A stretch of 64,000 nt of DNA from Rubripirellula sp. (GTDB lineage: Bacteria; Planctomycetota; Planctomycetia; Pirellulales; Pirellulaceae): contig OZ244207.1 in the NCBI GenBank assembly GCA_965216875.1, positions 6,144,001-6,208,000 on the forward strand, given 5' to 3'. The position numbers were made by a program, and so were the translations under genes. Of this stretch, positions 1-64,000 are shown piece by piece (position 1 is the stretch's first letter; each line of letters starts with the position of its first letter). The notes below the pieces were generated by a model, which searched no databases, was not told the origin of the DNA, and saw only the letters and a list, made by a program, of their open reading frames with translations.

Positions 1-2
1 CC

Positions 3-845
3 CATCGAAAACTCGCACAACAACATCCAGATGACCCCGATTGGCAATACATTCGTGCTCGCGCTCAAGTCAGCGGCAAAGAACAAGATCTCGACTTTAT
101 CGCAGGAGCAAAGAAATGGCCGCTTCACCCCTGGTTCAATTATGCGGCGGGCAGATCCTATATGCGTCTCTCTGATTGGGAGCGAGCGACGGACTGCTTT
201 GAACTTTGCTCAAGAGAGGGTGGCGCGGCGATGTTCAACCGCGTTGCTGTTTCGGTAGCACGCTTGCGCCGCCAAACCAGTCACAATGAAAATGCAGACC
301 TGAGCGATCTGAAGCGGTCACCCGAAATCGAACTGATGTTGCGATTGGAAAACGGAACCGACTTGGCCGGTTCGCCTTACCGCGCCTACATGCGACTAAA
401 AGAGGGACGACTCTCCGAAGCCTACCGTGTCGCGGGTGGCAAAGATGCCGATGCTCGAATTCTGATCTTGCTCGCGGCATCCAAAGACGCCGAGCCAGAA
501 TGGACTGACCAAGCACTCGCGGTACCTACCGAACAAATCGATGACCCCGCACTCCTTCTGTACTGCATCGCCCTGGCAACCCGCGAGGGCAAGCCAACCG
601 ACAAGCACTTTCAAGCTTTGACAAAACTGTACGAAGGTGAATCAACCAACGTGATCGAGATAGCCCGCAACTTGATGTCGGCTCGACCTTCGGATGACAT
701 TGAATCAACTCTCGAAGGACTTGACCTGCGAGAACGCGGGATGCTCCTCACAGCCGGTATCATTCTGTTCGAAGACACCACACCGCCGCCTTGGCGTCCG
801 TCGTCAAGGCAGATCCTGTTTGTCGCCGAGCGACCGCATCTCTAA
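3..845 (+). CDS. Hypothetical helical (TPR-like) protein, 5'-truncated by the window edge
   Basis: The frame of ORF 162..845 is open back to position 3 (HRKLAQQHPDDPDWQYIRARAQ...). Ala/Leu-rich helical composition; no family recognised. Confidence 0.7.
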   Translation, partial: HRKLAQQHPDDPDWQYIRARAQVSGKEQDLDFIAGAKKWPLHPWFNYAAGRSYMRLSDWERATDCFELCSREGGAAMFNRVAVSVARLRRQTSHNENADLSDLKRSPEIELMLRLENGTDLAGSPYRAYMRLKEGRLSEAYRVAGGKDADARILILLAASKDAEPEWTDQALAVPTEQIDDPALLLYCIALATREGKPTDKHFQALTKLYEGESTNVIEIARNLMSARPSDDIESTLEGLDLRERGMLLTAGIILFEDTTPPPWRPSSRQILFVAERPHL

Positions 846-908
846 GACTCGCGTGTTCCCAGTTCCACCTTTGTCGGCCCCACGAACCGCCCTCACGTTC
901 ACCGCGCC

Positions 909-2453
909 CTACAAGCTCGGCCGAACCTCGTTGCCCGAATCATCAATCGGGTATTGGGCGTCGTGTCGCTCGAGCTGTTCGATCAATCCCGACATCATCC
1001 TTTTCAAGACTTCGGGATGCTTCTTGGCAAGATTCACCGACTCGAAGGGATCATCGGCCAAATTAAACAGCTCGTGGTTGCCACCTTTGAATTGAATGTC
1101 ACCCGTGTTCGTCGGTTTGTCGGGGAGAGCGTGAAAAACCACCTTCCAATCACCGTCGCGCCAACAAGTGAAATAATTGCTTCGGTGGCGGCCATGCGGG
1201 TAGTGCATCAGGAATTGCTCGGGTCGCCCCGGATCCTCTTTTCCGACCATCAATGTGCTTAGATCATAGCCATCAACAACGTGATTTTTTGGCGGCGTCG
1301 CACCGACCAAATTCAACAAGGTCGGAAACAAATCGTTGACCGACGCTACCTGTGATTGGATCTTGCCAGCCGGGATCGGCAGGCTCTTTTGCAGTTTGTT
1401 GTCGCTGTTCGGTTTCGCCCAAGCTGCGATAAAGGGAACTCGCATGCCCCCTTCGTAGTGCGCTCCCTTTTTGCCTCTCAGTGGCGCCGCGCATGCGACT
1501 TGATGTTGTTGTCCAAGGGGTGCGTCGGAACCATTGTCGCCGAGAAAGATCACGAGTGTGTTCTCGGCCACGCCGATGGCCTCGAGATGATCCAGCATGT
1601 CGTCAAGCGACTTGTCCATGCCTTCGATCAATGTCGCGAACGCCTGAGCCTTCGCGGGTTTACCAGAGTCTGTGTAGTGATCGGCAAATCGCGGATCTGA
1701 ATCAAACGGTCCATGAACGGCATAGTGGGCAAAATACAAATAGAACGGATCGCCATGTTCGACCGCTTCGGACACTCGCTCCTTGGCTTCGATGGTCAAT
1801 GCTTCGGAAAGAAACGTGTCGCTGCCGTGATAGGCATCGAGATGGGGAACGGCATGGTGCTCACGTTTGGTTCCCTTGCCATAGTTCTTTTCCCCGTAGT
1901 AACTTCCTGGTGCGCCAAACGACGCGCCGCCAACGTTGACATCGAATCCCAAATTCAGTGGTTCCGCACCTTCGTAATCGTTGGGACCAAAATGACCTTT
2001 GCCAACATGGATGGTTCGGTAGCCCTGCTCGCGTAAGACGCCTGGCAATGTGACGTCACCTTTCTTCAAACCAGCCCAGTTCCAATCTTGCGCGCCATTT
2101 GTACCCGCGTTGTTGGTTCGGGGGTTGATCCAGTTGGTGGCATGATGTCGCGCTGCATTTTGACCAGTCATGATCGAAATACGCGTCGGCGAACAAACAC
2201 TCATCGCATAAAACTGATTGAAGCGAATCCCCTGCTCTGCCAATCGCTGCATCCCTGGAGTGCGGTAGTAGTCATTCAGCGGGTATCGCTTTGGCGAACC
2301 ACTTTCGTCGGTAAGAAATGGCACCGAAGTATCCATCATTCCCATGTCGTCAATAAGAAAGACGACGACGTTGGGAGTTTCGGCAGCAGAAAGGTGACCG
2401 GGGGATCCTTGGACCAGTGTCGCAACCAGAATTGCGAAAAAGAGTCGTTGCAT
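909..2453 (-). CDS. Sulfatase (formylglycine-dependent), secreted
   Basis: Signal peptide MQRLFFAILVATLV, PNVVVFLIDDMG, catalytic CSPTR, GKGH, DNG and KGAHYEGGMRVP motifs. Start trimmed to ATG 2453. Confidence 0.95.
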   Translation of the reverse strand: MQRLFFAILVATLVQGSPGHLSAAETPNVVVFLIDDMGMMDTSVPFLTDESGSPKRYPLNDYYRTPGMQRLAEQGIRFNQFYAMSVCSPTRISIMTGQNAARHHATNWINPRTNNAGTNGAQDWNWAGLKKGDVTLPGVLREQGYRTIHVGKGHFGPNDYEGAEPLNLGFDVNVGGASFGAPGSYYGEKNYGKGTKREHHAVPHLDAYHGSDTFLSEALTIEAKERVSEAVEHGDPFYLYFAHYAVHGPFDSDPRFADHYTDSGKPAKAQAFATLIEGMDKSLDDMLDHLEAIGVAENTLVIFLGDNGSDAPLGQQHQVACAAPLRGKKGAHYEGGMRVPFIAAWAKPNSDNKLQKSLPIPAGKIQSQVASVNDLFPTLLNLVGATPPKNHVVDGYDLSTLMVGKEDPGRPEQFLMHYPHGRHRSNYFTCWRDGDWKVVFHALPDKPTNTGDIQFKGGNHELFNLADDPFESVNLAKKHPEVLKRMMSGLIEQLERHDAQYPIDDSGNEVRPSL

Positions 2454-2535
2454 GGCAGTTTTCTCGTGGTGGTGGCGTGACTTCCAAGTGAACCTCAACT
2501 TGGATGAACCCCACCATGATAACCTCAGCAACAGG

Positions 2536-5526
2536 TCAAAATGAGGCGTTGTACAGACCCGCGTCGTACAAACCTTGCCCCTGAACACAGACATAGTGGT
2601 GTCCCGGCTCGAGCGGAGGCAACGTTTGAGTTTGGCCGTTTGCCCATTGCACCGTCGTTTCCTTCGCATTCGGTGCATCGCCAAATGCGAACACCAGCAT
2701 CCTTGGTGTAGAAACCTGGTATCCATTGCCGCCCAACAGCTGTTTGCTGATAACCGCGATCCCCTGGTCCGTCTCAAGGCTTAGCGAAACGATCGATCCC
2801 ACGGCGCTGCGTTCGCTCGTCTTTCCGACAAGCTGCAACGTAGCGATCGGATGCGTGACCTGCGTTTCGTTCACGACGAGTGATGGGGGCTCGGTCATGT
2901 GGGTGACCAATAGATCGAGTCGGCCGTCTCGATTCGCATCCATTGGAATCAAGCAGCGGCCCACGTGCGATTGTTGAAAGTAGTCCGTGTCTCGCTCGAC
3001 AACCTTGATCGCTTCGTACACCCCTGTCTTCGATTCACGCCACAAATCTGCCGGCTGGGCATAGGGAGCACCGCTCGCACTGCCACCGCTGACATGACCA
3101 TTGGTGACGAACAATTCCGAGAACCCGTCGTTGTCAAAGTCGATCGCCTTGGCGGCGAACCCGACGCGATTCATTGTCGGCGTCACCAATCGCGCTCGTG
3201 TGGTTTGATCGACCCAAAGCCCTGGCGTCTCTTGCCGGTAGAGAACGTGATACTCATCTTCAAAGCCGGTCACGAAAAAGTCGAGATCGCCATCATGATC
3301 GAAGTCGTCGGCCGCCATCCCCATCGAAGCCTGGGTCCGCCCGCGGCCGTCCACGGCCAGACCGCTCAAGAAACTCTGGTCGACGAATTCAAACGTCGCG
3401 CGGTCGCTCTGCTTTGGCGAGACCAAGACGACATTAGACGACATGTCATTGGCGACAAATAAGCCCATGTCGCTTCCATTCAATCGTCCGGCAAGCACCG
3501 CAAGACTTCGCCCTGGTTCGGGATCGGCCCTCCAACTTTCCGTGACGTCCTCGAACGATCCATCAGGCATTCCTGCATAGCAGCGGTTTGCGGCTGCAGA
3601 AAAATCGAGTGGTGAACAGGGCGCGGGCTTGCCCGAGGAATCAAAACAGACCTTGGCGACTTGATCGTCATCGTCGATGTAGTTGCAAACGAACAGGTCA
3701 AGGTAACCGTCGCCGTTGAAATCGGCCCACGCCCCACTCGTACTCCATTGCGGCGATGAAAGTGCGGACGTGCCAACCACCCGTTGAAAGGTCCCGTCGC
3801 CATTGTTTCGGTAGAGTCGGTTTTCGCCGAAATTCAAAACGTAGACATCGTCAAATCCATCTTGGTTGTAGTCGGCAACCGCAACGCCTTGGCCAAACCC
3901 CGAATCACTCAATCCACTTAGCCGAGTCACGTCGGCTAGCCGCGTGTCGGTCATGCGCAGCAGTGCACCTTGATCACTGTTGTTTTCGTTGATCGTGCCA
4001 CCAGCGGCTGCCAGATACAGATCGGTCTGACCGTCGAGATCAAAGTCCAAAGCACCCGCGCCGCAACCGAGTGAATCGGACAGTGGCACCATCGGCCCGA
4101 ATCGAAGCGGGCCAGTATGCCCGTTGTAGGTGAGCCCAAACTCTTCACTCGATTCGCGAAGCTGGACCGGTTCCTCGCGGGATCGAACCAGGGCTTCGCG
4201 TGTTTCCGGCACCGTGCGAAGCGATTTCGAGACCTGGATTCTCGGCATCGGTAGCAAGTCATCCACTTCCGATTGCCAAGGCGTATCCAAAGACAGACTT
4301 GCAACAATCGCCTTTCGCGTTGCGTCAAACTTTCCGAGCGTTTCTTCGTCAACGCCAGAAGCCTCTACCAACGCGACCGCAACGGCCGACCATGCCTCGG
4401 CTTCCCAACGACGCCCAAGTCGGTCAAGAGTGCGCGCGACTGCCATCGCCTTGATCGGGTCATCATGCCCATCGTGCGAGAAGCTCGTTGCCTCGACCAA
4501 GAGCTTCGCCAACTGCTCTCTTCGATCCTCAAGCGACTTGAGAGTTCGTGTGACCTGTTCGTGCTCATCGACGTCGGCGTCCATCTGTTTCAATAGCATC
4601 GTCATCTCAGCCAACAACGTGGGATCGTTCGGTCGAAACTCGATGGCTTTGGCGGTGGCCTCGACTGACAAGGCAAGCTGCTGGCGTTCTTGGTAGTAAC
4701 GACTCAGGGCGAAGTAGCCGTCCGCGGACAGTTCCGTTTGGCCAATGGACTTGCGCCACTTGGCAAGTTGCTTTTCTTGCCCCAGCATGGCCAGCGACCG
4801 ACCATACAAACCGCTTGCCGGCTTGAATTGAGGATGCTGATCGACAATCGGCTTGGTAATTCTCACTGTCTGTTCGAAATCGACCGCATCAAACGCAACC
4901 GCTGCTTCGGCAATCTTCAGACGCAAATCGCCAGGGTTTCGATTTGAGAGTTCGTTCATTTGTTCGACCGAAAAGCGCCGTCCCGGCAAGACAACCGTCT
5001 CGAGTAGAAACACGTCGAACTTTCGAGCTCGAATGAGCGGCAAGAGATGCGTTGGGATCTCGTCGGTCATCTGTGCCTCACCCAGAAACCCGATCAGTGT
5101 GCGGCGCAGCGCCACATCGTCCGGGCTCTGTTCGATCGCGGCTTGCAGCAGCTCAATCGATTCAAAAAGTCTCCCAACTTCCAAATTGGCTCGGATCGCA
5201 AGATTGATCGTCGAGGCATCCTTGCAACCCTCATGCACTGCACTGCAAAGCATCTCGGCCGCTTTCTCACTCTGCCCCTGTTTTCCGTAGACGAACGCAG
5301 CCGTATGCAGGTAGCTCACGTTGTCGGGATCTTGGATAAGCATCGCCTCGACGATCCTTTCCGCTCGTACATAGTCTTGTTGATTGACGGCTTTGTTGAG
5401 CAGCACCGCCGATGCCTGACTCTCTTCGACGGCAACCGAATCCGGTTCTTGGTGGCCCAGATCCTTGGTTGCACAGCCACCGATCAACGATGCGAGGGCG
5501 ATCACGAGTGGTCTGACGCGCTTCAT
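2536..5526 (-). CDS. TPR + FG-GAP repeat + ASPIC/UnbV (CRTAC1-family) lipoprotein
   Basis: Lipobox LIGGC, helical N-terminal half, repeated DFDxDGxxD Ca-binding motifs, C-terminal GGNGYQ...FGD...VQW. ATG 5526 overlaps the upstream stop (ATGA). Confidence 0.9.
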   Translation of the reverse strand: MKRVRPLVIALASLIGGCATKDLGHQEPDSVAVEESQASAVLLNKAVNQQDYVRAERIVEAMLIQDPDNVSYLHTAAFVYGKQGQSEKAAEMLCSAVHEGCKDASTINLAIRANLEVGRLFESIELLQAAIEQSPDDVALRRTLIGFLGEAQMTDEIPTHLLPLIRARKFDVFLLETVVLPGRRFSVEQMNELSNRNPGDLRLKIAEAAVAFDAVDFEQTVRITKPIVDQHPQFKPASGLYGRSLAMLGQEKQLAKWRKSIGQTELSADGYFALSRYYQERQQLALSVEATAKAIEFRPNDPTLLAEMTMLLKQMDADVDEHEQVTRTLKSLEDRREQLAKLLVEATSFSHDGHDDPIKAMAVARTLDRLGRRWEAEAWSAVAVALVEASGVDEETLGKFDATRKAIVASLSLDTPWQSEVDDLLPMPRIQVSKSLRTVPETREALVRSREEPVQLRESSEEFGLTYNGHTGPLRFGPMVPLSDSLGCGAGALDFDLDGQTDLYLAAAGGTINENNSDQGALLRMTDTRLADVTRLSGLSDSGFGQGVAVADYNQDGFDDVYVLNFGENRLYRNNGDGTFQRVVGTSALSSPQWSTSGAWADFNGDGYLDLFVCNYIDDDDQVAKVCFDSSGKPAPCSPLDFSAAANRCYAGMPDGSFEDVTESWRADPEPGRSLAVLAGRLNGSDMGLFVANDMSSNVVLVSPKQSDRATFEFVDQSFLSGLAVDGRGRTQASMGMAADDFDHDGDLDFFVTGFEDEYHVLYRQETPGLWVDQTTRARLVTPTMNRVGFAAKAIDFDNDGFSELFVTNGHVSGGSASGAPYAQPADLWRESKTGVYEAIKVVERDTDYFQQSHVGRCLIPMDANRDGRLDLLVTHMTEPPSLVVNETQVTHPIATLQLVGKTSERSAVGSIVSLSLETDQGIAVISKQLLGGNGYQVSTPRMLVFAFGDAPNAKETTVQWANGQTQTLPPLEPGHHYVCVQGQGLYDAGLYNASF

Positions 5527-8369
5527 TGCTGTTTCTCCTCGAAGAACCATGGTTCCTCTTCACCCTCAACCACCAACAGGTTTGCCGTTGCTGGCAACCC
5601 CGAGAACGTTTGCACGTATCGACCGTCTGCACCAACTCGGGTTGGCCACGTGATCGTCACATCGACCAGGCCATCGAATCCTCCAAAACGAATCACCGGC
5701 TCGTTGCGTCCCAGATACCCGCCGCCGCCGATCACAAGGGCTGCTGTTTCCTTTTGGCTCGAACGAACCACCACCTTTGTTCCGATCGCTGACCGCTCCG
5801 ATTCGCTTCCAACCATCGCGACGGAAAGTTGATTCCCAACGGGATCCGACTCGTTGCGAAAAATGCGTGTTGGTTCGAGCGCGTCGGTGATCACTACATC
5901 CGTTCGGCGGTCGGCATCAAAGTCGGCGATCGCGACCGCGCGACCAAGATGGCTGTCGCTCCAATACGAATCACCAAGATCGCTCACCTCGGCGTACTTG
6001 CCCGTTGGAGCCAACCGCAACACCTGTGTTGGCATTCGAAACGGCTTCGTCGGGTCGTCAAAGTCCTCGATGTGTCCGTTGGCGATGATGAGTTCGGAAA
6101 ACGAGTCGTTGTTAAGGTCGACCGCTTGGCAGCCAAAACCAACCATGGCCGCAGTCGCATCAGCGATCCCCGACGCAACCGATCGATCGGCGAATTGCCC
6201 CGGCCGCTGTTGCAAATAGTGGTTCGACCATTCATCGGAAAAGTTGGTGACGTGAAGATCCGCCAAACCGTTCGCATCAAAATCGTCAACCGCGACCCCC
6301 ATCGAAGCCAAAGGGCGGCCACTCGAACCAAAGGCGAGGCCTCGGATGGTCGCCGTGTCCAAAAAGGCTTCGCCTTCCGAAAGACTCCACAGTTGGTTTG
6401 CCATCTGGTCGTTGGTAATGAAGATTTCGTTCGATCCGTTGCCAAGCAAGTCGGTAACCACCACACCCATTCCCGTGCTCGCCTCTGAAAGCTCATGCGT
6501 GAAAACAGAACCATTGGGCAAGCACTGGTGGATGCGATCCGAACCAGGTTGAAAGTGCGTTGGTGCGGGCAGATTGATCGGTGCACCGTCCTCTGCAAAT
6601 CGAATCGCTTCAAACACGTTTTTGTCAGCGACGTAATTCACCTCAATCACCTCTGGCAGTGCATCGCCATGAACATCGGCCATGGCCAGCGATAGAGTGA
6701 CCGTGTCACCACCTTGCTTGAGCATTGGCCCAGGCTGAAAGGTTCCATCGCCTTGATTGATCCAGATTTGGTTCGACCCGATGTTGCCAACGACGATGTC
6801 TTCCCAACCATCCTGGTTCCAATCACCGGCTGTCGCACCGTGACCATAAGCCGATTCGTTGATCCCACAGGACTGCGAAACATCAGCAAAACGAATCGTG
6901 CCCCGACTCTGATTCCGAAACAAGCGATCGCTCTGCTTCGACGGCGTCTTGTGCGGATCACCACCGGCTTGAACGAGAAACAGATCCACTTTGCCATCGC
7001 GATCAAAATCGGTCACAACCGCACCGCCACCCAGGGGTTCAAAAAGCCGAAAGTGTTTTTCCCGGGGCTGATCGTGGTTTTTCCACGTAAACCGCACTCC
7101 CGCAGATTCGCTTACGTCTCGCAGGCGAAGGCGTGTTTGCGATGGAGACCTTTCTGAACTGTTCCGAATCGGTTTGGCGCTCGCCGATTGTTCGGCCTCG
7201 ATGGTGATCGAGTGGACCAGCCGATCCGCAAGTGCGTGCGTTGCCTCCTGATCAAGCGGCCCCAAAATCTGGTTCCAATCGTAGCCATCCTCAAACCGCC
7301 GAAGCAGGCTTGTGCGCGCTGCCTCGAGTTGTGGCAACTGCGTGTTCGATGCAGACGTTTGCGAAACGTACAACATTTGCCATCCAATCGACTCGATGGG
7401 TCGACCACTTTGGTTCAACGTTTCGGCAAGCTTCCCAATCAGTCGGCTTGGATCGACCGACTGACCTGCGATGTCGTTGACAAGCGATTGAATGGTCAGA
7501 ATGTGCTCGGCTGTGTCGCTCAGCTTCGCCCGAAGTGAAACCTCAGCTGAATCATGTAGCACCGACTCGGCGGCCCGGCACGCTTCGAGGTGATTGGGTT
7601 CCAGACGCAGAGCCATGCGGTAGAAGTCGGCCGCCTCCCGCTTTGAAAAGGGAGCATCATGCGATGTGTGATGGACTGCAAGATTGCCCGCGGCAACCCA
7701 ATACGATGGGAATCGCCGACATTCGCGGGGAAGATCTTTGAAGAGCTTGGCCAGGTCTTCGTTGCGTTGGCAACGGGAAAGCAGCCAAGCAATCGTCGCC
7801 AAAGTCTCAGGATCGCCGCGTCGAAATTGCTCGCAAGTTCGTGCTTGGTCAATCGCTCCGCAAGCATCGCCATGCATCTGAAGCGCGTACAGGATATTCA
7901 GTAAACCGTAGCGATTCACCGTCGCTCGATCACCGATGTCGGGCTTGTCCGCGAAGTCGACACCGGGGCGCGTGGGGTGAGTGATTCCGACCAAGTGTTT
8001 CAGTTGTGGAATGCTCGATAGAAGTGAGTCCCGAACCAAACGATTCCCACTTTGCCGCAGCCCGACGCGATCGCAGAACCGAATACGACTGGCCGCGTCC
8101 GCTTTACTGCTGTCACGCTGCGAAAACCGCTCAATCGCCTCGGCGTGGTGTCCCGACTCGAATAGCGCCTTTGGTGTCGCGTTCTTACTTGCTGCGCCGG
8201 CTGGTGATACCGATGCGACTGGCTGGCGTTGCTTCGAATGGACGTCGGCCGTCTCGCGGGTCGGATTGCACCCGGCGGATGCCAGGCCGAGGGCAATCAG
8301 GAGACAACAACGCTTCAAATGACTGGCAGCGGAGTTGAACAAAATGGGTGCGGTCGCAAGCACGTTCAT
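5523..8369 (-). CDS. TPR + FG-GAP repeat + ASPIC/UnbV (CRTAC1-family) protein
   Basis: Lipobox-like ASAGC; DFDRDGKVD, DWNQDGWED and DFDANGLAD repeats; C-terminal GGGYLG...IRFG...ITWP. Paralog of the downstream gene. Confidence 0.9.
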   Translation of the reverse strand: MNVLATAPILFNSAASHLKRCCLLIALGLASAGCNPTRETADVHSKQRQPVASVSPAGAASKNATPKALFESGHHAEAIERFSQRDSSKADAASRIRFCDRVGLRQSGNRLVRDSLLSSIPQLKHLVGITHPTRPGVDFADKPDIGDRATVNRYGLLNILYALQMHGDACGAIDQARTCEQFRRGDPETLATIAWLLSRCQRNEDLAKLFKDLPRECRRFPSYWVAAGNLAVHHTSHDAPFSKREAADFYRMALRLEPNHLEACRAAESVLHDSAEVSLRAKLSDTAEHILTIQSLVNDIAGQSVDPSRLIGKLAETLNQSGRPIESIGWQMLYVSQTSASNTQLPQLEAARTSLLRRFEDGYDWNQILGPLDQEATHALADRLVHSITIEAEQSASAKPIRNSSERSPSQTRLRLRDVSESAGVRFTWKNHDQPREKHFRLFEPLGGGAVVTDFDRDGKVDLFLVQAGGDPHKTPSKQSDRLFRNQSRGTIRFADVSQSCGINESAYGHGATAGDWNQDGWEDIVVGNIGSNQIWINQGDGTFQPGPMLKQGGDTVTLSLAMADVHGDALPEVIEVNYVADKNVFEAIRFAEDGAPINLPAPTHFQPGSDRIHQCLPNGSVFTHELSEASTGMGVVVTDLLGNGSNEIFITNDQMANQLWSLSEGEAFLDTATIRGLAFGSSGRPLASMGVAVDDFDANGLADLHVTNFSDEWSNHYLQQRPGQFADRSVASGIADATAAMVGFGCQAVDLNNDSFSELIIANGHIEDFDDPTKPFRMPTQVLRLAPTGKYAEVSDLGDSYWSDSHLGRAVAIADFDADRRTDVVITDALEPTRIFRNESDPVGNQLSVAMVGSESERSAIGTKVVVRSSQKETAALVIGGGGYLGRNEPVIRFGGFDGLVDVTITWPTRVGADGRYVQTFSGLPATANLLVVEGEEEPWFFEEKQQ

Positions 8370-8379
8370 TTGGTTCAGA

Positions 8380-9288
8380 TCAATCGGTTTGTTTGTCAGG
8401 TTCCAACTTCCAAGTCACAAACATTTTGAGATCCTGGCCCGGATCAAGCTCGACAAAGCTGCCCTGGTTTTCGACCTCGGCGAACCTGGAATCGGGGGCA
8501 AGATAAATTTCGATCGCAGCTTGATTGGGCGCAACGCGATCTGGCATCTTTCTCGTCGTCGTCAGCACCAGTCCGTTGTTGCGATACCGACTCCAAAGAA
8601 TGCCGTCGCGAGGTGATGGTGGCGTGTAGAAGACTTTTTGCGCGTTTGGTTGCTTCTGATTGAAAGGAATACGCAGCGTCGCGCCGACTTTCTCGGTCAC
8701 GGCGCCGCGCGAGTTGTCTCGAAAACGAAACGTACCGCCACTAGGAAATTCGACCTGCCCGGACCAATCAACTCGAATGTTCTCCCACAGCGCGACGGCA
8801 CACGAGCGGTCGCCTTGATTGACCACCTGATAGGTCATTCGCAATTGTGGCAATTCACCCGGATCGTTCTCGAAGCGTGCCTCCTTGAACATTTGCAGTC
8901 GGGTTCGCGGATCGACACGACTAGCCAGTTTGATGTTCCGTTGACCATGCGCAACGACTTCAAATGCATCTTTGTCAAAGGTGTCGATCGGAGGCCATCC
9001 CCAGTCTTCCTGCGGGCTGGTCCAGAGCGTGCTGCCCCAATGCCAATTGTTTGCATCACGCTCTACACGCAGCGCTTCTTTACCGTCCAATGTGAACGAA
9101 GCAAATCGTCCGCCAAGGGTTGGATCCACCGAAAGCTTCAGCGGCCCCGAAGAAATTGACAGATACTGATCGCCTTGCTCTCGCTTGTCATCAGCTGCGA
9201 CCGGAGACGACAAGACAATCACAAGAGCGACCAGTAACTGCCATAGCTTCAAGGATTTTTTTACGATCGACACGTCAGGCAACCTCAA
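8380..9288 (-). CDS. Secreted protein, DUF4380/galactose mutarotase-like
   Basis: Signal peptide; LGGRFASFTLDG, WGSTLWTSPQEDWGWPP and C-terminal EVENQG...L.PG motifs. Start overlaps the upstream stop. Confidence 0.65.
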   Translation of the reverse strand: MRLPDVSIVKKSLKLWQLLVALVIVLSSPVAADDKREQGDQYLSISSGPLKLSVDPTLGGRFASFTLDGKEALRVERDANNWHWGSTLWTSPQEDWGWPPIDTFDKDAFEVVAHGQRNIKLASRVDPRTRLQMFKEARFENDPGELPQLRMTYQVVNQGDRSCAVALWENIRVDWSGQVEFPSGGTFRFRDNSRGAVTEKVGATLRIPFNQKQPNAQKVFYTPPSPRDGILWSRYRNNGLVLTTTRKMPDRVAPNQAAIEIYLAPDSRFAEVENQGSFVELDPGQDLKMFVTWKLEPDKQTD

Positions 9289-10640
9289 GCCATCGCCGGA
9301 TGGGTGTAGGGTTTGCGGTAGGGACGCATCAGCATCTCGGTCGCCTCATCATCGCCAACGATCGTATGGGTGCTCGGATCGAACTGCAGTGTTCTTCCCA
9401 ATGCCATTGCGTTGTTGGCCATGATGCACGACGCACTGCTGATGTGGCCTTCTTCGATATCAGCGATGGGTTTGTCACGCTGATCGACGGCATCGAGAAA
9501 GTCTCGCATGTGTTGGCGAATTGCCGGCGCGACCTTGACGTCCATTCGCCATTTCTCGCGATCGCCTTGGTCACTGGGGAATTGATCGAACTCGGCGATC
9601 GCCTCGCCAGTCAAATTTGGACCGCCACCGCGCGGCGAAAACTCATATCGATCAACACTCAGTTTCAGCGTGCCTTTGTCACCGTAGATGAACGCGGCCC
9701 AAGGAAAACGAGGGTCCGGAGGATCGCCCCAACTACGGTGCGTCCAAACCACTTTGAGTTTTTCGAAGTCAAAGACAGCAGTTTGCGTATCAGTGATATT
9801 TGCCTTCGACGCGTGGTCGACAAGGATGCCGCCGGAACTGCTGATGCGTGTTGGCCAACCGAGCCCCAGTTGCCAACGCACCATGTCCAACATGTGAACA
9901 CACATGTCGCCAACGATCCCGTTGCCGTATTCCATGAATGCGCGCCACGATCGTGGGTGCACAAGCGAATTGTAGGGGCGCATCGGCGCCGGTCCCGTCC
10001 AGGCTTCGTAATCAAAGTGGGCTGGCGGATTCGATTGTGGTGGGTTCGCTCGCGCCCGCATGTGGTAGTAGCAACAGATGTCGACGTGCGCGATGTTGCC
10101 AAGCAACCCTGCGTCGACGATCTTTTCCTTTGCCTCCATCAAGTGAGGCGTACTACGGCGTTGAGTCCCAACCTGAACAACGCGCCCCGTTTTCCGAGCC
10201 GCGTCGAGCATCGCTTTGCTCTCCAACACATCGACACCGGTTGGCTTTTGGACGTAAACGTCGGCTCCCGCGTTGACTGCATCGATGGTCGGCAAAGCAT
10301 GCCAATGATCGGGAGTTCCGATGACGACGATGTCGAGATCTTTTTCAGCCAACATTTCTTTGTAGTTGGCGTAAGTTCGCGGACGTTCTTTGCTGACTTG
10401 ACGCTGCGAAAACAAATCGGCAGCCTCGGCGAGCATTTTTGCATCGACGTCGCACAACGAAACAACGTTGACGCGTTCGACATTCAGAAGCTGAAGCAAG
10501 TCGCACTTGCCATACCATCCACATCCAATCAGCCCCACTCGGCGAGCGGCCCCGGATGTGACGTTTGCGTGAGCCGAGCGACTGACCGCCGCGATCGATG
10601 CGGCTGCTGCAGATGAACGAATGAAATTTCGGCGATCCAT
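9285..10640 (-). CDS. Gfo/Idh/MocA oxidoreductase, Tat-exported
   Basis: Tat signal MDRRNFIRSSAAAA, Rossmann VGLIGCGWYG, GTPDHWH, VYVQKP, QVGTQRRS. Start trimmed to ATG 10640. Confidence 0.95.
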   Translation of the reverse strand: MDRRNFIRSSAAAASIAAVSRSAHANVTSGAARRVGLIGCGWYGKCDLLQLLNVERVNVVSLCDVDAKMLAEAADLFSQRQVSKERPRTYANYKEMLAEKDLDIVVIGTPDHWHALPTIDAVNAGADVYVQKPTGVDVLESKAMLDAARKTGRVVQVGTQRRSTPHLMEAKEKIVDAGLLGNIAHVDICCYYHMRARANPPQSNPPAHFDYEAWTGPAPMRPYNSLVHPRSWRAFMEYGNGIVGDMCVHMLDMVRWQLGLGWPTRISSSGGILVDHASKANITDTQTAVFDFEKLKVVWTHRSWGDPPDPRFPWAAFIYGDKGTLKLSVDRYEFSPRGGGPNLTGEAIAEFDQFPSDQGDREKWRMDVKVAPAIRQHMRDFLDAVDQRDKPIADIEEGHISSASCIMANNAMALGRTLQFDPSTHTIVGDDEATEMLMRPYRKPYTHPAMA

Positions 10641-10699
10641 GGTGTGCAATTCGTTTGATGAACTCGTAATGAAGCGTTCTGCCCGTACTTTGGATCGAC

Positions 10700-10725
10700 G
10701 CCCCTTCGGTCTAGACCGAAGGGGC
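10700..10725. terminator. Perfect 26-bp palindrome after the DUF1559 gene (terminator or mRNA-stabilising stem)
   Basis: GCCCCTTCGGTCTAGACCGAAGGGGC is its own reverse complement; it starts 25 nt past the DUF1559 stop. No clear U-tract. Confidence 0.5.
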
Positions 10726-10750
10726 ATCGCTAACTCCAAACCAATCTCCG

Positions 10751-11980
10751 TTACTGGTTAAGTTCTTCCTCGATCACTTCCTTGTTCGCACGTGTGCCCA
10801 ACGCTCCCCACAATCCGTAAGGGCTTTTGACACCCGCTTCGATACTGATGTAGGGAAATTCGCTGTTGCCGGCTTCGATCGAATCCGAGATGAAGACGAC
10901 CGCACCGTCGGCCATCAAGATGTGGACGCCACCGTTGTGTCGGCTTGACGCAGAATAGGCGCCTTCGGTCCATTCATCAAAGTTACGCAAGCAAACGGCC
11001 GTGTTTGGCGGCAGCAAGGTTGTGAAACCGGTGTGCAACGGAGCCCAATGAGCCCAGATGTATCCACGACGGTTTCGGTCATCAAGCAAGCCACCGGCGA
11101 CCAAAGTGGCATCGTAAAACTGAGGTCGTGTTGGATCGACATAATCGACCGAACAATGCTTTGAACTCGATGGTGGGCTTTCGACATCGTGTCCCAGCTG
11201 GTTCGCAGCAACCGAAGTTGTCTTGACGTCCAAGTCTCCGAGGTCCGTTGCAATTTCACCCATCGCGATCGTGTTGCTGGCACCATCAAGGATGTCACGC
11301 ATGCGGATGAACTTGCGCGAAGCGGCAAATCCGCGGATATAGCGTCGTGATGCGATGAACTGGCCTTGGTCGCCTGGACAGTGCTGGTCATCGAAATGAC
11401 GCCAACTCTTGTGCCCAATCCACACGTTCTTGGCGTTGTCACCAATGCAGCTGGCATAGTTCGATCGCCCATGCGCAGGCAAACCGACACCTGGATCGGA
11501 TGGACATCGGAAGGTCGGAACCTCCGTCACCCAAGGCTCATAGGTGTAGTCGCCCCAGTGGGGCTTTGGCCCCATCGCAGGCCAAACGGCAGGGGTTCCA
11601 CCGTTGTTGTCCAGCGGGTTGGAAATGGTTTCCCACAATGCCTGCTGCTCGACGAAGGGTAACAACCCAACAAACTGACTCAGCTGCTTTTGGTTGGTTG
11701 CCATTGAAACGTTCGACAACCCGTTGCTCCACGCACACGGTGCGTTCAGCTGAGAATCGAGTCCGCTACCGCCGCCGTACTCGGGGAATTTCTTGTAGGC
11801 ACTGTGGTAGTTGTGCAACGCCAATCCGATTTGCTTGAAGTTGTTCGAGCAACTCATTCGACGTGCTGCTTCACGCGCCGCCTGCACTGCTGGCAGAAGC
11901 AATCCGACGAGTACGCCGATGATTGCAATCACGACCAGAAGTTCGACTAGCGTGAAGCCAGCCTTCGATTTTCTTGACAC
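10751..11980 (-). CDS. DUF1559 prepilin-type N-terminal cleavage/methylation protein
   Basis: [51 protein letters not shown] and H-X9-DG ([16 protein letters not shown]) motifs. Confidence 0.95.
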
Positions 11981-12113
11981 TATCTCGCTCCTGAAACGAG
12001 CCTGACCTTATTCGTCAGACGAGACAAAGAAATAAAAAGAACAACCGCGGTTGCTCCGAAGTCGAGCAAACAAAAACCGGCGACACCAAAATTGGAGTTC
12101 GCCAAAGTGACCG

Positions 12114-12299
12114 TTAAGGAGCACCCTTGTTTGCTTGCGACTTCGCCGCGCCCTCGGCGTTGTACTTCGCGATTTCTTCAGGCGTTTGCTGATAAGGATT
12201 CGACTCAGGAATTTCGATCGCAGTTGGCTTCTCACTCCCGCATCCGGTCAGTACGAAACTGAAAGTGCCAACACAAATCATCAATAAGAAATTCCTCAC
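12114..12299 (-). CDS. Small lipoprotein preceding DUF1559
   Basis: Lipobox LTGC after a hydrophobic stretch; GAGGG RBS before the GTG start. Confidence 0.75.
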   Translation of the reverse strand: MRNFLLMICVGTFSFVLTGCGSEKPTAIEIPESNPYQQTPEEIAKYNAEGAAKSQANKGAP

Positions 12300-12745
12300 A
12301 GCCCTCGGCTCCTGTCATCAAAAAACACCAACGAAGTACCAAACTGAAGCCGATTATTTGTGCTTTGCCTGACAGAACAACTGGCAAATGGTATTGGTGT
12401 ACAGATGTCCCCAAGGGGACCTAGACTGTCGCAGCGCGTCCAATTGTGGCGAGATGACCGCCATCAGGAGACATTTCGAAGTCGGTTCGAATCGGGGGCA
12501 GCGCGGTCAAAACGGGCATTGGTTTGCGACCGTCATGGCCGCGCGTTGCGCACGCACGAACCGCTTCCGTTCGATCCAACGCACAACACCATCCGCTCAA
12601 AACGAGCGCAAGAATCTTTTGTCAATCGACGACAAACATCACCGCCGGCAGTATTAGACTGATTCGTTCCCCGTTGATCTTTTCACATACAGATCATGTC
12701 ATGAGAGCATCGCTGATACGCGAACTCGTACAACTGCAAAGCAGA

Positions 12746-14860
12746 ATGAAAGCTCACCTCTTTCTTTTACGTCTGATCGTCGTTGCGCTCATTGCCTACG
12801 CCCACCACGCAACCGCGCAAGACTTACCGCTTACCAAGATGGATGAGATTCGCCATCTCTCGGTCGAGCGTGCAGACGAAAACTTGCCAGTGAAGGTGCG
12901 CGGTGTCATCACGTACTTTGATCGCCCGTCCCACATCGCGTTCATTCAAGACGAAACGGGTGGCGTTTACTTTTCGCCGAAAGACACAACACTCAATTCG
13001 ATTGACCCACAAGGCTCGCTCGTTCCGGGAACCGAAGTCGAAATGACGGGCCTTACCATTCCTGGCGGTTTCGCACCTTGTATCGGATTGGAAATCGTTG
13101 CGACACCGTACGGCCCCGTCGATTTTCCCAAGCCGCTCTATCCGGTACGCAGTCGACTGGTTGACCCCAAGTTTGACAGCCAGTGGATTGAACTCGAAGC
13201 GACAGTTTGCGATGCCGAAATCGTTAACCGCCAACTGCTCTTGAAGATCGCGTTCGATGGCCAACAGTACGAGGCCGTTGTCACGGGAGACTGGACGAAC
13301 AAACCTGTCCCTGAAGACTTGGTCAACTCCGATGTTCGCATGCGAGGCGTTTTTGGATCGGTATACAACCAACAAAGACAACTCGTTCAGATGCGTGTCT
13401 TCATTCCGTCGATCGAATTCATTTCGGTCATCGACTCAGGCTATGAGCAAGCGTTCGCTCAACCGTCGCGTGCTATTCCAGACGTCATGAAATTCAACCC
13501 GAAGTTGCTCGGTCGCGTGCGTGTCCAAGGCACCGTACTTGCCAACTTTTCTTCCGAGAGCATCTTTGTACGCGGCCCGGGTGGTGCCATTCAGGTCCAG
13601 ACGTTGTCACCCGAACCGATCAAGCCTGGCGAAAGAGTCGATATCGTTGGCTTCCCCACACCTGGCGATATTACCCCGAGCCTGAAGGACGCCGTCATTC
13701 GACCCGACACGTCGGCGACAACCAAGCCGATCAGCCTCGATCCGATCGACGTCCAACGCGGTCGCCTCGATGGGGCACACCTGCACGGTGAATTGATTCG
13801 CACCGAAGCACGCGTCGTCGATCACTTTCATCGACCTTACGATTCGATGATTGTTCTTGAATCGGTCGGTGGTCGATTCTATGCACGCGTTCCTCATGGC
13901 GGCGAACCACTGGAACGATCAAGTTGGATTTCACTGACAGGCATTTGCATTTTGCAGCCCAACATTGGAGCGCCAAACACCATCGTCGATAACGCGGGGT
14001 CGGCGGATCTTGCGACCCAGTATTCGATGAGCATGATCGTTCGCTCAGACGATGACATCGTCGTTTTGCAACTTCCCTCCTGGTGGACTCCACAGCGGAT
14101 TGCAACCATCGCGATCGTGCTGGGCGCCATTTTGATCGCTGCCGTTGTTTGGGTGATCATGCTTGGCCAGAAGGTTCGAGTGCAAACCAAGGTGATCGAA
14201 ACGAGAATCGAAAAACAACGCGTCGCCGAGGAGCGTGCCAGAATCGCCCGCGAACTACACGACACTCTCGAGCAAGAGCTTGTCGGGATCACCATGCAAC
14301 TTGATCATGCTGCGTCGCGACTCACCTCAGCGCCCGTTCGTGCACAGGAATCGATCGATCTGGCGCGTGCAATGTTGCGACACAGTCAAGCGGAAGCGAG
14401 ACGATCCGTTTGGGACCTGCATGCCCCATCGGTTAGTGGTGATTACCTGGCCAAAGCGCTCGACGAAATGGTCGCGCAATTGAGTTTGCCCGATGGCCCC
14501 GTCATCGAACTCAGTGTTGACGACGGCGTTTCACAGCTGCGCGGCCGGTTTGCCAATCACATCCTGCGGATTGCTCAAGAAGCACTCACCAACGCGGTCA
14601 AACATGCTCGACCGACGCGGATTTCGATCAAGATCACCAGCAATGGCGATGACTTTCGTTTGAGCGTTTCGGATGACGGTTGCGGGTTCGACATCGCCGA
14701 TCGACCCAGCACGGCCGACGGCCACTTTGGACTTTCGGGGATGCAAGAACGAGCCGGAAAAGTTCACGGCGTATTGGATCTCGATAGCCAACCCGATGCC
14801 GGCACGACGCTGACATTGACCGTTCCGATTGCCGCAACCAACTCGGAAACGCTCTCCTAA
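12746..14860 (+). CDS. Sensor histidine kinase (HisKA_3/NarX type) with large extracytoplasmic repeat region
   Basis: Signal peptide, TM after WWT, ERARIARELHDTLEQ H-box, EALTNAVKHA, DDGCGF, GHFGLSGMQER. Start could also be ATG 12701. Confidence 0.93.
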   Translation: MKAHLFLLRLIVVALIAYAHHATAQDLPLTKMDEIRHLSVERADENLPVKVRGVITYFDRPSHIAFIQDETGGVYFSPKDTTLNSIDPQGSLVPGTEVEMTGLTIPGGFAPCIGLEIVATPYGPVDFPKPLYPVRSRLVDPKFDSQWIELEATVCDAEIVNRQLLLKIAFDGQQYEAVVTGDWTNKPVPEDLVNSDVRMRGVFGSVYNQQRQLVQMRVFIPSIEFISVIDSGYEQAFAQPSRAIPDVMKFNPKLLGRVRVQGTVLANFSSESIFVRGPGGAIQVQTLSPEPIKPGERVDIVGFPTPGDITPSLKDAVIRPDTSATTKPISLDPIDVQRGRLDGAHLHGELIRTEARVVDHFHRPYDSMIVLESVGGRFYARVPHGGEPLERSSWISLTGICILQPNIGAPNTIVDNAGSADLATQYSMSMIVRSDDDIVVLQLPSWWTPQRIATIAIVLGAILIAAVVWVIMLGQKVRVQTKVIETRIEKQRVAEERARIARELHDTLEQELVGITMQLDHAASRLTSAPVRAQESIDLARAMLRHSQAEARRSVWDLHAPSVSGDYLAKALDEMVAQLSLPDGPVIELSVDDGVSQLRGRFANHILRIAQEALTNAVKHARPTRISIKITSNGDDFRLSVSDDGCGFDIADRPSTADGHFGLSGMQERAGKVHGVLDLDSQPDAGTTLTLTVPIAATNSETLS

Positions 14861-15492
14861 TCGAGGTGCACGATGCCTCGTTGAATGGCCGCCGTCACCG
14901 CCTGCGTTCGGTCCATCACCTCGAGTTTTTGAAAGAGGTGGCCGATATGCAATTTGACCGTCGCTTGTGAGATCTTCATCGCCGACGCAATCTCCTTGTT
15001 GCTGAAGCCTCCAACGAGGAACTCGAGGGCTTGAAGCTCGCGCGGAGTGAGGTTCGACCGATCACGCCGCAACTGAAGCTTCCTTTCAACGTCAGCCGGA
15101 AAATAGCTGCCGCCACCCGCAACCGTTTGGATCGCTCTGATCAGCTCGCTTCGATCGGTCGACTTAGGCAAGTACGCCGATGCACCCGCTTCCACACAGC
15201 GAAAAATGTCCTCTTCGCTCTCATTGACGGACAACATCAAGCACCGAAACGATTCGTCGCGCCGACTCAATTCGGTCAGAACTTCCGTCCCTCGCATGTC
15301 GGGAAGCAACAGGTCAAGAATCATCACGTCCGGCCGCAATTCGACGAACATCTCGATGGCTTGACCGCCGGAGGTCGCCTGTCCAACGACTTCAATCGAC
15401 CCTTCGTCGCGCAAGGAATCCGCCAATCCCATGCGTACAAAAAAGTGGTCATCGACGAGTAGAAGACGTAGCGGTTCGGTCGGTTCAATCAT
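14857..15492 (-). CDS. NarL/LuxR-family response regulator
   Basis: LLVDDH receiver, ILDLLLPD phospho-Asp, LTPRELQ...SNKEIA...TVKLH HTH. Confidence 0.95.
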   Translation of the reverse strand: MIEPTEPLRLLLVDDHFFVRMGLADSLRDEGSIEVVGQATSGGQAIEMFVELRPDVMILDLLLPDMRGTEVLTELSRRDESFRCLMLSVNESEEDIFRCVEAGASAYLPKSTDRSELIRAIQTVAGGGSYFPADVERKLQLRRDRSNLTPRELQALEFLVGGFSNKEIASAMKISQATVKLHIGHLFQKLEVMDRTQAVTAAIQRGIVHLD

Positions 15493-15593
15493 ACTTTTGC
15501 TGGTCGTTTGATTCGCGAAAGAGAACGGTCTTCCGGATTTGCGAACGTCACAACCTAGCGAAAGTTACCCTCGAATGCCAATTATTTACATCG

Positions 15594-15672
15594 TGAGCCG
15601 AACGCGCTAGCGTCGGGCCCTGCACTCGTCCTACGCCGCTGGGAGGGGCCCGACGCTAGCGCGTTCGGCTCA
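15594..15672. repeat. REP-like element with perfect 27-bp inverted arms
   Basis: TGAGCCGAACGCGCTAGCGTCGGGCCC (15594-15620) and its exact reverse complement (15646-15672). The same arm recurs at 27574 and 31071. Confidence 0.9.
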
Positions 15673-15728
15673 GGCCAAGAGGACACGGCGCGAAAGGCGG
15701 CATTGTGCGGACCTCAATGCAGATTCGA

Positions 15729-16619
15729 TCAGTCCTTCAACTCAACCTTGCCATCACCCTCGTAGGGCTTCAACAGATCCCCTCGGCGACGGGCAATCAC
15801 GCTTTGTGCATCACCCGGTGAAAGTGTCGCTGGACCTTCACTCGTAAGCTCGACCTCGACATCGACGCTCTTCGCCTCGCCTCCTTTGCGGGGCACGAGC
15901 TGGATCTTGAACAACTTCGTTGCCGGCGGATTTGAGGCAGCGGCTTCGATGTCCTTGATCTGATAAAGACGCTGCAATTGATTGGGGTACAACACGAGGT
16001 CGCCGCCAGAGGTGGACCATCCGCTGCCGCGGAAATTAGTTAGTCCGACGTTGCCCGATTGGGTCTCGAACGCTTCGCTGGACGATGTCAACTTCCACGA
16101 GACGTCGTCCCCGTCGCGATCCGTATCAAGATCAAACTGGTACGCTGCATCCCCGGGCAAGTCGACTTTCCAATCGAGATCGTCGTCCTCGGGCGTGACT
16201 CCGTTTTCATCGGGCAAATGCTTAACCCGCATCTTGATGATTAGCCGGTGATTCCCTGCGGGCAACCAAAGCGCGAGACCGTCGTCCCCTCGGTGATTGA
16301 GAAACAGGTGGCCGGTCGCGAATTTTGGCAAATCTTCAACAACGCGGCACTGACGCATCAAGCTCCACACGACCTGTTTGTTTTCTTGAATCTGTGATCG
16401 TGCGTCAGCAAGTTCCGAAGTGAGTGTGTTCAATTCATGCCGGCGAAGTTCCAACCATTCAATGCGCGCGTCGGTTTCCTCGATGCGTTGTCGGCTGTAC
16501 CAGATCGATCCCGCCAAGACGAACGCGATCCCACACATAACTGACAAAATCAGCGTGCTGATCGCGCGATCACGACGGCGGCGACTGCCTGTCTTACTAT
16601 CGGTGTCGAGCTCAATCAT
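15729..16619 (-). CDS. Hypothetical membrane-anchored protein with coiled coil
   Basis: N-terminal TM, coiled-coil segment, beta-rich C-terminus; ATGA-coupled to the upstream gene. Confidence 0.75.
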   Translation of the reverse strand: MIELDTDSKTGSRRRRDRAISTLILSVMCGIAFVLAGSIWYSRQRIEETDARIEWLELRRHELNTLTSELADARSQIQENKQVVWSLMRQCRVVEDLPKFATGHLFLNHRGDDGLALWLPAGNHRLIIKMRVKHLPDENGVTPEDDDLDWKVDLPGDAAYQFDLDTDRDGDDVSWKLTSSSEAFETQSGNVGLTNFRGSGWSTSGGDLVLYPNQLQRLYQIKDIEAAASNPPATKLFKIQLVPRKGGEAKSVDVEVELTSEGPATLSPGDAQSVIARRRGDLLKPYEGDGKVELKD

Positions 16620-17434
16620 TGCATGGGGAACTCTTTAAAATTGCCGTCGTTCTCGCTTAACCAAATCGAAAAGCCAAACGACTTGGGCGGCCGGTTCCCG
16701 CTTTCATCCTGCAGACTCATGTTGCCCGTAAAAAGATTAGGAAGCTTGCGGTCGGGACCGTAGTCGATTTGCTGCTTTCCCGACACATGCATTGAACCGG
16801 CGCCGGTGACATGTGGCGACCGAAATGCAGTTTCAAGCAACAATTGATCGTCAAGCTGAAGCTTCACCGGCAACAAACCGTCAACGGAACTCCCAACGCC
16901 AACGCGAACCAAGTGTTCGCCGGGTGCGAGCTCATAGGCGAAGGGGCCCGAATCGTCAAACGGCGACTCATCAAGCAGATCGCCTTCTTGTTCGCCGCCG
17001 CGCGCACTTTGGATACCCGATTTGGTTTCGTGCACGCCGTACTTGATCCAGACCTTTCGGTCTTCGGGGACCCAAACCCGAAAGACAACGGGAATGTCGC
17101 TCCCGTGAAGCCTGATCGTCGGCAACGTTCGCATCGAAACGATGTCCCGACCGGCTGGCTCGATCTTGCCGTACTTCTTGATCAGTGTCTCGACGTGCTG
17201 CTCGCACGTCTCGCGTGCCTTGCGCATCTGATCCGCTTCATCAAGCACGATCAACATCGACTTGTGAAGTTCAGGACTTTTGACCAACAGCGAAGCCTCT
17301 TTCGTATCGACTTCGCTCGCCAATTGCTCAAGCGTTATTTGCTTCGCCTTGACTTCGTTGTCGGCGCGCCACGCCACCATCGCCAAAGCGGCAACGAGCG
17401 CCAACGCCAACATTTCTCGGATCGAAAACCTCAT
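16616..17434 (-). CDS. Hypothetical membrane-anchored protein with coiled coil
   Basis: MRFSIREMLALALVAALAMVAW N-terminus typical of planctomycete proteins, followed by a coiled coil. Confidence 0.8.
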   Translation of the reverse strand: MRFSIREMLALALVAALAMVAWRADNEVKAKQITLEQLASEVDTKEASLLVKSPELHKSMLIVLDEADQMRKARETCEQHVETLIKKYGKIEPAGRDIVSMRTLPTIRLHGSDIPVVFRVWVPEDRKVWIKYGVHETKSGIQSARGGEQEGDLLDESPFDDSGPFAYELAPGEHLVRVGVGSSVDGLLPVKLQLDDQLLLETAFRSPHVTGAGSMHVSGKQQIDYGPDRKLPNLFTGNMSLQDESGNRPPKSFGFSIWLSENDGNFKEFPMQ

Positions 17435-17488
17435 GCGACCACTTTAACCGATCCACCGTCGGTCGTTGTGGCACGTGCGGCCGGCGAT

Positions 17489-18919
17489 CTAGGAGATAAT
17501 GTCGTGCAAAATATGCCCATGAACGTCGGTCAAACGGAATCGACGTCCTTGATACTTGAACGTCAATCGTTCGTGATCGATGCCCATCAGGTGCAAGATG
17601 GTTGCGTTGAAATCGTGCACATGGACCCCTTTTTCGGCAACGTTGTAGCCGAATTCGTCGGTCACGCCGTAACTGATTCCGGGCTTGATTCCACCGCCAG
17701 CCATCCAGCTCGTAAAACATCGCGGATGGTGGTCGCGGCCATAGTTTTCTTTGGTCAGCGTACCCTGCGAATAGGGCGTACGCCCAAACTCGCCGCCCCA
17801 AATCACCAAGGTGTCGTCCAGGAGCCCGCGTTGTTTCAGATCGGCAACCAACGCCGCCGATGCTTGATCCGTTTCTTTTGCTTGACCGCGAATCTGTTTC
17901 GGCAGATTCGAATGCTGGTCCCAGCCTTGGTGGTACAGCTGAATAAAGCGAACATCCCGCTCGGCCAAACGGCGTGCGAGCAAGCAGTTCGCTGCGAACG
18001 TTCCTGGCTTCTTTGCATCTTCGCCGTAAAGCTCAAACGTCGACTCTGGCTCATCTGAAAAATCGGTCGCATCCGGCACACTCGTCTGCATGCGGTATGC
18101 CATTTCGTATTGCGCAATCCGCGATTCGATCTCGGGATCAAGTTCTTTTTCGAACTGATGTTGGTTGAGCTTGGCAATGGCATCCAATTGCACGCGCCGC
18201 CGCGCAGGCGTCACGCCACCAGGATTGGATAGGTAAAGCACGGGGTCGGCACCGCTTCGAAACTGAACTCCTTGGTGTTTCGAATCAAGGAATCCGTTGC
18301 CCCAAAGACGGGCATAAAGTGGTTGACCACCCTGGCCGGACGAAACCAACACAATGAACGCGGGCAAGTCTTGGTTTTCGCTTCCCAGCCCATACGACAA
18401 CCAAGCGCCAAGTGATGGCCGACCCGCGATCTGTGACCCCGTTTGAAAGAACGTGATCGCCGGGTCGTGGTTGATCGCTTCGGTGTACATCGATTTCACG
18501 AAGCAAACGTCGTCGGCAATCTTTTGGTGATGAGGCAAAAGATCACTCAGCCAAGCTCCAGACTCGCCGTGTTGCGAGAACTTGAAGTGCGATCCAGCCA
18601 GCGGCAGAGACGATTGATTGACCGACATTCCCGTCAAACGTTGACCGCCACGCACCGAGTCGGGAAGCTCTTCACCATTGAGCTGATTCAGCAGCGGCTT
18701 GTGATCAAATAGATCGACGTGCGCCGGGCCGCCCGATTGGAAGAGGTAAATGATCCGTTTGGCGCGAGGCTTGACGTATTGCGCATCGCCAAGCTCTGCA
18801 GCATTCGCTTCGCCAACCAAACTCGACAGCGCAGCCACACCAATGCCGGCGCTACTACGTTTAAAGAAGTGACGCCGATTCACCCCGAGCAAATCTTCTG
18901 TATGCATCGTCTTTCTCAT
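17489..18919 (-). CDS. DUF1501 protein (Tat signal)
   Basis: NRRHFF Tat motif; [55 protein letters not shown] 18919 overlaps the upstream stop. Confidence 0.95.
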
Positions 18920-21900
18920 CGTTTCCAAATCGTTGCGTCCAGGTTCAAAATCGCTTGACACACGGTTGTCAGAGCGGCCACTTCGGCGACGTTTTGATCG
19001 TCGCTCGACGGATGATCCCCCAGGGCGACAAAGCCCTTAGCAGCCTCGGGGTTCTCCTTGAAATACTCACGTTCTGAGTCGAGCAGATCGCTCAAGATGG
19101 TGAGTTCTTGTTGGTCAGGTTTCCGCGAAGCAAATCGCACAAACGCTGCGGTGATTCGCTGCTTGTCGCCATCAATCGCCATGACCGATTGAGCCATCGA
19201 ACGCGACGCTTCGACGAATTGCACGTCGTTCAAAAGCACAAGAGCTTGAAGCGGTGTGTTGGTGCGAGTGCGTTTGACCATGCACACTTCGCGAGTCGAC
19301 GTGTCGAACGCGAGCATGTTCGGAAGCGGCACCGTTCGTTTCCATACGGAATAGAGTGAGCGCCGGTAAAGTGACCGGCCAACCGACTGTTTGTAAGCGG
19401 GTGACATCGAGTTGGCTTCGCGCCAAAGGTCCTCGCCCGGCTGGTAGGGTGATACCGGAGGGCCACCCATCTTGTCGTTCATCAAGCCCGAAGCGGACAG
19501 CGCGAGATCGCGAATCTGTTCGGCCGTCAGTCGGTACGCTGGCCCACGAGCCAAGAATCGGTTGGTGGGGTCCGCGTCGATCTTTTCCTTTCCGGCAACC
19601 GAATCCTGTCGGTAGGTCGATGACAAAACAACCTGTTTGCAGAAACGTTTGACGTCCCAACCGTTGCTGACAAAATCGCGAGCCAACCAGTCGATCAACT
19701 TGGGGTGCGTCGGTAATTCGCCCTGTTGTCCAAAGTTCTCGGGAGTTCGCACCAAGGGCTCGGCAAAGAAGTTTGCCCAAAAATGATTCACAGCGACTCG
19801 AGCGGTCAACGGATTGTTGGGATCGGTCACCCACTTGGCCAAACCGAGGCGGTTGCGCGGTTGCCCCTCGGGAAAAGCGAGCGGAAGGTGTTCGAACACG
19901 TCGCGTTCAACGCGAGTTTCGTCGCTGGTCGGTGCATCGTATAAACCGCGAGCCAGAATGTGCGTTTCTCTTGGTTCGCCGTCTTCGATCATGATGGGCA
20001 CTTCGTCCATCACCTCTTCCGCCATGACCCAGTTATGACGTGCCGTACCGAGTGCTTCAAAAGCCTCGCGGCATTCTTTGTCAACTGCGGAAACGAAGTA
20101 CTCGAACGTCGGTTCCGCCGTCGTGTCGCCGGTCGCCATCGCCGTCAGCTCGAACTCCGACAGATTACGGTTGTAGAGACGCAAATCGTCAATCAACCCT
20201 CCAGCGAGGCCGCGTGCACGAAAACGTTGACCAACAACAAATTCGCCGCCGTGATCCACCTTGACGTTAGCACTCTTTTTCACGTTGTCACGAAGCACAA
20301 CGGTCTCAAGTGGTTTGCCGTTGAGATAGATCTTCAATCCAGCGGCTTTAGAAGATCCGTCGTAGGTTGCTGACAGTTGATGCCATACATCAAGAGGGAT
20401 CGGATCAACCGTACGCACACCGATTGCATTACCAGGCCAGACGCGCGCCATGCGTGATTCGACGTGACCGTCGATGATCGTCAGATCCCAACCGTTGTAA
20501 CCACAGTCCGTTCCGCGCGTGTGATGCACGATCAAACTACGGTGGGGAACGCGTTTCGTTTCTCGAAATCCAACCGTCACGGTGAAAGGCATCCAGCGGT
20601 CGATTGGCTCGATGCCGTGTGTCGTCACGCCGCGTTCACCATCGAGCGAAATCGCTCGACGTGGCTGAGTTTTTGGGTCACCCTCTGCCTTGTCCGACGC
20701 GATGGACTCGGGCATTCGCGCCAGTGTTGAATCTTTCACTTCAACCAAGGGCGACATCGATGACCATCCGCGATCGCTGACCGACGGGTGGTACACTTCC
20801 TTGATGGAGTTGTCGAAGTCTCGGTCGAACCCGAGTGCGAGTCGCAAATCGGGCAAGTTCGCCAACAACGTTTCGTCGGTCTTGTAAGACGACTTCCACG
20901 TTTCAAACCGCGTTTTTGCAGCTGCGACGGCCGCTTGATACTTCTTCTCGGCGTTACCGAGCTCTTGAAGTGATTGATCGAGCGCCGCCTGTTGCTCTTC
21001 GGTCGGCAACAGCATCGAAGGGCACGGGACTTTTGCCGTGCGGTCGTAGACTCCACTTTCGTCAATCGTGTTGAAGAACGCGCCCAACGAGTAGTAGTCG
21101 CGCATCGAGATTGGATCGTACTTGTGATCGTGACAGCGACTGCATTCCATCGTCAGCCCTAGGACGGCCGTTCCGAATGTATGGACCCGGTCCGCGACGT
21201 TCTCGATCCGCCACTCCTCGAAGACCGCTCCTCCTTCATTGTTCAATCGATGAATTCGGTTGAATGCCGTTGCAAGTCGCTGATCGCGCGTCGGATTCTC
21301 AAGCAAGTCGCCGGCAAGTTGCCATGTCAGAAACTTGTCATACGCCAAGTTGTCATTGAACGCGCGAACGACCCAATCGCGATAGGGCCACTGAGTGTTG
21401 AGTTTGTCCGATTGATATCCATACGAATCGGCGTACCGCGCCAGGTCCAACCAACCCACCGCCATGTGTTGGCCGAACGATTTTGATTGCAGCAGTTCAT
21501 CAACTGCATTCTCGTACGCCTGTTCGCCGCCGGCTTGCACAGCTTCGGAAAACGCTTTGACTTGTTCAGGTGATGGAGGCAGTCCCGTCAAATCAAGCGT
21601 GACGCGGCGGTACCAACGCAGTGGGTCGGCTGGTTTGGTAGGCGAAAATTGGTTGTCTCGCATCCTTTGCAAGACAAACTTGTCGATCGTCGTTTGACTC
21701 CAATCGTCATCGGCCGGTTCCGGTACAGCAACCGATTCAGGCAACAACTCAAACGCCCAATGGTCTTGGTAGGGTGCGCCTTGCTCAATCCAATCGGCGA
21801 GTAGCTTTTTCTCTTTGGCCGTTAGAGTTAGCTTGGTCGCGGGCGGCGGCATGAGCATGTCTTCGTCATCGCTGTTGATGCGATCGACCAACTCACCCGA

Positions 21901-22107
21901 TTCGAAGACGTACTCCGCTTCGTCGCGCACATCGAGCCGCAGCCCAGCCTCGCGTGTGTTCTCGTCGGGGCCGTGACAGTAGTTGCATTTGTCCGACAAG
22001 ATCGGGCGTATGTCACGATTGAAATCAATCTCGTCCGCAACCACCGTTGGACTCATCACCAACGCGACGGCCACGGCGATCTGTTTGGTAAGTGCTTGAG
22101 TGTTCAT
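18916..22107 (-). CDS. Planctomycete cytochrome c / DUF1549 / LamG / DUF1553 protein
   Basis: [43 protein letters not shown], a LamG-like central region, [10 protein letters not shown] and TNTPLQAL motifs. Confidence 0.95.
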
Positions 22108-22191
22108 ACGCCTATTCTGGTTTGCAAAGCCCTTTGCGTCTTGCACAAACGCCCAGCGAATTTGTATAAAAACAGCATGGAAAATACCAAC

Positions 22192-22938
22192 ATGCGTGAC
22201 ACATTCTTAAACAAACTTGATCCCCCGGATCAGCTTTTTCAGCTCCTGGACTGCTTGCCGGGGCTTTCGTTTTTCATGAAAGACCGCGACGGAAGGTTCA
22301 TCGCTCTGAATCAGCGCGGGTGCGAGTATTGCGGGGTTTCCAGCCAGGAAGAGGCGATCGGCATGACCGACCACGACTTCTTTCCCAAGCAACGCGCGGA
22401 TGAATATCGCGCGGACGATGTTGCGGTCATGGAATCGGGCGAAGCGATTGTCAACCGACTCGAAAGCGCACCCGAGTCGGAAGGGTCGCCACGACTTGTC
22501 GTCACCAGCAAGGTGCCGCTGCGCGACAAGCATGGCACGGTGATTGGCATCGCAGGCTTCTCGCGACAAGTCGATCAGATGCGTGCCGCTTCGGGTGACG
22601 TCGATGCATTTACGGAAGTCGTTCAGGTCATGCACGAACGTTACACCGAACGTCTTCCCTCTGAACAGCTCGCGGAAATGGCGGGGGTTTCGATCAGTCA
22701 ATTTGAACGGCGCTTTCGCCGCGCGTTTGGCATGTCGCCTCATCAATACCTAACGCGCATCCGCATCGAACATGCAGCGCGACTGTTGCGCGAATCGGAT
22801 CAATCGATCACCGACATCTCGCATGCAAGTGGCTTTTACGATCACGCGCACTTCAGTCGCACGTTTCGCAAGTTCATGAACTGCGCACCGTCCGCCTACC
22901 GAAGCCAACACAAGATCGCGCAGCACGACGACGACTGA
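22192..22938 (+). CDS. PAS-domain AraC-family transcriptional regulator
   Basis: FFMKDRDGRF PAS fold; C-terminal AraC HTH (FERRFRRAFGMSP...GFYDHAHFSRTF). Start may be ATG 22177. Confidence 0.93.
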   Translation: MRDTFLNKLDPPDQLFQLLDCLPGLSFFMKDRDGRFIALNQRGCEYCGVSSQEEAIGMTDHDFFPKQRADEYRADDVAVMESGEAIVNRLESAPESEGSPRLVVTSKVPLRDKHGTVIGIAGFSRQVDQMRAASGDVDAFTEVVQVMHERYTERLPSEQLAEMAGVSISQFERRFRRAFGMSPHQYLTRIRIEHAARLLRESDQSITDISHASGFYDHAHFSRTFRKFMNCAPSAYRSQHKIAQHDDD

Positions 22939-22999
22939 GCGCGTTGTGCTGGCAGGCGGTAGGCAGAACACAAAGTCTTGGCGAGTGCGAGCTTGCACC

Positions 23000-23914
23000 C
23001 TACTCCGTTTTGCGATTGCGTCTTCTTTGGTAGAGCAATCCGAAAACGAAGACACCGGCCAAGGAGACAACGCTTGATGGTTCCGGCACTGCCGCGACGT
23101 TGTTGAACACGCCAACCCCGGCCGTGCTACCGTCGGAACCATCACCGAGGCGGAAATCGAATCCGCCACTTCCCGAGGTCAACCAAGTATCGAAAATCGG
23201 GTTTCCCATTTCATCGACAAACGATCCGTTGCCGGGAATATCAACCAGCCTTACATACTGGATATCATCAAGCGATAGGGCACCCGACGTCACCAACGGA
23301 TCAGCGGTCAAACTATCGAGGTCAAAAGGCGTGCCAAAGCCGCCAGCGTGTTTGCCTGCCAAATTGTGGACGTTGGAAGGATCGAGTCCCGCAAACGATC
23401 GGCCGAATGGGGTGTACAGTTCCGATTCCAGATTGGTCGCGGTCGATTCAAACCTTGCGAAGTCGATCCCGTTACTTGAAACTTCGACGTAGGCGAGCTC
23501 GGCAAACAAGAACTGCGACTCATCCTCGGGCGTTCCTCCATCATCAAAGAACGAAAACCCGTTCTCGAAAATCACGAAGTCGAATCCCGCACCATTGCGG
23601 ATTCCGCTCGGGAAGGTGACGGTCAAGAATCCGGGATTCACACCGGCAGCGATGTCTGCCGCATCGAGATCACCAAGGCTGTTGACTCCGCCGGTCTGAT
23701 CAATCGTCGTGCTGCCGCGTGGCCCAAAAATCGTTCGCGAAGCATCGATCAAATTCGCCCATTCGGCAAACCTCGGATCATCGATGACGATCGCCGGATC
23801 AATGCTGTGCGCGGTGTCGGAATGCCCCGAATAGATGCCGGCCTGGCTGATGTTTGGCGTTGACAAGGCCAACGCGAACAGCGCGAAACAACGTGTAAAA
23901 ACGTTCCTTTTCAT
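23000..23914 (-). CDS. PEP-CTERM surface protein, candidate cobalamin-binding protein
   Basis: Signal peptide; C-terminal VPEPSS + TM + RRR sorting signal; SLGD, DFVIFEN, ELAYVEVSSNG and GTPFDL motifs; lies downstream of a B12 riboswitch. Confidence 0.85.
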   Translation of the reverse strand: MKRNVFTRCFALFALALSTPNISQAGIYSGHSDTAHSIDPAIVIDDPRFAEWANLIDASRTIFGPRGSTTIDQTGGVNSLGDLDAADIAAGVNPGFLTVTFPSGIRNGAGFDFVIFENGFSFFDDGGTPEDESQFLFAELAYVEVSSNGIDFARFESTATNLESELYTPFGRSFAGLDPSNVHNLAGKHAGGFGTPFDLDSLTADPLVTSGALSLDDIQYVRLVDIPGNGSFVDEMGNPIFDTWLTSGSGGFDFRLGDGSDGSTAGVGVFNNVAAVPEPSSVVSLAGVFVFGLLYQRRRNRKTE

Positions 23915-24065
23915 GACAATACTCACGGAAGATGCGCAGCCGTCCTCACGTTCTTTTACGGAGGAATCTGTTGGTGCGCAATCGATAACAAAGCATCCGG
24001 CATCAACCCATTGGCTGACGCCGCAACGATCGCCCTAACCCTAGAGAGCACTCAATCGTCTAGCT

Positions 24066-24270
24066 TGAGGTAGGTCTTCTGACTCACTGCCCTGATTGCA
24101 CTCCACCTTCTCACTCGCGTTGGCAAGCAATGGCATGAAAGAACGTGCATCCAGCGACGCTTCGAAAGCGTCAAAAGCAGTTTACAGCGGCCGGACCGTC
24201 CCGGAATTTCACCGGAGTTCCCTGTTCATCCATCGCAAAGCTATGCGACGAATCACCACAAACTGACCGA
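24066..24270 (-). ncRNA. Cobalamin (B12) riboswitch
   Basis: Minus strand reads GGT...AACAGGGAActccGGTGaaattCCGG...CCGCTGTAA...GCCATTG...GAGAAGG...AGTCAGAAGACCTACC, the conserved B12-element motifs in order. Boundaries approximate. Confidence 0.93.
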
Positions 24271-24333
24271 GATCATAGTCGGCCATTCGATCACCATCCA
24301 GGGACAAGTCATCAAATCGTCCCATTTGCCGAG

Positions 24334-25911
24334 TCATTCGAAATGGTCCCAATAATCGACGGCTTGCCCGGTGTTTTCGTTGTTGTCTTCAAGGCGTTTG
24401 GCTTGCTCACGCAACAGGCTGCGCATCGATTCGATGCGTTGGGCGTGTTCGCCGTGGATGGAAAGGTCAACGGTTTCCCAGGGGTCTTCATCCACATGAA
24501 ACAGCTGAGTCACTCGTGAACCGGAGACAAAGTCGCCTCGTTGTTTGTCGGCATCGGGGGCGCGAACGTATTCGATCAGCTTATAGCCGTCGTGTCGCAA
24601 CGCTCGTTGATGCTGTCGGTAGGCATGGTACGTGAAATCGCGAATTTGCGACTGCTTGCCTTGGATCACCGATTGCAAACTCTTTCCAGTCATCGACTTT
24701 GGCTTTTCGACACCCGCCAAATCACAGATCGTCGGGCTGATGTCGTGTGTGTAGCAGAGTGCGTCGACGACCTGCCCCCTCGAGTGAATATTGCCACCCG
24801 AAATGATGAAGGGAACATGAACGCCGTCCTCGTCGTAAACGTTCTGCTTGCCCATCAATCCATGGCATCCAACGGCCAAGCCGCTATCACCGGCCAAGAC
24901 GACCAGCGTGTTGTCGTATTGGCCCGTCGCTTTCAAACCTTCCACGACTCGCCCAATTTGTGCATCCAGGTGGGTGATGATCGAGTAATAGTCGGCAAGT
25001 TGTTGCTGGCGATCTTTGAGAGTGCGTGGAAAGGGCGCGAGTTGTTCGTCGCGGATCACCATGTGCCCATTGTCAAACGGATGCTGCGGCATGGTCGAAG
25101 GTGGTAATTTCATCTCATCGACCCGATACATGTCGCGATATTGCTTTGGCGCTTGCCGTGGATCGTGGGGCGCGTGAAACGCCAAGTACATGAAGAAAGG
25201 GTTTGTTGCTTTGTTCGATGCTTGGCGATCTTCAAAAAACTTGATCGCGCTATCGGCAAAGATCTCGGAAGTGTGCGGCCCCGTTGCTTCCGTCGCGATC
25301 GGTCCACGTTGATCGCTCTTGGAAAACGGGCGGCGTCTGACATTGCCATCCTCGTCATACTCCAAAAGGTACGCATCTTGTGGCCGGTACCGTTTTGGCT
25401 CCTCCGTCTTCCAATCCCAGAGCGGCATCCGAAAGTGATCGACCAGGTAGGCGCCGAGCCCCATCACGGTGCGTCCATCATCAAAGCAACGCGCCAGTGA
25501 AGCTTGGTCTTGATGCCACTTGCCAACGATCGCTGTGTCGTAACCGGCCGCCTTGAACGCTTGGCTGATGGTCGTGTGCTCGGCCGGAATCGTTCGACCA
25601 TCGCGATGTAGGTCAAACAAGTTGCGTCCGGTAAGCAGCATCGCCCGACTTGGTACGCACGTCGCCCCCAAGAACGACCCCATCAAATAGGTTCGGCGAA
25701 ACGTGATTCCCTCTTTGGCGAGCGAGTCAATGTTTGGCGTTTGGACTTGGTGACCGCCGAGCGCGCCAACTCCACTGGCACGATGGTCGTCGGTGTAGAT
25801 CAAGAGCACGTTTGGGCGGTCAACGGCGTGGGCCAGTTGCGCAGTGCTCGCGAGGATGGTGACCACGGCCGCCAAGAACGCCAATCGGCGGAGGCTTACT
25901 AAACGATTCAA
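24334..25911 (-). CDS. Sulfatase (formylglycine-dependent), secreted
   Basis: RPNVLLIYTDDH, CVPSR, GKWH, FHAPHDP, HGLMGKQN. TTG start at 25911 with AAGGA RBS. Confidence 0.92.
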   Translation of the reverse strand: MNRLVSLRRLAFLAAVVTILASTAQLAHAVDRPNVLLIYTDDHRASGVGALGGHQVQTPNIDSLAKEGITFRRTYLMGSFLGATCVPSRAMLLTGRNLFDLHRDGRTIPAEHTTISQAFKAAGYDTAIVGKWHQDQASLARCFDDGRTVMGLGAYLVDHFRMPLWDWKTEEPKRYRPQDAYLLEYDEDGNVRRRPFSKSDQRGPIATEATGPHTSEIFADSAIKFFEDRQASNKATNPFFMYLAFHAPHDPRQAPKQYRDMYRVDEMKLPPSTMPQHPFDNGHMVIRDEQLAPFPRTLKDRQQQLADYYSIITHLDAQIGRVVEGLKATGQYDNTLVVLAGDSGLAVGCHGLMGKQNVYDEDGVHVPFIISGGNIHSRGQVVDALCYTHDISPTICDLAGVEKPKSMTGKSLQSVIQGKQSQIRDFTYHAYRQHQRALRHDGYKLIEYVRAPDADKQRGDFVSGSRVTQLFHVDEDPWETVDLSIHGEHAQRIESMRSLLREQAKRLEDNNENTGQAVDYWDHFE

Positions 25912-25912
25912 G

Positions 25913-27526
25913 TTAGTTGTCCTTTCGAAGTGTCTTAAAGCTGTTCTTCGATTTCGCACGGTTGCTGTCCGATACAACAATGTCACGAGAATGCTCGCGA
26001 TCGACAAGAACGAACACATCGCTGTCGCCCGAAGCATGACAATTCCGAATCAAAGCCTCGGAAACGGCCTGCAGCCGGATATCGGACTCGGCGCCCTCGG
26101 CGACGCGCATGGAAACCGCGTTGATATCCAAATGTGCAACGTCGTCGCAAACGATCGCTGGACGTGCGTCGGGATCTTTGGATGAGATTTGCACGTTGTT
26201 CAACGTCAAACCATCGACATGACGAGCATAGATGCCGTGCGTGGGAACGGTTTTGCCAAACCGCACGTATTCGGGCCACCAACCTTCGAGAACTTCGGGC
26301 GTCATCTCATTCAATACGCGTTGCCCACCTGTTTCACTGTCGCCACCACCGCCCGTGACCAGTTGCAAATCACTGATGAGGACATCCTCGATCGAATGAC
26401 CTGGCATGCCGGTGATCATGATTGCCGAATCGGCGCCGCACATCGACGAGTCGACACGAATTCCGTCAAAAACGAACCCCTTCATTTGGTTCATTGGCAT
26501 GAGCTGGTCTTCGGGACTATCGACACACGCTCGCTGCTGGCAAAAGGTCATGAAGATTGGACGGGGAACGTTTTGCATGACGAGATTCGAAAACACCATG
26601 TTCTTCATCGCGCCTCCCTCGCACATTTGAATCTTCAACCCCGAGTCGTCGATATCGCGAAAGACACAGTCGCTGACGGTCACGTTGTTGAAATCGCCAA
26701 GCGACAACAAACCGATTCGAATCCCCGCCCACTTCGATATGAAGATACAGTTGGTGATCGTCACGTTTTCGCAAGGCTGGTCCTTGCGTGAGGCTTGCAA
26801 ACAAATCGAATCATCACTGGTGTCAAACGCGCTGTTGCTGACACGCACATTCTTGCAACCGTCGAAATCAAGCCCGTCGCCGTTGTGATTGACTCGGCTG
26901 CTAATCGTAATCCCGTCAACGACGATGTCGTCACAGTAAAGCCAAGCCGACGTCCACGCGGCGGGGTTCTTGAGCGTGATGTCTCGCATGCGAATCCGCG
27001 AACACTCGACAAAGCGAATCAACATCGGACGATACTTTTTGGGGTCGCCCTTGTTCGGAAAGAGATACTTGTGCCCTGGTTGTCCCAACCGCCCTTCACC
27101 GCCCCGACCATTGATGATCCCGTTACCTTCAATCGCGAAGCCCGTCGCGTTTTTGGCGAAGATCAGGCAACGATCCATGTGCGGCTCGTTCTTGTACATA
27201 TTCTTGTGCGTGCCGGCGGCGTAGTCGGCGATCTTTGTGCTGCCGAGCAGTTCGGCGCCCGCTTCGACCCGCAGTGTCACATGACTCTTCATGTGGATCG
27301 TTCCCGTGACGTATTGGCCGCCCGCAACGAGCACAACGCCGCCCCCTGTTCGACTGCATTGGTCAATTGCCTTTTGGATCGCCTCAGTGCAAACCGTTTC
27401 GCCGTCAGCTACAGCCCCGTAACGACGAATGTCATGCAGCGTCGGTTCATCGGCACTCACTGCGAGACATGCGAAGAGTAGCTGGGTCACAAAAGCAAGA
27501 ACGAGCGGTTGTCGTTTTGAATTCAT
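25913..27526 (-). CDS. Glycoside hydrolase family 28-like (pectin lyase fold)
   Basis: YGAVADG...AIQKAID beta-helix start; NGDGLD and TSDDSIC catalytic-type motifs; signal peptide. Confidence 0.88.
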   Translation of the reverse strand: MNSKRQPLVLAFVTQLLFACLAVSADEPTLHDIRRYGAVADGETVCTEAIQKAIDQCSRTGGGVVLVAGGQYVTGTIHMKSHVTLRVEAGAELLGSTKIADYAAGTHKNMYKNEPHMDRCLIFAKNATGFAIEGNGIINGRGGEGRLGQPGHKYLFPNKGDPKKYRPMLIRFVECSRIRMRDITLKNPAAWTSAWLYCDDIVVDGITISSRVNHNGDGLDFDGCKNVRVSNSAFDTSDDSICLQASRKDQPCENVTITNCIFISKWAGIRIGLLSLGDFNNVTVSDCVFRDIDDSGLKIQMCEGGAMKNMVFSNLVMQNVPRPIFMTFCQQRACVDSPEDQLMPMNQMKGFVFDGIRVDSSMCGADSAIMITGMPGHSIEDVLISDLQLVTGGGGDSETGGQRVLNEMTPEVLEGWWPEYVRFGKTVPTHGIYARHVDGLTLNNVQISSKDPDARPAIVCDDVAHLDINAVSMRVAEGAESDIRLQAVSEALIRNCHASGDSDVFVLVDREHSRDIVVSDSNRAKSKNSFKTLRKDN

Positions 27527-27573
27527 CAATTGGCTCGCAACATATGGAATAGCACTCTCTTGGTTACTCGATG

Positions 27574-27600
27574 TGAGCCGAACGCGCCAGCGTCGGGCCC
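27574..27600 (+). repeat. REP-like arm (family of 15594)
   Basis: TGAGCCGAACGCGCCAGCGTCGGGCCC, 26/27 identical to the arm at 15594. Confidence 0.85.
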
Positions 27601-27834
27601 TAATCCTAGCTGCCGGTAGGCAACAAGGGCACGAGGCCCCACGGCCAGCCGCTCACGCGCACGGCCGTCGCTGAGCAAGCAGTTGCTCTGGTGCACGCTG
27701 CTTTCGCGGAGCGAAAGGCGACGCTGTCGACCAACCCCAAGGAGAAGCTGACGATACCTGGAAAGTGCGCCAGTACCAGTGGGATCCCAAAATCGCTCTG
27801 CACCTCTGGAAAACAAAAAAGCGTCAAGAACCTC

Positions 27835-27868
27835 TTGACACATTCCGATAACGGCATATAAATAAGTC
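27835..27868 (+). promoter_or_regulatory. Sigma70-like promoter with candidate ArsR operator
   Basis: TTGACA at 27835, TATAAA at 27857, imperfect inverted repeat ATTCCG-ataa-CGGCAT between them; ATG follows 6 nt after the -10. Confidence 0.55.
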
Positions 27869-28255
27869 ATGGCAAGATCAGCGACGACAACCGATGCGTT
27901 TAACGCGATTTCTGAAGTACGACGGCGAGAAATCCTTGGGCTCTTGGCCCAGCAGGAGCAGTCGGTCGGCGATCTGGTCGACTCGATGGGACTCACTCAA
28001 CCGCAAGTCTCCAAGCACCTTCGGGTATTGCGCGAGGTTGGACTGGTGAAAGTTCGCGAAGAAGGGCGTCATCGTTGGTATCGCATCGATGCTCAACAGC
28101 TCAAACCGATCTACGACTGGGTTCGCACCTTTGAAGCGTTTTGGGATCACCAACTCTCGTCTGTCAAAGCGCGTGCCGAAGCAAAGGCGCGGTCTGCCAA
28201 CGATCGCGCAAAATCTGGGACTTCCTCACGAAAATCAACAAGAAAAGGGACCTAA
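27869..28255 (+). CDS. ArsR/SmtB-family transcriptional regulator
   Basis: DAFNAISEVRRREIL, QPQVSKHLRVLREVGLV...GRHRWY winged HTH. Confidence 0.93.
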   Translation: MARSATTTDAFNAISEVRRREILGLLAQQEQSVGDLVDSMGLTQPQVSKHLRVLREVGLVKVREEGRHRWYRIDAQQLKPIYDWVRTFEAFWDHQLSSVKARAEAKARSANDRAKSGTSSRKSTRKGT

Positions 28256-28258
28256 TCC

Positions 28259-28702
28259 ATGGTTGCTGCGGCCGAAACTTCACCCACGTCCTTGCGCATT
28301 GAGCGCACCATCGAAATCAACGCTCCCATCGGCATCACATACGAAGTGCTGCTGGCTCAGCTTGGACCTGATAATGAGATGCACGACGGAACGCCAATGC
28401 CGATGAAGTTTGAAGCCTTTCCCGGCGGTCGCTGGTTTCGCGATCTCGGTGATGGCGCCGGTCACTGGTGGGGTTCAGTGCAAGTGATCAAGCCACCTAA
28501 GTTGATTGAAATTCACGGCCCCATGTTCATGTCCTACCCGGCGCTTTCGCACATCCAATACCGGCTGGTCGAAGGTGACGGCCAAACCACGATCCAGTTC
28601 CTTCACCGCGCCATCGGTGAACTCGATCCCAACCATGTCGCTGGCGTCCATCAAGGCTGGGAACATCACCTCGGCAAAATCAAGACTTGCGCCGAGGCGT
28701 GA
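28259..28702 (+). CDS. SRPBCC/AHSA1-domain protein
   Basis: IERTIEINAP, PGGRW, C-terminal GWEHHL; classic ArsR-SRPBCC pairing. Confidence 0.88.
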   Translation: MVAAAETSPTSLRIERTIEINAPIGITYEVLLAQLGPDNEMHDGTPMPMKFEAFPGGRWFRDLGDGAGHWWGSVQVIKPPKLIEIHGPMFMSYPALSHIQYRLVEGDGQTTIQFLHRAIGELDPNHVAGVHQGWEHHLGKIKTCAEA

Positions 28703-28896
28703 TGTTGAGTTCTTGTGCCTTCGTCGAAGCAAAGCGAGCTGTCCTTTTATTGAAAAGGACGCGGGAAAAAAGGCCTCGTGCCTCATCCACCACTGCATGC
28801 TTCCCCCTTTTTTTGCATCAACACATGCCGTTATGGGCATCTCTTTAGTAACGACCACTTCCTTTTCATTGTTTCCCTGTTTGGAGGATTTGCACG

Positions 28897-29409
28897 ATGG
28901 CAACGCAAACTGCATTGTCGATTTCACAACTGGCCATTGAACAGCTCAACGGTTCGCGCCGATTTGTCTTAGGTTTGATCGAAACGCTCACCGACGAGCA
29001 ATTGATCGTTCGCGCAGCAGGTAGCACGGGCAACCATGCACTGTGGGTCATGGGACACCTCGCTCTTGGCGAAGACCGTTTCGTTTCGTCATTTCATGGC
29101 GTCGACGAAGTGCTACCGCAAGAGCACCGTGACCTATTCGATGTTGGTACCACACCAAAGGCTAACGCGGACGACTATCCAAGTCGCGGTGAACTGCTTC
29201 GGCGGCTCGACACGATGCGCGCTCGGACGATTGATTGGGTTGCTGCGATGAACTCTGATTCCCTTTGGCAGCCATCACCTGAATCGCTCGCCCATGTCGC
29301 TCCGAATGCGATTTCGGCCGCCTACACACTGGCCAACCACGACTTCCTGCACGCGGGTCAGCTGGCCACCATCCGAGCCTCACTCGGTATGAAACCGTTG
29401 ATGATGTAG
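28897..29409 (+). CDS. DinB-family protein
   Basis: NHALWVMGHL and HDFLHAGQL metal-binding His motifs. Confidence 0.88.
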   Translation: MATQTALSISQLAIEQLNGSRRFVLGLIETLTDEQLIVRAAGSTGNHALWVMGHLALGEDRFVSSFHGVDEVLPQEHRDLFDVGTTPKANADDYPSRGELLRRLDTMRARTIDWVAAMNSDSLWQPSPESLAHVAPNAISAAYTLANHDFLHAGQLATIRASLGMKPLMM

Positions 29410-29653
29410 CCCCCGGTTGCTGGTCCATGCGGGTGAAGCCTGAAAATGACGGGGCTCCACCCGCGAGCGACCTTGACAGATCGCTTTCTTGATTGCGAAC
29501 GCGTGATGATCGGAAGTGAGCAAAGCACGCCGTCATTGTTTATCTTAGATCAACAAGCTTTGGTATCCAACAACGAACACCTGACTGTTGATCTTCGGCT
29601 GCTCGCTTCGAGACGGCGAACTTCCCTCACAAACGCGAAAGCGATCTTTGTAA

Positions 29654-31039
29654 ATGAGTGCTGTGAACTTGCTCCGTCGTCACGTCGTCCATGCGGCAGT
29701 CGTCCTCTTGCTGGGACTTGCACCCGCCGCATTTGCAAACGCCCAAGAATCATCGGCCGCGCGGTCCGAACAGATCCGCCAGTATATCCGTCTTCTCGGC
29801 GAACACGACAAGTTCATGGGGGCCGTCACGATCTCAATCGACGGCAAGGAATTGGCAAGCGCTCAGACGGGCATCTACTCTCATAGCGATGCATCGTCGG
29901 CGGAATCAAATGCCGAAACAAAGTTTCGCGTCGGCTCGATCACCAAAACTTTCACTGCGGTGATGATTCTGCAGCTCGTCGAAGAAGACAAGCTCTCGCT
30001 CGACACACCGCTCGCAAAGTTCTTTCCCAACATCGGCGATGCTGAAAACATCACGATCGAACACCTGTTGCGACATCGCAGCGGCTTGGGAAGTGTGACC
30101 GACGATCCATCCTATCGAGTTTGGCACACCAAGGCACAAACCCGCGACAAGATGCTCGAACTCATCGCGGCGCAACCGAAACGCTTCGAGCCTGATGAGC
30201 GCACCCAATACAGCAACACAAACTATCTGTTGCTGGGCTACATCATCGAGGCGGTCTCCGAGAAAACTTACGGCGAGGAACTCAAGACTCGCATCGTCGA
30301 TCGACTTGGGCTGAAACACACTGGCTACGCGACCCTTGCCGATGCCGAGCGCAATGTTGCATGTTCGTTTCGATGGAATGGCAAACAGTGGACGCCAAGT
30401 AGCGAAACTCATCCCTCTGTTCCTCACGGCGCCGGTGCGATCATGTCGACGTCGTCCGACCTGGTCCGATTCATCGAAGGTTTGTTCGCGGGTGAATTGA
30501 TCTCGAAGCCAACACTCGACGAAATGACTTCGCTTGTGAATCGCGTTGGATTGGGAATCATGCGAATGCGAGCCGGCGAGACACCTGGGTTTGGACATCA
30601 CGGCGGCATCGACGGATTTCGTTCAACCGTTCAATACTATCCAGAGGATAAAATTGCGTTCGCCGTCGTCGGTAATGGATTCAATTACTCGTCGAACGAC
30701 ATCATTTCTGCGTTGGCCAGAATCGCCTTCGATCTCGAATTCGAAATGCCCTCGCTCGAAGCCTTCGATGTCCCGGTCGAGACCTTGAAAGGGTACGAAG
30801 GCAATTACGCATCGGACGAGATCCCTATGAAGATCACGATCAAGGTCGATGATCAAACACTCACCGCACAAGCCACAGGCCAACCCGCGATTCCCCTTAC
30901 CGCAAGCAGCTCGGTCGACTTTGCCTTCGACGCGGTCGGAGTGAAAATCAGCTTTGACGAATCGGCCAAAGAGTCCGGTGTCGACTCATTCACGCTTCGA
31001 CAGGCGGGCCGCGAGATTCGCTTCTCGAAAGAGAAGTAG
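29654..31039 (+). CDS. Serine hydrolase (beta-lactamase/AmpC-like family), secreted
   Basis: FRVGSITK (SxxK), LLRHRSG, YSNTNY, HHGGIDGF; C-terminal DUF3471-like extension. Confidence 0.93.
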   Translation: MSAVNLLRRHVVHAAVVLLLGLAPAAFANAQESSAARSEQIRQYIRLLGEHDKFMGAVTISIDGKELASAQTGIYSHSDASSAESNAETKFRVGSITKTFTAVMILQLVEEDKLSLDTPLAKFFPNIGDAENITIEHLLRHRSGLGSVTDDPSYRVWHTKAQTRDKMLELIAAQPKRFEPDERTQYSNTNYLLLGYIIEAVSEKTYGEELKTRIVDRLGLKHTGYATLADAERNVACSFRWNGKQWTPSSETHPSVPHGAGAIMSTSSDLVRFIEGLFAGELISKPTLDEMTSLVNRVGLGIMRMRAGETPGFGHHGGIDGFRSTVQYYPEDKIAFAVVGNGFNYSSNDIISALARIAFDLEFEMPSLEAFDVPVETLKGYEGNYASDEIPMKITIKVDDQTLTAQATGQPAIPLTASSSVDFAFDAVGVKISFDESAKESGVDSFTLRQAGREIRFSKEK

Positions 31040-31070
31040 ACATCCTCTCGGAGAGGCCGTGAGTTTCTCC

Positions 31071-31249
31071 TGAGCCGAACGCGCTAGCGTCGGGCCTTAC
31101 AAGGCTCGGGCCTTTCTGGGTTGGTGTGACACAATACCGGTGGCTAGCGGCTTGCGAAAGAGAAGGACGCGGAGCGTCCCAAGAATGCGTTACCACGCAG
31201 AGCGTGGTAACGAGGTGGGCTGTTACCGAGCTTTAGCCGGAATCTTCTC
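31071..31249. repeat. Composite of REP-like elements
   Basis: TGAGCCGAACGCGCTAGCGTCGGGCC (31071-31096); hairpins GGACGC-GGA-GCGTCC (31165-31179) and CGTTACCACGC-AGA-GCGTGGTAACG (31188-31212); a 26-mer at 31224 repeated at 38132. Confidence 0.8.
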
Positions 31250-31489
31250 CCAATCCGCGGAAAGGCGGGGCGACGAACGATACTGACGGCCTTTTCGAGG
31301 CCGCAATTCCCAAAATCGACAAACTCCGTTGTTTTAAGCGAATCCTGAATCAGACTGGTGGGGTTCAATTTCCCAATCCTTCCATTGGAAAATTGCCCCC
31401 ACATTCGGTCGAGGAAGTGCGAAGCGCGCTCCTGATCGTCCCACCTTTCGCGTCGATTTGACTGCCGCTGCTTCGGAGTATTCCTAGGT

Positions 31490-32761
31490 TTGTCTCGCCT
31501 GTTGTTCGTTTCCATTTGTGCGACCGTAGCCGTCGTTTTCACGGCAACCGCTGCGCACTCTCAGGAGGCGAAACCGGTTGTGATTGCCAACGTGACGGTC
31601 GCCGAAGTTCCTTCAGGTCGACGCGTCGTTGGCACGGTGAACCCACGACGCAGTAGCACGATCGGCAGTGCGATCGATGGCCGCGTCCAAGGTTTACTGG
31701 TCGATCAAGGCGACCGGGTTCAAGAGGGCGACGTGCTCTCTCGGCTGCGAACCCAGACGTTGGAAATCGAACGGTCTGCTGCGAAAGCGGAACTTGACTT
31801 GGCCGTCCACCAACTCGCGGAACTTGAAAACGGTGCCCTCCCGGAAGAAATCGCCCAGGCCGAGGCGAACATGCGAACCGCGAAAGCGGCACTCAAGAAC
31901 GCCGAAGGCGACTTGAAACGCATCGAGACCCTTTCCAGTCGCGCGGCCGCCAGCGTGGCCGAACTCGGTGACGCCCAAGAACAAGCTGACGTCGCCAAGT
32001 TCGCTCTCGCCGCCTCCGAAGCATTGTTGAAACGCATCAAAGACGGCGCTCGCATTGAATCGATCCAACAAGCCAAAGCGCAGGTCGCACTGCAACAAGA
32101 ACGTCTCAAACTGATCGAAGACCGCATCAACAAGTCAACAATCACCGCTCCCTTTGATGGCTACATCTCGGCCGAATTCACGGAGGTGGGTGCATGGATT
32201 TCTCAAGGCGATCCCATCGTCGAGATCATTCAGCTTGACGAAGTGGAGATCCAAGCTCCTGTGACGGCCGAGTCGGTCGTTCACCTTCGCATCGGTGATG
32301 TGATCCGCGTCGAGTTCCCCGAGCTGCCCAACGAATTGATCACCGGGACCATCGATCGCATCGTTCCCATTGCCACCTCGCGATCGCGAACGTTTCCGGT
32401 GATCATCAAACTGGAAAACTCAATTCGCGACGGCACGCCGATGTTGATGGCTGGCATGCTCGCGCGCGTCGAAATACCGGCCGGCACGCGTGAAGCTTTG
32501 CCATTGGTTCCCAAAGACTCGCTGGTCCTCAACGGCAACGATCGCAGCGTGTTTTTGGTTGATCGAAAAAGCGACGATGAAGTGATCGCCCGGAAGGTGC
32601 GCGTCGATCTTGGTGTTGCGGTCGACGATCGCATCCAGGTGCGCGGCGATATCGATGCGGACGACCAAGTGGTTGTCGCCGGCAATGAACGCCTGCTTCC
32701 TGGTGCATCGGTCAAGATCCTTCGAAACGTCGACGGCCAATCGACCGAAGACAACCGATAG
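31490..32761 (+). CDS. RND efflux periplasmic adaptor (membrane fusion protein)
   Basis: DGRVQGLLVDQGDRV lipoyl half, long coiled hairpin, ITAPFDG, GMLARV and LVPKDSL motifs. Confidence 0.92.
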   Translation: MSRLLFVSICATVAVVFTATAAHSQEAKPVVIANVTVAEVPSGRRVVGTVNPRRSSTIGSAIDGRVQGLLVDQGDRVQEGDVLSRLRTQTLEIERSAAKAELDLAVHQLAELENGALPEEIAQAEANMRTAKAALKNAEGDLKRIETLSSRAAASVAELGDAQEQADVAKFALAASEALLKRIKDGARIESIQQAKAQVALQQERLKLIEDRINKSTITAPFDGYISAEFTEVGAWISQGDPIVEIIQLDEVEIQAPVTAESVVHLRIGDVIRVEFPELPNELITGTIDRIVPIATSRSRTFPVIIKLENSIRDGTPMLMAGMLARVEIPAGTREALPLVPKDSLVLNGNDRSVFLVDRKSDDEVIARKVRVDLGVAVDDRIQVRGDIDADDQVVVAGNERLLPGASVKILRNVDGQSTEDNR

Positions 32762-32801
32762 CCGCGTTTTCCACCCCGTCGCCCTCCACGTCCCACCAAC
32801 G

Positions 32802-35800
32802 ATGAAACTGTTCGAGACCTTCATTCGAAACCCGGTCAAGGTCTCGGTGTGCGTTTTGATCGTCGTGCTGTTCGGGTCGATCTCATTGGTGACGATGCCC
32901 AAGCAGCTCATTCCGGGCGTGCAGAATCCGATTCTGTCCGTCGAAACGAGTTGGCCCGGCGCAAGCCCTCAAGAGATCGAACGTGAGATCATCCAAGAGC
33001 AAGAAGAACAGCTCGCGGCAGTTCAAGGGCTCGTCAAAATGACATCGCGATGTCGAGACTCGCGCGCCGACATCACGCTTGAATTCGCCGTCGGGACCGA
33101 CATCGAAGACGCGATGATGCGCGTCAACACACGTCTACAACAGGTACGTGAATACCCGATCAACGCTCGTGAGCCGGTGATCGAAGCGTCGGATGTGTCG
33201 GACAGTCCCATCGCCCGTTTCGCCTTGACCGCTCGACCACCCTCGCGCGAAAAGATTGCTGCGTTTCAACAGGAACATCCTGAACTTGCCGAAGCACTCA
33301 CCCCGTCACTAACGGCGATCAATACGGGATTGCGCGTCTACCGACTGCAGCGTCTCTATGACGAACTTGGAAGCGACCATCCCGAGCTCAAAGAACTGCT
33401 GCCGCCCGAAGTCGATCTCCAAGAAGTGCGCAAGCTTTCAGAAGACTTGATTGAACCGCATTTTGAACGCGTCCCCGGTGTTGCCGAGGCCGACACCTAC
33501 GGCGGCCAAGACGAAGAACTTCAAGTCATTGTCGATCCCGAGCGTCTGGCGTCGCGCCAATTGACGATCGAGGATGTCCGTGTCGCCCTCGGTGGCCAAA
33601 ACAAAGACACTTCAGGCGGCAATCTCTGGGAAGGCAAACGACGTTGGGTGATTCGAACACTCGGCCAATTCCGCGACCCCGAGCATGTGCGATTGCAAGT
33701 CCTGGCTACGACGGACGACGGAACGCCGATCTATGTTGGCGATGTTGCCGAAGTCCAAGTCGCCTACAAGAAACTCGACAGCCTCTCTCGGCGCTATGGC
33801 TTGACCAGTAACGGACTCAGTATTCGCCGCGCGTCGGGTGCAAACGTTCTTGAAGTGATGCAGGGTGTTCGTAGAGCAACCGACCAACTGAACAATGGTC
33901 TGCTCAAACGACTCGACCTGGAACTGTTCCAGTATTACGACGAAACCGAATACATCGAATCGGCGATCGGTCTCGTCCAACAAAACATCTTTGTCGGCGG
34001 AGCGCTCACGATCATCGTGTTGTTGCTCTTTCTTCACCTCGGTCGTCGAACCTTGTTGGCCGTTCCGCTGATCGCGTTTTGCGCCGTCGCATCGATCCTC
34101 GTTTCGCCTTGGTTCTTCGTTCTCACTCTCACCCTAACTCTGGTCGCAGGTTTTTGGTTTGGCCGCGGTGCATTGGTCGTCGGACTAGCGATCCCAGTCA
34201 GTATTGTCGGAACGTTCTTGATGCTCGGCTTGATGGGGCGGTCGCTCAATGTGATCAGCCTCGCGGGACTCGCGTTCGCTGTTGGGATGCTTGTTGATAA
34301 CGCGGTCGTCGTATTGGAAAACATTTACCGTCATCGCCAGATGGGCGATTCGGCCTTGAATTCCGCCATCGCGGGTGTCTCGGAAGTTGCCGGCGCCGTC
34401 GTTGCCTCGACGTTGACCACCATCGCGGTATTCATTCCCGTTTTGTTTGTCGAAGAAACCTCGGGCCAACTCTTCCGCGACATCGCATTGGCAATCAGCT
34501 GTGCGGTCAGCCTTTCGCTGCTTGTCTCATTTACGGTCATCCCCACCGCCAGCGCCCGCTTGTTCCAAAAAATGAACAGCCAAGATTCTTCGGACAGGTC
34601 GGCGCCAAGCAAGCCCGTTCAATGGATCGGTGGCGCAGCTGAGCGGTTTGTTGAAGGGATTTATCAAACCAATCGCTGGGTGGTATCGCGTCGTTTGCGA
34701 TGCTTCTTTCTGATCGTTGGAATGGTTACTGTCTCGGTTGGCGCGACCGCACTGCTTTGGCCGCGAGTCGAATACCTGCCGACGGGGAATCGCAACTTTG
34801 TCTTCTGCAGCCTGTCGCCTCCGCCGGGCTACAACATGCAAGAGTTGACCGAAATGGGCAAAAAGGTCGAAGCCGACTTGGAGCCCTATTGGAATGTCGA
34901 TCCCGGCAGTCCTGAAGCCGCCGAACTCGAGTACCCCGCAATCGACTACTACTTCTACGCCGTGCGCGGAACGTCGGTCTTTATGGGTTTTCGGACGGTC
35001 GATGAGACGAGGATTCGCGAACTGATCCCTTTGGTCAAAGCAACCGGATCGCAGTTCCCTGGCACGCGCGCGATCGCCAAACAATCGAGCCTGTTTGAAC
35101 GGGGACTGACAAGCGGAAGAACGATCGACATCGAGATCACCGGTGGCGACCTCGACAAACTGATCGCCATTGGTCAACGCGTGATCGACGACGTCAAACG
35201 TTTGATCCCCGAAGCTCAAGCGATGCCCCAACCGAGCTTGGACCTATCAAGCCCCGAGATTCATGTCACACCCAAACTCGTCGAATCGTCCGAGATGGGC
35301 ATCAGTGCTTCCGAATTGGGTTACACCGTCGACGCGTTGGTCGATGGTGCCTACGCAGGCGACTACTTTGTCGCTGGCGACAAGATCGACTTGACGATCA
35401 TTGGCAAGGACGCGTTCGACCGACGCACTCAAGATCTCTTGTCGATTCCAGTGGCAACGCGTTCGGGCGAAACGGTGCCGCTTTCGGCGCTGGCAAGCAT
35501 CAAGTACAGCAGCGGTCCCGAAGCGATCTACCGCCGGGAAAAACTCCGTGCGATCACGATCTCGGTCACCCCACCGATCGAGATGCCGCTCGAGGAAGCA
35601 ATGTTGGTCATCAGCGGCGAGATCGTCGAAGCGCTGCATGACGATGGTTCGCTCGATGGGGAAACAATGATCGCACTGTCGGGAACGGCCGATAAGTTGC
35701 GTCAAGCGTGGGAAGCACTTCGTTGGAACTTGCTGCTCGCGCTGGTGATCACTTATCTGTTGATGGCCGCACTTTTCGAGTCGTGGATCTATCCGCTGGT

Positions 35801-36248
35801 GATTCTGTTTAGTGTCCCGTTGGGTTCGGTCGGTGGCGTGCTCGGTTTGTGGGTATTGAACCTGTTTATCTTTCAAGCACTCGACGTGATCACGATGCTT
35901 GGCTTCGTGATTCTGATCGGCACCGTGGTCAACAATGCCATCTTGATCGTTCACCAATCGCTCCATCTGATGCGCAGCGGAACGCCGCCGCGACAAGCCG
36001 TTCCCGATAGCGTTCGCACGCGAATTCGGCCGATCTTTATTACCACGTCGACAACGGTATTGGGACTGTTGCCGCTGGTGATCTTCCCGGGGGCCGGCAG
36101 TGAACTTTATCGAGGCCTCGGCGCGGTTGTCCTCGGCGGCCTCTTGATTTCGACCCTATTCACCCTCTTCCTCGTCCCCGCCGTCTTCGTCCTCACGATG
36201 GACGTTGTCAAACGGGGCCAAGCACTTATCGCGCCGACGAGCGAATAA
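32802..36248 (+). CDS. RND efflux permease (AcrB/AcrD/AcrF family)
   Basis: WPGASPQEIE, GMLVDNAVVVLENI, GTVVNNAIL, RIRPIFITT, GSELYRGL. Start trimmed to ATG 32802. Confidence 0.95.
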   Translation: MKLFETFIRNPVKVSVCVLIVVLFGSISLVTMPKQLIPGVQNPILSVETSWPGASPQEIEREIIQEQEEQLAAVQGLVKMTSRCRDSRADITLEFAVGTDIEDAMMRVNTRLQQVREYPINAREPVIEASDVSDSPIARFALTARPPSREKIAAFQQEHPELAEALTPSLTAINTGLRVYRLQRLYDELGSDHPELKELLPPEVDLQEVRKLSEDLIEPHFERVPGVAEADTYGGQDEELQVIVDPERLASRQLTIEDVRVALGGQNKDTSGGNLWEGKRRWVIRTLGQFRDPEHVRLQVLATTDDGTPIYVGDVAEVQVAYKKLDSLSRRYGLTSNGLSIRRASGANVLEVMQGVRRATDQLNNGLLKRLDLELFQYYDETEYIESAIGLVQQNIFVGGALTIIVLLLFLHLGRRTLLAVPLIAFCAVASILVSPWFFVLTLTLTLVAGFWFGRGALVVGLAIPVSIVGTFLMLGLMGRSLNVISLAGLAFAVGMLVDNAVVVLENIYRHRQMGDSALNSAIAGVSEVAGAVVASTLTTIAVFIPVLFVEETSGQLFRDIALAISCAVSLSLLVSFTVIPTASARLFQKMNSQDSSDRSAPSKPVQWIGGAAERFVEGIYQTNRWVVSRRLRCFFLIVGMVTVSVGATALLWPRVEYLPTGNRNFVFCSLSPPPGYNMQELTEMGKKVEADLEPYWNVDPGSPEAAELEYPAIDYYFYAVRGTSVFMGFRTVDETRIRELIPLVKATGSQFPGTRAIAKQSSLFERGLTSGRTIDIEITGGDLDKLIAIGQRVIDDVKRLIPEAQAMPQPSLDLSSPEIHVTPKLVESSEMGISASELGYTVDALVDGAYAGDYFVAGDKIDLTIIGKDAFDRRTQDLLSIPVATRSGETVPLSALASIKYSSGPEAIYRREKLRAITISVTPPIEMPLEEAMLVISGEIVEALHDDGSLDGETMIALSGTADKLRQAWEALRWNLLLALVITYLLMAALFESWIYPLVILFSVPLGSVGGVLGLWVLNLFIFQALDVITMLGFVILIGTVVNNAILIVHQSLHLMRSGTPPRQAVPDSVRTRIRPIFITTSTTVLGLLPLVIFPGAGSELYRGLGAVVLGGLLISTLFTLFLVPAVFVLTMDVVKRGQALIAPTSE

Positions 36249-36930
36249 GACGAATGGCAACCGCGGTGTTCCAGAGCGTTTGCATGGCGACAAAGGCGAT
36301 CATGCCGGAGTGAGTCGCTTCGAGGTTTCCCGAGGCGACGCCGCCCATGCCAATCACGGCAACCACCATTCCGATCGCGGCGGTCATTCGCATCGGAGTC
36401 GTCTGGCGCAGCATGCTGACGGACCAGAACAGAATTCCCAGCGACATACTGAGCACGCCCATCAACGCCATGACTCGAAGGATGTCGAGCAAGACGTGGC
36501 CGATGGCGTGTGCAAAGTCATCGTTGCCAGCGTCGCTCAATTCCTCGACAACACCCCAGTAGACAAAACCGTCGATTGTCGCTGCGACGATCATGCACAG
36601 ACCGCCGAACACATAGGTGATCGTTCCGGCACGGACGCACAATCGACTGCTGCCCATCAAACTTGCCAGATAGCTTGTCGATAACACGAATGTCGCGATC
36701 ACCACCACCAACGTGCCGTGCACGAGCGCGTTGAGATGATGCATAAAACGGGTTGCATGAGCCGCATCCCCAAACATCTCATGTTCATGCTGGAGCCCGT
36801 CGGCGGTGGGATGATGCAGAATCCCGACAACCGAAATGAGCGACGCCACAACGAGTAAAATGCCGGCGATCCGCATGTCGCTGCCACGTTGTTTTTCGGT
36901 ACTGTCGATGTTCGAATCAATTTGCGTCAT
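36226..36930 (-). CDS. Hypothetical multi-pass membrane protein (His-rich loop)
   Basis: About six hydrophobic segments; HHP, VHG and AATIDGF motifs; divergent from TetR. Confidence 0.8.
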   Translation of the reverse strand: MTQIDSNIDSTEKQRGSDMRIAGILLVVASLISVVGILHHPTADGLQHEHEMFGDAAHATRFMHHLNALVHGTLVVVIATFVLSTSYLASLMGSSRLCVRAGTITYVFGGLCMIVAATIDGFVYWGVVEELSDAGNDDFAHAIGHVLLDILRVMALMGVLSMSLGILFWSVSMLRQTTPMRMTAAIGMVVAVIGMGGVASGNLEATHSGMIAFVAMQTLWNTAVAIRLIRSSAR

Positions 36931-37031
36931 CACGCTTCCTTCTCAGTTCTCAATAAGGTTCAATTGCAGTGCGGCATGATCACGAAAACCAACGACAACG
37001 CTCAACCTGCATCGGGCTCTCGGGAGTGATT

Positions 37032-37057
37032 TCGGACAGAATCGAGAATGTGTCCGA
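37032..37057. promoter_or_regulatory. Candidate TetR operator
   Basis: Inverted repeat TCGGACA-N12-TGTCCGA in the divergent intergenic region. Confidence 0.55.
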
Positions 37058-37081
37058 TTTCGACATCAACCACCGCCAGCC

Positions 37082-37612
37082 ATGACTGAACAGAAGAAAT
37101 CAAAGGCCCGGCAAGCACTCGCCGAGGCGTTTCGCGAGCTCGTCGTCACGCGCGATTACAACGACTTCCACGTCGCCGACATCATCTCGCAGGCAGATGT
37201 GAGTCGTTCGACTTTTTACGAACACTATCGAAACAAAGACGACATCCTTCGCGAGTCGCTCGCGGTTGTGATTGACGCACTTTCAGGAGTCGGATTCGAT
37301 GACGGCACCGATCGCGAAACGCTTGCCTTTTGGATGAACCACTTCCGCGACGTCAAAGAAGTTGCCGTGGTCTTTTTCAAATCGGACGTCAGCGAAATCG
37401 TGGTGAAGATGTTGGCGGAATCCATCGCGGATCGACTCGACCAGCACGGCCGAACAGGCTCCGTGCCGCACAAGCTCCTTGCCTTGCAGGTCGCCCATTC
37501 AACCATCGGGTTCATTCGAGCGTGGCTCACCCAATTCAATGAAATTGCCGGCGAAACAGCAACGGATCAACTACTTACTTCGACGCGTCTGCTCATCAAC
37601 ACTCAGGACTAG
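37082..37612 (+). CDS. TetR/AcrR-family regulator
   Basis: VADIISQADVSRSTFYEHYRNKDDIL HTH. Confidence 0.92.
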   Translation: MTEQKKSKARQALAEAFRELVVTRDYNDFHVADIISQADVSRSTFYEHYRNKDDILRESLAVVIDALSGVGFDDGTDRETLAFWMNHFRDVKEVAVVFFKSDVSEIVVKMLAESIADRLDQHGRTGSVPHKLLALQVAHSTIGFIRAWLTQFNEIAGETATDQLLTSTRLLINTQD

Positions 37613-37614
37613 CC

Positions 37615-38097
37615 ATGCGTACCGCGACAACCGCAAACGACGTCGACCAGATCGCCCACTGCATTGCCAATCTTGTTCGATTTGTGCAGCAGCAGGACGC
37701 AGGGTGCATCGATCCCTACGCGATGGGTCTCTCAACCGAGGCCCACGAGTACGCGGCCAAATACATCAATAGCGACGACGCCTTTGCGTTGGTCGAAGAA
37801 AGGGACGAGCGCGTCGTCGCCTGCCTTGCCGCGCGGATCACCGAAACATCTTTTCCGCCGAGCAGCATCGGTTTAGTCGGCATGATCGATGTTTGTTGGG
37901 TCGACCAAGATCACCGCCAAAAGGGAATTGGTAAACGAATGCTTCGTGAAGCGGAAAACCGATTTCGCGTGTCAGGTGTCAAACACATCGAACTCTCCTA
38001 CTTGGCAAGCAACGGCATTGCCGAGAAAGCATGGCACGGCCTCGGTTTCAAACCGTTTCGCATCTTCGCGTTCAAGGAGATCCCAAGTGAGCCGTGA
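37615..38097 (+). CDS. GNAT-family N-acetyltransferase
   Basis: WVDQDHRQKGIGKRML acetyl-CoA motif A; N...AEKAWHGLGF. Confidence 0.9.
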   Translation: MRTATTANDVDQIAHCIANLVRFVQQQDAGCIDPYAMGLSTEAHEYAAKYINSDDAFALVEERDERVVACLAARITETSFPPSSIGLVGMIDVCWVDQDHRQKGIGKRMLREAENRFRVSGVKHIELSYLASNGIAEKAWHGLGFKPFRIFAFKEIPSEP

Positions 38098-38401
38098 CTC
38101 ACGTCAGCGGCGCATTGGCTGCTGTTGGTAGTACCGAGCTTTAGCCGGAGTCTTCTCAAATTCCACTCTTCTTGAACTGCATGTTTTTGCCAGCTCTCTT
38201 CAATCTGTCCCAGGCTATGATCACAAGCTGAACCTTTTGTGTGTCTTCTCGTGTTTCTCGTGGCCCATCGACTACCCGGAAACCCCGTGAGCGCGCCGCT
38301 CCTGAGGAGTCGAAACCGCGACAGCTCGGCGGGAGCCTCGCCCTCCCATCTTTCAAAGACAAGCTGGGGGACAGACCACCAAGGCTGAGCGTAGCGCGTC
38401 T

Positions 38402-38677
38402 GTGGGCGCTGAGCGATGGGAATACGGATCCTTGTGGCGATGGCTTCAGAAACCGGAACCCGATCCTCCGCTGCTATCGTCATGGCCCATCCTTCGCTCA
38501 CCCGAATGGGTCGCGCGCGTCAACGATCCGCTTACCGATAAGGAGCGTGAAGCTATTCGGACCAGTGTCCAACGAGAGCGTCCGTTCGGAGACGCTACTT
38601 GGACAGAAGCGATTGCTGGTCGGCTCGGTCTGTGGTCCACGATCCGACCTCGCGTAAGACCCCGCAAGCACTTCTAG
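38402..38677 (+). pseudogene. C-terminal remnant of an IS200/RAYT-like (Y1) transposase
   Basis: AERWEYGSLW...WVARVN.PLT..E.EAIRTSV.RERPFG...W....A.RLGL.ST.RPR.RPRK resembles RAYT C-termini. The HUH catalytic region is absent. Confidence 0.65.
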
Positions 38678-38790
38678 CCAAAAAAGACCCCCGCCCCTAT
38701 TCTTCTGTACTTATTCAACGCGAAGTCGCAAGGGCGCTCGGGGGATTCGCTTGGAGATCTCGTTGCCCAACTTTGCGTACTTGGTTTTAA

Positions 38791-38884
38791 TAAGTTGTTC
38801 ACGACACGATGAATTCCGTCTTTCACTTGCCTGTTCGCTAGAACGAATCGCTAGCCCCAGCTTCAGTTTCTTTCGTCGCAAGAA
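38791..38884 (-). pseudogene. Frameshifted C-terminal remnant of a GxxExxY-family gene
   Basis: FLRRKKLKLGL and, in another frame, QVKDGIHRVVNNL resemble the family C-terminus (YLR...KLG.L.NF...KDGI.R.VN.L). Flanked by CTTTGCG/CTCTGCG-type short repeats. Confidence 0.45.
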
Positions 38885-39433
38885 ACGCTATTCGTTATGC
38901 GTTCTTCTCTTTGCGTCATTGCGCCCTCGCGCCTCTGCGTTTTCGCAGCCGTAAACGCCACCAAAAAACTTGTTCTACCTTGTTAAAGGTTGGTGGAAGC
39001 CTTCGCCGCGATGTGAAAGGCTTCGCCGGGGTCAGGCCTTGTGTTCCAACAAGACGGCGCGATGGAGGGTTGGCAAGAAGTACAGGAAAGAGAGACAGAA
39101 AAATGGGGGACAAAAGATGGGGTTGCTTCAAGACCTGTCACCTAGCGTGGCATTCGAATGCGTTGGCAAAAAGATGTGCGGCAGAAAGATGAAGACGGGT
39201 CATCGTCACTTTATGAGAACAGTAGATGAGCTTGGATAAACACTTACACATCATCTGCGTTCATTCGTGTGTATCTACGGTTCCTCTCGAGAGCCTTGAA
39301 GCATCATGGCGACTCCCCATCCTGTGCCTATTGGAGATTATCACGAACGAGCCGGATCACACGATTGAAGAATCGACAATGCGTTCGCAACGTAGCACGT
39401 CGTTTTGTGGCCGGTTCGGGTTCGCCACGCATC

Positions 39434-40444
39434 TCACGAGCGACAAAGTGAGAGAAGCAGTCTAACGGGCGGCTCTTTCAAGAATTCTTCGTCGGCCACC
39501 TCCGCGAGTCGCTTTGTGGTTTCTCTCGCCTCATCCATTCGATCGGCGCTGACGAGCACTCGAGCTTTTCCAAAGAAGGCTGGCGAGTACTCGTCATCGC
39601 ATTCGATGGAGCGATCAAAGCTCTCAAGCGCCTCGTCAACTCGGCCAAGCTTCGCTAAACACTCGGCGTGGTTGTTCCACAACGGCGGGTTGTTTTCTCC
39701 TGATTCAGCAATCGCGTCAAAACACTCAAGCGCGTCTTCAAATCGATCAAGCCTTGCCAGACAAAGGGCGAGTTCTCCGAGGGCAACGGTATTTCGCGAA
39801 GTTGCGTAGGCCTGCTCAACCAACTCCAATCCCTTTTCGTCGCCGCGATGAACCATGCAGACGCCAATTCCGAGACCGGCTGCATAGTCCTCTTTGTCGA
39901 GAGTCAATGCTCGTCGATAACTCTCTTCCGCTTCTTCGAGCCGTCCCAGTGAACGCAAACTATTGCCACGGTTGGACCAGGTCATTGGATCTTCGGTATC
40001 AATGGCGAGCGCCGCCTCATAGGCTAGAAGCGCCCCTTCGTGAAGTCCGTTGTCATCAAGGATCCCGCCCATATTGATCCAAGCGTCGGCCATCGTTGGA
40101 TCGATATCAACCACCTTCTGGTAGCACTCGACCGCCTCGCGAAGATCATCGTGGTCTTTGTAGAGGTTTGCCAGATTGTAAAGTGGCAAGGCTGCCATCT
40201 CTCCGGCATGCTCGGCCGATGCCGTGTAGGCAGCGACTGCTTGTTCCTTCTCGCCTTTGGCACCATGCGCGATGCCTTTCATAAAGAGAAGCTGAGCGTT
40301 GGTAGCATCGCTTGGGAGAAAACCGTCCAACCGCTCAATCGCGAGATCAAACTGTCCTTCTTCGATGAGGTTGTGAACTTCAAGGCTGAACTGATCGACG
40401 TCGACATCGTTCACTATGCTTCTCCGGTTCAATGATTCCAACAA
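39434..40444 (-). CDS. Tetratricopeptide repeat protein
   Basis: Multiple TPRs (AWINMGGIL, TWSNRGNSLRSLGRLEEA, LAKLGRVDEALESFDRSI). Start uncertain. Confidence 0.9.
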   Translation of the reverse strand: MLESLNRRSIVNDVDVDQFSLEVHNLIEEGQFDLAIERLDGFLPSDATNAQLLFMKGIAHGAKGEKEQAVAAYTASAEHAGEMAALPLYNLANLYKDHDDLREAVECYQKVVDIDPTMADAWINMGGILDDNGLHEGALLAYEAALAIDTEDPMTWSNRGNSLRSLGRLEEAEESYRRALTLDKEDYAAGLGIGVCMVHRGDEKGLELVEQAYATSRNTVALGELALCLARLDRFEDALECFDAIAESGENNPPLWNNHAECLAKLGRVDEALESFDRSIECDDEYSPAFFGKARVLVSADRMDEARETTKRLAEVADEEFLKEPPVRLLLSLCRS

Positions 40445-40660
40445 AAGTCACCCAAAAGAAATGGAAGTGACCTTTCGGTGTCATTGTCGCCGGTTTTCGC
40501 GTGAAGCAACAGACGGCCACCAGCCGTGAGCTGGCGAGTTTTTTACCCCGTTCGACCAAGTGAGAAGCGACTCGGTCGCGCAAACGGCGTTCATGCGAAC
40601 ACCCCAAGCCCTTCATGCGCGACGCGATCGCGCATGAAGGACCAGCGGGCATCAAGCGAC

Positions 40661-41011
40661 CTACGGTTCCAGGATGAGGCCGCCAAATCCGTCGCCACCA
40701 GCTGCGGTGGCTGCGCCGAACACATTGTTGTCCAAACGACCGGTGTCGGTGTTGGCAAGAATCGTTGCGGCATCGAGCGCGATCGCACCGGATGCTGGGG
40801 TCGTCGTTTCGATCAACTTGCCCGAGACGATTGGACCATTGTCGTCAGCGTGGGCACCAGGCAAGACGGACGCGACTGCGGCGACCAAGTCGCTCGTTTG
40901 ATGACCGAACAGCGACACCGAAGCGGCACAGATAAGTGCGACGCCTGCGATGATCAAACCGTACTCGACCAGACCTTGTCCCTTTTTGTTGCGAATGAGT
41001 TTTCGTGACAT
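40661..41011 (-). CDS. Flp/type IVb-like pilin with extended C-terminus
   Basis: Basic leader, KKG|QGLVEYGLIIA cleavage/Flp motif (E+5, Y+6), hydrophobic helix; AGGA RBS. Confidence 0.85.
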   Translation of the reverse strand: MSRKLIRNKKGQGLVEYGLIIAGVALICAASVSLFGHQTSDLVAAVASVLPGAHADDNGPIVSGKLIETTTPASGAIALDAATILANTDTGRLDNNVFGAATAAGGDGFGGLILEP

Positions 41012-41221
41012 GTAACTGTTTCCTATTGAAAAATGTGCTTAGTTAAAAATGGGGTCGCCGAACGCAAACGGTTCGACAGATTGGTTACTAGGACTGCGTA
41101 GACTCGCAGACCTCGTTTTTTGATCGCGATCGTTCGACCGCAATGACAAGTGAACATGGTTGGTTGCACGCGCTTGCATGAAGAACCAACGACGAAAACG
41201 ACGCGAAACGGATTCCGCAAT

Positions 41222-41626
41222 TCAACCGCCGGGTGGACCTCGAGGAAGAAAGCTCGAGCGTGTTGTTGCGGAAATCAATTCCGCACAACACGGACGCGCG
41301 ACCGCTGCCACCGCCACATCCATGACCACCGATGACTCGATCGGCGCCTGTTGAGGTTGCGCCAGAATTTGGCAGAAAGCACAAGGTGACGAATCGCGTC
41401 GTTTGCGGTCATCAGAAGGATCCGACGGTTCATTGTCGGCTTGTTGGATGGTTAGCGAGCACTCGGGATCGCTGCAACAGGTCACTCCAGCGGTGGAGCG
41501 AACGTAGAAATGCAACGATCGCGGACCGGTGAATTGAACGCAACAAAGCGTCAATACGACCAGCGCAAGCAAGAGCCTTGCGGCTCGCTTGGCTGCGATC
41601 GTTCCTTGACGCCTTATTCGTTGCAT
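41222..41626 (-). CDS. DUF2946/CruR-like leader protein (TM, CxxC, C-terminal RGPP)
   Basis: Hydrophobic N-terminal segment followed by LH, CAFC motif, ends FLPRGPPGG*. Alternative TTG start at 41650. Confidence 0.75.
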   Translation of the reverse strand: MQRIRRQGTIAAKRAARLLLALVVLTLCCVQFTGPRSLHFYVRSTAGVTCCSDPECSLTIQQADNEPSDPSDDRKRRDSSPCAFCQILAQPQQAPIESSVVMDVAVAAVARPCCAELISATTRSSFLPRGPPGG

Positions 41627-41675
41627 GATCAATGTTGGCTCAGTGTTCAACAGATGCGTTTCGACGCTTTCGCTC

Positions 41676-43151
41676 TTACCAAAACCGCGTCAGCCACTTC
41701 CAAAAGGGATGATGCGCCATCGCCACGGTGAACAAGACCGCGGTCGGGCCAATCGCAAACTGGGCCTGCAACGCAGTTTGTCGAAAGCGACTCGAGCGAC
41801 CTCGCTTCGTCATGGCATTCCAAACCAACGAAGCGACGATCCAAAAGACTGCGATCGTGACGGTTGCCTGCCATCCGAGCGACACGCCGAGCAGAACAAA
41901 AGGCACTGGTGATGAAGTTCCAATTCCTAGACGGCGAGACCCCAGCGCGATCATCCACCCGACGATTCCCCCGACCACACAGGAGATGGCGCGGACGGCG
42001 ATGGGCGGCAATGAGTCAGCGATCTTGGTTGGAAGAAACTCGTCAAATGCGACCGGCAGCAACGTCGGAGCGACCACGGCAAGCGCAGTGAATAAGCCAA
42101 TCAACGTGATCGACGCACGTCTTGAGCAGCGCAAGCGATCCGTTTCCATCAACGCAAACACGACCAGGCAACTGAACATGAACACGTGGTAGAAGTAGAT
42201 GCCAATGACGGGCCACTTGGCATAGAGAATGATCCAAAGGATTCCGGCGAAATGGTAATGCTGGAAACTCGGTACATTCGCTGCCCCGGTCACTAGCTCA
42301 TACAAAAAGAGCGAGGAGAAGATGGTTCCCACAACCACTTCGACGGCAAAGTAGCGGACCGGGATCTGGACCTTGCATGCTCGACACCGCCCCTGCAAAG
42401 CCAGGTAGCTCATGATGGGCAGGTTATCGATGCGACGAATTTCGGTACCACACTTTGGACAGGCTGATGATCGAAGTGCGATGGACTCGCCCCGTGGCAG
42501 ACTCGATGCGACGACATTCAGAAAACTGCCGACGCATGCACCCAAGTACGCAAACAGCGAAAAGACAAACAGCTTTGCACTACGAACTCGTAGCAGTTCC
42601 CAAAAGGACATCTTCTCAACGACGAAACCCTCGGGGAGATCCTTTTGATGGCTTGAGAATCCGTCTGATTCGGGCCAAAGCAGCAAATAGACCAGCGCTG
42701 AACCGGCGACAATCACGACCGTGACGGCGCGCATCAGGCCGTTCATCCCCCCTCTTCCGATCACCATCACCACCTCTCTCATTGCGAGAAACGCAACGCA
42801 ACTGAGCATTGCCACGGGTGAGAAAAAAGGGAGTGGTGAAAGCCATTGACCGTCTGCCTGAGCGACGGCGGCAAGTCCTACGCCAACTGATAAAAGAACG
42901 ACCAAACGGACAAGGCCAGCAAACCGGTTGGAAAGGAGTGTTGCCAACGACACCAAACAAGTCGCAATCATGACGAAGGCTGGAAGCCCCGTTGAAACTC
43001 GCGTTGCCCAAATGATCGCGGTGCAAATGGTTGTGCTCAGCAAAACCAAACGCGCATATTCACCCAACAACGAGTTGTTGATGGGGTCGTAGGATGATCT
43101 CGACGTGCGAGCTTCCTGGAGCGCTAGTTGCTGTCCAGCAAAAACATTCAT
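41676..43151 (-). CDS. Prepilin peptidase (A24)-like protein with N-terminal membrane extension
   Basis: GACVGSFLNVV...SACPKC...DNLPIMSYLALQGRCRAC..IPVRY is the PilD N-terminal Zn domain, preceded by about 190 aa of TM segments. Start trimmed to ATG 43151. Confidence 0.85.
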   Translation of the reverse strand: MNVFAGQQLALQEARTSRSSYDPINNSLLGEYARLVLLSTTICTAIIWATRVSTGLPAFVMIATCLVSLATLLSNRFAGLVRLVVLLSVGVGLAAVAQADGQWLSPLPFFSPVAMLSCVAFLAMREVVMVIGRGGMNGLMRAVTVVIVAGSALVYLLLWPESDGFSSHQKDLPEGFVVEKMSFWELLRVRSAKLFVFSLFAYLGACVGSFLNVVASSLPRGESIALRSSACPKCGTEIRRIDNLPIMSYLALQGRCRACKVQIPVRYFAVEVVVGTIFSSLFLYELVTGAANVPSFQHYHFAGILWIILYAKWPVIGIYFYHVFMFSCLVVFALMETDRLRCSRRASITLIGLFTALAVVAPTLLPVAFDEFLPTKIADSLPPIAVRAISCVVGGIVGWMIALGSRRLGIGTSSPVPFVLLGVSLGWQATVTIAVFWIVASLVWNAMTKRGRSSRFRQTALQAQFAIGPTAVLFTVAMAHHPFWKWLTRFW

Positions 43152-43462
43152 GATTTTGGTCCGTTCCCAGGAATGGATCGACAAGTCGAATTCACAGGAG
43201 CGATGGCTTGTTCGTGACGTTGATTGTTTGCCAGGATCTGCTGTATCTGTAATCGAAAGGGCCAAAGGAGCCCTGACTGCGCGACGCGCCACCGATCGGG
43301 TTTGGTCGGACCGTGACCGATCACACGTTCGCGCAGCAGGACGCGTGTAGCATGCAGAACCAGGCGAGAACGAAACGCAACCTGTCCGTGTGAATGCGCG
43401 CATCGAATGTTCGCGAGCGCATCGGCAGACGATCTGGGTTGACTATTCAGTCGTGATGATGA

Positions 43463-43963
43463 TCAGACCAAGAGAGGTGGCCCACGCGGATGTGCCGCTG
43501 TGAACCATGGTTGAGGCTGGGAAAGAACGGTTGCGGTAACGACAACATCAACTGCCGTACCACAAACCTCGGGGATGAATCCCGTCCACTTCACACCAAC
43601 GGGGCAGGCCAACGATTGGCAAACCACGCAATCATCGGCGTCATGGTGGTGGTGAGAACCGCTCTGCTCGTGGTCGCCCAATCCGGTGGAAGCGGGGTCG
43701 CCCAATCCGGTGGAAGCGGGGTCGCCCAATCCGGTGGAAGCGGATTGAGCAGAGGAGCGAGCAGTTTCGTTGTCAGCGTCACCTTGTTGTCCGCCGTGAT
43801 GGTGACAGCAATGGCCGCAACTTGGCGCCGGCGCGTCTTCCTGTTCAAAAGCCGTAGCGCACGAGTCTTCACACGTTGCCACATGGATCCACGCTGGCAC
43901 GCGACCGAAGACGATCAGCAGGCAAATCGTGGCGGCGATGAAGGGTCGGATAACAGAATGCAC
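43463..43963 (-). CDS. DUF2946/CruR-like leader protein (TM, His/Cys-rich, CxxC, C-terminal RGPP)
   Basis: TM then WIH; CGHCCHHH; HHHHDADDCVVC; ends HPRGPPLLV*. Confidence 0.8.
   Translation of the reverse strand: MHSVIRPFIAATICLLIVFGRVPAWIHVATCEDSCATAFEQEDAPAPSCGHCCHHHGGQQGDADNETARSSAQSASTGLGDPASTGLGDPASTGLGDHEQSGSHHHHDADDCVVCQSLACPVGVKWTGFIPEVCGTAVDVVVTATVLSQPQPWFTAAHPRGPPLLV
43672..43743. repeat. Perfect 3 x 24-bp in-frame tandem repeat
   Basis: GGTCGCCCAATCCGGTGGAAGCGG three times; encodes repeated ASTGLGDP. Confidence 0.95.
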
Positions 43964-44124
43964 AGCACTGAAACGGCTACGAAAGACACCGGGTGCGGTC
44001 CGACCAAAAGACTTGCAAGAGTTACGATGACTACCCAGCGGTGGTTCGTCAAGTAACCCGAAGCCTCAAAGTCCTATTTCGTCGTCTCCGCACCTCCTTG
44101 TGCGATCGGCGAGCCTATTTCGAG

Positions 44125-44424
44125 TCACTCATGCGTTAAATAGTCAACCAACGCGTCAAACGCATTCAGATCGTATTTATTGAGGTAATCATCTTTTGAT
44201 TTTGGTTGAGACGAAAGTTTGACGACTGCGATCTTTCGGGTGGCATCAAGGTAGATCCACTGACGATGGATACCGATCGCCATGAACGCTTCTCTGCCCT
44301 TCGTGTGTTTGACCCACCACTGCCCTCGATAGCTCCACTCACCTTTGGCGTGAACGTAGTCATCAGAATCAGGACCGGTATCGAATGCTTCGATGCTGCC
44401 ACCTTTGGCAATCGTCCGAAGCAC
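44125..44424 (-). pseudogene. C-terminal fragment of a serine hydrolase (NylB/beta-lactamase-like)
   Basis: YRGQWW...MAIGIHRQWIYLD...VVKLSSQP matches the family C-terminus. No SxxK region; only about 110 nt separate it from the tRNA 3' end. Confidence 0.7.
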
Positions 44425-44531
44425 GTCCGAGGGAAAAGGCTGAGAGAGTCTGGCGATACCTGAAGGTTGAGTGGTTAGAGGGGGAACGCAGCCTCGTCCA
44501 CGATCTTCGAAGATGTCTCACGATTGAGAAG

Positions 44532-44617
44532 TACCCAGGACCGGACTCGAACCGGTACAGCCGCATTTGGCCGGGGGATTTTAAATCCCCTGTGTCTGCC
44601 AATTCCACCACCTGGGC
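44532..44617 (-). tRNA. tRNA-Leu (anticodon TAA)
   Basis: GCCCAGG/CCTGGGT acceptor stem, GGAATTGGCAGAC D-arm, GGGGA-TTTAAAA-TCCCC anticodon arm, long variable arm, GTTCGAGTC T-loop, discriminator A. CCA not encoded. Confidence 0.97.
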
Positions 44618-44876
44618 ATGTTTCTTGAGGCGAAACATCGTTGGAAGCCGTCAACTTAATCCACTCATCACGGATAGCCAACCACTCGATTCTTGAAGGG
44701 CACTCTCCCGATGACAGTCCACCAGCGCGTCATGCGCATCATGACCTACTGACAGTCGCCGTGCGCTCGAGGTTCATCAAAAGAACGATTCCCCGCAACT
44801 CGTGTCATGCGACTCGTGTCACGGGGAATCAGTGTTGTTGCGGGGAACTTGTTACCGCTTCCTCGCCGTTGAAACT

Positions 44877-45911
44877 CTAACGGTTCAGCGCGATGCGGAA
44901 GTAGGCTCCGTCAAGGCTGATGTCATCGATCAGGTGCGCGTTTTGAGCTTCCATGTAGGCGTCGGTAAAGACACGCGTGTCGGCCAAGTTGAACCAGTTG
45001 GTCATCTCGTAGCCGCCAGCAACGCTGAACCAGTACTTGCCAAACTGACGTTGGAAGTTGATTCCAACATTCATGTCCAAGACGGGCGTCATGCGAGTCT
45101 CGCTAAAGGTCACGTCCGTTGGCACGCCAGGTTCGTCATCTGGAATGAAGACACGCGTGTCAACGGTTCCCATCATCATCCCCATGTTTGAACCGACGCT
45201 TAGCTTCAAGCTAGGGAGCAATCGCCAGATCAGATCGCCGCCAGCCATGATGCCGCCACCGCGGTATTCACCCGTCTTGAACGCGCTAAAGGGAACTTGA
45301 AAATCACCGCCGGTGTAGCGAGCTGTGAAGGCTTGGTCGACCGATGCAGCTCGTCCACCACCACCAAGTCGCAGCGACAGGCTATCGGTCAACACGAGGG
45401 TTTGCGCGAGCTCGACATCAAAAACTCGATAGTCGAACGCCTTGCCAGCCAAGACTTGTGTGGCGCGATCGTCGGGAGTGACATCGTTAACGTTGTCATC
45501 CGAGTCGTTGTTCTCGCCGTTGTCGCTCGAAACGAAAACACTGCGATGGCTACCAAGGCCAAGTTCGGAGTGCCAGGTGTCGAAGTCGGTGAACTGAAAC
45601 ATGAGCTCGGGCCCCTGTTTCATTCGCCGGCCGAGGGCAATTCGATACCCCGTGTCGTACTTGCCGCCAAGTGACAAGACCGATCCAACCGCTCCACGGT
45701 CTTGGACTCCGCCGATGTCTGTGATCGCATACTGATTGCCCGCTTCACGCACGCTCCAGTGAAGCACATCGAAAGAACCGACCCAACCGCCTGCGCCATC
45801 CGTGGCCAACGTCGACGCGTTGACGGGAAGGGTTGATTGCGAAATTGCAACCTGACTGAGACTAAGAGTTGCGACGAGCGCGCACGTGGCTGCAATAAAC
45901 CTACGAAACAT
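44877..45911 (-). CDS. Outer-membrane beta-barrel protein (Lpg1974/BBP7-like)
   Basis: Signal peptide, alternating amphipathic strands, GYEMTNWFN and C-terminal DISLDGAYFRIALNR. Start trimmed to ATG 45911. Confidence 0.8.
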   Translation of the reverse strand: MFRRFIAATCALVATLSLSQVAISQSTLPVNASTLATDGAGGWVGSFDVLHWSVREAGNQYAITDIGGVQDRGAVGSVLSLGGKYDTGYRIALGRRMKQGPELMFQFTDFDTWHSELGLGSHRSVFVSSDNGENNDSDDNVNDVTPDDRATQVLAGKAFDYRVFDVELAQTLVLTDSLSLRLGGGGRAASVDQAFTARYTGGDFQVPFSAFKTGEYRGGGIMAGGDLIWRLLPSLKLSVGSNMGMMMGTVDTRVFIPDDEPGVPTDVTFSETRMTPVLDMNVGINFQRQFGKYWFSVAGGYEMTNWFNLADTRVFTDAYMEAQNAHLIDDISLDGAYFRIALNR

Positions 45912-46387
45912 CCTTGCCCTCCCTGGCAAAAGAAGCGTTGTGTGGGTGGTCGTGAAACCTTCCGGCAAAACGCTGGCTTGAACGAACCTGTTCGAAAAAC
46001 CACGGCGTTCGCAATCTGCGGAAGTCGTGCCGAAGGATGGCAACATCCATGCTGCCGTTCTAACACGTTTTCGTTGCAGATATCGGATAGGCCCCAAGAG
46101 CTGAACCACCTTGTTCACGTCATGCACGCGAAACTCTGTCGCGACGCGCCAACAGCCCGCATTGAACCAGTCGTTCGGATTAATCCGAATCTCAGTAACA
46201 TTCCGTCAGCGAGCTTCAACCCGACTGCAACAACCGATGCACTCGCCAACTGACAAACACTCTCAGTCCCTGTGATCCTTCATCTCATTTGCTAAACGGG
46301 CGCAAGGCAATAGTCTGGTTGTTCGGATTGCTCCGGAAAAACTGGTCGCACTGACGAATCTCCACGAAGAACGCTGACGAGCTCGTG

Positions 46388-48007
46388 ATGAAAATCCAAA
46401 CCCGATGGCTCTTGATTTCGCTATTCGTATTCTCGAGTACCAGTGGGGCACCAGCGGACGAGCGGCCGAACATCGTCGTGATCATGGCCGACGACATGGG
46501 CTACTCCGACATCGGATGTTATGGCGGTGAAATTGAAACGCCCAATCTCGACCGGCTTGCATCACGCGGGTTGCGTTTCACGCAGTTCTACAACACCGGG
46601 CGTTGCTGCCCGACTCGCGCATCGCTGCTGACGGGGCTGTATCCGCATCAGGCTGGCATCGGTCATATGGTCTACTCAGATAAGGGGCCAGGCTATCGAC
46701 CCTACCTGAACGACAACTGCGTCACCATTGCTGAAGTCCTTGGCGACGCGGGCTATCGCACGATGATGGCGGGCAAATGGCACGTTGGTCACAAACCGGG
46801 ACAGTGGCCATCCGATCGTGGCTTTCAACATTTCTACGGCATTCATATCCACGTCGACAGTTACTTCAAAGTGCTCGGCGGATGTCCGATCTACCACAAC
46901 GACAGACTTGTGATCCCGCCAACGGCGAATCCCAAGAACGAGCTTCATCCTGACCAAGAATGGTACACAACCGATGTTTTCACCGATTGGTCCCTCAAGT
47001 TTCTTGGTGAGGCGGCTGATGATGAGCGCCCCTTCTTTTTATATACCGCCTACAACGCGCCGCACTGGCCGTTAGAAGCTCCCGACGATGTGGTTGCCAA
47101 GTATGAGGATCGGTACGCGGATGGATGGGACGAACTTCGCAAGACGAAGCTCGCGCGGATGAAAGAGATGGGCATGGTTGATTTGAAGACCGAGCTCTCA
47201 CCCTCCGGATGCCCCGAATGGGAGTCGCTGAGCAAAGACGATCGAGCTGAGCTTGAATTCCGTCGCCAGATTTACGCTGCGCAAGTCGACAGGATGGACC
47301 AGAACATTGGTCGCATCGTCGACAAGCTTGAACAACTCGGCAAACTCGACAACACGCTATTGATGTTTCTTTCCGACAATGGTTGTTGCGCAGAAGGAGG
47401 AATGTTCGGCTACCAGTGGAATAAAAACCGGCAAGACAACTTCGCAAAGTGGCGAAATCAGTCGGGCCGTTCAAGCAGCATGGGCGAGGCTTGGTCCAAT
47501 GCCTCCAACGCTCCATTTCGAATGCACAAACGATGGGTCCACGAGGGCGGCATTGCGACACCTCTCATTGTGCACTGGCCGAAGATCATTAACCGCGGTG
47601 GCTTGATGGTTCGTCAACCGGCGCATGTCGTCGACATCCTTGCAACGTGTGCCGATGTTGCAAAGGCGACTTATCCAACAAACCGCGAAGGTAACACCAT
47701 CAAGCATTCTCCAGGATCAAGCCTGCAAGGATCGTTCAAAACGCCAGACGTCGTGCGCAAGCGAACGCTCTATTGGGAACATGAAACCCATGCTGCGATA
47801 CGTCGTGGCGATTGGAAACTTGTCACGCTCAATGCAACAGACAGGAAAGCGTGGGAGCTCTACGATCTGAGCAAGCTGCGCACGGAAACCAATGACGTTG
47901 CCTCGCGCCACCCGCAGCTCGTTGATGAACTCGTCGACGATTGGACTCGATGGGCCAAGCGTACCAATGTGCTGCCGTGGCCCAAGGACCGCCAAAAAAA
48001 CAAATAG
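46388..48007 (+). CDS. Arylsulfatase
   Basis: RPNIVVIMADDMGYSDIGCYGGEIETPNLD, CCPTR, GKWH, YNAPHWP, HEGGIATP. Confidence 0.96.
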   Translation: MKIQTRWLLISLFVFSSTSGAPADERPNIVVIMADDMGYSDIGCYGGEIETPNLDRLASRGLRFTQFYNTGRCCPTRASLLTGLYPHQAGIGHMVYSDKGPGYRPYLNDNCVTIAEVLGDAGYRTMMAGKWHVGHKPGQWPSDRGFQHFYGIHIHVDSYFKVLGGCPIYHNDRLVIPPTANPKNELHPDQEWYTTDVFTDWSLKFLGEAADDERPFFLYTAYNAPHWPLEAPDDVVAKYEDRYADGWDELRKTKLARMKEMGMVDLKTELSPSGCPEWESLSKDDRAELEFRRQIYAAQVDRMDQNIGRIVDKLEQLGKLDNTLLMFLSDNGCCAEGGMFGYQWNKNRQDNFAKWRNQSGRSSSMGEAWSNASNAPFRMHKRWVHEGGIATPLIVHWPKIINRGGLMVRQPAHVVDILATCADVAKATYPTNREGNTIKHSPGSSLQGSFKTPDVVRKRTLYWEHETHAAIRRGDWKLVTLNATDRKAWELYDLSKLRTETNDVASRHPQLVDELVDDWTRWAKRTNVLPWPKDRQKNK

Positions 48008-48123
48008 TCGACGCCCTGCGACTGAGAATCGGAGATTGAGAATGAGGGGCTGATGGTGCTTCGGGGATTGGCACTGCTACCCAGATGGATGGTATACGCT
48101 TGTCGCCGATTGCAAGAAAGGAG
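47977..48123 (+). repeat. About 150-bp imperfect direct repeat, copy 1 (includes the arylsulfatase 3' end)
   Basis: Aligns with 50865-51014; shares the exact 33-mer CTGATGGTGCTTCGGGGATTGGCACTGCTACCC. Confidence 0.92.
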
Positions 48124-48182
48124 GGCAATTACGTAAAAAGGGAGCGCTGGGTCACCTAGGGCAGCAGCGACCTTCAACCATC

Positions 48183-48974
48183 GTGTGGGGTACCACGGTG
48201 TCGGGAAAAACTCGAACTTCCGATCTAATCTCATACACAATCGTGATCGTCGGATTCGGCGTTGCGATTTGGACGTTGGTGATTCGAGAGCCACCAACCA
48301 ACCCAATGACCGTCTACGCGCTGCGGATCTTTTTGTCGCTCGCAGCCGGGTTGGCAGCCAACATCATCACTGGCTCACTCGACATCAAGTTGCTCAAAGA
48401 GAACAACGAGATTCGTTCGACTGGAGCAATCGCATTCGCGTTGCTGACTTTCTACTCGGCCCCAACGCTGACGCCAACGCTTGACCCGATCAACGTACAA
48501 CGTGATCCACCCCGGATCATTAACGGGCAAGTTTGGACGATGAACAACCTGCTTCCTCCCCACGATTATCCGGAAGCGCAGCGTTCGCGCTGGGTTTTTG
48601 ACACTGTCACACTGATGCAACGTAAGGCAGCGTTGGAACCGATTCAAGGCGAGGGCAAAACGATCTACGCGATCGCCGAAACGCCGCGCATGGACGCCGC
48701 CTACCGTGCCTTCGAGGCAGAAGTTCGGACACTCCCTCCGCTCAGCAAATCGCGGCCTGGCGACCGGCACAAGATCCAAGCGTTTCTCGTGTCAACCGAA
48801 AAGCGACTTCACTCATACACACCGCTGACGCGGAAGTTTGATGAAATGACTCGTGAGCTATTCATCAATGTTCCCGAGTCACGTCCGGGCGATTACTTGA
48901 TGTTCATAATCGAGTTTCGATTCTCGGAAAAGACGCCCACACAAATCATTCCTTTCGAGCTGCGTACTAACTAG
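48183..48974 (+). CDS. Hypothetical protein with three N-terminal TM segments
   Basis: 263-aa ORF with a hydrophobic N-terminal third; tightly spaced with the next gene. Start uncertain (GTG 48183 or 48198). Confidence 0.75.
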   Translation: MWGTTVSGKTRTSDLISYTIVIVGFGVAIWTLVIREPPTNPMTVYALRIFLSLAAGLAANIITGSLDIKLLKENNEIRSTGAIAFALLTFYSAPTLTPTLDPINVQRDPPRIINGQVWTMNNLLPPHDYPEAQRSRWVFDTVTLMQRKAALEPIQGEGKTIYAIAETPRMDAAYRAFEAEVRTLPPLSKSRPGDRHKIQAFLVSTEKRLHSYTPLTRKFDEMTRELFINVPESRPGDYLMFIIEFRFSEKTPTQIIPFELRTN

Positions 48975-48985
48975 GAGTTAAACAA

Positions 48986-50044
48986 ATGGTATCGCTGCAT
49001 CAGATTCAGTTTGCGTTGATTGGCATTGTTTTGATCGGTATTACGAGGCCCGCCGAATGCACAGCAGAAGCAAGGTATTGGACGAACGAACAAACTCAGC
49101 AGCGTGTACTTGCCGAACTCGATCGAGTAGACCTGGAAACCCGAACGGTCTATTTCCTAATCAGTACGGGTGAGCAGAAGCACGCTTCACTCGGCGTCTT
49201 GTCCCAAGTTGATCTCGATTACATCCGTATAAACGGAGCTGCTGAGAATCAATTGGTATCGATGCTACAGAGCACAAGTACGGCACAGATCTCCGGTATC
49301 GTGTTTGACCGTGACCGAGATCCAACAGCTGGTGTGGTCGTTCGTGCCGTTAGTCAGCTTAATCCTGACGATGTCGTAGCGCGTGTGATCACTGGTGCCG
49401 ATGGCTCTTACAAACTTGACATTCCGCTGGATGATCGCGTCAGCATTGACCAGCTTCGCCTTGACTTTATTCCACCAGAGGGCATGGTTCCGGGAACGGA
49501 CGAGCAACTCAAGAGCGACCGTGTTCAAACGATCAACAAAGTGCTCGATGGCGTTCCAAATAGCAAGCCTGCTCGCGAGGCAGCGGTGGCCGATCCTCCA
49601 GCCAATGTCGAGAATGCTCAAGACAGCGTGGAGCGAAGTGTGCAAGCACAAGCGATTGCTGGCGCCGCTCCCGCAATGTCCGAGTCGGCTGCTCGCCAAG
49701 AGCTCAAGCAGATTTTTGATAATCTGCAAACGATGGAAGAGTTCCTTCAGCGAACAGAACTCAAAGACAAGTTTGGTGAAGATGACATCGCGTTACGCGA
49801 TCGGATCTTGCAATACCTCGAATCGGTTCAGGACTTGCCAGGGATTCAACCGGGGACGGGTCGAATATACGACAGCGTCAAAAGCAAGATTGACTACCTG
49901 CGTACCGAATACGACCTCGATCAGCCCGCAATGGCAGCCTCGCAAGTGTGTACAACCCGCACCGTTTGCCAGCCGGCATGCCGCCCAGTCTGTCGCACGG
50001 TGAAGCCTCGCCGATGTGGACTCTTCCGCCGCTGGTCAAACTGA
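48986..50044 (+). CDS. Secreted protein: SHD1-like + carboxypeptidase-regulatory-like domain + Cys-rich tail
   Basis: AGGAG RBS, signal peptide, RYWT...LS..D.DYI (SHD1), ISGIVFD...TGADGSY, tail VCQPACRPVC...RRCGLFRR. Confidence 0.75.
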   Translation: MVSLHQIQFALIGIVLIGITRPAECTAEARYWTNEQTQQRVLAELDRVDLETRTVYFLISTGEQKHASLGVLSQVDLDYIRINGAAENQLVSMLQSTSTAQISGIVFDRDRDPTAGVVVRAVSQLNPDDVVARVITGADGSYKLDIPLDDRVSIDQLRLDFIPPEGMVPGTDEQLKSDRVQTINKVLDGVPNSKPAREAAVADPPANVENAQDSVERSVQAQAIAGAAPAMSESAARQELKQIFDNLQTMEEFLQRTELKDKFGEDDIALRDRILQYLESVQDLPGIQPGTGRIYDSVKSKIDYLRTEYDLDQPAMAASQVCTTRTVCQPACRPVCRTVKPRRCGLFRRWSN

Positions 50045-50087
50045 TTTTGTAGTCCGCAACGATCCCGAATTCTAATCGTGTGATGTC

Positions 50088-50636
50088 ATGGCGAAGAAAC
50101 GCGCAACCAATCGACAGCGAGCAGCCCGCGAAGAAGACGCTGTTGAGGATCCTCAGGAGCTTGAGGAGGCAGTCGATCCAATCGACGGCCTTCCTGAGTT
50201 GACAATCAAACCAACCACGATTGTCATGGCGCTCTTCCTGGTTCCCACTGTCGGTATGTTGGCAGTGTTGTTGCTTTACTTGGGCACGGTTTCACCGCTC
50301 GTTGATGCGGGGACTGCGACCGAGTTATCGCTGCCGCGAAGCCTGGAGCTTGTCCGCGTGACATCGGTCTTGGTCGGTGGCCTGTCATTGTTGGTTACGG
50401 GAACCATGTTGATCAGCGTTGGTCTAGTCAGTCGTCCCCGAATCGTCGACGCCGACGAAGCGTCGCGTGAGGTCGAGATCGCGAAGGCGCGACAACGGGT
50501 CATCACCGCTGGCGTATTCGCCTCCTTTGTAGGAGGCGTTCTACTTTCAATCGGGTTGCTTGTCAAAATCGATCCGCCAACCTTGCCTAAGGCAGGATTG
50601 CCACAACCAACGATGCCAAAGACGCTAAGCCCCTAA
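50088..50636 (+). CDS. Hypothetical membrane protein (three TM)
   Basis: 182-aa ORF with three hydrophobic segments. Confidence 0.7.
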   Translation: MAKKRATNRQRAAREEDAVEDPQELEEAVDPIDGLPELTIKPTTIVMALFLVPTVGMLAVLLLYLGTVSPLVDAGTATELSLPRSLELVRVTSVLVGGLSLLVTGTMLISVGLVSRPRIVDADEASREVEIAKARQRVITAGVFASFVGGVLLSIGLLVKIDPPTLPKAGLPQPTMPKTLSP

Positions 50637-50864
50637 CAGGGTGAATCGTCCAACCAAGCAAACCCTTGTTTGAGGGGATAGGCATTTACTTGATGGGTTT
50701 GCGAAGAGACACGCAATGCGATACCCCGCGCGTGGTAAGACAGTACGGTCGCTGTCAAAACAGTTCGATTTAGCTGTGCGTGGGTTTCGATTCTTCATAT
50801 CGCGTCTGTACCCTGGATTTCGCGCTCAGATATCGTGCCTGTCCCCTGGCGACGCGGTACGGCG

Positions 50865-51014
50865 GTGGCCCAAGGAACGCCCCAAAAAAATAGTCGAAGC
50901 CATGCGACTGAGAATTGGGGATTGAGAATGAGGGACTGATGGTGCTTCGGGGATTGGCACTGCTACCCCGATTAAAAAATGGTACGCGTTTGTCGCCGAT
51001 TGCAAGAAAAGGAG
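50865..51014 (+). repeat. About 150-bp imperfect direct repeat, copy 2
   Basis: Begins GTGGCCCAAGGA and carries a WPKERPKK-like copy of the sulfatase tail. Confidence 0.92.
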
Positions 51015-51089
51015 CAAGCGGTCGAAAGCTTCACTTTGGCTGGCACAAGTGATTGAAAAAGTGCGCTGCAAGTTGCTCGTTTCGGGATC

Positions 51090-51473
51090 TTGGAATTGGG
51101 GAGCTTCACTTTTCGCTCGGCGAGCCATTCCTTGAACCCTTATCAATCCACTCTTCACACTTCGGGCGTTTCCCGTTGGTCGCATTTCGCCACGTGGCTC
51201 GTCGTCCTCGGCTGCTACACGAGCCTATTGCCTGTCAATGTTGGCGTCGTGTTCTCTGGATTGCTTGTGTTTTTCATGGGGCCCATCCCGCCATCAGTCT
51301 TTGTGGGCCTGGCAATCGCTTGGGGTGCAACAGGCTTGATATTTGGTTGCATCACCCTAATCACATCGCCATCGGTCCGGCAGCGACTTGCTTTCATCAC
51401 ATGGTCCGCTTGCGTGACTCTTGCTGGCATTCTTTTCAACACATGGTGTGTGTTTGTCATTTTGAGCCGGTAG
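51090..51473 (+). CDS. Hypothetical small membrane protein
   Basis: Strongly hydrophobic 127-aa ORF; start uncertain. Confidence 0.45.
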   Translation: MELGSFTFRSASHSLNPYQSTLHTSGVSRWSHFATWLVVLGCYTSLLPVNVGVVFSGLLVFFMGPIPPSVFVGLAIAWGATGLIFGCITLITSPSVRQRLAFITWSACVTLAGILFNTWCVFVILSR

Positions 51474-51539
51474 AAAAGAGCCAACCCAAAACTCATGCCA
51501 GCAAAGTGCCAAGCCAGATTCCCACAGGGGATTCCCATA

Positions 51540-52004
51540 GGGGACAGGCACACACCCTTCTCTTTGGATCCTCCGCTGAGGGGACAGGCATGGAGCAATG
51601 ACAGTATCAACCTGACTCATCTGGTAGTGCTCTGTCCCCAGTTAAGAAAGGGGACAGGCACACAATAGTCATGCCTGCCCCCTCGCGCTGCGTGCTCTGT
51701 CCCCGAACAATCTCCGGGGGCGCTTTAGGGGACAGGCACTGGATGGGGATGCCGGTCCCAATTCTTAGCGCGAATGGGCTGGCTGGGAAACGTGGGAAGC
51801 CCGGAATCCGGGTAGTGCTCTGTCCCCGGCCGATGCCGAGGCCGATCCGGGCGATCCCGCATGCCTGTCCCTTTGCGCGGACGGTGGTGCTCTGTCCCCC
51901 GGCGCGGTGCGTGTGCCTGTCCCCGATCGAGCCTGTGTCGGCCGGCGCGCCTGTCCCCTATCACGGACTTGGTTGAGCGCATGTTGATGCCTGTCCCCTG
52001 GCGA
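51540..52004. repeat. Dense cluster of GGGGACAGGCAC / GTGC(T)CTGTCCCC REP-like motifs
   Basis: Forward copies at 51540, 51580, 51650, 51728. Reverse copies at 51627, 51692, 51815, 51861, 51887, 51913, 51947, 51987. Degenerate copies at 51671 and 51749; an outlier at 50835. Confidence 0.9.
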
Positions 52005-52118
52005 GGGGCGAGCGTGAGAATTGCCTTTGCGCCATCGGGTTTGCTGCTATCCTGGCAGGTTCGAATCGCCGCGGTTGCGGCGACCTCCCTGCCTTCCGCA
52101 CCTTGCCCGGAGAATTTG

Positions 52119-52499
52119 GTGAACGGACCCGACTTTTCGAAGAGTGATTTGATTCCCGTGATCGCCCAAGACGACGCGACCGGCGACGTCTTGATGCTGG
52201 CATACATGAACGACGAGGCGTACCAAGAAACGCTCAAAACGGGACGGGTTTGCTACTTTTCTCGCAGCCGCAACAAGCTCTGGCGCAAAGGTGAAGAAAG
52301 CGGCAACGTCCAGGAAGTCAAAGGCATCTTCTTTGATTGCGACGCCGATACACTACTCGTCAAAGTCAACCAAATTGGCGATGCCGCATGCCACGAAGGC
52401 TACCGCAGCTGCTTCTTCCGACAAGTCGTCCCCGAAGCCGACCAACCAACGATCGTTGGCGAACGTATCTTTGACCCCAAAGAAGTTTACAAGAAGTAG
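52119..52499 (+). CDS. hisI: Phosphoribosyl-AMP cyclohydrolase
   Basis: LIPVIAQD...[45 protein letters not shown] start after GGAG. Confidence 0.96.
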
Positions 52500-52516
52500 A
52501 TCAAAGCCAACGCATC

Positions 52517-53398
52517 ATGAGTGACTCCGAAATCCTGAAACTCGGCATCCCCGCTGGAAGCCTGCAACAATCGACCGCCGAATTGTTCGAGCGAGCTGGT
52601 TACGACATCACGTTCTCGTCTCGTTCCTATTACCCCTCGATCGATGACGACGAAATCGAATGCCTGCTCATTCGCGCTCAAGAAATGGCCCGCTACGTCG
52701 AACAGGGTGTTCTTGACGCCGGCATCACCGGTCACGACTGGGTCTTGGAAACCCAAGCGGATGTCGTCGAGGTCTGTGAACTTCGTTTCTCCAAAGTGAG
52801 TCGCCGACCTGTTCGCTGGGTCCTTTGCGTCCCCAATGACTCGCCCGTCCAATCGGTCAAGGACCTGCAAGGAAAACGTATCGCTACGGAAGCGGTCGGT
52901 CTAACCCAAAGCTACCTTGCCAAACATGGCGTCGAAGCGAACGTCGAATTCTCTTGGGGAGCCACCGAGGTCAAGCCTCCAAAACTCGCCGATGCCATTG
53001 TCGAAGTGACAGAAACAGGCAGTTCGCTTCGTGCCAATAACCTGCGCATCGTTGATGAAGTGATTCAAAGCACGACTCGAATGATCGCCAACAAAGACGC
53101 AATGGCCGATCCTTGGAAAAAGGCAAAGCTTGATAACATCGCCTTGATGCTTAAGTCGTGCCTGCATGCCGAGGGCAAAGTCGGCTTGATGATGAACGTT
53201 GCCCGCAACGATCTTGATGCAGTCCTTGAAATGCTTCCAGCGTTGCAGAAGCCAACCATCTCGGCGTTATCTGACCCCGAATGGGTCGACGTGATTAGCA
53301 TCCTCGAGGAAAAGGTTGTTCGCAATATCGTACCCAAGCTTAAGTCGCTTGGCGCGACGGGGATCGTCGAATACCCGATCAACAAACTGATCGACTAG
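52517..53398 (+). CDS. hisG: ATP phosphoribosyltransferase, long form
   Basis: [24 protein letters not shown]...[20 protein letters not shown]-terminal regulatory domain (PTIS.L...GATGI). Confidence 0.97.
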
Positions 53399-53429
53399 TC
53401 GTTCGTCAATCATTCTCATCAAGCGAAAA

Positions 53430-53475
53430 CGGTAGTGAACGAAAGCCCGACGATTCGTTGCTTCGTCCACTACCG
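53430..53475. terminator. Hairpin between convergent hisG and DUF1559 genes
   Basis: CGGTAGTGAACGAAAGC...GCTTCGTCCACTACCG imperfect inverted repeat. Confidence 0.5.
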
Positions 53476-53511
53476 TGAAACCAAACGCTCAACTGAAGTG
53501 GAATCGATCCA

Positions 53512-54759
53512 CTACTGGTTCAGCGGTTCTTGGATCTTTTCCTTGTTGGCCTTTGTGCCAAGCGCACCCCACAGCCCATAGGGGCTCTGGCTACCAGGTG
53601 CTCGGCCTCCGGTCCGATTTAGCCGAACGGTACCGTGTGTCGAGTCGCCTGCTTCGATGGAGTCGGTGATAAAGATCACGGCCCCGTCAGACATCAGCAT
53701 GTGACAACCGCCAGAGTGCCGACTGCTCGGGGGCAAGATCCCATTGCCAGTGTGATCGATCGAAATGCAGACCTCTTTGTTCGGTGGCAAGATCGTGTTG
53801 ACGACGGTGAAAGGCGCATCACCACTTGCCCAACGAAAACCGCGACATGCATTGGAGGCAAGTAATTGAGTGACTCCGGGTGCCCAGAACAAAGGTCGCT
53901 GGGGATCAAGGTCTCCGCGGCAAGCGATCGGGTTGTCTTGAACCGTTGAAAAGCCCACGCCGCCACGTGGATGGGTTGTGGCGAATCGATCACCCAAGTC
54001 GGTCGCGATTTCACCGCACATGAACGTATTGGAAAGTCCATCAAGAATGTCGCGAAACTTGGCAACCGTGCGTGTCACGAACACGCCTCGGCCCGACGCG
54101 CGAATCTCTTGAGTTCGCGTGCGTGAAAGGGTTTGCAGATCGTTGCTGAACGGACCCGAATCATGCAGCCGATTTGCATCGCCCAAACATGCTGCGTAGT
54201 TCGTTCGTCCCATCGCTGGAAAGCCCGTCCCCGGATCACTTGGGCAGCGAAGCGTGGGAATCTCGGTCATCCATGGTGGGTAGTCGGTGTTGCGCGTGTT
54301 CTGTCCCGTGCCGTGCAGATTCACTTCGTCAGTCGGCGTCGGTCCCATCGGCGGCCATGGTGGGTTTCGAGGCGTGCCTGGCGTTGAAAGGTCCTCCGTG
54401 TTGGGGTTGGTGATCTGCTCGTAGAGTGCCTGTTGTTCAAAGTAAGGCAATAAGCCCACGAAAATACTCAACCGCATCCGATTGGAAAGATCACCTGGCT
54501 GCCACCATCCGCCGGCCGCCGGTGATGGACGCGTGCCGCCCATGTGCATCGGCAGTTCTTTGTGGGCAGTGTGGTAGTTGTGAATGGCGAGCCCGATCTG
54601 TTTGAAGTTGTTGCTACAGCTCATCCGCCGTGCAGCTTCACGAGCGGCTTGAACTGCTGGAAGCAACAACCCGACAAGGACTCCGATAATTGCAATGACG
54701 ACCAATAACTCGACCAACGTAAAACCCGCTGATCGATGTCGCGTTACCCATGGTTTCAT
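53512..54759 (-). CDS. DUF1559 prepilin-type protein
   Basis: [61 protein letters not shown]. Start trimmed to ATG 54759. Confidence 0.95.
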   Translation of the reverse strand: MKPWVTRHRSAGFTLVELLVVIAIIGVLVGLLLPAVQAAREAARRMSCSNNFKQIGLAIHNYHTAHKELPMHMGGTRPSPAAGGWWQPGDLSNRMRLSIFVGLLPYFEQQALYEQITNPNTEDLSTPGTPRNPPWPPMGPTPTDEVNLHGTGQNTRNTDYPPWMTEIPTLRCPSDPGTGFPAMGRTNYAACLGDANRLHDSGPFSNDLQTLSRTRTQEIRASGRGVFVTRTVAKFRDILDGLSNTFMCGEIATDLGDRFATTHPRGGVGFSTVQDNPIACRGDLDPQRPLFWAPGVTQLLASNACRGFRWASGDAPFTVVNTILPPNKEVCISIDHTGNGILPPSSRHSGGCHMLMSDGAVIFITDSIEAGDSTHGTVRLNRTGGRAPGSQSPYGLWGALGTKANKEKIQEPLNQ

Positions 54760-54853
54760 CGATTCGCTCCAATAAATAAGCAATGAATGTTCATATGTCG
54801 TAAAGAATGACCAGCCGCAACCGGATTGATTGCAGCAATCGAATAACGGTTCG

Positions 54854-55105
54854 TTAACGGCCTCCGCCACCGCGAACCAATGGAGACTCCGACGCAACCG
54901 GTGCCTCACGAACGTCTTGATCGCCGCGCATCGATTCGACCGCCTGCTGGTTACTCTTCTCCTGTTGCGTCAGTTCGTACTGTTGATCGTGTTGAATGAC
55001 CGTTAGGTCGTCTCCACAACCTGTAAAACTGATCGACAAGACTCCGAGTGGCAAAGCGAGAAGCAACCGGGGCACGCGCAGTCGTTTTCTGTTTGCGTGA
55101 TTCAA
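54854..55105 (-). CDS. Small lipoprotein preceding DUF1559
   Basis: GGAGGTGA RBS before TTG 55105; lipobox FTGC. Confidence 0.7.
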   Translation of the reverse strand: MNHANRKRLRVPRLLLALPLGVLSISFTGCGDDLTVIQHDQQYELTQQEKSNQQAVESMRGDQDVREAPVASESPLVRGGGGR

Positions 55106-55549
55106 GATCACCTCCAAAAAACGGGAAATGGGACAACAGAACGTCCCCGTGACCTTTGTTGAATCGTCGGGAACGTTTGCGAAGCACTAGCGACGCAATT
55201 TGGATGCGGAACGTGTGCACGTTCCGACCAAGCATCAGAGGACGGTCCCGACGTCACGAATGCCCCCAAGTGAAATCACTTCGAAGCCGTATTCCGATTT
55301 GCTTGTGCGTACTAGAAGAAAGCAGCTGTTACGCGAAAAGCAGTTTTGGTTCGCGATCGCTGCCTTCGTATTGCTTCACCTTTCCTCACCAAGGCACCTC
55401 ATAGGTCGAAACAGACCGTGTATTGCCGTTGAAAACACTTGACCGAGAATGATTCACCCACGAAGCTGAACTCTTCGAAAAAAGTAAAACGATTGCAACT
55501 GGCGTCATAAGCCATCGCGTTACCTAAACACTTGTAAAGGCACATTGCT

Positions 55550-57961
55550 GTGTTCACTCGTGCACAACTGATACCCTTCCTTTGTTTCTGTCTGGTAGCC
55601 GTTTGTAGTGCCATTTCATACGGCCAACAAAAAGAATTGAAAGTCGTCGTTGGTAGTGTTGCACTACCCGATGGCACACCTGCAGAGAATGCGGACGTCC
55701 ATCTCTTGCGCCGCAGTTCCGGTTCGTACACGTTGCCAGTCAAGACGACCAAAGTCGTCACCGATGAGAAAGGTACGTTCGAATTTCGCGACGTCTCGCC
55801 TGGTAAGTACAAGGTCTGGGCAGAGACTCCACGGTTCACTTCGCTAAAGAAGAAGCTCGGCGGCCTTGAGTTAACCGTTACCAAGGACGAGGACGAGATA
55901 TCACTCGAAACGCTCAAGATGCACGAAGGTTGTCGCTATCTTGTGCGCATTGTCTCAGCAGAAACGGGCAAACCACTTGCAGGCGGGCGGGTGATCTTTG
56001 GTTGGACAGATCTCCCGCGCGAGTATCACGGCAACGAGGAAGGGATCGTCGATATCGGGGGCCTAGGAGTTGATGATTGGTACTTCGTTGTCTCGGCAAC
56101 GGGTCACGGCATCGAATTTAAGAAGGTTCCCAAACAATCACTCGGCAGCACGACGGAACTTGAATTCAAGCTCAAACCGGGTGGGCGGCTTGAAGGTGTC
56201 GTTCAAGACGAAGCCGGAAAGCCAGTGGCCGGCGCTCGCGTCTACGCGAGCGGCACAACAGGTGGCATGACTCCCAACTACGGCCGTGCCACCACCGGCG
56301 AAGACGGAACGTTTGAGTTCCGCAATCTACCGGCCGGCGTTCAGATTCGAGTCAGCGCCAGCAAGGATGAGCACGAGCGTGTATCCGAGAACATCGCGAT
56401 TGGCGCCGGCCAAGTCTCATCGTCGATCAAACTGTTGTGTAAGCGACGACCCTACGGAGGTGACTGTATCGTCACGGTGGTCGACGAAGACCAAAACCCG
56501 ATCTCCGAGGCCCTCATTCAAAACACTGGCAGTTCGAGTTCGCTCACGCGCGAAGCCACAACAGACAAAGCTGGCAAGGCACTGCTAGCGAACATGTATA
56601 AGAGCTATCGTGGATTGCGTGTGTTCGCTCGTGCGAAAGGCTACATCACTCAGGAATTCACGGTCGAAGCGGGGACGAAGGAAGACCCCAGTACATTCAA
56701 GGTTGTGATGCAAAAGGGTGTGACCTTAAAGGGCCGTTTGGTCGACCCCGAAGGAAAACCTGCGGCCAAAATCCGGGTCTATTACAACGAGGGCGAACAT
56801 CCCTGGACGGTAGGTGGCCGCGTCACAACCGACGATCAAGGGCATTTCGATATCGAAGGACTTCCCGAAGCGTCGACGTTGACCATCTATACACCCAAGA
56901 AGTACGCGCCCATCAATGACATGAAAGTCACCGCAGGTCAGGCCGAGCGGATCACGTTCGAGATGAAACTAGCGGGTGTGCTTCGGATCCGGGCAATCGA
57001 TTCGGAAACGAAAAAGCCGATCGAAGAATTCAACGTCAAGGTTGCTAACTCGCGCCAGCGCGACGCCAACGATCCTTGGGGTTCGTTCAGCACGGCGTTC
57101 TCGCGTCAGGGCGTGAACGTGATGGGCGAGCAGAAAACGTTCGAGATGACCCACTTGATGCCGGGTACTCCGTTGTTGGTCACCGTTTCGGCCAAGGGCT
57201 ACGAATCGTTTTCGCAAGACCGGATGATGACCGAAAGTAGCAACAAGGCGAAGGTGATTGACATCGCCTTAAAACGAGATGATCCAGAAAACTACGAATC
57301 CATTGCTGGGAAGATTGAAACGAGTGATGGTAAACCTGTCGTGGGAGCGATGGTCAGATTGATCGTCGGCAAGGAATCGCCAATCTCGGAAGCGAACAAG
57401 CTGCAAGGTGGGCGTCCCGATGTCTGGCGAAACTACAACTGGTACTTGGTGATGTCGGACCACATTGACCGGTCGCCGAATTGTCTTCAGGTACTGACCA
57501 CCGCGACCAACACGCAAGGCAACTTCAAGTTCCAACAAGTCCAAAAGAAAGGCGAGTGGCTTGAGTTGATTCACACCGGTGGCGGAATGGCCCCAGCCCG
57601 ACATCCCGACTTACGGAATGGCGACCAATCGCTTCAAGCGGTTCAGTTGACGGCGAAAAAACCATCGTCGATGCGGTTGTTCGTCGACAAGGACAAATAC
57701 CCCGATGCCCAATCGATCCAACTTGATGTCCCCTACTCAAGTCAGTATCCCGATTGTTTGAAAATGGCTTTCAATTCCAAGACGATCAACATCGACGAGA
57801 AGACTCGCGAAGTTCATTTCAAAGATCTGCCTGCAGGCAATTACCGCGTTTCGATTCAGAAGAAACCGACCCCGGTTGGGAACAACGGTTTTCGAACGGA
57901 AACGATCGGATCGTATACGGTCGAATTGCCTGTCGGCGAGGACATGGAAGGCGAACTCTAG
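55550..57961 (+). CDS. Secreted protein with carboxypeptidase-regulatory-like (transthyretin-fold) repeats
   Basis: Signal peptide; repeated G.V.D..GKPVAGA.V...TD..G.F units. Confidence 0.88.
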   Translation: MFTRAQLIPFLCFCLVAVCSAISYGQQKELKVVVGSVALPDGTPAENADVHLLRRSSGSYTLPVKTTKVVTDEKGTFEFRDVSPGKYKVWAETPRFTSLKKKLGGLELTVTKDEDEISLETLKMHEGCRYLVRIVSAETGKPLAGGRVIFGWTDLPREYHGNEEGIVDIGGLGVDDWYFVVSATGHGIEFKKVPKQSLGSTTELEFKLKPGGRLEGVVQDEAGKPVAGARVYASGTTGGMTPNYGRATTGEDGTFEFRNLPAGVQIRVSASKDEHERVSENIAIGAGQVSSSIKLLCKRRPYGGDCIVTVVDEDQNPISEALIQNTGSSSSLTREATTDKAGKALLANMYKSYRGLRVFARAKGYITQEFTVEAGTKEDPSTFKVVMQKGVTLKGRLVDPEGKPAAKIRVYYNEGEHPWTVGGRVTTDDQGHFDIEGLPEASTLTIYTPKKYAPINDMKVTAGQAERITFEMKLAGVLRIRAIDSETKKPIEEFNVKVANSRQRDANDPWGSFSTAFSRQGVNVMGEQKTFEMTHLMPGTPLLVTVSAKGYESFSQDRMMTESSNKAKVIDIALKRDDPENYESIAGKIETSDGKPVVGAMVRLIVGKESPISEANKLQGGRPDVWRNYNWYLVMSDHIDRSPNCLQVLTTATNTQGNFKFQQVQKKGEWLELIHTGGGMAPARHPDLRNGDQSLQAVQLTAKKPSSMRLFVDKDKYPDAQSIQLDVPYSSQYPDCLKMAFNSKTINIDEKTREVHFKDLPAGNYRVSIQKKPTPVGNNGFRTETIGSYTVELPVGEDMEGEL

Positions 57962-57964
57962 GCG

Positions 57965-58654
57965 CTATTGCGCGTCACCAAGCTGTTTGCGCAATCGTCT
58001 GAGTACTCGGCTTTTGGCTTGTCGCACCGCGGCGGGCGTTACGGAAGCCTCGGCGGCGATCAAATCAGTGGGATGCCCGAGTACCGTTGCTCGCCAAAAG
58101 AGGTCCCAAGTGTTGCTCGTGAACTCGCCACGAATCTGCTGGAGTGCTCGGTGCACAAGTCCCGAAGCGTGGTCGGGTTCGGTGGGGTCTTCAAGCGGAA
58201 TCGGATCGACGATGCCTTGCAATTGAAAATGGGCGGTCGAGCCGCCTGGGGCTTGGTTACCTTTGTTACCTCGGTAGAACTCGACGATTCGGCTTCGGGT
58301 GATCGTCCAGAGCCAGCCGCGAAACGTTGCGCCATCACGTTTGGAATCGAAACGCTCAAGTCCGCGAAAAGCAGCTAAAAAGACTTCTTGAGCGATATCA
58401 GCGATCGATTCCGATGAAACTCCCGCGACGCGGCACCAGCGATCAACGAGCGGACCATAAAGTTCAACCAAATCCCGCCAAGCTTCGGGTGATCCGTCCC
58501 TCAACCGCTCGGCGAGACTAAGCCCGCTGGCATTGTCGGAACTTTTTTCTCGCGTCGTGTCACGCGCCACACGTTGAACCTTATAGACGATGGAATTCTC
58601 GGGCGTCGGCCAGCCATTGCTGACGCTTTCGCTCGAATCAATTTCATCACCCAT
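57965..58654 (-). CDS. ECF-family RNA polymerase sigma factor
   Basis: AWRDLVELYGPLV, DIAQEVF, TFRGWLWTITR, VRQAKSRVLRRLR. Start uncertain. Confidence 0.92.
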   Translation of the reverse strand: MGDEIDSSESVSNGWPTPENSIVYKVQRVARDTTREKSSDNASGLSLAERLRDGSPEAWRDLVELYGPLVDRWCRVAGVSSESIADIAQEVFLAAFRGLERFDSKRDGATFRGWLWTITRSRIVEFYRGNKGNQAPGGSTAHFQLQGIVDPIPLEDPTEPDHASGLVHRALQQIRGEFTSNTWDLFWRATVLGHPTDLIAAEASVTPAAVRQAKSRVLRRLRKQLGDAQ

Positions 58655-58792
58655 TGTGATAGGACCGTACAGCGTCCGCAACAAAAGGCCGATGGCTCGC
58701 GCCGTTTTGCTGGACTGACTTGAGCCCGAATCCTCGCGTGATTCCGCCAAGAAGGGACTGCAACGAACGCTCACCCAATACCGAAAGACGAT

Positions 58793-61700
58793 GTGATGCT
58801 CGCCACAAGCTGCTACTCACGCGATCAACTTGAAGATTACCTTCACGGAAGTGTCGACGATGCCTTGAGCGATGCGATCGAGTCGCACTTGGTCACCTGC
58901 CCAAAGTGCGAAGACACACTGGCCGAACTCGATGAAGCGGACGACACGCTTGTTCGCACCTTGAAATTACGCCAAGACTCGGTGATCGCCCCCGAGCCCG
59001 ACTGGGTCCAACGGGTCGCAGATGCTGCTTACGAGGGGTCATCGTCCGCAGATGTCGAGATGGACGAAACGTCGGACCAAGTGCTGGGAGACTATGTGCT
59101 TGAACGCGTGTTGGGCCGCGGCGGAATGAGCGTGGTGTTTGCGGCTCGGCACAAGCACCTCGGTCGCGAAGTTGCTCTGAAAGTTCTATTGCCGACCAAC
59201 CAACAACATGCGGTTTCGCGTGATCGATTCGCGCGTGAAATGCGCGCCGTTGGCGTGTTAGACCATGCTGCGATTGTCCGCGCGACCGATGCTGGCCAGT
59301 GCGACGACACGCTTTACTTGGTCATGGAACGGGTCCGTGGAGTTGACTTGAACCGTGTCTCGAAATCGCTCGGACCTCTACCTGTGGCCGAAGTCTGTAA
59401 GATCGGTCATGAAATCGCCTTGGGGCTTGCACACGCTCACGCCAAAGGTGTCGTTCATCGCGACGTCAAACCAAGCAACGTGATGTTGGACGACAATGCC
59501 AACATCAAAATCTTGGACTTCGGTCTCGCGCGCATGCAATCGGGCGTTTGTGATGTCAGCCTGCAAACGACCATGGGGCAATTGCTGGGAACGCTCGACT
59601 ATATGGCTCCCGAACAAGCCAGTGGCGGCGAAGTTGGACCTCAAGCGGACCTCTACGCTTTGGGCGCGACATTGTTCAAACTGCTTGCGGGTATACCGCC
59701 GCACGGTCGGTCTTCAGAGCTTCCGATTATTGAATTCCTCAATCGATTGGCGACTGACGAAGCGAGTGCGATCGATCAATTTCGCGCCGACGTTCCCATC
59801 GAGCTTGCCAACCTCATTGCTCAGCTTTTAACAAGCGATCCTTCCCAACGCCCTTCCTCAGCGAATCAAGTTGCTGAACAGCTTGCGGCATTTGCCGCCG
59901 ATGCTAACGTCGATTCCATTGCCGTTCAAGCGATCGCAAAACTGGATGAAACCGTCGAAGGCGAAGAGTTTTCTGTCAAAGCAACGCTCTCGCAGTTGTT
60001 GGCCGCGCATCGAAAAGACGACAACGATCCTTCGACAACAACATCGGGTACGAACCAAGCTGCGGGCGGGCCGCGACGTTTTGGCCCTTCGGATTGGATC
60101 GGACTTGGCCTCGGAGCGATCAGTCTATGTGGCGTGATTTGGTTGGCCATCATCTTAACGCTCAAGAGTGAACAAGGAGAGATACGCATCGAGTCCGACC
60201 TTGAGGATGTGCGGGTCGAAATCGTCGATGAAAAGGACCGCAGCGATATCCTTGCTGTGCAGCGTGGACAAGCTGCAACAACCGTGAGTGCTGGTCGTTA
60301 CCGGATACGACTTGCCTCGCCAGCCGATGGCATCGAAATCACGCCCAACAACTTGCAAGTCACGAGGGGCGGCATCGTGATTGCAAAAATCAAACAAACA
60401 AAGACATCCGAGTCGAAGAGTGATCCACCGACTGCGACGCCGAGAATGACGGCAGCGTTGGAAGTCGTTTTGGCGGAAACGGAAGAACAACTTCAAGCGG
60501 CGATCGATGCAAACAATACCGAACGCATTCGAAATCTAAGAACGAAACTTGAAGAACTGAGGATCATGAGCCGTCCTGTACCGACCGAGCCCGTTTACCA
60601 GGGCAGGACCCTCGGCGACTGGATTGCGCAAATGCGATTTGAACAGGAATCCAAGTCTCGCGAGCTAGCCGAAAACAACGTCCTGCGGCTCGCTGAAATT
60701 CAGCCGGACAGCCAGCACATCACCCTTGCCATGGAAGTTGGGGCTCGGCAATTCGAATGGAAGTCGAGAACCATTGCAGCACAATTGCTTTATGACTTAT
60801 CTCCCGACGGTAGCGCCGACAATCTGACCAAAATCGCAACACACATCGTCGACGTTGATCGGACGATTGCTGACGAACAACTTCGCCAATTGCTTTCGGG
60901 TGAAGATCGAAAGCTTCGCGATTACGCGCTCACCCTTTGCAGCGACCTGCGTATCAGCATTCAGCAGGGGCAGTGGCCAAAGACGTTTGCAGCCCTACGG
61001 GCGTTGGCCGCGACCCAATCGGAATCCGAAACCCAAGACCACGCCCGCCAGATCGTGCTTGCCATATGCGAACCTGATGCATCGGCAGCCACCCATCGGC
61101 TCGACCAATTGGATGCGAACTCTCTGAGCGAAGACGAGTTGACGCTGGTCCTTTATGTCATTCACGAGCGACGCTTCGAGGTCGACCGCAGTCGCCATGT
61201 CGAACTGCTTGCGCAGTGGTTCGACCGCATTGAATACGACCCCGGCCCCTACCCTTCCTACGGTCCGCTGAGCCGGTTTTGGTACCAAGCCAGCGTTGGG
61301 CCGTTCATCGGATTGGATGTTGGGAACATCAATGAGAAAACGCAGAATGAGCTGAATCAGGTTTTGACGCCGTTGATCACCAGCCTTCAACGGGCGGTCA
61401 ATGACGCCGAGAAAAGTCCCCATGATGCAAAACTCAATCGCGCCGCAGCGAGCAAGTCGCTGTCATTGTCTACATTGCTGCGGGAGATCCCGCTTACAGG
61501 ATCCGCTCGCGAGCAGGCAGCGAAGGCACTCGACCAACGGCTCGACCAACTGATTCGTTTTCGAGCCGAAAGTGACGTGCCGCCGATGAACACCATGGAC
61601 TCGCCATCTTCTGTCAGCAGCATCCTTCTGCTGCTTACCGGTTCGGTACCTGAACAACTCACACGAGATTCATCCGGCGAAAATGGCTGGATGGCGAAAG

Positions 61701-62629
61701 AACTGGCCTCCGCTCGAACGCAACTGACCGAGCATGACGGGGTCATCATGTTCGGCGGACGCGGTGCCTTCGCGCGACCAGGAAGCCAGCGTGGGCCAAC
61801 TCAACTCGCTAGTTGGTATCCGTATGAATTGCTCGACACGCTTCAGGAGTGTCTTGCAGTGATGAGGGCAAGTCAACGATCAAGCCGACTATCCCGGCCG
61901 CGTTCGGATCGATCCATCATGAAGAGTCTGTTGCAACAAAACCGGCATTGGAAGGTCGACACCCGACTCTTGATTCACTACCTGCTGGAAAGTGAAGTCA
62001 ACGCAACGTTCGTGAGCCGAGTGATCGAAGACGAAGATGAACTGCGACCGCTGCTAAGACATCCTTCCTTCCGCAGCTATGTCGGCCAATCACTGGTGCG
62101 TGCTGACAACCCAACTAGCCTGTACACCTTGTTCAGTACGTGGAAGCTAGGCCAAGCCGAGCCAAAGATCATCCAAGCCATGTTGGATTGGCTGGAAACG
62201 GGCGACGCACTCCATGTCCACTTTGCCTTCAGCCAACTTAGCGACATTGACAAACGCAACGACACAAACCGGATGGACACCACATGGGTTGCCCCGATCC
62301 TGTCTGCGATTGATCGACTCTCTGAATCCAGCGCGGTCAACGATCGCGAAATATCCTACCTACTTCAACTCGGCGACCAAGCGCCCAACGCGGTACCGGT
62401 TGCCGTCCGCTTTTTGGACCGCTGGCTCGAGACAACCGATCCCGCGGAAGAAGTCGACATTGATGATGACCTTGTTGAGATACTCAACCGAGATCTGGAG
62501 CAGGTCAAACCTCTGGCTCCAAAGATCGGCAAGTTCTTCGAAGTCGCGGCTGACGTCCGACGCACGAACCTTTGGTTGCTTTTGCAATCGTTGCAGGACT
62601 TCGTAAACGAAGAAGTGCTTCGCAAGTAG
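58793..62629 (+). CDS. Membrane Ser/Thr protein kinase with N-terminal zinc-finger (anti-sigma-like) domain
   Basis: HLVTCPKC; GRGGMS, VALK, HRDVKPSN, DFG, YMAPEQ, DLYALG; TM segment; long helical C-terminal region. Confidence 0.95.
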   Translation: MMLATSCYSRDQLEDYLHGSVDDALSDAIESHLVTCPKCEDTLAELDEADDTLVRTLKLRQDSVIAPEPDWVQRVADAAYEGSSSADVEMDETSDQVLGDYVLERVLGRGGMSVVFAARHKHLGREVALKVLLPTNQQHAVSRDRFAREMRAVGVLDHAAIVRATDAGQCDDTLYLVMERVRGVDLNRVSKSLGPLPVAEVCKIGHEIALGLAHAHAKGVVHRDVKPSNVMLDDNANIKILDFGLARMQSGVCDVSLQTTMGQLLGTLDYMAPEQASGGEVGPQADLYALGATLFKLLAGIPPHGRSSELPIIEFLNRLATDEASAIDQFRADVPIELANLIAQLLTSDPSQRPSSANQVAEQLAAFAADANVDSIAVQAIAKLDETVEGEEFSVKATLSQLLAAHRKDDNDPSTTTSGTNQAAGGPRRFGPSDWIGLGLGAISLCGVIWLAIILTLKSEQGEIRIESDLEDVRVEIVDEKDRSDILAVQRGQAATTVSAGRYRIRLASPADGIEITPNNLQVTRGGIVIAKIKQTKTSESKSDPPTATPRMTAALEVVLAETEEQLQAAIDANNTERIRNLRTKLEELRIMSRPVPTEPVYQGRTLGDWIAQMRFEQESKSRELAENNVLRLAEIQPDSQHITLAMEVGARQFEWKSRTIAAQLLYDLSPDGSADNLTKIATHIVDVDRTIADEQLRQLLSGEDRKLRDYALTLCSDLRISIQQGQWPKTFAALRALAATQSESETQDHARQIVLAICEPDASAATHRLDQLDANSLSEDELTLVLYVIHERRFEVDRSRHVELLAQWFDRIEYDPGPYPSYGPLSRFWYQASVGPFIGLDVGNINEKTQNELNQVLTPLITSLQRAVNDAEKSPHDAKLNRAAASKSLSLSTLLREIPLTGSAREQAAKALDQRLDQLIRFRAESDVPPMNTMDSPSSVSSILLLLTGSVPEQLTRDSSGENGWMAKELASARTQLTEHDGVIMFGGRGAFARPGSQRGPTQLASWYPYELLDTLQECLAVMRASQRSSRLSRPRSDRSIMKSLLQQNRHWKVDTRLLIHYLLESEVNATFVSRVIEDEDELRPLLRHPSFRSYVGQSLVRADNPTSLYTLFSTWKLGQAEPKIIQAMLDWLETGDALHVHFAFSQLSDIDKRNDTNRMDTTWVAPILSAIDRLSESSAVNDREISYLLQLGDQAPNAVPVAVRFLDRWLETTDPAEEVDIDDDLVEILNRDLEQVKPLAPKIGKFFEVAADVRRTNLWLLLQSLQDFVNEEVLRK

Positions 62630-62656
62630 ACTGGCCAGACTGCAACGTGCGACCGT

Positions 62657-63085
62657 TTACTTTACGCCAGCAAGTTCGATTTCCGCAGCCAGCCGATCGG
62701 CCTTGGCCAGTAAACGCTGTTCAGCTTGGGCCGCGCCAACATCGAAGAGTTGTTTGGTCGCCGCCTCGAGTTCGCGTAGGTTCGCAACACGGTCACTGCG
62801 AAACTTCTTTTCTTTTGCTTTGTCCGTGCCCTTGACGATCTCGATTTCCGCAAGGAGCAACTTGTCGCGAGCCTTGATCATCTCGGCAAAGTCAGCTTGT
62901 CCAGACCGGTATCGTTCTTCGATCAATTCGCTGAACTGACGAACAACATCTCGATACTCTTTTTTCAACTCGATCACTTCGCCCGAAGTCGTCTTGTTTG
63001 GCTCTTCCGAAACGACCTGATTTGCCAACAGACTCACCAAAATCACCACCATACACGTGGTCACTAATGCAATCGTGGATTTCAT
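62657..63085 (-). CDS. Hypothetical secreted helical protein
   Basis: Signal peptide; two helical-hairpin repeats (RYRSG...LLAEIE, LFDVG...LAAEIEL) reminiscent of TolC-like helices. Confidence 0.75.
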   Translation of the reverse strand: MKSTIALVTTCMVVILVSLLANQVVSEEPNKTTSGEVIELKKEYRDVVRQFSELIEERYRSGQADFAEMIKARDKLLLAEIEIVKGTDKAKEKKFRSDRVANLRELEAATKQLFDVGAAQAEQRLLAKADRLAAEIELAGVK

Positions 63086-63213
63086 CGTTCGTTCTCGCTT
63101 TTTGAGTGATCCAGCAACCGACCACTGGGTATTCTAAACCGAGACCGTACGCGGTACCGACTCAAACCAGATCAAAACCAAACTCTCGATACCGATTCAT
63201 CCACGGAGCCGAA

Positions 63214-64000
63214 ATGATGAAGCGTCGCCAATTCCTTTCAGGTGTCAGTGCCGCGAGTCTCGCAGCGGGTTTGCCGAGTGGTCGTGCTTGGAGCCAGCAT
63301 CAACATGCCGATCACAACCACGCGCACGAACACTGTCATCCGACCTATGAATCGATCGAAGCCGCGATGACCGCACCGCGTGAAACGCATGCGTTCGTAC
63401 CAGCCATACGCGTCGGCACCAAATCGTCGGGAAAATCGGACTACATGGCGACTGTGGATGTTGACCCGGCTTCGGCTGATTATGGAAAGGTGGTCGGCCG
63501 GTTTTCACTTCCACACCCGGGCGACGAACTTCATCACTACGGCTGGAACGCTTGCAGTAGCTGCCACGGCGAGCGACATCGACGCTACTTGGTTGTGCCT
63601 GGGTTGGCATCTGGCAATATCTACATCGTGGACGCCGTTGATCCAACCAACCTGCAGCTACACAAGACGATTCAAGCCGAAGAGATTGCGAAGAAGGCCA
63701 ATCTCTCGACCCCACACACCGTGCATTGCCGCGCTGACGGTGTGATCATGATTTCGATGCTGGGCGACGCGGAAGGCAACGCGCCTGGCGGATTCCTTGA
63801 AATCGACTCGGACTTTTCCGTCGCGGGACGCTGGGAGGCGTCACTGGAGGGCATGAACTTCAACTATGACTTTTGGTACCAGCCGCGTCATAACGTGATG
63901 GTCAGCAGCGAGTGGGCGGCGCCCAACACAGTCAAGAATGGCTTCCAACTCGAAGATGTCGAAGCTGGAAAGTACGGCCACCATCTGCACTTCTGGGATT
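63214..64000 (+). CDS. Selenium-binding protein (SBP56)/methanethiol oxidase-like, Tat-exported; 3'-truncated
   Basis: Own translation (not in the ORF track): MMKRRQFL Tat signal, DYMATVDVDP.S.DYGKV, DELHHYGWNACSSC, PHTVHC, YDFWYQPRHNVMVSSEWAAP. GGAG RBS. Confidence 0.92.
   Translation, partial: MMKRRQFLSGVSAASLAAGLPSGRAWSQHQHADHNHAHEHCHPTYESIEAAMTAPRETHAFVPAIRVGTKSSGKSDYMATVDVDPASADYGKVVGRFSLPHPGDELHHYGWNACSSCHGERHRRYLVVPGLASGNIYIVDAVDPTNLQLHKTIQAEEIAKKANLSTPHTVHCRADGVIMISMLGDAEGNAPGGFLEIDSDFSVAGRWEASLEGMNFNYDFWYQPRHNVMVSSEWAAPNTVKNGFQLEDVEAGKYGHHLHFWD

Follow-up and report, generated by a model that had tools for sequence, protein, structure and literature searches.

The closest described counterpart of the genes studied here is CruR (Bp2923) of Bordetella pertussis, the prototype of DUF2946 (PF11162; Roy et al. 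2022, PMC9426467). The available text of that paper characterises DUF2946 by a CXXC motif, by a RAPP-like motif close to the C-terminus, by an export signal and by a long intergenic region. Members are expected to arrest translation at the motif in a way that copper modulates. CruR is the first gene of its operon and has the export signal, the CXXC and R(A/G)PP 2-3 residues before the stop; its CXXC-RAPP spacing, 45 ± 1-2 residues, matters for regulation, and its intergenic region spans 162 nt (PMC9426467). A second system, CutF of Rhodobacter capsulatus, is likewise an exported leader with a Cys motif; it ends in a proline-type arrest motif and acts in cis on the gene that follows (PMC9973294; bioRxiv 10.1101/2025.02.05.636593). 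There, a stem-loop masks the ribosome-binding site of the next gene across a short intergenic region, and CutF-like intergenic regions are mostly below 100 nt (PMC9973294). More broadly, as far as the available text of Fujiwara et al. 2025 (PMC12992588) goes, upstream ORFs with C-terminal RAPP or RGPP encode small secreted or membrane proteins and precede diverse genes; these motifs arrest translation robustly in varied contexts and are strongly avoided in proteomes.

The window, that is, the stretch of 64,000 nucleotides of planctomycete DNA analysed here, carries two leaders of this kind. As the earlier note had described, leader1, an A24_N-domain gene, leader2 and a Flp-like pilin gene follow each other in this order, all co-oriented on the minus strand. 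Leader1 (43463..43963, minus strand) is a 166-aa DUF2946-like upstream ORF with a GTG start, and its C-terminal part reads CVVC, 44 residues, RGPP, LLV, stop. Leader2 (41222..41650, minus strand) has 142 aa, a TTG start with an in-frame ATG as codon 9, and a C-terminal part that reads CAFC, 43 residues, RGPP, GG, stop. The shared layout is thus as first noticed, with a hydrophobic N-terminus, a CxxC, a spacer of 44 or 43 residues, and RGPP 3 or 2 codons ahead of the stop. The N-terminal transmembrane segment ending in His recurs too: a hydrophobic 15-mer (KD >= 1.6) is found in 52 of 53 family members and His27 is kept in at least 90%, the best 15-mers of leader1 and leader2 reaching KD 2.41 and 2.72, which by hydropathy only agrees with the export signal or Nin-Cout TM segment of DUF2946 leaders. 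The untranslated gaps were also as announced, 210 nt between leader2 and the pilin gene (41012..41221, minus strand) and 311 nt between leader1 and the A24_N gene when counted from Met85. All sequence hallmarks of the CruR paper are present in both leaders (PMC9426467), which differ from CruR by RGPP instead of RAPP, by a sub-threshold Pfam score and, in the case of leader1, by a conserved hairpin, R1, in the intergenic region.

The coding signal of the leaders is weak, with mean log-odds of codon usage of -0.004 and -0.129 versus 0.26 for the pilin, and one antisense frame at leader1 scores slightly above leader1 itself. Their layout occurs in the genome more than expected by chance. Among 94,282 stop-to-stop frames of at least 50 aa in the 8.26-Mb genome, only 15 have R[AG]PP within the last 8 residues; four of them are paralogues in which CxxCQ stands 43-46 residues ahead of that motif. 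Before CVVC, leader1 has a His/Cys-rich region, and it includes a perfect tandem repeat of 24 nt x 3 (43672..43743, minus strand; 100% matches, score 144) that encodes (STGLGDPA)x3 and is an insertion relative to the paralogues. This repeat sits N-terminal to CVVC, and the CxxC-RGPP spacing is therefore unaltered.

We found members of the leader family in 36 of 101 related genomes. In the 53 members aligned, the spacer is 42 (2), 43 (19), 44 (21) or 46 (11) residues, the arrest-type motif is RGPP (39), RAPP (12) or RGSP (2), and 2-9 residues separate this motif from the stop. Leader length varies from 126 to 265 aa (median 155). The mean column identity is 14%, and only four columns are invariant (C112, C115, R160 and P163), which points to selection on motifs and spacing rather than on a fold. 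At least 4 His precede CxxC in all but one of the 53 leaders; the exception is leader2, which is atypically His-poor, with a single His. Its nearest relatives are other leaders with 43-residue spacers, and those of leader1 have 44-residue spacers and stand before pilin or DUF1559 genes. Searching both leaders against PF11162 had been proposed as a check, with a mixed outcome. Leader1 (15.0 bits, E 0.044) and leader2 (14.7 bits, E 0.054) both fall short of the gathering score of 23.7 bits, but the profile recognises 27 of the 53 relatives at E<=0.1, with 1.3e-8 as the best value. The window leaders are therefore divergent relatives, not Pfam members. On these sequence grounds, both small ORFs probably encode regulatory leader peptides of the CruR/CutF (DUF2946-like) class, as divergent members of it.

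What these leaders head sets them apart from CruR, whose targets are a TonB-dependent transporter/PepSY pair in Proteobacteria; here, in Planctomycetota, the window leaders precede genes for an A24_N membrane protein and for a Flp pilin, neither of them a metal-homeostasis gene. Among 56 leader matches, three main target classes account for 15 leaders each: Flp pilin/tad, DUF1559 pilin-like and DUF58/MoxR genes. The survey of leader-pilin synteny upheld this pairing, the first downstream gene being a Flp-like pilin for 15 of the 56 matches, followed by Peptidase_A24 in 9 of the 15 and by RcpC/SAF in 3. Seen from the pilins, a leader lies just upstream and co-oriented in 19 of 24 homologue loci, across genera, with intergenic regions of 210-462 nt (17 pairs); for two close homologues, G066 and G013, no leader was found in the 1.5 kb examined. 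This recurrence in relatives suggests that adhesion pili may be switched by a nascent peptide. As for other targets, CobW/COG0523 genes are headed by sister leaders, and so are ZnuA-like genes, as assigned by reading of the sequences. Further downstream, both the tad locus (4 of 14 pilin-class loci) and the MoxR operon encode His-rich secreted proteins. Together with the His-rich leaders, these sister targets and downstream proteins are hints of a metal.

The pilin of the window (40661..41011, minus strand; 116 aa) is a Flp-like (type IVc/Tad) prepilin with the cleavage motif KKGQG/LVEYGLI. Around the cleavage site (MSRKLIRNKKGQG/LVEYGLIIAGVALI), a short leader ending in Gly precedes a hydrophobic helix with E5-Y6. 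It passes Class_IIIsignal (27.7 vs 23.7 bits), stays below the cut-off of Flp_Fap (PF04964; 15.4 vs 32.2 bits) and has no match in an NCBIfam search, so that it would probably figure as hypothetical in a survey based on annotation. The gene has no adjoining assembly genes. Its product shares 88% identity with the pilin from the complete tad locus of the genome, which has TadV (Peptidase_A24), RcpC/CpaB, TadE, an AAA_31 ATPase, T2SSE and two T2SSF genes and is itself headed by a paralogous leader. We read the window locus, with reasonable though limited confidence, as a satellite of the main tad locus, in which another copy of the pilin gene, preceded by a 43-spacer leader of its own, would stand behind a lineage-specific pair of leader1 and A24_N gene.

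This last pair is unique to this genome among the best 30 A24_N-like loci: the postulated pairing of leaders with A24 genes did not hold up, since none of the others has a co-oriented upstream leader. The gene encodes a polytopic membrane protein (41676..43151, minus strand; 491 aa from Met85) with a zinc-ribbon A24_N domain. Its longest ORF spans 41676-43403 and begins 59 nt from leader1, but the first ~70 codons look non-coding in codon usage, so that Met85 (43151) is the likely start. The earlier note called it prepilin-peptidase-like, which is right for the N-terminal A24_N_bact domain (PF06750; E 1.4e-28, 99.2 bits) and not for the catalytic part: there is no match to Peptidase_A24 (PF01478) at E<=1 in the protein, C-terminal membrane domain included, and a whole-genome search found PF01478 only at three other ORFs. 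Peptidases of family A24 (PilD/TadV/FlaK) have two catalytic Asp, the second of them in a GxGD motif; G-x-G-D is absent from the sequence here, which makes the suggested role as a maturation factor doubtful. Across 10 orthologues, D338 is the one Asp in the membrane domain that never varies, and a conserved box of glycines has the form G..LGWQA, its GWQA being invariant. Flp pilins have their own TadV peptidase inside the tad locus. As to a GxGD-protease membrane fold, the AF2 model (pLDDT 70.7) had no Foldseek match in pdb at E<=0.001, and VIA-align placed FlaK (3s0x_B; Z 9.7, rmsd 4.7, 153 residues aligned over 318-491 of the model) at rank 18 among helical bundles.

We think it probable, from the motifs and by analogy with the described systems, that the two leaders act as ligand-tuned arrest switches of the genes downstream. 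Each leader would be taken to the membrane by its N-terminal hydrophobic segment and would present a ligand region of His and Cys that ends in CxxC, plus the terminal RGPP. With the ribosome at RGPP, where we infer that it arrests, the 43-44 residues in between would put CxxC at the mouth of the exit tunnel. A ligand bound at CxxC, most likely a metal ion, would alter the duration of the stall. The stalled or released ribosome may then decide, whichever the direction of the presumed response, if transcription crosses the long intergenic region and reaches the gene beyond. In CruR, a stalled ribosome keeps Rho off the RNA, and it may do so here by analogy; the intergenic regions of 210 and 311 nt compare with 162 nt in CruR, and the genome has Rho genes (PMC9426467 for CruR). 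A putative Rho step has no local signature at the 3' end of the leaders, where C>G rut-like windows are at background level (best ratios 1.5-2.5; background median 1.75, 90th percentile 2.31). Unlike in CutF, the leader-pilin regions are long (210-462 nt, versus mostly <100 nt), and no pairing of the leader end that masks the ribosome-binding site was found in the intergenic region of either leader1 or leader2 (PMC9973294 for CutF).

The intergenic region after leader1 contains a new element between leader and target. R1 (43244..43345, minus strand) is a GC-rich stem-loop of ~100 nt; its apical GGUCCGACCAAAC is invariant, and a short U-run comes after the hairpin. The fold of the whole region has a z of -2.54, and 25 nt of it are identical to the intergenic region of the tad locus; the R1 match at leader1 (E 3.1e-14) is one of only 2 in the genome. 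The element occurs in 26 places in 22 of the 101 family genomes, with a leader upstream at 23 of the 26, and it covaries: 88.7% of cells are paired versus 80.2 ± 1.0 in shuffles, and 14 pairs show double changes versus 8.5 ± 1.8. Neither value was reached in any of 500 shuffles, and slid controls gave 35-52%. A search with the curated covariance models of Rfam 15 over positions 40500-44200 of the window returned no match at E<=1, and R1 is not in Rfam. For leader1 and the leader of the main tad locus, R1 may be the pause or termination point of the switch. It is not a canonical intrinsic terminator, because its U-run is short (3-4 U) and offset. In trp/his-type attenuators, a translated leader is followed by a hairpin and a U-run ahead of the regulated genes. 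The order of parts is the same here, but no alternative antiterminator pairing is established for R1, and R1 lies 94-274 nt past the leader stop, too far for the leader ribosome to touch it. The region between leader2 and the pilin gene lacks R1; a weak hairpin that resembles a terminator (41202-41219) adjoins the leader2 stop, and the fold of the region is no better than that of shuffles (z -1.63, not significant).

Could R1 join all these genes? It is conceivable, though we hold it for doubtful, that, in this planctomycete family, Tad/Flp adhesion pili and the enigmatic DUF1559 pilin-like proteins form one leader-peptide regulon, in which metal- or redox-sensing RGPP/RAPP arrest acts via the family-specific R1 and its invariant CCGACCAA loop. 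If so, leaders and R1 would make up an arrest-coupled transcription attenuator of a new kind, and surface attachment would be tied to metal supply.

The resemblance of R1 to a terminator also fits an opposite view, that leader and pilin are separate transcription units, with R1 ending the leader transcript. On this view, the leader would be no switch in cis but a neighbour of the pilin gene, perhaps regulated together with it. The intergenic lengths (210-462 nt) agree with this, as do two boxes, TGGTCAGG and CTCGTTTT, conserved 20-60 nt upstream of the pilin ATG with little structural support (consensus energy -5.1 kcal/mol), which could be a separate promoter. A sigma-70 scan gave 1 site versus 2.2 expected, under a consensus that may not be that of this phylum. 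Yet the leader adjoins the pilin, co-oriented, in 19 of 24 loci across genera, the same leader type is the first gene ahead of three other unrelated gene classes, and 14% mean column identity speaks against a stable protein role for the leader. The first-gene position is, moreover, a hallmark of DUF2946 upstream ORFs (PMC9426467). We consequently regard separate units as unlikely.

The leaders may instead be arrest peptides that do not sense metals. The stall would be freed by the pulling of Sec/YidC export, as in SecM, VemP or ApdA/ApdP, or CxxC would report thiol/disulfide redox; either way, the cell would adjust how much membrane-inserted pilin it makes to its export capacity or to the redox state of the envelope. 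This would account for the N-terminal hydrophobic export segment of 52 of the 53 leaders and for the single His of leader2; prepilins are, besides, inner-membrane proteins. RAPP/RGPP upstream ORFs are also enriched before sec and DsbA/thioredoxin genes (PMC12992588). Against it, the invariant CxxC at 42-46 residues from the arrest motif and the His-rich tracts match the ligand-sensing DUF2946 prototypes, the CruR signal peptide is dispensable (PMC9426467), and sister leaders head CobW and ZnuA-like genes, all of which makes arrest of this kind quite unlikely. That the small ORFs encode stable exported proteins, metal-binding or pilus-accessory, in which RGPP has a structural or processing role with no regulatory arrest, would suit their fair length and His/Cys-rich, metallochaperone-like composition, but is very improbable when the sole invariant columns are CxxC and R..P of RGPP, the motif is 2-9 residues from the stop in all 53, leader1 tolerates a perfect 3 x 8-residue repeat expansion, and proteomes strongly avoid RGPP/RAPP, which halts translation in a range of contexts (PMC12992588).

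Ligand-tuned arrest thus remains our preferred reading. The claim that this leader type had not been described as controlling a pilin module stands for Flp pilins in the literature searched: pilin, Flp, prepilin and pilus are absent from the main and the available supplementary text of PMC12992588, a text that does not cover the RGPP list. It does not stand for pilin-like targets, since 'DUF1559 domain-containing protein' is enriched in the source data of Fig. 4B of Fujiwara et al. 2025 (112 RAPP vs 68 AAPP; PMC12992588).

These results bear on two poorly understood features of planctomycetes, their pili and their hugely expanded family of DUF1559 pilin-like proteins. R1 is a candidate for a cis-regulatory RNA of a new family and, with the three conserved parts of the leaders (CxxC, spacer and RGPP), it provides an experimental handle. 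To our knowledge, metal sensors that work as nascent peptides, of the CruR/CutF type, have until now been linked with genes of metal uptake and detoxification. If the same device switches Tad/Flp pili, the attachment and biofilm behaviour of a major aquatic group would be wired to a chemical cue at the ribosome.

The locus consists of four co-oriented genes on the minus strand of the window, in the order read by the earlier note: leader1 (43463-43963, 166 aa), a gene encoding an A24_N-domain membrane protein (A24-like gene, 41676-43151), leader2 (41222-41650, 142 aa) and a Flp-like prepilin (40661-41011, 116 aa, with KKGQG/LVEYGLI). Both leaders have the layout ascribed to them. Leader1 shows an N-terminal hydrophobic segment, a His/Cys-rich stretch, CVVC, 44 residues, RGPP, LLV and the stop, and leader2 a hydrophobic N-terminus, CAFC, 43 residues, RGPP, GG and the stop. 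The longest ORF of the A24-like gene starts at 43403, and its first ~70 codons have non-coding-like usage, so that Met85 (43151) is the likely start. Counted to this codon, the gap behind leader1 is 311 nt and the one between leader2 and the pilin gene 210 nt, in line with the long untranslated gaps noticed earlier; leader2 itself starts 25 nt past the end of the A24-like gene. The layout is not a product of chance, because in this 8.26-Mb genome only 15 of 94,282 stop-to-stop frames of at least 50 aa have R[AG]PP within 8 residues of the stop, and four of these are paralogues with CxxCQ 43-46 residues upstream of it. A perfect tandem repeat of three 24-nt units within leader1 (43672-43743, minus strand) encodes (STGLGDPA)x3. 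It lies N-terminal to the CxxC, leaves the CxxC-RGPP spacing unaffected, and is a recent in-frame expansion. The locus is followed by a TPR protein and preceded, directly beside leader1, by tRNA-Leu(UAA) (44531-44617, minus strand) and a beta-lactamase-like fragment (99 aa within 44125-44617, minus strand; PF00144 E 0.005, C-terminal part only). Since a same-genus genome lacks the locus, a recent insertion or rearrangement beside the tRNA gene may have brought it here.

The window leaders belong to a divergent family. We searched a profile of four paralogues against 101 genomes sampled from the taxonomic family of this organism and found 56 matches in 36 of them. Of these matches, 51 have R[AG]PP 2-9 residues from the stop and CxxC 42-46 residues upstream, two more have RGSP instead, and the remaining three are broken or false. 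In the 53 aligned leaders, whose mean column identity is 14%, the only invariant residues are four: both Cys of the CxxC and, in the arrest motif, the R and the final P. Membership of DUF2946, which the earlier note proposed to check by a PF11162 search, failed for the window leaders themselves (15.0 bits for leader1 and 14.7 for leader2, vs a threshold of 23.7) and found support among their relatives, 27 of the 53 matching at E<=0.1 (best 1.3e-8). DUF2946 proteins such as CruR are characterized by an export signal and by a CXXC that a spacer of 45 +/- 1-2 residues separates from a RAPP close to the C-terminus; their genes come first in the operon, ahead of a long intergenic region (IGR) (Roy et al., PMC9426467). 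The family leaders share with CruR the CxxC, the R(A/G)PP, the spacing and the long IGR. RGPP and RAPP are described as the most robust arrest cores, and small ORFs carrying them stand before many kinds of genes (Fujiwara et al., PMC12992588). Given the sub-threshold scores, the matching relatives, the CruR hallmarks and the published arrest at these motifs, we class the leaders as putative, divergent arrest leaders of DUF2946-like type and do not count them as Pfam members. The nearest relatives of leader1 are leaders with a spacer of 44, including that of the main tad locus of the genome; those of leader2 have a spacer of 43 and stand before pilin genes of other genera. Leader2 is also the only one of the 53 with fewer than four His before the CxxC, and may therefore respond differently or be decaying.

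The association with pilins extends well beyond the window. To define targets, co-oriented ORFs (at least 100 aa) that begin no more than 1 kb behind each of the 56 matches were run through Pfam. The nearest of these is a Flp-like pilin gene (Class_IIIsignal) in 15 cases, nine of which continue with Peptidase_A24 and three with RcpC/SAF. It is a pilin-like protein with DUF1559 and N_methyl in another 15, and a DUF58-like gene in 15 more; among the latter, 11 have a DUF58 match at E<=1e-3, mostly below the Pfam cut-off, and four were placed by like size and operon layout alone. CobW comes first in two cases, and TPR, PEP-CTERM, TonB_C and the A24_N protein of the window in one each; no target was called for five matches (contig end, broken or false). 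A spacer of 46 goes with the DUF58 class, and spacers of 43 and 44 with pilin, DUF1559 and CobW. Approached from the other side, the window pilin has homologues at 24 places, spread over 19 of the 101 genomes, and 19 of the 24 places have a leader directly upstream (17 with R[AG]PP, one with RGSP and one C-terminal fragment at a contig end). The homologues in G066 and G013 have no leader within 1.5 kb upstream; the other three leaderless ones are a second pilin 8.7 kb along a leader-headed tad locus and two weak matches. Leader-pilin synteny, put forward for a survey, is thus conserved. At the best-match leader loci of other families of the phylum, our motif test found no Flp-motif ORF within 900 nt downstream (0/27), so the Flp pairing looks like a speciality of this taxonomic family among the sampled genomes; by eye, about ten of these 27 loci have DUF1559-type genes and three ZnuA-like ones.

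The same genome shows where the window pilin may fit. A paralogous leader (C1:4949376-4949843) precedes a pilin 88% identical to that of the window, behind which lies a complete tad locus with TadV (Peptidase_A24), RcpC/CpaB, TadE, an AAA_31 ATPase, T2SSE and two T2SSF. As this locus is complete and headed by such a pilin behind a paralogous leader, the window locus is its satellite. Another paralogue (C1:1141368-1141802) heads an operon of DUF58-like, transglutaminase-like, MoxR and His-rich proteins, the last of which, very rich in His, ends the operon (locus L002). A secreted, His-rich coiled protein (13% His) also stands behind TadV in four of the 14 pilin-class tad loci (L001 5122-5631, plus strand; L033, L062 and L080). 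PEP-CTERM proteins are a further recurrent cargo of leader-headed operons (L195 2263-3776, minus; L048 1293-2066, plus; L196 1624-2409, minus) and have a common N-terminal domain (…FTFVVGD…EHGDIGV…GELELHYH…).

The description of the A24-like protein as prepilin-peptidase-like holds for the N-terminal domain (A24_N_bact, E 1.4e-28) and fails for the catalytic one, as the protein has no Peptidase_A24 match at E<=1 and its sequence lacks the GxGD motif. In this genome PF01478 occurs solely at three other ORFs, the TadV of the tad locus among them. Across ten orthologues, a single Asp of the membrane domain is invariant (D338, in D-R-x-R), and a G..LGWQA box is retained as well. A PDB sequence search gave no matches, nor did Foldseek with the AF2 model (pLDDT 70.7). 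A VIA-align superposition of model residues 318-491 on the GxGD protease FlaK (3s0x_B) was middling (Z 9.7, rmsd 4.7, 153 residues aligned) and at most hints at a helical membrane domain. The options for this protein are an atypical peptidase and a pseudo-peptidase. A similarly built housekeeping paralogue occurs in 97 of the 101 genomes (C1:8028222-8029541 in the window's genome), and A24_N-domain proteins without GxGD or a Pfam Peptidase_A24 match, with invariant D-R-x-R and LGWQA, form a planctomycete-wide family. The expected leader-A24 synteny did not generalize: apart from that of the window, none of the 30 best A24N-like loci is preceded by a co-oriented leader, and a same-genus genome lacks the gene copy, so the leader1-A24N pairing is lineage-specific. 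A24N-like paralogues adjoin leader-headed operons in two other genomes. One (G043) has the order His-rich lipoprotein (L195 6341-6925), A24N-like gene, leader and two PEP-CTERM proteins; in the other (G096) the paralogue lies beside a divergently transcribed leader-DUF1559-PEP-CTERM operon.

Between many leaders and their target genes lies an RNA element. A 25-nt stretch 3' of leader1 is identical to one 3' of the tad-locus leader, and forms the tip of a GC-rich hairpin of ~100 nt (R1), with copies in the leader1-A24N IGR (43244-43345, minus strand) and in the tad locus (C1:4949927-4950026, or L001 3928-4027, plus strand). Its invariant loop is CCGACCAA, a short U-run, slightly offset, lies behind it, and its 13-nt core, GGTCCGACCAAAC, lies with at most two mismatches 94-274 nt past the stop in 19 of the 53 leaders. 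Covariation supports the structure. Paired cells (88.7% vs 80.2 +/- 1.0 in shuffles, with slid controls at 35-52%) and double-change pairs (14 vs 8.5 +/- 1.8) both reached values seen in none of 500 shuffles, figures that come from related sequences and are subject to the tool's caveat on kinship. The covariance model identified only these two copies in the window's genome at E<=0.01 (150 of 3829 first-look candidates scored), 26 places in 22 of the 101 family genomes (19 of them its own training sequences) and none in 150 genomes of other families under stricter filters. A leader stands upstream at 23 of the 26 places. R1 goes with leaders of spacer 43/44 (pilin, DUF1559, TPR, PEP-CTERM, TonB_C and A24N classes); it was found with no DUF58 or CobW leader, nor in the leader2-pilin IGR of the window. 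Rfam has no such family. By that measure R1 is undescribed, and it is a candidate for a new cis-regulatory RNA that would act as a pause or attenuator hairpin. The core recurs with one mismatch just 5' of leader1 on the opposite strand (43997-44009, plus), and two exact copies at C1:500531 (plus) and C1:46465 (minus) have no match to the whole model. At L183 (G055) and L186 (G001), R1 has no leader detected within 500 nt upstream and precedes a membrane protein of ~215-220 aa starting ...INLDALGMCAS.LC.LHC..., which may be MerC-like.

The best-supported reading is that these arrangements probably work as a switch of the CruR type. The ribosome would arrest at RGPP, as established for this motif elsewhere; the CxxC/His region, 43-44 residues back at the tunnel exit, would bind a ligand and so change the duration of the stall; and the presence or absence of a ribosome at the leader end would decide whether RNA polymerase, perhaps paused at R1, enters the target gene. 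Rho genes are present in the genome. Direct contact of the ribosome with R1 is excluded by geometry. The CutF mode, in which the next RBS is unmasked, fits short IGRs, unlike those of the leaders here (PMC9973294). Masking of the RBS by the leader 3' end, in the style of CutF or SecM, was rejected, as the pairing appears in the MFE fold of neither window IGR (z -1.63 for the leader2 IGR), and so was an intrinsic terminator after leader2, where there is just a weak 7-bp hairpin with two G-U pairs. The best 78-nt windows of rut-like C>G bias do not exceed the genome background; in nine of 17 loci their peak begins 60-93 nt ahead of the leader stop codon, so that it overlaps the Pro-rich leader 3' end, and is probably a by-product of composition.

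One rival is a separate pilin promoter inside the IGR. The pilin 5' region has a conserved TGGTCAGG(CGGC) box (L001 about 4190-4205, with aligned positions in A2/A3), and in group B loci a box of TGGTCAGG type lies directly 3' of R1. This box is partly complementary to the R1 loop, and a variant group has loop GACCAG and box CTGGTC. In 13 of 19 loci the loop could pair with a TGGTC box further downstream (individual p-values 0.02-0.9). Taken one by one, the matches are not significant; the box may serve such pairing, or be a promoter or a site for a protein. A sigma-54 reading of the TGGTCAGGCGGC box was discarded by eye, its spacing being wrong. Conserved structure is weak in the ~110 nt that lead up to the pilin start (-5.1 and -11.5 kcal/mol), with few compensatory pairs. 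A second rival keeps the leaders as sensors, monitoring secretion or redox instead of metal. For the leader branches that head CobW and ZnuA-like genes, these targets of sister leaders hint at zinc as the signal, and the His-rich proteins of the tad and MoxR operons and of the G043 locus are a circumstantial link to metal. Finally, the leaders might act as stable proteins.

Part of this is known. The leader type itself is established (CruR, CutF), as is its wide use before diverse genes (PMC12992588). The earlier note knew of no such leader before a pilin module, and this stands for Flp pilins and tad operons, directly before which we found no published description of one; it does not stand for the DUF1559 pilin-like target, which is present in the source data of Fig. 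4B of PMC12992588 (112 RAPP vs 68 AAPP). That paper uses 'pilin', 'Flp', 'prepilin' or 'pilus' neither in its main text nor in the supplementary text examined, outside which its RGPP list lies, and in PMC9973294 PILIN appears solely among the signal-peptide categories of a figure legend. Literature searches linking RGPP with pilin, or arrest peptides with pilus, returned nothing relevant by title or abstract. The window pilin has no NCBIfam match, and annotation-based surveys probably miss this target for that reason. The leader-pilin feature is real and conserved, and adds Tad/Flp pili to the putative target classes of these leaders, together with a companion RNA hairpin.
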